From the NCBI GenBank assembly GCA_049512315.1, contig JBEKXF010000004.1, positions 62,001 through 89,143 on the forward strand: DNA of 27,143 nt. Reading direction: 5' to 3'. The notes beneath the pieces were generated by a model, which was given only the letters and a program-made list of their open reading frames with translations, was not told the origin of the DNA and ran no database searches. Each line of letters starts with the position of its first letter. Position 1 is the stretch's first letter. The position numbers were made by a program, and so were the translations under genes. This DNA is from Candidatus Aminicenantales bacterium (GTDB lineage Bacteria > Acidobacteriota > Aminicenantia > Aminicenantales > Saccharicenantaceae). Below are positions 1 through 27,143 of this stretch, piece by piece.

Positions 1-255
1 CGCAGCGCGGGGATCGACCTGATCATCAGGCTGAAGAAATGGCGGAAAGGCTTCGAGGTCGATCGCCTGGGCCTCAAGGTCGCCGATGACGAGTCCATCC
101 TGGGCGAAAAGGTCCCCCAGCTCGCGATCCCGGTGGCTCCGGGGCGGAACATGGCCACTTTGATCGAAGTGGCCTGCAAGGTCCACCTCCTCCGGAAGCG
201 GGGATACCACGCGCCGGCCGAGATCATCAAGCGGCTGAACAGGGTCCTCGGTTGA
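1..255 (+). CDS. hprK: HPr kinase/phosphorylase, C-terminal fragment (5' end outside window)
   Basis: Frame 1 from base 1 reads RSAGIDLIIRLKKWRKGFEVDRLGL...IPVAPGRNMATLIEVA...RVLG* (TGA 253-255). DRLG and IPVxPGRN are HprK C-terminal signatures, and it sits before rapZ and the PTS genes. Confidence 0.9.
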   Translation, partial: RSAGIDLIIRLKKWRKGFEVDRLGLKVADDESILGEKVPQLAIPVAPGRNMATLIEVACKVHLLRKRGYHAPAEIIKRLNRVLG

Positions 256-263
256 GGGACAGC

Positions 264-1133
264 ATGAAGAATTCCTTGAAGGACAACCGGTTCCTGATCA
301 TCACTGGGCTCTCCGGATCGGGGAAGACCGTCGTCAGCCGCTTCCTGGAGGACATGGGGTACTACTGCGTCGACAACCTCCCGGCCAAGCTCATCCCGGA
401 GTTCGTCGATCTCTGGCTGAAGAAAAAGGTCGAGATCGACCGGGTGGCCCTGGTCATGGACATCCGGGAGCCGAGGTTCGTGACCGAGTTCCCGAGAGTT
501 CTCCGGGAGATCCGGAAAAGCGCCCCGGCCAAGCTCGTGTTCCTCGACGCCTCCGACGAGTGCCTCGTCAAGAGGTTCAGCGAGACCCGGCGGCCCCACC
601 CGCTGACCCGGAGGAAGCCCATCCTGGAGGGCGTCCGCATGGAGCGGAAGCGGCTCCTGGACATCAAGAAGATGGCCGACGAAGTCGTCGACACATCGAA
701 CCTGACCCTCTCCCAGCTCAAGGAGGCGGTCAGTCAGAAGGTCTTGAAGTCCCGGACGCTCCGGATGCAGACCGTCATCATCAGCTTCGGCTACAAATAC
801 GGGATCCCCCTGGATTCCGACCTCGTCTTCGATACCCGATTCCTGCCCAATCCGTTCTATGTGGACCGGCTTCGGGACAGGAACGGAAAGACCCGGAGCG
901 TCCGGGACTTCGTCCTCGGCTCGCCGGGGGCCCGGGCCTTCATCCGGGAGCTCGTCCGCTTCACGGACTTCTTGATCCCCCGCTTCGTCAAGGAGGGGAA
1001 GAGCACGCTGACCGTGTCGATTGGCTGCACGGGCGGCAAGCACAGGTCCGTCGTGATCGCCGAGGAGCTCCGGACGCACTTGAGGAGAACGGGCGGGGAC
1101 ATCAAGATTTATCACCGGGACCTTTATAAATAG
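264..1133 (+). CDS. rapZ: RNase adapter RapZ / YvcJ P-loop protein
   Basis: Motifs IITGLSGSGKT (Walker A), CVDNLP, RFSETRRPHPL, SFGYKYG, FDTRFLPNP, GCTGGKHRSV. ATG 264 after GAGGG preferred over the TTG at 252. Confidence 0.95.
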   Translation: MKNSLKDNRFLIITGLSGSGKTVVSRFLEDMGYYCVDNLPAKLIPEFVDLWLKKKVEIDRVALVMDIREPRFVTEFPRVLREIRKSAPAKLVFLDASDECLVKRFSETRRPHPLTRRKPILEGVRMERKRLLDIKKMADEVVDTSNLTLSQLKEAVSQKVLKSRTLRMQTVIISFGYKYGIPLDSDLVFDTRFLPNPFYVDRLRDRNGKTRSVRDFVLGSPGARAFIRELVRFTDFLIPRFVKEGKSTLTVSIGCTGGKHRSVVIAEELRTHLRRTGGDIKIYHRDLYK

Positions 1134-1151
1134 GCGCCCTTTTTATACAAT
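1123..1151 (+). promoter_or_regulatory. Putative sigma70 promoter for EIIA-ptsH-ptsI
   Basis: TTTATA(1123-1128)-17 bp-TACAAT(1146-1151), in an AT-rich patch of a GC-rich sequence. Confidence 0.5.
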
Positions 1152-1227
1152 AAGGGCTTGAGCGCGGCCCCGAAGCGCCGGCCGGCGGAAAGGCGAAGAC
1201 GAAAAGCGAGAGCAGGATTCGACGACT

Positions 1228-1635
1228 ATGATCGGCGGCATCATTGTTTGTCACGGCAAGATCGCCGAGGAGCTCCTCAACGCCCTCACGAGTATCCTCG
1301 GCGAGGCCCCCAACATCGAGGCCATCTCCATCGGCTGGTATGACGATGTCGAGGACTCGAAAAAGAAGATCAGCCAGAGCCTCAAGCGGGTGGACCAGAA
1401 GAACGGAGTCGTCATCTTCACCGACATGTTCGGCGGGACCCCGTCCAACCTGAGCTTCGGCTTCCTCAAGGAGAACCAGGTGGAGATCATCACCGGAGTC
1501 AATCTCCCCATGCTCATCAAATTCGTCTCCCTCCAGAGGAGCAACGCCCTCAAGGAGGTCGCCAAGAAGGTCGTCGACCAGGGCAAGAAGAACATCCATC
1601 TGGTCAGCGCCCTGCTGAGCTCCCGCGCGAAATAG
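1228..1635 (+). CDS. PTS mannose/fructose-family EIIA component
   Basis: IIVCHG (phospho-His), FTDMFGGTPSN and GVNLPMLI are EIIA-Man motifs. Confidence 0.93.
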   Translation: MIGGIIVCHGKIAEELLNALTSILGEAPNIEAISIGWYDDVEDSKKKISQSLKRVDQKNGVVIFTDMFGGTPSNLSFGFLKENQVEIITGVNLPMLIKFVSLQRSNALKEVAKKVVDQGKKNIHLVSALLSSRAK

Positions 1636-1641
1636 CCGCTG

Positions 1642-1911
1642 ATGCTCGAGAAGAAGATCACGATCAAGAACAAGCTGGGCCTCCACGCCCGGGCGGCGGT
1701 CAAATTCGTCAACCTGGCCAACCGGTTCAGCTCGGCCGTAAAGATCATCAAGGACGGAAACGAGATTGACGGCAAGAGCATCCTGGGTATCCTCACCCTG
1801 GCGGCCACCCAGGGGTCCCAGATCGCCCTGACCGTTTCCGGCAAGGACGAGGCGGCGGCCCTCGAGGCCCTGACAGAGCTCATCAACAACCGGTTCGACG
1901 AGAAAGAATAG
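1642..1911 (+). CDS. ptsH: Phosphocarrier protein HPr
   Basis: 89 aa; GLHARAA (His15) and DGKSILG (Ser46, the HprK site). Confidence 0.95.
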   Translation: MLEKKITIKNKLGLHARAAVKFVNLANRFSSAVKIIKDGNEIDGKSILGILTLAATQGSQIALTVSGKDEAAALEALTELINNRFDEKE

Positions 1912-1917
1912 ACGGGC

Positions 1918-3717
1918 ATGGACATCATCAGACTGAAGGGCATCGGCGTTTCGCCGGGGATCGCCATGGGCGAGGTCCTGGTCCCCAAACAGGTCGTCTT
2001 CACGTCGCGGAAGGAGCTCATCCCGGCCTCGGAGGTCGAGGGCGAGCTGAAGCGCCTCGGGAGGGCCATCGAGAGGACCAAGGCCGACATCATCCAGGTC
2101 CGGGAGAAGATCAAGGAGAAGATGGGGGAAGAGGACTCCTTCATCTTCGAAGCGCACCTCCTGATCCTCGAGGACCCCTCCCTCATCACGGGTCTGGACA
2201 AGATCATCCGGGAAGAGAGGGCCCGGGCCGAATGGGCCCTGTCCAAAACGAACAGCCGCTACGAGCAACTGTTCGAATCCCTCAACGACGATTATTTCCG
2301 CCAGAGGAAATCCGACGTCTCGGACGTCCTCAGCCGGATCTACAGGAACCTCGAGGTGGAGACCCGGACGGAGAAAGAAAAGGCGCCCGGCCGCCAGCAC
2401 GTCCTCATCGCCCACGAGCTCCTGCCCTCCGAGGCGGCCATCCGGCTCGGGCGCGAGACCACCCTCGGCGTCGCCCTCGACATGGGAGGCGGGACCTCGC
2501 ACACGGCCATCCTGGCCCGGTCGATGAGCATCCCCGCCGTCCTCGGCCTCCGGAACGTCACGGCGCACGTCCGGGAAGGGGATTTTGTGATCGTCGACGG
2601 CACGGGCGGCGAGGTCATCATCAACCCGCCCGCGGCCGTCCGGCGTGAATACCAGGCCAAGAAGGAAAAGTACGACAATTATCGCCGGGAGCTCCAGAAG
2701 ACGGCCCGGCTCAAGCCGGTGACCCTGGACCGGGTCCGGGTGAGCCTCCTGGCCAATATCGAGCTCCCCGAAGAAGTGAGCCAGTCTATGTCCTTGGGCG
2801 CGCAGGGCGTGGGACTATTCCGGTCGGAGTTCATCTACCTGAGGACGACGTCCCTGCCCGGCGAAGAGGACCACCTGGCCATCTACTCCCGGATCGCCCG
2901 GGAGGCGGCCCCCCACCCGGTGTACATCCGGACCCTCGATATCGGCGGGGAGAAATCCCTGCCCCAGCTCAACATCGAACAGGAGCCCAACCCGGCCCTC
3001 GGGCTGCGGGGCGTGCGGTTCTCTTTGAGGAACAAGCCGCTCTTCCGGATCCAGCTCCGGGCCATCCTCCGGGCCAGCCGGCAGAAAAACATCCGGATCC
3101 TCATCCCCATGGTGACCGAGGTCGAGGAGATCATCGAGGTCAAGGACATCCTCGAGGACGTCAAAGCCGAGCTCCGCCGCGAGAAGCAAAAGTTCGACGA
3201 AAGGATCCCCCTCGGCGTCATGATCGAGGTCCCGGCGGCCGCGGCCATGACCGACTTGATGCTCCGGGAAGTGGATTACGTCAGCATCGGGACGAACGAC
3301 CTCATCCAGTATTTCCTGGCGATCGACCGGTCCAACGAGTTCGTCTCGTACCTCTACAAGCCCTTTCACCCCGCCGTGCTCCGACTCATCCGCTCGGTCA
3401 TCCAGTCCGCCGAGAAAATGGGGAAGGACGTCACGGTCTGCGGCGAGATGGCCGCCGACCCGCTGTCCGCCATCGTCCTCGCGGGCTTCGGGCTGAGGAC
3501 GTTCAGCATGAACCCCATCTTTATCCCCCGGGTCAAGAAAGCGCTGCGGGCGATCGAGGTGAAGACGGCCGAGAAAATCGTCGCGGAGGCGATGAAGCTC
3601 AGAAGCGCACAAGAAATCGAGGAGTACGTCATCGAGGAGATTCTCGTGAAGCACCCCCAGGTTTTTCTCGGCAACCGGCCCTCCGAGCCTGGGCCGGGGC
3701 GGGGAAAGCCCAGCTGA
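1918..3717 (+). CDS. ptsI: PEP-protein phosphotransferase (PTS enzyme I)
   Basis: Motifs GVSPGIAMG, GGGTSHTAILAR (phospho-His), GVGLFRSEF, EPNPALGLRGVR, SIGTNDLIQY, CGEMA. No N-terminal GAF domain. Confidence 0.95.
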   Translation: MDIIRLKGIGVSPGIAMGEVLVPKQVVFTSRKELIPASEVEGELKRLGRAIERTKADIIQVREKIKEKMGEEDSFIFEAHLLILEDPSLITGLDKIIREERARAEWALSKTNSRYEQLFESLNDDYFRQRKSDVSDVLSRIYRNLEVETRTEKEKAPGRQHVLIAHELLPSEAAIRLGRETTLGVALDMGGGTSHTAILARSMSIPAVLGLRNVTAHVREGDFVIVDGTGGEVIINPPAAVRREYQAKKEKYDNYRRELQKTARLKPVTLDRVRVSLLANIELPEEVSQSMSLGAQGVGLFRSEFIYLRTTSLPGEEDHLAIYSRIAREAAPHPVYIRTLDIGGEKSLPQLNIEQEPNPALGLRGVRFSLRNKPLFRIQLRAILRASRQKNIRILIPMVTEVEEIIEVKDILEDVKAELRREKQKFDERIPLGVMIEVPAAAAMTDLMLREVDYVSIGTNDLIQYFLAIDRSNEFVSYLYKPFHPAVLRLIRSVIQSAEKMGKDVTVCGEMAADPLSAIVLAGFGLRTFSMNPIFIPRVKKALRAIEVKTAEKIVAEAMKLRSAQEIEEYVIEEILVKHPQVFLGNRPSEPGPGRGKPS

Positions 3718-3804
3718 TAGCCGCCCGGCAATCCCCGAAATATCTCCCGCTCGGGCGGCAATAAAGACCGCCCTCATGTTCTCGCCGCAGCTTTAAAGGG
3801 CGAA

Positions 3805-4185
3805 TCAGTTCCGGCCGTAATCGTCTTTGAGCCGGACGATGTCGGACTCTCCCGATCGGCCGATCCAGATCTCCATGACCCGGGCCAGCGCAGGTCCGGG
3901 ATTGCGGAGGCGGTGGGGGGTCCCGCGGGGGATGTAGATCTCCTCGTTGGCGGCGGGGGAGAAGATCCGGTCGCCGACCGTGACCTCCAAGCCCTGGTCG
4001 AGGACGACCCAGTACTCATCCCTTCGGTCGTGGTACTGGAGCGAGAGGACGCCGCCCGGGTCGACCGTGATGATCTTGATGCTCCCGGCCTCTTCGTGCG
4101 GGTAGCGGCGGAACATGCCCCAGGGGCGGCGGTCTTCGACGATTCCGGCCCGGAAGGCGTCTTCGGTTCGTTGTTTCTTTGTCAT
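3805..4185 (-). CDS. Cupin, stand-alone type II mannose-6-phosphate isomerase C-terminal domain
   Basis: DRRPWG, LSLQYHDRRDEYWVV, PHRLRNPG and ESDIVRLKDDYGR match the MannoseP_isomer cupin. Start taken as ATG 4185 (MTKKQ), not the GTG/TTG extension to 4248. Confidence 0.85.
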   Translation of the reverse strand: MTKKQRTEDAFRAGIVEDRRPWGMFRRYPHEEAGSIKIITVDPGGVLSLQYHDRRDEYWVVLDQGLEVTVGDRIFSPAANEEIYIPRGTPHRLRNPGPALARVMEIWIGRSGESDIVRLKDDYGRN

Positions 4186-4279
4186 CGGCGAAACCATGCT
4201 GCCGACCGGGCGAAAGGAGATGGCCGGGCTCGCTCCGCCCGCCCGCAATGACCCGGCAATGATCGGGCGCGCGCCGGGC

Positions 4280-4756
4280 TTAGAACGGGACGTCGTCTTC
4301 GCCGCCGCCCGTGGCGGGCTCGTCGTCCGGCGGGAATTCTCCTCCGGCCGGGGCAGCGCCGCGGGCTTCGTAGTCGGGCGCCTCGGCCGCGGCTCCGCCT
4401 CCGTAGTCCTCCCGCTTGCCCAGGAGGATGATGTTTTCGGCTTCGATCTCGGTCGTCGTCCGCTTGTTCCCGTCCTTGTCCTGCCAACTCCGGGTCCGGA
4501 GCTTGCCCTCGATGAGGATCAGTTTGCCCTTGTCCAGGTACTTCTCACAGAACTCGGCCTGCTTTCCCCAGACGACGATCTTGTGCCATTCGGTCCGGTC
4601 CTTGGTCTCCCGGGTGGCCGTGTTAACGAATCTTTCGTTTGTGGCCAGGGTAAAGCGGGCGACCTGCCGCTCCTTCTGGGGGAGATACTTCATCTCGGGC
4701 TTTTGGCCGAGCCGGCCGACGAGGATGACCTTGTTCAAGCTGTTGGTGTCTCTCAT
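4280..4756 (-). CDS. ssb: Single-stranded DNA-binding protein
   Basis: LNKVILVGRLG, TEWHKIVVWG, EGKLRTRSW and acidic DDVPF C-terminal tip. Confidence 0.96.
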   Translation of the reverse strand: MRDTNSLNKVILVGRLGQKPEMKYLPQKERQVARFTLATNERFVNTATRETKDRTEWHKIVVWGKQAEFCEKYLDKGKLILIEGKLRTRSWQDKDGNKRTTTEIEAENIILLGKREDYGGGAAAEAPDYEARGAAPAGGEFPPDDEPATGGGEDDVPF

Positions 4757-5607
4757 TTTTCCGTCAACTCTTTGATTTTGTCCAGGGCGATCTTGGTCTC
4801 TTCCTGGAGAGGATATTTCGTCACGAGGAGTTTGAACGCCGCCAGGGCCTCCTCCTTCTTCCCGAGCTCCATGTAGCTGATGCCCTTCTTGAGATGGGCG
4901 GCCGCGACCTTGTCGCCTTCGGGGTACGTCAGGATGACATCGTTGAAGTCGTCGATGGCCTCATCGTACCTTTTCTGGCTGAAACGGCATTCGCCGATCC
5001 AGTAGAGGGCATTGTCGGCCAACGGGCTGTCCGGGAACTGCTGCCGGTAGAGCCTGAAGCTCTCGACGGCCAGGTCGTAGTTGCCCTTGAGGTAATCGTT
5101 GTAGGCCATCCGGTAGGCTTGCTGCGGGGAGATGTTCGTGACCGGAGCGGGAGGGGTCTGGGCGGGGGACCGGTCGGACGGCGCGGCCTGACCGGGCTTC
5201 GTCTCGGGCTTTTTCTGCGGGGCCGCCTCGCCGGGTCCGGCCGGGCGCGGTTCCGAGGCCCGCGCGGCCGCGAGGTCCTGGGAGACCTTCTGGACGTCGA
5301 GGCTGAGCTGGTCGATCCGCCGGAGGAGGTCCTGGTACTGGGAGGGGACGGCCCTCACGTCGTCCTTGAAGCCGGCCTGGTCGGCGATCGATTGGCGGAC
5401 GAGGTCGGCCAGGGCCTTGATCTCACTGTGGAGGGCCCGGACCTCCTCCGAGCTCCTGTCGAGGCGGGTCCGGAGGTCCTGGACCTGGTCCTTGAGGATC
5501 TGGACGTCCTGATAGATGAGCTCGTAGGTCTTCTTCGTCTTGTCCTGCCCGGCCGCGGCCAGGGAGAGGCAGGCAAAAAGAAGGGCCCCGAGGACTTTCT
5601 TGAGCAC
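4753..5607 (-). CDS. cpoB: Tol-Pal system protein CpoB/YbgF (coiled coil plus TPR)
   Basis: Signal peptide, coiled coil, Pro-rich linker, TPR (AYNDYLKGNYDLA, LADNALYWIGE); directly downstream of pal. Confidence 0.9.
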   Translation of the reverse strand: MLKKVLGALLFACLSLAAAGQDKTKKTYELIYQDVQILKDQVQDLRTRLDRSSEEVRALHSEIKALADLVRQSIADQAGFKDDVRAVPSQYQDLLRRIDQLSLDVQKVSQDLAAARASEPRPAGPGEAAPQKKPETKPGQAAPSDRSPAQTPPAPVTNISPQQAYRMAYNDYLKGNYDLAVESFRLYRQQFPDSPLADNALYWIGECRFSQKRYDEAIDDFNDVILTYPEGDKVAAAHLKKGISYMELGKKEEALAAFKLLVTKYPLQEETKIALDKIKELTEK

Positions 5608-5610
5608 GGG

Positions 5611-6159
5611 CTATTTTTCGATGATCATGAACTGGGCGCGCCGGTTCTTCTGCCAGGCGGCCTCGTCATGACCCGGGTCGAGCGGCTGGCTCTTCCCGTA
5701 GGAGATGATCTTGATCCGGCCCGGGGAGATCCCCAGGGTGCCCATGTAATCCATGGTGCCCTTGGCCCGCTTCTCGCCCAGAGCGAGGTTGTATTCCTCC
5801 GTGCCGCGCTCGTCGCAGTGGCCTTCGATGAGGACCTTGATCGTCCTGAACTTGTTCAGCCAGGCCGCGTTCGTCTCGAGGACGGGTTTGGCGTCTTCGC
5901 GGACGAGGGCCTTGTCATAGTCGAAATAGATGTTGGCGAGCGGCTTTTCCTTGTTGATCTGCTCAAGCGACTTCTGGAGGAAGATCTCCTCCTCGGACAC
6001 TGCGGGCTCTTTCACGACCGGCTCTTCGACCTTCTCGACCTTGGGCTGTTCCTGCGCCTGCGGGGGCGGCGGGGGGACTTCCTTGGGTTTTTTCTTGCAC
6101 GAGACGGAGAACGAGAAAACGAGGATGATGGCGAGCGATAGGATGAATAGCTTCTTCAT
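5611..6159 (-). CDS. pal: Peptidoglycan-associated lipoprotein Pal
   Basis: Lipoprotein signal MKKLFILS...SVS-C; IYFDYDK, IEGHCDERGTEEYNLALGEKRA, KNRRA. ATG 6159 is preceded by GGAGGAGG. Confidence 0.95.
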   Translation of the reverse strand: MKKLFILSLAIILVFSFSVSCKKKPKEVPPPPPQAQEQPKVEKVEEPVVKEPAVSEEEIFLQKSLEQINKEKPLANIYFDYDKALVREDAKPVLETNAAWLNKFRTIKVLIEGHCDERGTEEYNLALGEKRAKGTMDYMGTLGISPGRIKIISYGKSQPLDPGHDEAAWQKNRRAQFMIIEK

Positions 6160-6222
6160 AGAACCTCCTCCTGGTGGATCTTGGGGCGCGAACTCCCCCT
6201 CGGGGGGTATTCGACACTCCTC

Positions 6223-6251
6223 CTTATACAATGAGAGGTGAGCGGTGTCAA
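6223..6251 (-). promoter_or_regulatory. Putative internal sigma70 promoter for pal-cpoB-ssb
   Basis: Minus strand TTGACA(6251-6246)-17 bp-TATAAG(6228-6223). Confidence 0.6.
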
Positions 6252-6277
6252 TACGACGTCCGGCCCCGCCGGCGGTC

Positions 6278-7579
6278 TCAGTTCGTCCAGTTGGCGAGCT
6301 TGTTCTCCCCGCGGTCCGTGAGCCGCCGGAGGTTGGTCCCGTCGTAGTCGATCGTATAAAGCTGGATGGAACCCGACATGTTCGAGGTGAAGACGAGGTG
6401 GCGCCCGTCGGGCGACCAGCTCGGCGACTCGTTCCGGGCGTTGGATTCGGTCATCTTGCTGATCTGATTGGTCCGGAGGTTGAGGAGGTAGATGTCGAAG
6501 AGGTTCTCGACGCGGGAGACATAGGCGATCCGGTCGCCGGTCGGGGACCAGGCGGGCGAGTCGTGGTAATTGCCGCCGAAGCTCACCTTCCGGACGTTCG
6601 AGCCCTCGGCGTCCATGATGTAGATCTGGGGGGCGCCCTGGCCTGTCCGGTCGCTCGTGAAGGCGATCTCGCGGCCTGTGGGCGACCAGGACGGAGCCGT
6701 ATCGATAGCGCTGTTGTAGGTCAGTCTCTTGGTCTTCATGGTCGCGAGGTCAAGGACGTAGATCTCGGCGTTCCCGTCCTCGCTCATGGTCGAGCAAAAG
6801 GCCAGCTTTTTCCCGTCGGGGGAGAAGGCGGGCGAATAGTTCGTCCCCTTGGCGGCAATAAGCGTCTCCTTGCCGTCGTAAATGTTCCGCATGTACAGGT
6901 CGGCGTTGCTCCTCTTGTAGGACGTGAAGGCGATGGACCTCTGGTCGGGCGACCAGGCCGGCATGTAATCCTTGATCTTGTTGAACGTGATCCGCGTCTG
7001 GTTCGCGCCGTCGTAGTCCATCATGTAGATCTCGTCGTTGCCGTCGCGGTTGCTGACGAAGGCCAGCCGCGTCGAAAAGACCGGCTTTTCCCCGTAGAGC
7101 TTCATGAGCTCGTCGGCCATCCGGTGGCCGATGAGACGGAGGCCGCTCTTTTCGGCCTGGTAGCGCTTACCGACGATGAACCGTTCGCTCTTGACGTCGT
7201 AGATCTTGCCGTCGAAGACCGTCCGTCCCGCTTCGTCGTCCCGGACCTCGCCGGTGACGAGGAGCTTGGCCTGGATCGAGTCCCAGTCCTTGAAGTTGAT
7301 CTTCTCCGTGTTCGTCAGGCGCCCGATGTAGTCGTAATAGCTCTTGGGCAGGAGCTGGAAGATCCGGCTGTACTTGATGTCGTCGGAGAGGGTCTGCTGG
7401 ATCTCCTGGGCGGCCGCCTGGGCCTGGGGCGACGCGGAGCGGACAATGAAGGCCGGCAGGGCCACGGAGACCATGGGCATGCCTTCGCTGATCTTCAGCA
7501 GGACCTCCTGCTGGGCCGGCAGGACGCCCGCCGCCAGGGTCAGGAAGAGGAATCCGGTCAAGATTCTTTTTGTTTTCAT
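6278..7579 (-). CDS. tolB: Tol-Pal beta-propeller protein TolB
   Basis: Signal peptide, TolB_N (HRMADE), repeated PAWSPD/PSWSP PD40 blades. Confidence 0.95.
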   Translation of the reverse strand: MKTKRILTGFLFLTLAAGVLPAQQEVLLKISEGMPMVSVALPAFIVRSASPQAQAAAQEIQQTLSDDIKYSRIFQLLPKSYYDYIGRLTNTEKINFKDWDSIQAKLLVTGEVRDDEAGRTVFDGKIYDVKSERFIVGKRYQAEKSGLRLIGHRMADELMKLYGEKPVFSTRLAFVSNRDGNDEIYMMDYDGANQTRITFNKIKDYMPAWSPDQRSIAFTSYKRSNADLYMRNIYDGKETLIAAKGTNYSPAFSPDGKKLAFCSTMSEDGNAEIYVLDLATMKTKRLTYNSAIDTAPSWSPTGREIAFTSDRTGQGAPQIYIMDAEGSNVRKVSFGGNYHDSPAWSPTGDRIAYVSRVENLFDIYLLNLRTNQISKMTESNARNESPSWSPDGRHLVFTSNMSGSIQLYTIDYDGTNLRRLTDRGENKLANWTN

Positions 7580-8421
7580 CGGGAATGCTCGAAGATGAGA
7601 TGGATGCCGAGGAATTGGCCGTCGTATTCGGCCGGAAGGGGCGCGAACGGGGAGGCCGTCTGGATCGCCCGGAGGGCCGAGAGGTCGAAGGCGGGGACGC
7701 CGCTCGAGACCTCGACCTTCAAGTCCGAGACCTGGCCGTTCCTGTAGACCTTGAAATAGACCTGGGTCTGGAACTGGCCGCTGACGCCGGGGTCGACGAG
7801 AGAGGTGAACCAGCTCGAGGAGATCCTATCGGACAGGAACTGCAGGTAATAGGTGAACGGGAACCCGGAGACGCCGAAGGGTTCGCCGGACCCGCCGCCG
7901 GTGCCGCCTCCTGTCCCGCCGCCCGTCCCCCCGGCCCCAGTCCCGAACCGCAGGCCGTAACCGGGGCCTTGGCCGCCGCCCTGGCCGGATGCCGCGGGCG
8001 CAGATGGGGTTCCGGCTCCCGTCGCGGCGGCCGTCGATGGTTGGGGCTTGGTGATGGCAGCCTTTTTCTCCGGAGCCTTCTTGGCCGTCTTGGGCTTGTC
8101 GACGGGGTGACGCATCCCGGCCTTGTCGTCGGCCTTGACCTTCTCGGGAACGGTCAAGTCCTTGAGGGTTTCCTTCGTTTTCGGCGGCGGGAGAGGCTGG
8201 ACGATGATTTCGCCGCCGCCGGGTCCCCCGCCGGACCCGCCGCCCGTCCCCCCGCCGCCGGGGGAGCCGATGAAGTTGACATACTGGACAAGTCCCTTCT
8301 GTGGCGGCTTTGAGAGGGATGGGGAGGCCACGATGAAGGCGATGAGCCCGCCGTGAAGGAGGGCCGAAAAGAGCAGGGCCCTCCGGAAAGCCTTGGGCAT
8401 GCCCCGGTTGGCCGTGGTCAT
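7576..8421 (-). CDS. TolA/TonB-family energy transducer (TM anchor, Gly/Pro/Lys-rich linker, TonB_C-like domain)
   Basis: TM segment with SALLH motif; C-terminal SSGVPAFDLSALRAI...PFAPLP; located between tolR and tolB. Confidence 0.85.
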   Translation of the reverse strand: MTTANRGMPKAFRRALLFSALLHGGLIAFIVASPSLSKPPQKGLVQYVNFIGSPGGGGTGGGSGGGPGGGEIIVQPLPPPKTKETLKDLTVPEKVKADDKAGMRHPVDKPKTAKKAPEKKAAITKPQPSTAAATGAGTPSAPAASGQGGGQGPGYGLRFGTGAGGTGGGTGGGTGGGSGEPFGVSGFPFTYYLQFLSDRISSSWFTSLVDPGVSGQFQTQVYFKVYRNGQVSDLKVEVSSGVPAFDLSALRAIQTASPFAPLPAEYDGQFLGIHLIFEHSR

Positions 8422-8870
8422 TTTTTCTTGTCTTTGATATCGATGGGCTCGGTGATAATCCCGATGACCTCGACACCCGCTTTTTTAGTTATGTCCATGA
8501 TCCGGACGATGACCCCGTAGGGGAGGGCCTCGTCGGCCTGGAGGTAGACGATCTTTTTCGGCTTGTTGAAGAAGTACTCGCTGAGGCGGCGTTCCAGGAG
8601 GTTGATGTTGACGGTCGATTCGCCGATATGGATGTACTGGTCTTTGGTGACGGTCAGGGTCAGCCCCTCCTCGGCCGGCTTGGAGTCCGTTTCGGCCTGG
8701 GGCAGGTTGATGCCGATCCCGGACTGCATCATCGGGGCCGTCACCATGAAGATGACGAGAAGGACGAGCATGACGTCGACGAAAGGCGTGACGTTGATCT
8801 CCGAGAGGGACGTGCCGACCTGCCGCCGGCCCCGCGAGGCCGACGGCAGGGACTGGGTGCTAAGAGCCAT
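8418..8870 (-). CDS. tolR: TolR/ExbD
   Basis: EINVTPFVDVMLVLLVIFMVTAP motif; operon context. Confidence 0.92.
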   Translation of the reverse strand: MALSTQSLPSASRGRRQVGTSLSEINVTPFVDVMLVLLVIFMVTAPMMQSGIGINLPQAETDSKPAEEGLTLTVTKDQYIHIGESTVNINLLERRLSEYFFNKPKKIVYLQADEALPYGVIVRIMDITKKAGVEVIGIITEPIDIKDKKK

Positions 8871-9528
8871 GGAGCCTCTCGGCGATGCTCAGGAACTCGA
8901 GGGAAAAATCCTCCATGTCCGAGCTCAGGTCCTTGATCCGGCCGAGGAAATAGTTGTAAGCGATGACGGCCGGGACGGCGGCGAAGAGGCCGACGGCGGT
9001 GGCGATGAGGGCCTCGGCGATCCCCGGCGCCACGACCTGGAGGCTGGCCGAACGGAGAGCCCCGATCCGCTCGAAGGAGATCATGATCCCCCAGACCGTC
9101 CCGAACAGCCCGATGAACGGGGAGACGCTCCCGGTCGTGGCCAGGAAGAACATCATCTTCTCGAGCCGGGAGACCTCGGAGTTGGAGGCCTTGAGAAGGG
9201 CCCGGTTGAGGCTGTCCGTTCTTTCCCCGGTCCAGCCGCCCTCAGCGGAGGACTTGCTCTGGTAGGCGAGCTCCTTGTAGCCGGCCTGGAAGATGGCCGC
9301 CAGGGGGCTGGCCCGATACTTGCGGGCCGCCTCGTTGACGTCGGTCAGGCTCTTGCTCTTCCGGAACGAATCCAGGAACTTGTCGGATTGCCTGAAAGCG
9401 GACCGGATCGTCCGGCGCTTGTAGATAATGATGGCCCAGGAGAAGACCGAGAAAAAGGAGAGGAGAAGGAGGATCAGGATGACGACGATATCGGCGTCGG
9501 AGATGATTTTGAAGATATTGATATTCAT
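8860..9528 (-). CDS. tolQ: TolQ/ExbB/MotA-family proton channel
   Basis: LATTGSVSPFIGLFGTVWGIM and PGIAEALIATAVGLFAAVPAV. Start ATG 9528 (MNINIF) lies just downstream of the predicted promoter. Confidence 0.92.
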   Translation of the reverse strand: MNINIFKIISDADIVVILILLLLSFFSVFSWAIIIYKRRTIRSAFRQSDKFLDSFRKSKSLTDVNEAARKYRASPLAAIFQAGYKELAYQSKSSAEGGWTGERTDSLNRALLKASNSEVSRLEKMMFFLATTGSVSPFIGLFGTVWGIMISFERIGALRSASLQVVAPGIAEALIATAVGLFAAVPAVIAYNYFLGRIKDLSSDMEDFSLEFLSIAERLHGS

Positions 9529-9541
9529 GACGATCCATTCA

Positions 9542-9570
9542 AAATTAACACACCGCGGATTCCCTGTCAA
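9542..9570 (-). promoter_or_regulatory. Putative sigma70 promoter of the tol-pal operon
   Basis: Minus strand TTGACA(9570-9565)-17 bp-TAATTT(9547-9542) with extended TG. Confidence 0.6.
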
Positions 9571-9631
9571 ATCAGCCGCTTGGGCAGAGGGCCCCGCCAA
9601 GATCCGACGCGATGAGACCCGAGCCGGGGAC

Positions 9632-9660
9632 TTGAAGGAGGACCGGGTTCGTTATATATT
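9632..9660 (+). promoter_or_regulatory. Putative sigma70 promoter of the APC transporter pseudogene
   Basis: TTGAAG(9632-9637)-17 bp-TATATT(9655-9660); GGAGG downstream before ATG 9709. Confidence 0.5.
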
Positions 9661-9708
9661 TTCCCCTTGCCCGCCGAGGCAGGGTGGAGGACAGGCCGGC
9701 CAAGTTTG

Positions 9709-11686
9709 ATGAAGACCCTGGAGAGATTCAAGAAATTCCTTATCGGCGGGGAGAAGGACGTCCGCGACCCGGGGATCTTCCATAGGATCTCCCTGATTGC
9801 CTTCTTCGCCTGGGTCGGGCTGGGCGCCGACGGCCTGAGCTCGGCCAACTAAGGGCCCCCGGAAGCCTTCCTTTCCCTGGGGGCGCCGGCACCTGGCGCT
9901 CTATCTGGCGCTCCTCACGGCCATCACGGTCATCACCATCTCCGCGAGCTACGCCCAGATCATCGAGCTCTTCCCCCGACGGGCGGCGGCGGCTATGTCG
10001 TCGCCACCAAGCTCCTGGGGGCGATCTTCGGCCTCGTCTCCGGATGCGCCCTGATCGTAGATTACGTGCCGACGATCAGCATCTCGCTCTCGAGCGGCGT
10101 CGAGGCCGTCCTGAGCTTTCTGCCGGCCTCCTACTTCCGGCACAAGCTGAGCTTCATCCTCCTGATCACGGCCATCCTCATCCTCCTGAACCTGCGGGGG
10201 GTCAAGGAATCCGTCGCCACCCTGACGCCGATCTTCGTCCTGTTCTTCATTTGCCACGCCGCCGTCATCCTCTATGGGATTTTCTCCCACGTGTCGGCGA
10301 CCCCGACCCTTTTCATCGACACCATCCGGGAGACACGCCAGGGGATCCGGCAGCTCGGCTTCGGCACCATGGCTTTCCTCCTCCTGCGCGGGTACGGCAT
10401 GGGGGCCGGCACATACACGGGGATCAAGGCCGTCAGCAACGGGCTCCAGATCCTGCGCCCTCCCCAGGTGAAGACGGGCAAGAAGACGATGGCCATGATG
10501 GCGGCCTCGCTGGCGTTCACGGCCGGAGGGCTCCTCCTCTGCTACCTCCTGACGGACGTCCAGCACGTCGCCGGCAAGACTCTCAACGCCTCCCTCATCC
10601 AGAATCTCATCGGGAACTGGACCATCGGCGGCTTCCCGCTCGGGGTCTGGCTCCTGGGCCTGCTCTTGTTGTCCGAGGGCGCGATCCTGTTCGTGGCGGC
10701 CCAGACCGGCTTCATCGACGGGCCGCGCGTCCTGGGGAACATGGCCATCGACTCCTGGGTCCCCAACCGGTTCAAGCACCTCAGCGAGCGGCTCGTCGTC
10801 CAGAACGGCATCCTGTTCATGGGCCTGGCCTCCGTCCTGATCCTGATCTTCACCCGCGGCTCGGTCCAGGTCCTCATCATCATGTACAGCATCAACGTCT
10901 TCATCACCTTTTCGCTCTCTTAGCTCGGCATGTGCCTCCACTGGCTGAAAACGCCGGCGGAGCACCGCCGCAAGAAATTGGCCGTCAACCTCCTCGGCCT
11001 CCTCCTGTGCCTGTCGATCCTGACCGTCACGATCGGGATCAAGTTCAGGGAAGGCGGGTGGGTCACCCTGGCCATCACGGCGTCCTTCATCGTCGCCTGC
11101 GTCTTCGTCCGGAGGCACTACCGGAGAGTCAAGGACATGATGCGGCGCCGGGGGCGACATCATAGCCCAGGTGCAGCAGATGGCGGGAAAGCACGAAATG
11201 CCGCTCAAGGACGAGACGGCGCCGACAGCCGTCCTTTTCGTCCGCAACTTCGGCGGCCTGGGGATCCACTCATTCCTGAACATCCACCGGATCTTCCCCG
11301 GGTACTTCAAGAACTTCATTTTCATCTCGATCGGCGTCGTCGACTGGAAGAATTTCAAGGGCGCCGAGGAGATCAAAAACCTCGAGGATCACATCAGCCA
11401 GGAACTCGAGAAGTACGTCCAGCTCTCCACGAAATTCGGTTTCTACGCGGAGGCCGTCCATTCCATCAAGATCGACACCCTGATCGCGATCGAGCCCCAG
11501 TGCGAGGCGATCCAGAAGAAGTACAACAAGGCCGTTTTCTTCGTCGGCAAGCTGGTGTTCGAGGAGGGAAACTTCTTCACTCGGATCCTCCACAACCAGA
11601 CGGCCTTCAGCATCCAGCGGATCCTCCAGTTCAAGGGGATCCCGACCATCGTCCTGCCCATCCGGGTCATGAAGACCGGAGCTTAG
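9709..11686 (+). pseudogene. Disrupted APC-superfamily transporter, KimA/YdaO-like (probable K+ transporter)
   Basis: Spliced reading: ADGLSSAN*GPPEAF...SYAQIIELFP-GGGGY...DYV.TIS...TYTGI(K)AVSNG...FSLS*LGM...KFREGGW, then a soluble C-terminal domain (ILHNQTAF). In-frame TAA 9850-9852 and TAG 10921-10923; frameshifts near 9879-9888, 9973-9977 and 11150-11154. Confidence 0.85.
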
Positions 11687-14067
11687 TTGACGCGTTCGGG
11701 CGCATCTCCGGTGGGCGCGATGCCCAGGAGCCGGCGGAGGATCTCGCGGGCGACCCTTTTTGCGTCCCGGCCGCTCTCGTTGGTGGCCCCGACGCAGGAT
11801 GGGCAGCCGTCACGGCAGGGGCAGGCCTCGAGCGTCTTCAGGGCGTTGTCGAGGAGGCGGGTCTCGAGGGCGTAGAGCGACGGGCTCAGCCCGATCCCGC
11901 CGGGGTAATTGTCGTAGATGAAAATGTTCGGCTCGAAATCCTGGCCGGGAAGCGCCGTCATCTCCTCCTGGCCCTGGGTCCGGACCGGGACGTTCCGGGG
12001 CCGCAGAGTGTCGCCCGTCGAGTTGTCGCCGATCGACACGCCGACATCGTGGATGTCGCACATCATGAAGAGCGGCGATACGTGGTGGATGAGGTAGGAG
12101 AGCCCGAAGAGGCCGTTGATCCTCTGCTCGGACGGGAACGGGATCTCCTGGAGGAGGGAGGAGGGGATGGTCAGCCACCAGGCCGTCGTGTGCATCTCGT
12201 TCTCGGGCAGGCTGAGGTCGCCGGCGCCGACGTTCTCCATGGTGTGGAACTTGATCTTCTTGAAGCCGACGACCTGGGTGGCCACGTGGACCTCGCCGTG
12301 GGAGACCCGGCACTGGTCGAGGGGCATGGTCTCGAAGACGTCGAGGACCTTGATCTTCGTGTAGTCGATGGCGTCGGTGTAGTAATCGATGTCGGTCTTC
12401 TTGACGTAGGCCTTCCGCTCCTCGAAGTCCAGCTTCTCGACGAAGTACTGCTCGCCCTCGCAGATGTAGATGGCCTTGGGATGGAGGGCCGTCAGGGCCG
12501 AGGTGAAATCGACCTCGGCGATGACCCGGGTCTTCTCCGTCGTATCGACGACGACGAAGTTGTCGGAGCTCACGCTCCGCAGGTTGACCGCGTCGGCCGG
12601 ATAGGCGTCCGAGGTATAGAACCACTTGTCCTGGGAGTGATGGAGAAGCTTGTCCTCCTCGAGGAACTGGAGTATGCTCGAGACGTCGGCCCTCCCGAAT
12701 CTCTCACCGTCCTCGAACGGGAGCTCGAAGGCGGCGCACTCGACGTGGCTGACGAGGATCGAGAGGTTGTCCGGGTTGATGAGCGCCATCTCGGGGGACT
12801 TGGAGAAAAAGTATTCCGGGTTGTGGATGATGAACTGGTCGAGGGGAGAGCTCGTCGCGACCAGGACGGCGGCGGAGGCGCCGGTCTTCCGCCCGGCGCG
12901 CCCGGCCCTCTGCCAGGTGCTGGCGATCGTCCCGGGATAGCCCGCGAGCACGGCCACGTCCAGGGTCCCGATGTCGATCCCGAGCTCGAGGGCGTTGGTC
13001 GAGACGACGCCGAGGATCTCGCCGCTCCGGATGCCCTTCTCGATCTCGCGCCGTTTGAGGGGGAGGTAGCCGCCCCGGTAGCCCCGGATGAGGCCCTCTT
13101 TCTGGAGGCTCGTTTCGATGTCGGCCTTGAGATAGGTCAGGAGGACCTCGGTGATCAGCCGGCTCCCGGCGAAGACGATGGTCTGCAAATTGTTTTTGAG
13201 GAAGATCGAGGCGATGCGGCGGGACTCGTTGACGTAGGAGCGGCGGATGCCCAGGGCTGCGTTGACAACGGGCGGCGTATAGAAGATGAAATACTTCTCG
13301 CCGCGGGGAGCGCCGTTGTCGTCGATCAGGGTGACCGGGGCCTCGATCATCTTCTCGGCCATCTCGGCCGGGTTGGCGATCGTGGCCGTTGAGAGGATGA
13401 ACTGGGGGTCGGAGCCGTAGAAGCGGGCGATCCGACGGAGCCGGCGCAGGACGTTGGCCAGGTGACTGCCGAAGATGCCGCGGTAGCTATGGAGCTCGTC
13501 GATGACGACGTACTTGAGGTTCTCGAAGAGCTTGATCCACTTCGTGTGGTGGGGAAGGATCCCGGAGTGGAGCATGTCGGGGTTGGTGAGGACGATGTGG
13601 CCGCGGGCCCGGATGGCCTTGCGGGCGTCCTGAGGGGTGTCGCCGTCGTAGGTGAAGACCCGGATCTCCTCGGGCAGGCGGGCGTTGACGTCGTCGAGCT
13701 CGGCCCGTTGGTCGTTCGACAACGCCTTGGTCGGGAAGAGATATAGGGCCCGGCTGGACGGGTCCTTGAGGATGGCGTCGAGGACGGGGAGGTTGTAGCA
13801 GAGCGTCTTGCCCGAGGCCGTGGGCGTGACCACCACGACATTCTTCTTTTCCTGCAGGGCGTCCCAGCAGGAGCGCTGATGCGAATAGAGCCGGTGAAAG
13901 CCTTTCTGGCCCAGGGCTTCGCGGAGGGCCGGGTGGACCCCGTCAGGATATTCGCGATACCTTCCCTCCAGGGCGGCGAGGTGCTTGATGGCGCAGATGG
14001 AATCGGTCCTGTTGCCGATCTCCTTGAGGAGCTCGATCGAGCGGAGGATCTTCTCTTCGTTGGACAT
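11683..14067 (-). CDS. DEAD/DEAH-box helicase of the MrfA/YprA/Hrq1/SftH family with DUF1998 Zn-binding C-terminus
   Basis: Motifs LYSHQ, TPTASGKT, PTKALSNDQ, YDGDTP, LTNPDMLH, DELH, STNALELGIDIG, QRAGRAGR; C-terminal MCD...IYDNYPGGIG...CPCRDGCPSC. Confidence 0.9.
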   Translation of the reverse strand: MSNEEKILRSIELLKEIGNRTDSICAIKHLAALEGRYREYPDGVHPALREALGQKGFHRLYSHQRSCWDALQEKKNVVVVTPTASGKTLCYNLPVLDAILKDPSSRALYLFPTKALSNDQRAELDDVNARLPEEIRVFTYDGDTPQDARKAIRARGHIVLTNPDMLHSGILPHHTKWIKLFENLKYVVIDELHSYRGIFGSHLANVLRRLRRIARFYGSDPQFILSTATIANPAEMAEKMIEAPVTLIDDNGAPRGEKYFIFYTPPVVNAALGIRRSYVNESRRIASIFLKNNLQTIVFAGSRLITEVLLTYLKADIETSLQKEGLIRGYRGGYLPLKRREIEKGIRSGEILGVVSTNALELGIDIGTLDVAVLAGYPGTIASTWQRAGRAGRKTGASAAVLVATSSPLDQFIIHNPEYFFSKSPEMALINPDNLSILVSHVECAAFELPFEDGERFGRADVSSILQFLEEDKLLHHSQDKWFYTSDAYPADAVNLRSVSSDNFVVVDTTEKTRVIAEVDFTSALTALHPKAIYICEGEQYFVEKLDFEERKAYVKKTDIDYYTDAIDYTKIKVLDVFETMPLDQCRVSHGEVHVATQVVGFKKIKFHTMENVGAGDLSLPENEMHTTAWWLTIPSSLLQEIPFPSEQRINGLFGLSYLIHHVSPLFMMCDIHDVGVSIGDNSTGDTLRPRNVPVRTQGQEEMTALPGQDFEPNIFIYDNYPGGIGLSPSLYALETRLLDNALKTLEACPCRDGCPSCVGATNESGRDAKRVAREILRRLLGIAPTGDAPERVN

Positions 14068-14078
14068 GGGCTCATTTC

Positions 14079-14107
14079 ATGCTATCGGAATCAGGGCCGA
14101 GGGTCAA
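14079..14107 (-). promoter_or_regulatory. Putative sigma70 promoter of the helicase
   Basis: Minus strand TTGACC(14107-14102)-17 bp-TAGCAT(14084-14079), 11 nt before the ATG. Confidence 0.5.
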
Positions 14108-14144
14108 CATGGATGGGGGAAAACATCGTCTTGGCCCCTTCTTG

Positions 14145-14153
14145 TGCTAAAAT
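14145..14153 (+). promoter_or_regulatory. Putative extended -10 promoter of uvrA
   Basis: TG-C-TAAAAT; ATGs follow at 14156 and 14162. Confidence 0.45.
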
Positions 14154-14155
14154 AG

Positions 14156-16687
<2,532 letters not shown>

Positions 16688-16693
16688 GGGACC

Positions 16694-17683
16694 ATGCCCT
16701 TCAGGGATATCGCGGGCAACAGCCGGGTCAAGAAGATCCTGAAGCTCGCTTTGGAGCGGGACCGGGTCCCGAACTCGCTTCTTTTCTGCGGCCCCGAGGG
16801 CATCGGCAAGAGGCCGATGGCGCTGGCCCTGGCCAAGGCCCTGAACTGCGCGGCGGCCCCCGGCGACGCGTGCGGCCGTTGTCCCGCCTGCTTGGCGATC
16901 GATGAGGGCCGTTTCCCCGACGTCATGGAGTTCTCGGGGGAAGCGAAGGACATCTCGATCGAACAGATCCGGTTCATCAAGCAGATGGCCTTCCTGAAGC
17001 CGATGATGGGGAGGAAGAGGGTTTTCATCCTGGACGAGGCGGACAAGATGAGCCCGGACGCCGCCAACTCGCTCCTGAAGGTGCTCGAGGAGCCGCCGCT
17101 TTTTTCCCACTTCGTCCTCATCACGGCGAGCCCGTTCCTGATCCTCCCCACGATCCTCTCCCGGTGCCAGACCCTGGCCTTTTCAGCCGTCAGCAAGGAG
17201 GAGATCGAGGAGATCCTGGTCGACCGGGACCTCCCGAAAGAACAGGCCCGGGTCCTGTCGCTTCTCGTGGACGGGAATCTCGAGAGAGCCCTGGAGCTCG
17301 AGTGGGATGAAGTCCAGGCGCTCAAAGACGATGCCTGGAAGCTCTTCGAGATGATGCTCTCCGGCCGGAACGCCTCCCGTTTCCTGGAGCGCTTCGGATC
17401 CCTAACCAGGCCCGCCCAGGAGGACTTCGGGCAGACCCTCGAGATCTTCTCGTCGTTCACCCGGGACATCCTCCTCCTCGAGCTCGGCGGGGCCACCCGG
17501 TTCCTGCTGAACCCGGATTACGAACCCGGGCTCCGGGAGGCTGCGGCGAAGCTGCCCGCGCGCCGGGCCCTGGCCCTCCTCGCGGACCTCGATTTCGTCC
17601 TGACGGAGCTCGAGAAGAACCTCAACAAGAACCTCCTGGCGGCGACGTTTTTTTCGAACTTTGGAGAACTGACCCATGTCTGA
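16694..17683 (+). CDS. holB: DNA polymerase III subunit delta-prime
   Basis: GPEGIGK, C-x6-CGRCPAC, DEADKM, ANSLLKVLEEPP, TILSRC; followed by PSP1 as is typical. Confidence 0.92.
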   Translation: MPFRDIAGNSRVKKILKLALERDRVPNSLLFCGPEGIGKRPMALALAKALNCAAAPGDACGRCPACLAIDEGRFPDVMEFSGEAKDISIEQIRFIKQMAFLKPMMGRKRVFILDEADKMSPDAANSLLKVLEEPPLFSHFVLITASPFLILPTILSRCQTLAFSAVSKEEIEEILVDRDLPKEQARVLSLLVDGNLERALELEWDEVQALKDDAWKLFEMMLSGRNASRFLERFGSLTRPAQEDFGQTLEIFSSFTRDILLLELGGATRFLLNPDYEPGLREAAAKLPARRALALLADLDFVLTELEKNLNKNLLAATFFSNFGELTHV

Positions 17684-18359
17684 CATTATCTGCGTTCAAA
17701 GCGAAACATCGGGCCGGCTCCTCCGGGCCAAGACCGGCGGGGAGCCCCTCCACAAGGGCGACCGGTGCATCATCGAGTCCGAGCTCGGCGGCGACCTGGC
17801 CGTTGTCGTCGACGACGCGAGCCTCATGTGCAAGAACCCGAAGGCGGCCCAGACGGCCGTCGAGATCATCCGCAAGGCCTCCGACGAGGACGTCCGGAAG
17901 TTCGAGTGGCTGAAGGAAAAGGAGCAGCGGGCCTTCGATTTCTGCCTCCAGCGGATCGCGTCCCGGGACCTGCCCATGAAGCTCGTCTTGGTCCGCTATT
18001 TCTTCAGCGAGAAAAAAGGGATCTTCTATTACACGGCCGACGGGCGGATCGATTTCCGGCAGCTGGTCAAGGACCTGGCCAAGGAGCTCCGGATGAGGAT
18101 CGAGATGCGCCAGGTCGGCGTCCGGGACGAGGCCAAGATGATCGGCGGCCTCGGTGTCTGCGGCCGGTGCCTCTGCTGTTCGAGCTTCATGCGGACGTTC
18201 GAGCCGGTAACCATCCAGAAGGCCCGCAAGCAGCAGATCGTCATCAATCCTACCAAGATCTCGGGCCTCTGCGGCCGGCTGATGTGCTGTCTGGGTTTCG
18301 AAGAGCAGACCCGCGGCCGGATGTACTCCGAAGGGAGCGAAAATCCGATCGAGGATTGA
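17676..18359 (+). CDS. PSP1-domain / RicT (YaaT) Fe-S protein
   Basis: FYYTADGRIDFRQLVKDLA, RIEMRQVGVRDEAK, GVCGRCLCC, KISGLCGRLMCCL. Confidence 0.92.
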   Translation: MSDIICVQSETSGRLLRAKTGGEPLHKGDRCIIESELGGDLAVVVDDASLMCKNPKAAQTAVEIIRKASDEDVRKFEWLKEKEQRAFDFCLQRIASRDLPMKLVLVRYFFSEKKGIFYYTADGRIDFRQLVKDLAKELRMRIEMRQVGVRDEAKMIGGLGVCGRCLCCSSFMRTFEPVTIQKARKQQIVINPTKISGLCGRLMCCLGFEEQTRGRMYSEGSENPIED

Positions 18360-18400
18360 CGCCGGAGCGGGGTGGGGAGAGACGGCTGGGATCGGCGGCC

Positions 18401-19054
18401 TCAGGACTTGGGGACGATCCTGAACCGGATCCGCTTGGAAACGGCAGTCAGAGTGCCGTCGGCCTTGAACGCCTGAACTTGCCAGGAATACGTCACGCCG
18501 GCCTTCAGCCGGGCCCTGAAGTCGTCGGTCAGGACCAACCGCGTATCCTTGGTCGAGGCGGTCATGAGGGGGGATCTTCCGGCCAGGGAGACCTTGTACT
18601 CCAGATCGTCGCCGGCGCTTTTCCATTCGAGGAAAGCCGGGGCCTCCTGGATGTCGGCGACCGGCGAGACGAGCGTCACGGCGCCGCCGCGGACCGTTTC
18701 GTCCTCGGTGAGGACGAGCGGCGGGGGGACGGTCCCGGCCCGGGGGTGAAGGAGCCAGACGGCGATGAAGAGCACCACGGCCGAGACGCCGGCCACGACC
18801 CAGCGGCGGGGGGTGAGGAAGGCCCAGGTCCTTCGGACCCGTGAACCCGCCCGCGAGCCCTCGGCGAGATCCCCGGACAGGGCGCTCATGACGCCCTCCT
18901 TCCTGAGGATCTGGATGATTTCGTCCCTCTCGGATATCTTGGAAAAGCACGAGCGGCAGATGAAGTAATGCTCTTCGAAATCGGTCTGTTCTTCGGGCTT
19001 CAGCTTGTCCAGGAGATAGCCGTCGATCAGGCCCTCATAGCGGCATTTGGTCAT
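18401..19054 (-). CDS. Probable ZAS (zf-HC2) transmembrane anti-sigma factor
   Basis: N-terminal FEEHYFICRSC (H-x3-C-x2-C), one TM helix (WVVAGVSAVVLFIAVWLL), C-terminal beta-rich FN3/Ig-like segment (YSWQVQA); downstream of an ECF sigma. Confidence 0.8.
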   Translation of the reverse strand: MTKCRYEGLIDGYLLDKLKPEEQTDFEEHYFICRSCFSKISERDEIIQILRKEGVMSALSGDLAEGSRAGSRVRRTWAFLTPRRWVVAGVSAVVLFIAVWLLHPRAGTVPPPLVLTEDETVRGGAVTLVSPVADIQEAPAFLEWKSAGDDLEYKVSLAGRSPLMTASTKDTRLVLTDDFRARLKAGVTYSWQVQAFKADGTLTAVSKRIRFRIVPKS

Positions 19055-19117
19055 GTCCGATCCCTTTTTCGAATCTCGATATTTTAGTCGTGAAGGCCGG
19101 ACGAAAAACGGAAAATT

Positions 19118-19618
19118 TCAGGGCCTGACGGTCTTTTTGATGAGCTTGATGGCGTAGTTCACCCGTTCACTGACACGGCGGGGTGAAATGCCCAGCTCCC
19201 GGGCCACCTCCTCCCTCGAAAGTTCTTTATAATAATAAAGATAGAGGACATCCCGGAACTTTGGCTTGAGCTGCTCGACGGCCGTGGTGATCTGCTGGGC
19301 CCGCTCCCGGCCCTCGGCCTCGACATGGGGGTCGGGAAAGGGAGCCGGCTCCGGCGCATGCCGCAGGACCTTGGTCTTCTGGCGGATGTGATCGATGATC
19401 CGCCGGCTGGTGATGGTGTAGAGAAACGTCCCGACCGAGCTGTCTCCGCGGAACGCCCCGGTCTTGACCTTTTCGATGGCCTGCATGAGGATCTCGTCGA
19501 CGACGTCCTCCCAATCCGGGGTCGAGCTGCCGAGGGCTTTCCGGACGCGGAAGGAAATGACGGTCCGGTACCCCAGGATGGCTTCGTCGAGAGGCAGATC
19601 CTTCTTCGTGTTCTCCAC
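19118..19618 (-). CDS. ECF-subfamily RNA polymerase sigma-70 factor
   Basis: Region 2 (DWEDVVDE, FRGDSSVGTFLYTI..RRIIDHIR) and region 4 HTH (LSREEVARELGIS). Start taken as GTG 19618. Confidence 0.9.
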   Translation of the reverse strand: MENTKKDLPLDEAILGYRTVISFRVRKALGSSTPDWEDVVDEILMQAIEKVKTGAFRGDSSVGTFLYTITSRRIIDHIRQKTKVLRHAPEPAPFPDPHVEAEGRERAQQITTAVEQLKPKFRDVLYLYYYKELSREEVARELGISPRRVSERVNYAIKLIKKTVRP

Positions 19619-19627
19619 GGTCCCTTT

Positions 19628-19657
19628 ATTATAAAAAGGGCAAGGAAGGCTCCGCAA
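19628..19657 (-). promoter_or_regulatory. Putative promoter of the ECF sigma gene
   Basis: Minus strand TTGCGG-18 bp-TATAAT(19633-19628); the -10 is embedded in a CCCTTT...AAAGGG inverted repeat. Confidence 0.45.
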
Positions 19658-19776
19658 CATCTCCCGGAGTCAATCTTTTATCACCCCTAACGACTAACCA
19701 TTTACGTTCCGGAGAGGAACCCCAAACCCCGTCTCCGGCGGCGGAGGCCCGTGAGCTCATTCGGCCCACGGACCGC

Positions 19777-22143
19777 TCAGAACTCTTCCTTCTTGGCTTT
19801 CCCCCGGTCCATTTCTTTGACGTAGGCCCTGCGGTCGACGAGGATCTCCCGGGGCTTGCTCCCTTCCGAAGGGCCGATGATCCCCTCATCCTGCATCTGG
19901 TCGATGATCCGGGCCGCCCGGGCGTAGCCCAGCTTCAGCCGGCGCTGGAGGTGGGAGGCCGAGGCCTGGCCCGAGACCATCACCTGGCGGACGGCCTCGT
20001 CATAAAGCTCGTCCTTTTCGTCCGAATCACCCATGAGTTTGTCGGCGTCCCCGCGGACGACCTGGATGATCCTCTCGTCGAACGTCGGGGTCCCCTGGGT
20101 CTTGACGAACTTGACCAGGCGCCGGACCTCGGGGATGGAGATGTAGGCGCAATGAAGGCGGATCAGCCGGGGGAAGTTCGGCGGCAGGAAGAGCATATCC
20201 CCCATGCCGAGGAGCTTGTCGGCGCCCCCCGTGTCGATGATGATCCGGGAATCGACCTTCGAGGGGACCCGGAACGCGACCCGGCAGGAGAAGTTGTTCT
20301 TGATCGTCCCGGTGATGACGTCGATCGACGGCCGCTGGGTGGCCATGACGAGATGGATGCCGACGGCCCGGGCGAGCTGGGCCAGCCGGCCGATGAAGAA
20401 CTCGACCTCCTGGGCGCCGACCATCATCAGCTCGGCCAGCTCGTCGATGATGATGACGATGTAGGGAAGGGGCTGGAAGGCGTCCCGCTCCTCGTCGGTG
20501 AGCTTGCCCTTCTTCTCGGCCAGGATCTGCTTCATCTGCTGGTTGTACTGGTCGATGTTCCGGACCTTGACCCCTTGGAGCTTCTTGTAGCGCTCCTCCA
20601 TCTTCCGGACGATGTCCATGAGCACGACGTGGGCCTTTTTGGGGTCGTTGATGACCGGGCAGAGGAGGTGGGGGATGTCCTCGTAGAGCGTAAACTCGAG
20701 GCGCTTGGGGTCGATGAGGACGAGCTTCACCTCTTCCGGGGTCGACTTGTACAGGATGCTGGCGATGAGGGCGTTGAGGGCGACGCTCTTGCCCGTCCCC
20801 GTCGACCCGGCGATGAGGAGGTGGGGCATGACCGCCAGGTCCGTGATGTACACCCCGCCGTGGACGTCCTTGCCCAGGGCGAAGGTCAGCTTGGACGGCG
20901 ATTCGAGGAACTTCTCCGACTCGATGATGTCGCGGAGCTTGATCGTCTCCCGCTTGTTGTTCGGGATCTCGACGCCCAGGGACGACTTGCCCGGGATCCG
21001 CTGGATGCGGACGGACTCGGCCTCCAAGGCCAGGGAGAGGTCCTCGGTGAGGTTGGCGACCTGGCTGACCTTGATCCCCGGCGCCGGGAAGAACTCGTAG
21101 GTTGTGATCACGGGCCCGGGGTGATACTCGCGGACGTCGCCCTCGATTCCGAACTCCTTGAGCTTCTCCTCGATCCGGCGCTTCTTGTCGTAGAGTTCCT
21201 CCTTGTCGACCTTCTCCGCCGGCTTACCCGGGTCGAGGAGGTTGAACGGCGGGAAGTGGTACTCGCCCTTCCTGCCGAGGTCGGGGAAGAGGAGGTTTTC
21301 AGGCGGCGGGGGAGCCACGGGCCGGGGCGCCGGGGGGCCCTCCCGGGCGGCTTTCCGGGCCTCCTTCTCCATCCTCTTTTTCTCCCTCTCCCTCTCCTTC
21401 TCCGCTTTCTTTTCGGCCTTCGGGTCCGGCTTGCCCCCGGTTTCGCCCTCCCCTGCGGGCGAGGCCGGCTCGGCGTACTTCTTCAGGACCTTCTCCCTCA
21501 TCCTGTCCCGCTCCTTGTTCTTCTGGTAACGGGTGACCCTGATCCGGACCTGTTTGACGGTCGTGTCGAAGGTCCCTTTGAAGAAATGGAGCGTTTTCCC
21601 GAGCGACCAGCGGGTGGAGAAGAGGAGGAAGAGGCCGAGCGCGGCTAGGAGGAAGATGAACGAGCCGACCGTGCTCAGGTACCGTTCGAGAAAAATCAGG
21701 GCGGAATATCCGATGATGCCGCCCGCCTGGATGACCGTGCCCCTGAAGGGGATCCTCTGGAAAAGGAGCGCAGCCAAGGGACAGATGATCAGAAAGAACA
21801 GCAAGACGAAACCCAGGCGGCGAAGGAGGCCGCCGGCCGTGCCCCGGAGGACGGCCTTGACCGCCACGTAGCCGAGGCCGAACGGAAAGAGGAAGACCAC
21901 GAACCCGAGGAACCAGAGGAGGGCGTCGGCGAAGTATGCGCCGACGTGGCCGGCAAAGTTGCGGACGTGATGGCCTTGCGGCGGGACGTTGGCGAACGAC
22001 GGGTCCTTGGAGTCGTAGCTGATGAGGCTGATCAGGGAGAAGAGAGCGAAAAATAAAAGGACGAGGCCGGTGATCTCGACAGCCCGGCTCTGTTTGCGGG
22101 CCGCGGGCTTCCCGTTCGCGCCGCCCTTCTTCGCGTTCTTCAT
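19777..22143 (-). CDS. ftsK: DNA translocase FtsK/SpoIIIE
   Basis: N-terminal 4TM domain, PHLLIAGSTGTGKSV, IDELAELM, ATQRPS, gamma domain LQRRLKLGYARAARI. Confidence 0.96.
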   Translation of the reverse strand: MKNAKKGGANGKPAARKQSRAVEITGLVLLFFALFSLISLISYDSKDPSFANVPPQGHHVRNFAGHVGAYFADALLWFLGFVVFLFPFGLGYVAVKAVLRGTAGGLLRRLGFVLLFFLIICPLAALLFQRIPFRGTVIQAGGIIGYSALIFLERYLSTVGSFIFLLAALGLFLLFSTRWSLGKTLHFFKGTFDTTVKQVRIRVTRYQKNKERDRMREKVLKKYAEPASPAGEGETGGKPDPKAEKKAEKEREREKKRMEKEARKAAREGPPAPRPVAPPPPENLLFPDLGRKGEYHFPPFNLLDPGKPAEKVDKEELYDKKRRIEEKLKEFGIEGDVREYHPGPVITTYEFFPAPGIKVSQVANLTEDLSLALEAESVRIQRIPGKSSLGVEIPNNKRETIKLRDIIESEKFLESPSKLTFALGKDVHGGVYITDLAVMPHLLIAGSTGTGKSVALNALIASILYKSTPEEVKLVLIDPKRLEFTLYEDIPHLLCPVINDPKKAHVVLMDIVRKMEERYKKLQGVKVRNIDQYNQQMKQILAEKKGKLTDEERDAFQPLPYIVIIIDELAELMMVGAQEVEFFIGRLAQLARAVGIHLVMATQRPSIDVITGTIKNNFSCRVAFRVPSKVDSRIIIDTGGADKLLGMGDMLFLPPNFPRLIRLHCAYISIPEVRRLVKFVKTQGTPTFDERIIQVVRGDADKLMGDSDEKDELYDEAVRQVMVSGQASASHLQRRLKLGYARAARIIDQMQDEGIIGPSEGSKPREILVDRRAYVKEMDRGKAKKEEF

Positions 22144-22150
22144 TGGCGGA

Positions 22151-22159
22151 ATTATATCA
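22151..22159 (-). promoter_or_regulatory. Extended -10 promoter of ftsK, probably leaderless
   Basis: Minus strand TG-A-TATAAT, with the TGA doubling as the rsmA stop codon; 7 nt to the ATG and no SD. Confidence 0.55.
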
Positions 22160-22960
22160 TAATTGGAGAAACGGGCGGAGGGCGTTGAAGAGGGTGGCGA
22201 AGGCGTCAGGGGTAACCTGCTCGGCCCGGACGTTCGGCAGGAGGCCGCATCGCTCGAAGGCGGCGGTGAGGGCGCCGACGTCCACGCGCCTCTCCAGGTT
22301 CTTCCGGAGCTGCTTCCGCCGCTCGGAGAAGGCGGACCGCAGGAACGCCGCGTATTTCGGATCGTCGGCGCCAGCGTGGAGCGGGGCCGGCCTCCGGCGG
22401 AGGGAAAGGAGAGCCGACTGGACCTCAGGAGGCGGCGAGAACGAGCCGGGGGCGACCGTGAACTCGACCCGAGCCTCGAAATAATTCTGGAGAAGGATGG
22501 ACAGGGGCGCGTATTTCTTGGATCCCGGCCCGGCCGGGATGCGGGCCGCGACCTCCTTCTGGAGGAGGAAGACGCAGTCCGTGAAAAGGTCCCGCTCCTC
22601 GAGGACCCTGCGGAGGATCGGCGACGAGATCGAGTAGGGGAGGTTGCCGGCGACGCGGACCGCGGGGATCCCTGCGGCCCGGAGGGTGCCGCGGAAATCG
22701 AACGTCAGGGCATCCCCCTCCACGACTTCGACATTCCCGGGGACGGCTTTCCTGAGCCCGGGGATGAGCCGCCCGTCCTTCTCGATGGCGATCACCCGCC
22801 CGGCCCTTTCCGCCAGGGCGGCGGTCAGGATCCCCTTGCCGGCGCCGATCTCGATGAGGACGTCCTCCCTCCGGGGCGAGATGACGTCGACGATCTTCCG
22901 GAGGACGGCCGGGCTGGCCAGGAAATGCTGTCCGAGGGCATGCCTTCGCGATTTTTTCAT
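22157..22960 (-). CDS. rsmA: 16S rRNA adenine dimethyltransferase RsmA/KsgA
   Basis: LGQHFL, IEIGAGKG, GNLPYSISS, LQKEVA, FSPPPEVQSA, RRKQL. Confidence 0.95.
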   Translation of the reverse strand: MKKSRRHALGQHFLASPAVLRKIVDVISPRREDVLIEIGAGKGILTAALAERAGRVIAIEKDGRLIPGLRKAVPGNVEVVEGDALTFDFRGTLRAAGIPAVRVAGNLPYSISSPILRRVLEERDLFTDCVFLLQKEVAARIPAGPGSKKYAPLSILLQNYFEARVEFTVAPGSFSPPPEVQSALLSLRRRPAPLHAGADDPKYAAFLRSAFSERRKQLRKNLERRVDVGALTAAFERCGLLPNVRAEQVTPDAFATLFNALRPFLQL

Positions 22961-23051
22961 GGGTCACGGTCCCGGCGATTTTTTGCCGCCGGCGCCTATG
23001 ATACCGCTTTTGGACCTCAGGGGCCATCCCGCCCTCCGCGGGTCCTTCGGA

Positions 23052-23080
23052 TTGACGGCCGCCCCCCTTGTGCTTATAAT
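23052..23080 (+). promoter_or_regulatory. Near-consensus sigma70 promoter for the small peptide
   Basis: TTGACG(23052-23057)-17 bp-TATAAT(23075-23080). Confidence 0.7.
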
Positions 23081-23111
23081 TGAGCCCTCGGATACATGTG
23101 AGGTTATCGAG

Positions 23112-23198
23112 ATGCGCGCCAAGAAGATCCTCCTGTTCGCGCTGGGCGTCTTCGCCGCCGTGGCGGCCTTCCTCTCCATCAGGAAGCTGAAGAAATAG
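23112..23198 (+). CDS. Putative 28-aa single-pass membrane peptide MRAKKILLFALGVFAAVAAFLSIRKLKK
   Basis: Own promoter, GAGGT SD at 23100-23104, host-like GC3 codons, hydrophobic core flanked by Lys/Arg. Confidence 0.6.
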   Translation: MRAKKILLFALGVFAAVAAFLSIRKLKK

Positions 23199-23240
23199 GC
23201 CCGGTCCCGCCGGGCGTTCGAGGCCTCCCGCGCCGCTCCG

Positions 23241-23274
23241 CCCGGGCCGGGGGTTTGACAAGGGCCCGGGTTTT
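23241..23274 (+). terminator. Possible intrinsic terminator hairpin after the small peptide
   Basis: CCCGGGCC(23241-23248)/GGCCCGGG(23263-23270) stem, 14-nt loop, followed by TTTT. Confidence 0.35.
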
Positions 23275-23283
23275 CAATACATT
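23255..23283 (+). promoter_or_regulatory. Putative sigma70 promoter for receiver protein-accD-folC
   Basis: TTGACA(23255-23260)-17 bp-TACATT(23278-23283). Confidence 0.6.
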
Positions 23284-23300
23284 ACATTGAGCGTCCGCCC

Positions 23301-23777
23301 ATGGCCGAAAAGAAAATATTGATCATCGACTATGACGCCCAGAGCCTGGACTCTCTGACCAAGCTGGTCAAATCGCAGAAGATCCAGGTCGTCACCGCCC
23401 CCGACGGCCAGGCCGGCTACGAAAAATTCCGCTCGGAGAGGCCGGACCTCGTCATCCTGGAGGCGATCCTGCCCAAGGTCCACGGCTTCGACCTGACGAA
23501 GAAGATCACCCAGGAGTCCGGCGGCCAGGTGCCCGTCGTGATCGTGACGGGCCTTTACAAGGGGCCCCAGTACCGGCACGAGGCGATCGCTACGTTCGGA
23601 GCGTCGGACTATTTCGAGAAGCCGGTGGACCCCGACCGCTTCATCGAAACGGTCCGGCAGCTGATGCGCGACGAAGAAGAGATCGAGGAAACCCTCCCCG
23701 ACCCGGCCACGGTCATCGAGAACCTTTCCCAGCGGGTGAGGGATAAGGCCGCCCAGGGAAAGGGGAAAGATGACTAG
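23301..23777 (+). CDS. Single-domain atypical response regulator receiver (Asp-less)
   Basis: CheY-like pattern KILIID..., PDLVILEAILPKVHG, VVIVTG, GASDYFEKP; Glu occupies the phospho-Asp position. Confidence 0.85.
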   Translation: MAEKKILIIDYDAQSLDSLTKLVKSQKIQVVTAPDGQAGYEKFRSERPDLVILEAILPKVHGFDLTKKITQESGGQVPVVIVTGLYKGPQYRHEAIATFGASDYFEKPVDPDRFIETVRQLMRDEEEIEETLPDPATVIENLSQRVRDKAAQGKGKDD

Positions 23778-23795
23778 GATCGAAGGACGGCGCGC

Positions 23796-24587
23796 ATGAC
23801 GAGCCTCTGGAGCCGCTGCAACAACTGCCAGCACATCCTCTACAAGCAGGACATCCTCGACAACCTCTATGTCTGCCCGTCCTGCAATTTCCATTTCCGG
23901 ATCTCGGCTGAGGACCGGCTCGGGATGCTGTTCGACGACGGAACGTACGAAGTCCAGGACGCCGGCATCCACTCCGTCGACGCCCTCCATTTCGTCGACA
24001 CGAAACGGTACGTCGACCGGCTCGCCGAGAGCGAGCAGAAGGTGGGCCTCGCGGAAGCCATCATCACGGCCAGGGGAACGATGGCTGGCATCCCCATCTA
24101 CGTTCTGGCCATGGAATTCGGCTTCCTGGGCGGGAGCGTGGCCTCGGTGGTCGGTGAAAAGATCGCTCGGGCCTGCGAACGGGCCATCGAGGAGCACCGC
24201 CCCGTCATTATCGTTTCCTGCTCCGGCGGCATGCGGATGCAGGAGGGGATGCTCTCGCTCATGCAGATGGCCAAGACGAGCGCGGCCATCGCCCGGCTCG
24301 GCGAGGCAAAGCTTCCCTACATTTCGGTCATGGCCGACCCGACGACGGGGGGAACGACGGCCAGCTTCGCCATGCTCGGCGACATCAACATTGCCGAGCC
24401 CCAGGCCCTGATCGGGTTCGCCGGCCCGCGCGTCATCGAACAGACGATCAAGGAAAAGCTTCCCAAGGGCTTCCAGAGGGCGGAATTCCTCCTCAGCCAC
24501 GGGATGCTCGATGACGTCGTCGAACGAAAAAGCCTGAGGCCTTACCTGATCAAAGCCCTCCGCCTCTTCCTCAACTGGCCTCAATGA
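23796..24587 (+). CDS. accD: Acetyl-CoA carboxylase carboxyltransferase beta subunit
   Basis: Zn finger LWSRCNNC...VCPSC, FLGGS, SGGMRMQEG, PTTGGTTASFAMLGD, GFAGPRVIEQT. Confidence 0.96.
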   Translation: MTSLWSRCNNCQHILYKQDILDNLYVCPSCNFHFRISAEDRLGMLFDDGTYEVQDAGIHSVDALHFVDTKRYVDRLAESEQKVGLAEAIITARGTMAGIPIYVLAMEFGFLGGSVASVVGEKIARACERAIEEHRPVIIVSCSGGMRMQEGMLSLMQMAKTSAAIARLGEAKLPYISVMADPTTGGTTASFAMLGDINIAEPQALIGFAGPRVIEQTIKEKLPKGFQRAEFLLSHGMLDDVVERKSLRPYLIKALRLFLNWPQ

Positions 24588-25876
24588 ACCCCGGTGAGTG
24601 CCGGGACTATCTCGGCCATCTCCAGCATTTTGGCATCAAGCTCGGCCTCGAGAACATTACCATTCTCCTCGCGGCCCTGGGCGACCCGCACCGGAGCTTC
24701 CCGGCCGTCCACGTGGCAGGGACCAACGGCAAGGGCTCGGTCTCGGCCATGCTCGACAGGATCCTCCGGAACCACGGATTCCGCACCGGCCTCTACACCT
24801 CCCCCCATCTCGTGAGCGTCGAGGAGAGGGTCCGGGTCAACGGCGAGCGGATCGGGCCCGGGAAATTTTGTGTCCTCCTCGACCGGATCAGAGAGACGAT
24901 TGACGACTTGATGGCGGCCGGGTGCCTCGTCTACCATCCGACGTTCTTCGAGGTCCTGACCGCTCTCGCCTTCCTCCAGTTCGCGGATCGGAAGGTGGAC
25001 GTCGCGGTTCTCGAGACGGGAATGGGCGGCCGCTTCGACGCCACGAACGTCGTCCGGCCCCTCGTCTCCGTGATTACGACGATCTCCCGGGACCACGAGA
25101 AGCATCTGGGTTCGACGCTCCGGCAGATCGCCTTTGAAAAGGCCGGCATCGTCAAGCCCGGCGTCCCGGTCGTCTGCGGGGTCCCGAAGGGCGTCGCTCT
25201 CGGGGTCATCCGCCGCCGCGCCCGCGAGCTCAAGGCCCCCTTCGTCCACGTCTTCGGGCCGCGGACGGCTTTCGAAGGTCGGCGAGCTGGCGCGGGCTTC
25301 CGTTTCCGCTACGCGAGCGGAGCGGACGAGTACATTTTCGCCCCGGCCCTGGCCGGCCGCTATCAGGGCGAGAACGCCGCCGTCGCTATCGCCGCTGCCG
25401 AGATCCTCAGCCGGGTCTGGCGGCCGCTCCAGAAGTCGAAGATCGTCCGCGGCGTCCGCGAGGCGCGCTGGGAAGGCCGGCTGGAAACGGTTTCCCGAAG
25501 GCCCCTGGTCATCCTTGACGGCGCCCATAACGTAGAGGGGGCCGGGTCCCTGGCCGCCCATATCAAGAACGTGATCAGGAGGCCGGTCATCCTCGTCTTT
25601 GCGGCCATGAAGGACAAGGACATCCGGAAGATGGCCCGGCTTCTCTTCCCCCAGGCCCGGACCGTCATCCTGAGCCAGGTCCCCTACAAGCGCTCGGCCC
25701 TGCCGGCCGAGATCCTGGAATCAGCCCGGGAATTCAAGGACAGGATCCTCCTCCAGCCGGACGTGACGAAAGCCGTATGCCTGGCCCTGGCCGAGTCGGC
25801 GTGCCGGACCCCTGTCGTCATCGCCGGCTCCCTCTTCCTCGTCGGCGAAGTCAAGAAGCTCCGGCTGTTCAGCTAG
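24584..25876 (+). CDS. folC: Folylpolyglutamate synthase/dihydrofolate synthase
   Basis: HVAGTNGKGS, YTSPHL, ETGMGGRFDATN, DGAHN, GSLFLVG; follows accD. Confidence 0.96.
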   Translation: MNPGECRDYLGHLQHFGIKLGLENITILLAALGDPHRSFPAVHVAGTNGKGSVSAMLDRILRNHGFRTGLYTSPHLVSVEERVRVNGERIGPGKFCVLLDRIRETIDDLMAAGCLVYHPTFFEVLTALAFLQFADRKVDVAVLETGMGGRFDATNVVRPLVSVITTISRDHEKHLGSTLRQIAFEKAGIVKPGVPVVCGVPKGVALGVIRRRARELKAPFVHVFGPRTAFEGRRAGAGFRFRYASGADEYIFAPALAGRYQGENAAVAIAAAEILSRVWRPLQKSKIVRGVREARWEGRLETVSRRPLVILDGAHNVEGAGSLAAHIKNVIRRPVILVFAAMKDKDIRKMARLLFPQARTVILSQVPYKRSALPAEILESAREFKDRILLQPDVTKAVCLALAESACRTPVVIAGSLFLVGEVKKLRLFS

Positions 25877-25945
25877 CTCCGGCGGCCACGCAAAAACGAT
25901 TTCAGAAAAATAAATGGGTGGCACGGTGCCAGTCCCCGCTTGATA

Positions 25946-26237
25946 AGGGCCTCGGGGGATGGTCGGAACGTCACAAGGCGGATGTGCCTTCCCGAATCGT
26001 TGTTAGAGGAAGAGGCGGACGCAGGGGGGATGTCCCGGAGAAAACATTGAGCGCGACGCGGGCACGGTTCCTCGAGTGTAGCGAGAGGAGAGCGGAGCGA
26101 TCACAGAGTGGGATTCCTCGCTGGGGAATCCCACGTTTTTCGGAGGGACTCCCTCCGAGTCCGCAACCTCCAGAAGAAACGATTCGGGAACGGCGTGAAA
26201 AACCGCGCTCTGGAGTGGAGGCCATCCCCGGGGCCCT
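25946..26237 (+). other. ~290-nt nested inverted-repeat element (candidate structured ncRNA or non-autonomous mobile element)
   Basis: Pairings: 25946-25964 with 26220-26237 (18 bp, two G-U, one bulge); 25989-26001 with 26178-26190 (13 bp perfect); 26015-26020 with 26159-26164; local hairpins 26108-26134 and 26140-26158. Confidence 0.7.
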
Positions 26238-26261
26238 GCAGAGCGAGAGTCCAGGCCAAGG

Positions 26262-26290
26262 TTGATTTTTAACCCCAATGGCGTTAGAAT
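26262..26290 (+). promoter_or_regulatory. Putative sigma70 promoter of the atp operon
   Basis: TTGATT(26262-26267)-17 bp-TAGAAT(26285-26290). Confidence 0.55.
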
Positions 26291-26320
26291 TTCCCTTACT
26301 TTGACACCCGGAATAGGCGA

Positions 26321-26740
26321 TTGAATATAGTCCCTGACGCGACCGTCTTCGTCACGTTCGCCCTCGTCTGGATCCTCGTTCTCGTCCTGTCGCGCGTTTT
26401 CTTCAAGCCCGTCCGGCGCATCCTCGACGAGCGGGCCTCGCGGATCGAAAAGGCGAAGGCGGAGACCGAGAAGACCCTGGCGGCCTATGAACAGGACCTC
26501 CGGCGGATCGAGGACGGCCTGAAGGAGGCCCGGGCCTCGGCGGCCGGGATCCGGGAGCAGGCCGAGCTCGAGGCGCTGAAGGAGAAGAGCCGGCTCCTCC
26601 AGGAGATCCAGGTCGAGTGCCGGGCCCAGGTGGACAAGGCCAAGGCCGAGCTCGACCAACGGGTCGAGACGCTCAAGAAAGAGCTCGACCGAACGACCGA
26701 AGAGCTCTCCGGGGATATCGAGCGAAGGATCCTGAACTGA
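26321..26740 (+). CDS. F0F1 ATP synthase subunit b-prime (AtpF family)
   Basis: TTG start; N-terminal TM, FFKPVRRILDER, charged coiled coil; first of two tandem b-type genes. Confidence 0.85.
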   Translation: MNIVPDATVFVTFALVWILVLVLSRVFFKPVRRILDERASRIEKAKAETEKTLAAYEQDLRRIEDGLKEARASAAGIREQAELEALKEKSRLLQEIQVECRAQVDKAKAELDQRVETLKKELDRTTEELSGDIERRILN

Positions 26741-27143
26741 TGATGCCGCGGAAGCCCTTCGCCGTCGTCCTCGCCGTCCTGCCCCTGCTTCTGTTCATGA
26801 GCGTCGAGGAGACGGGACGGCCGTCGGCCACCATGGACTTCGCCGGGAAAGCCGTCAATTTCGCGATCCTTTTCGGGGGCCTGGCGTTCGTCCTCCGCAA
26901 GCCGCTCGCGGCCATGCTCCGAAAAAGGTCCGCCGACGTCCGGGACGCCATCAGGATGGCCGACGAGGAGAGCGCCGAAGCCGCAAAGAAATACGAAGGG
27001 TCGGAGACGCGGGTGGCGGGGCTCGAGGGGGACGTCCTACGGCTGAAGAGCGAGGCCGAGGAGGAAGCCCGCCGGGAGAAAGACAGGATCGCCCGGCTGG
27101 CCGCCGAGGAGTCCGCTCGGATCCGGCAATTCACCGGTCAGGA
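26740..27143 (+). CDS. atpF: F0F1 ATP synthase subunit b (3' end outside window)
   Basis: MMPRKPFAVVLAVLPLLLF...KAVNFAILFGGLAFVLRKPL...; ATG overlaps the upstream TGA; frame open to the window end. Confidence 0.85.
   Translation, partial: MMPRKPFAVVLAVLPLLLFMSVEETGRPSATMDFAGKAVNFAILFGGLAFVLRKPLAAMLRKRSADVRDAIRMADEESAEAAKKYEGSETRVAGLEGDVLRLKSEAEEEARREKDRIARLAAEESARIRQFTGQ

Follow-up and report, generated by a model that had tools for sequence, protein, structure and literature searches.

The rod-like element in the folC-atp spacer belongs to a dispersed, structured repeat family of the Aminicenantales

The window, that is the whole 27,143-nt stretch of DNA that was analysed, carries on its + strand a folC-like Mur-ligase gene followed by the genes of the ATP synthase, and the spacer between them contains a rod-like element of 292 nt (25946-26237). 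This rod is a nested composite, with outer arms enclosing a 156-nt core. The features of the locus and the modules of the element are as follows (all on the + strand):

24584..25876, + strand: upstream neighbour, a folC-like Mur-ligase gene (ORF with Pfam domains Mur_ligase_M and Mur_ligase_C)
25913..25939, + strand: upstream motif with the small palindrome GGCACGGTGCC, which recurs elsewhere in the genome
25946..26014, + strand: outer left arm (OL), which supplies the 5' halves of the closing stem and of the 13-bp stem and, between them, an internal loop bearing a small hairpin
26015..26170, + strand: core of 156 nt, modelled as helices P1-P3 followed by a three-way junction bearing the P4/a1 arm and the a2 hairpin
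26015..26067, + strand: M1, the 5' module of the core, with the 5' strands of P1, P2, P3 and P4 and the near-invariant GCGGGCAYGG loop
26068..26140, + strand: centre A, containing hairpins a1 and a2
26069..26089, + strand: a1 hairpin, hypervariable yet always paired, here TCCTC..GAGGA with tandem G.A/A.G
26108..26134, + strand: a2 hairpin of 12 bp, with the conserved apical CUC-GCY-GGG and a conserved U.G pair
26141..26170, + strand: M4, the 3' module of the core, with the 3' strands of P2 and P1 and the conserved CCGAG
about 26171..26237, + strand: outer right arm (OR), which supplies the 3' halves of the 13-bp stem and of the closing stem and, between them, a side hairpin (GGCGTGAAAAACCGCGC)
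26262..26290, + strand: promoter-like site of the atp operon, outside the element and, in the alignment of orthologous spacers, kept in congeners with or without the element
26321..26740, + strand: downstream neighbour, an ATP synthase B/B' subunit gene (ORF with Pfam domain ATP-synt_B)

All the helices named in a preliminary description of this DNA were found in the sequence and in the minimum free energy (MFE) fold of 25946-26237, including the long closing stem, the 13-bp stem (TTCCCGAATCGTT/AACGATTCGGGAA), GCGGAC/GTCCGC, GGGGGGATGTCCC/GGGACTCCCTCC, AAAAC/GTTTT, TCCTC/GAGGA and the 12-bp hairpin at 26108-26134. The + strand RNA had an MFE of -156.9 kcal/mol (z = -8.13; 200 dinucleotide shuffles, -116.5 ± 5.0, none of which equalled it), compared with -136.9 kcal/mol (z = -6.83) for the - strand, which makes the + strand the better folder and agrees with the selected + strand fold that had been proposed from the G-U pairs. 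The element ends 24 nt before the predicted -35 box of the atp operon, which belongs to a sigma-70-like site (TTGATT-17-TAGAAT, 26262-26290). The view that the element holds no credible ORF was also upheld: the overlapping ORFs were mechanical, a codon-usage gene caller returned no gene, and homologous copies differed by hairpin swaps and module insertions, which suits a coding region poorly.

No match to the Rfam 15 covariance models was obtained in the whole window at the gathering thresholds. In E-value mode, the interval 25800-26400 gave two matches only (E = 3.7 and 4.4), both to eukaryotic lncRNA families and with scores of 14.1 and 12.2 bits where the cut-offs are 50 and 70. The element fell in none of the Rfam 15 families, including 6S, tmRNA, RNase P, SRP, HEARO and the self-cleaving ribozymes, and nothing usable emerged to change the first impression, formed from the letters alone, that it matched no tRNA, tmRNA, RNase P or SRP.

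A search of the element's own 3.55-Mb assembly with a 381-nt query taken around it yielded 53 matches (E ≤ 10), the self match and two self-inverted matches included, and BLASTN in this genome returned 38 HSPs. Alignment of 14 loci resolved them into a modular family, in which M1 had 15 BLAST hits in the genome (88-100% identity), M4 21, OL 8, OR 7 and centre A 7, as well as 28 for an alternative centre of 126 nt (B). The core had 13 covariance-model matches in the same genome. Copy number had been proposed beforehand as the observation that would favour a mobile repeat, and the many dispersed copies (53 matches, 13 cores) gave the positive outcome.

Architectures were compiled from the own genome and from 76 loci fetched with a 21-nt core word (27 species-genome, 43 metagenome). 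They comprised M1-A-M4, M1-B-M4, M1-a1-B-M4, OL-M1-A-M4-OR, OL and OR around other cargo, and solo B, M4 or OR. Across the own genome and the fetched loci, 67 copies possessed both M1 and M4, with spans of 99-286 nt, and a gene between M1 and M4 was found in 0 of the 67 copies, a count that covers fetched loci only. The same 21-nt word also matched a contig of a MAG labelled Patescibacteria, over 23 nt only and in 44%-GC DNA, which, roughly estimated, is about what chance would give in a database of such size.

As a single-stranded + strand, the core is modelled as three stacked helices (P1-P3) ending in a three-way junction with arms a1 and a2. The covariance model was derived from 19 copies of the genus and a 53-pair structure, and it matched the core of the window with 184.4 bits over model positions 1-156 (G000:C4:88015-88170). 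Among 22 distinct 156-nt cores of the genus, the mean pairwise identity was 94.7% outside a1 and 74.7% inside it. The 18 sequence variants of a1 all fold as hairpins, all 9 of the 9 pairs of its helix (helix 6) were changed on both sides, and covariation was present in 9 of the 11 pairs of the a2 stem (helix 8). BLAST in relatives added copies from other genera and families at 70-79% identity. On inspection, these distant copies kept the order of the motifs and had changed helix sequences. They were matched by the model at full length (positions 1-156) with 40-100 bits, the full-length matches lying on one strand only.

The covariation analysis suggested in the preliminary description covered 47 matched copies, of which some 40 came from other genomes. 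Standard pairs occupied 92.2% of cells, compared with 41-52% when the partners were slid by 1-3 columns, both-side changes were present in 49 of the 53 pairs, and the covariation score was 0.581, compared with 0.07-0.095 in the slid controls and with none of 500 shuffles reaching 0.581, in an alignment that was fitted to the covariance model and so is biased toward the modelled structure. An independent MAFFT/RNAalifold run, made earlier, gave compensatory changes in 19 of 26 predicted pairs. Several motifs were invariant or near-invariant, namely the unpaired GCA/GAG internal loop between P1 and P2, GCGGGCAYGG and GAGAGCG flanking a1, CUC-GCY-GGG at the a2 apex, and CCGAG, and the U.G pair at the a2 apex was conserved in 37 of the 47 copies. 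With this pair left out, the stems contained 44 G.U against 17 A.C, which gives modest support for the modelled + strand as the folding strand. In the window's genus, a2 (26108-26134) is followed by GTTTTT, the T-run of which is the 3' strand of P3; together they form an intrinsic-terminator pattern, and in other genera the T-run becomes GTCTTC-like.

The outer arms are a second palindromic module, less conserved than the core. In 10 sequences, OL/OR pairing was kept in 76% of cells compared with 39-47% in slid controls, and the covariation was weak (score 0.158, with one slid control at 0.145). The arms also flank different cargo, in which a terminator-like hairpin reads the same in both directions. 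The OR tail was the most abundant piece in congeners, one copy from a different family of the order carried an OR-like motif, and copies in other genera likewise sit at the apex of an outer inverted repeat. The rod owes its length to this placing of hairpin modules on the apices of other ones.

The orthologous folC-atp spacer was located in six of seven congeners; in the seventh, the fetched locus, which contains Ns, had no atp gene. The closest congener (FolC C-terminus 89% identical) had an empty spacer of ~65 nt, so that an empty site in a relative, which the preliminary description had proposed to look for, was found at this very locus. The spacer of a second congener contained a B-type piece and an OR tail, and those of the remaining congeners contained short pieces or other GC-rich palindromes, with the atp promoter conserved in all the spacers found. 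Full 292-nt composites with 86-94% identity occurred at unrelated loci in two congeners, and no direct repeats flanking them were seen by eye.

Occupancy was then compared from the side of the closest congener, from which 13 copies were fetched and 12 placed in the present genome by their flanks (78-96% identical). At these 12 sites the present genome had an intact core in one case, the same M1-only piece in one, a solo M4 in three and no module in seven, one of which had an incomplete flank alignment. Where M4 was the only module detected by BLAST, the element of the congener was longer in all three cases, two of them full and one internally deleted. At one of these sites the alignment showed a short hairpin, the remainder of the same element after a larger internal deletion; the other two sites kept the M4 part, followed by other sequence. 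Six filled/empty comparisons between congeners gave inserts of 209-494 nt. The junctions were clean in three of them (0-2 nt between or shared by the flank alignments), and in the other three 8-29 nt of unrelated sequence lay at the empty site. No consistent target-site duplication was present in the six pairs. In one of the comparisons with an 8-29-nt junction, a possible repeat of 7-8 nt was noted by eye only.

The single shared intact locus carried different a1 types in the two genomes, which points to conversion between copies or re-occupation of the site. As the a1 types differ, gene conversion, rather than transposition, could explain part of the homogeneity of the family. The turnover of loci, together with the empty orthologous spacer, implies that no single copy is needed at its locus.

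Across the order, the core model matched 87 of 151 sampled genomes, distributed over 46 of 60 genera, with up to at least 19 matches per genome and at least ~755 tallied in all. No match was found in 150 other genomes of the phylum, 11 of them from the same class, a result that also serves as a specificity control for the core model. Within the order, the model gave no match in the genera g7 (0/17), g25 (0/7) and g11 (0/4). One genome from another family of the order provided 18 fetched copies that were near-identical over ~165 nt and had unrelated, AT-rich flanks. No promoter was conserved at a fixed distance from these 18 copies, and the two middle pairs of their terminal stem varied, remaining complementary in most copies. 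The family appears undescribed, as the listings and abstracts consulted on Aminicenantes contained no description of such a repeat.

The module clusters were nearly all intergenic, with 5 of 47 overlapping a called gene by more than 30 nt according to a crude codon-usage caller. Pfam annotation of 57 ORFs beside 15 copies in the own genome identified metabolic and housekeeping genes and no mobile-element genes, and 60 ORFs at 27 loci of other genomes encoded housekeeping functions and one Phage_integrase domain. The 13 cores of the own genome lay in five convergent, five tandem and three divergent spacers, and among the five tandem ones three were co-oriented with their neighbours and two antisense. 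Elsewhere, 41 of 61 loci could be classified, including 19 tandem (11 co-oriented and 8 antisense), 12 convergent and 10 divergent spacers. The orientation of the element relative to neighbouring genes looks random, and two copies 4 kb apart on the same contig had opposite orientations. Core orientation followed the local GC skew in 6 of 13 cases, a test of little power, as this genome has a weak skew (mean |skew| 0.015) that does not correlate with gene strand.

Three runs labelled metatranscriptomic contained element-only contigs of 268, 227 and 161 nt. They derive from other copies (12-17 differences), and two of the runs were flagged as probably DNA; the 161-nt contig, from an RNA-Seq metatranscriptome, covers the core only and may reflect DNA carry-over. 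Such contigs carry no strand, ends or level, and as repeat contigs break at repeat borders, their uncovered flanks are uninformative on transcription.

Genes that could mobilise the family were searched for. The Y1_Tnp domain had six matches in the own genome, flanked by other repeat families or by none and never by modules of the element. Across the order it was present in 127 of 151 genomes, including every genome of the element-free genera g7 (17/17), g25 (7/7) and g11 (4/4), and it was missing from at least 16 element-bearing genomes, one of which is a single-contig genome. Y1/RAYT was rejected as the mobiliser on account of the other repeats at its flanks and its lack of co-occurrence with the element. 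The TnpB domain PF07282 had no match in the own genome, and RVT_1 had none in the own genome or in five element-rich genomes. IS110 had three matches in the own genome, none beside a module, and was present in two of the five element-rich genomes. TnpB, reverse transcriptase and IS110 were accordingly discarded as mobilisers, being absent or neither adjacent to nor co-occurring with the element, with the qualification that an absent gene is weak evidence in metagenome assemblies that are 88-97% complete.

It is near certain that the rod belongs to a dispersed, structured family that spans the order. The preferred reading, to which a little better than an even chance is assigned, is that it is one copy of a dispersed intergenic repeat, confined as sampled to a single order of Candidatus Aminicenantes, which behaves as a REPIN/MITE-type, non-autonomous and structure-dependent mobile element whose loops are read by a trans factor. 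The mobile, trans-factor mechanism taken alone is rated as about an even bet. A non-autonomous mobile element was among the possibilities raised in the preliminary description, and it fits best the many dispersed copies and the difference in site occupancy between congeners. Under such a mechanism, mobility would be an active process with the folded, single-stranded + strand as its presumed substrate. New copies would arise in intergenic spacers without target-site duplication, old copies would decay by internal deletion into solo hairpins, and the invariant loop nucleotides would form the recognition surface for a putative trans-acting factor. The copy in the folC-atp spacer would then be a passenger, at most an incidental terminator or insulator before the atp promoter. 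A single-stranded process at the DNA level is preferred because the unit lacks a promoter, is oriented without regard to transcription and can be missing from any given locus.

In population behaviour, REPIN-RAYT can be regarded, by analogy, as the closest known system. In the parts of the literature consulted, REPINs are intergenic hairpin repeats with similar copies within a genome, lineage-wide persistence and no target-site duplication (PMC3337134, PMC3116915, bioRxiv 10.1101/2022.05.22.493013). Like REPIN/REP-RAYT units, the copies of the present family are many, intergenic, non-coding, hairpin-forming and very similar within a genome, so that they share the multi-copy palindromic character of that group; as far as those same parts of the literature go, they also resemble REPINs in their lineage-wide persistence, which suggests vertical inheritance, in their lack of target-site duplication and in the compensatory changes that keep the hairpin. 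Unlike REPINs, which consist of paired inverted REPs of 20-40 nt, the element has a 156-nt core within a 292-nt composite, a three-way junction and invariant loops. Moreover, no RAYT is flanked by the element and the presence of Y1_Tnp does not track it; as this enzyme link was tested and not found, the element was not filed with REPIN-RAYT.

Other repeat classes show partial likeness. Bacterial MITEs include Correia/NEMIS, ERIC and Nezha. Like MITEs (reviewed in PMC3184786 and PMC10969869), the element is short, non-coding and dispersed, with a long stem-loop, nested insertion and variability between close relatives. It differs from them in having no consistent target-site duplication in six comparisons and no parent insertion sequence with the same ends in 67 copies, and in conserving a covarying sequence and structure across the order, far beyond the needs of terminal inverted repeats. 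The comparison extends to mosaic repeats, of which the BIMEs of enterobacteria and the BOX elements of Streptococcus pneumoniae are examples. Like these, to which no sequence relation is expected, the family combines few modules (outer arms, M1, a1, a2 or B, M4) into several intergenic architectures, but where BIME and BOX modules lie side by side, those of the element nest at hairpin apices, and its core junction is conserved and tertiary-looking. Several systems with dedicated enzymes compare poorly: IS200/IS605-derived PATE or TnpB guide RNAs, given no PF07282, no co-occurrence with Y1 and opposite orientations 4 kb apart; retrons, group II introns and SINE-like elements, given no RVT_1 in the own and five element-rich genomes; and IS110 target or bridge-RNA elements, given no IS110 beside modules and its presence in two of five element-rich genomes. 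The copies are scattered among housekeeping genes, and this does not resemble the cassette arrays of integron attC sites.

Several points weigh against the mobile reading. The uniform conservation of intact copies and the order-wide invariance of the loops would be explained equally well by purifying selection for a host function; the three-way junction, the triloop, the conserved U.G and the tandem G.A look more RNA-like than known DNA transposon ends; the searches for Y1, TnpB, RVT_1 and IS110 found no mobilising enzyme; and gene conversion may account for part of the homogeneity, given the a1 types at the shared locus. The first two lead to the strongest alternative, which is considered rather unlikely: a structured RNA that exists in many copies and serves the host, is transcribed through read-through or by nearby promoters, and has a junction and loops that would bind a protein or ligand, perhaps as a signal for sequestration or processing. 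The conserved U.G (37/47), the tandem G.A, the conserved triloop, the three-way junction and the excess of G.U over A.C (44 vs 17) would be natural in such an RNA, as would loop motifs that are invariant across the order and the few point changes in intact copies, and the 161-nt core-only contig from an RNA-Seq metatranscriptome is compatible with its transcription, allowing for its origin from another copy and for possible DNA carry-over. Against it, the repeated unit has no conserved promoter or terminator, about 40% of the copies in tandem spacers are antisense to both neighbours, and the occupied loci change from one close congener to another, with an empty orthologous spacer in the closest of them. 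In addition, twenty dispersed copies are unusual for a bacterial small RNA.

A REP/BIME-like element retained for generic cis effects (3'-end protection, termination, insulation or a site for nucleoid proteins) and spread by recombination rather than dedicated transposition was judged improbable, more so than the multi-copy RNA. It would account for copies that were counted as strictly intergenic, for modules that combine as a mosaic, and for the convergent spacers (5/13 in the own genome, 12/41 classified loci elsewhere); the terminator pattern of a2 and the T-run in the window's genus and the terminator-like hairpin, identical in both directions, in the other cargo of the outer arms also agree with it. 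A generic hairpin role, however, leaves the three-way junction and the invariant unpaired nucleotides unexplained, the T-run after a2 is not kept outside the genus, and between folC and atp the closest congener lacks any hairpin.

A single-copy regulatory RNA specific to the folC-atp spacer, either 6S-like or an atp leader, suggested by a stable rod immediately upstream of the atp promoter, has a negligible probability and was ruled out by copy number (13 matches in the own genome, at least ~755 across the order) and by the empty orthologous site, the congener spacers being empty or differently filled with the atp promoter conserved, and neither 6S nor any other Rfam family matched. The element resembles 6S and other rod-like small RNAs in being a long imperfect rod of ~200-300 nt; it departs from 6S in its lack of an Rfam match, its many copies, its apical three-way junction in place of a large central bubble mimicking an open promoter, and a locus that is not conserved. 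Of the other proposal in the preliminary description, an undescribed structured RNA, possibly 6S-like, the undescribed structured family therefore stands (no Rfam match, covariation) and the single-copy 6S-like gene falls (13 cores, three-way junction, no conserved promoter).

Dispersed palindromic repeats are known in cultured bacteria, and long-lived families with a defined mobiliser, such as REPIN-RAYT, are few. To our knowledge, no long-lived repeat family has a covarying three-way junction and invariant loops. In the present case, the family is abundant and well defined in an uncultured order. With a chance well short of even, the core may represent a new class of bacterial genomic replicator, a ~160-nt fold that persists across the order in many copies per genome without a linked Y1, TnpB, IS110 or reverse transcriptase and is copied by a putative structure-reading enzyme of the host or of an element; it would be equally novel if the copies made up a new class of RNA whose conserved junction binds a ligand or protein. 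The family raises a testable question, namely what reads the core fold, and its presence or absence over 151 genomes (87 with and 64 without) can serve directly for phyletic profiling in search of the partner. For annotation, rod-like intergenic folds in Aminicenantales genomes should be checked for copy number before being described as locus-specific small RNAs.

Upstream of the element, a sigma-54 promoter was considered at the palindrome TGGCACGG..GC and rejected by eye, as the GG-GC spacing is 8 and not the 12 of the sigma-54 consensus. The motif at 25913-25939 is terminator-like on the - strand only. It had separate matches in four other contigs of the own genome, and in several other copies of the element it lies at a short, variable distance upstream of the outer left arm.

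Module B, the alternative 126-nt centre of the repeat family, also forms an independent repeat: it has 28 BLAST matches in G000, the genome to which the window belongs, where it is frequently reduced to its final 87 nt. Examples of its copies, all lying outside the window, are:

G000 C7:18770-18895, copy of module B
G000 C3:16216-16307, copy of module B
G000 C8:56703-56789, copy of module B

Based on crude gene calls in G000, the gene upstream had the same orientation as module B in 13 of the 16 stand-alone copies, and this prevailing co-orientation suggests that module B is an element of the 3'-UTR or terminator side, separate from the core (the 156-nt structured repeat).

The outer left and right arms (OL/OR) that enclose the core in the rod were also found around different cargo, at G000 C38:18375-18673 and at the fetched loci L066, L072, L074 and L093. 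This alternative cargo contains an A-run, a hairpin and a T-run, resembling a terminator that reads in both directions, and in one copy from another family the core was nested within its arms. In G052, a genome from another family of the same order (loci L163-L180), a further dispersed short repeat, resembling TGAATAATYCAGG, occurs as direct or inverted pairs in the flanks of the core copies, and many of the core copies lie between the T-run/A-run arms of an outer inverted repeat.

A regex search recovered four copies of a diverged core subfamily (M1'/M4', after the 5' and 3' modules of the core), in which the motifs follow each other as in the core and the GGGCACGG loop is kept, but helix P2 and the linker differ in sequence. 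These include:

G000 C9:~25430-25700, diverged core (M1'/M4')
G000 C16:~18640-18860, diverged core (M1'/M4')

At the sole orthologous locus with an intact core in both congeners (G000 C3:183888-184043 vs L181:2001-2156), the hypervariable a1 hairpin was of a different type and the remainder was alike, a pattern hinting that conversion between core copies may occur. A contig of a MAG labelled Patescibacteria (L039, the same DNA as L090:2101-2921), with a GC of 0.44, has one exact 23-nt word in common with the core and nothing else; by a rough estimate, such a match is at about the level expected by chance in a collection this large.

G000 also possesses RAYT-like Y1_Tnp genes with ORFs 151-260 aa long; each is flanked by its own AT-richer repeat family of up to ~30 copies across the genome:

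G000 C18:60520-60569 and 61398-61442, Y1_Tnp-flanking repeats
G000 C6:22042-22115 and 23259-23306, Y1_Tnp-flanking repeats
G000 C15:35733-35845, Y1_Tnp-flanking repeat

Together, these genes and repeats look like classical REP/RAYT systems coexisting with the core family.

Concerning the surroundings of the rod, the atp promoter-like site (TTGATTTTT..N..TAGAAT-like; window 26262-26300) is kept in sequence across the orthologous folC-atp spacers of congeners (L020-L026) whatever fills the spacer, the closest congener deviating in the -35 region only. Upstream, a motif with the palindrome GGCACGGTGCC (window 25913-25939), often followed by an A/T-rich ATAAR immediately before the rod, recurs on further contigs, and several outer-arm copies have it on their upstream side; it could represent either a target preference or a part of the element.
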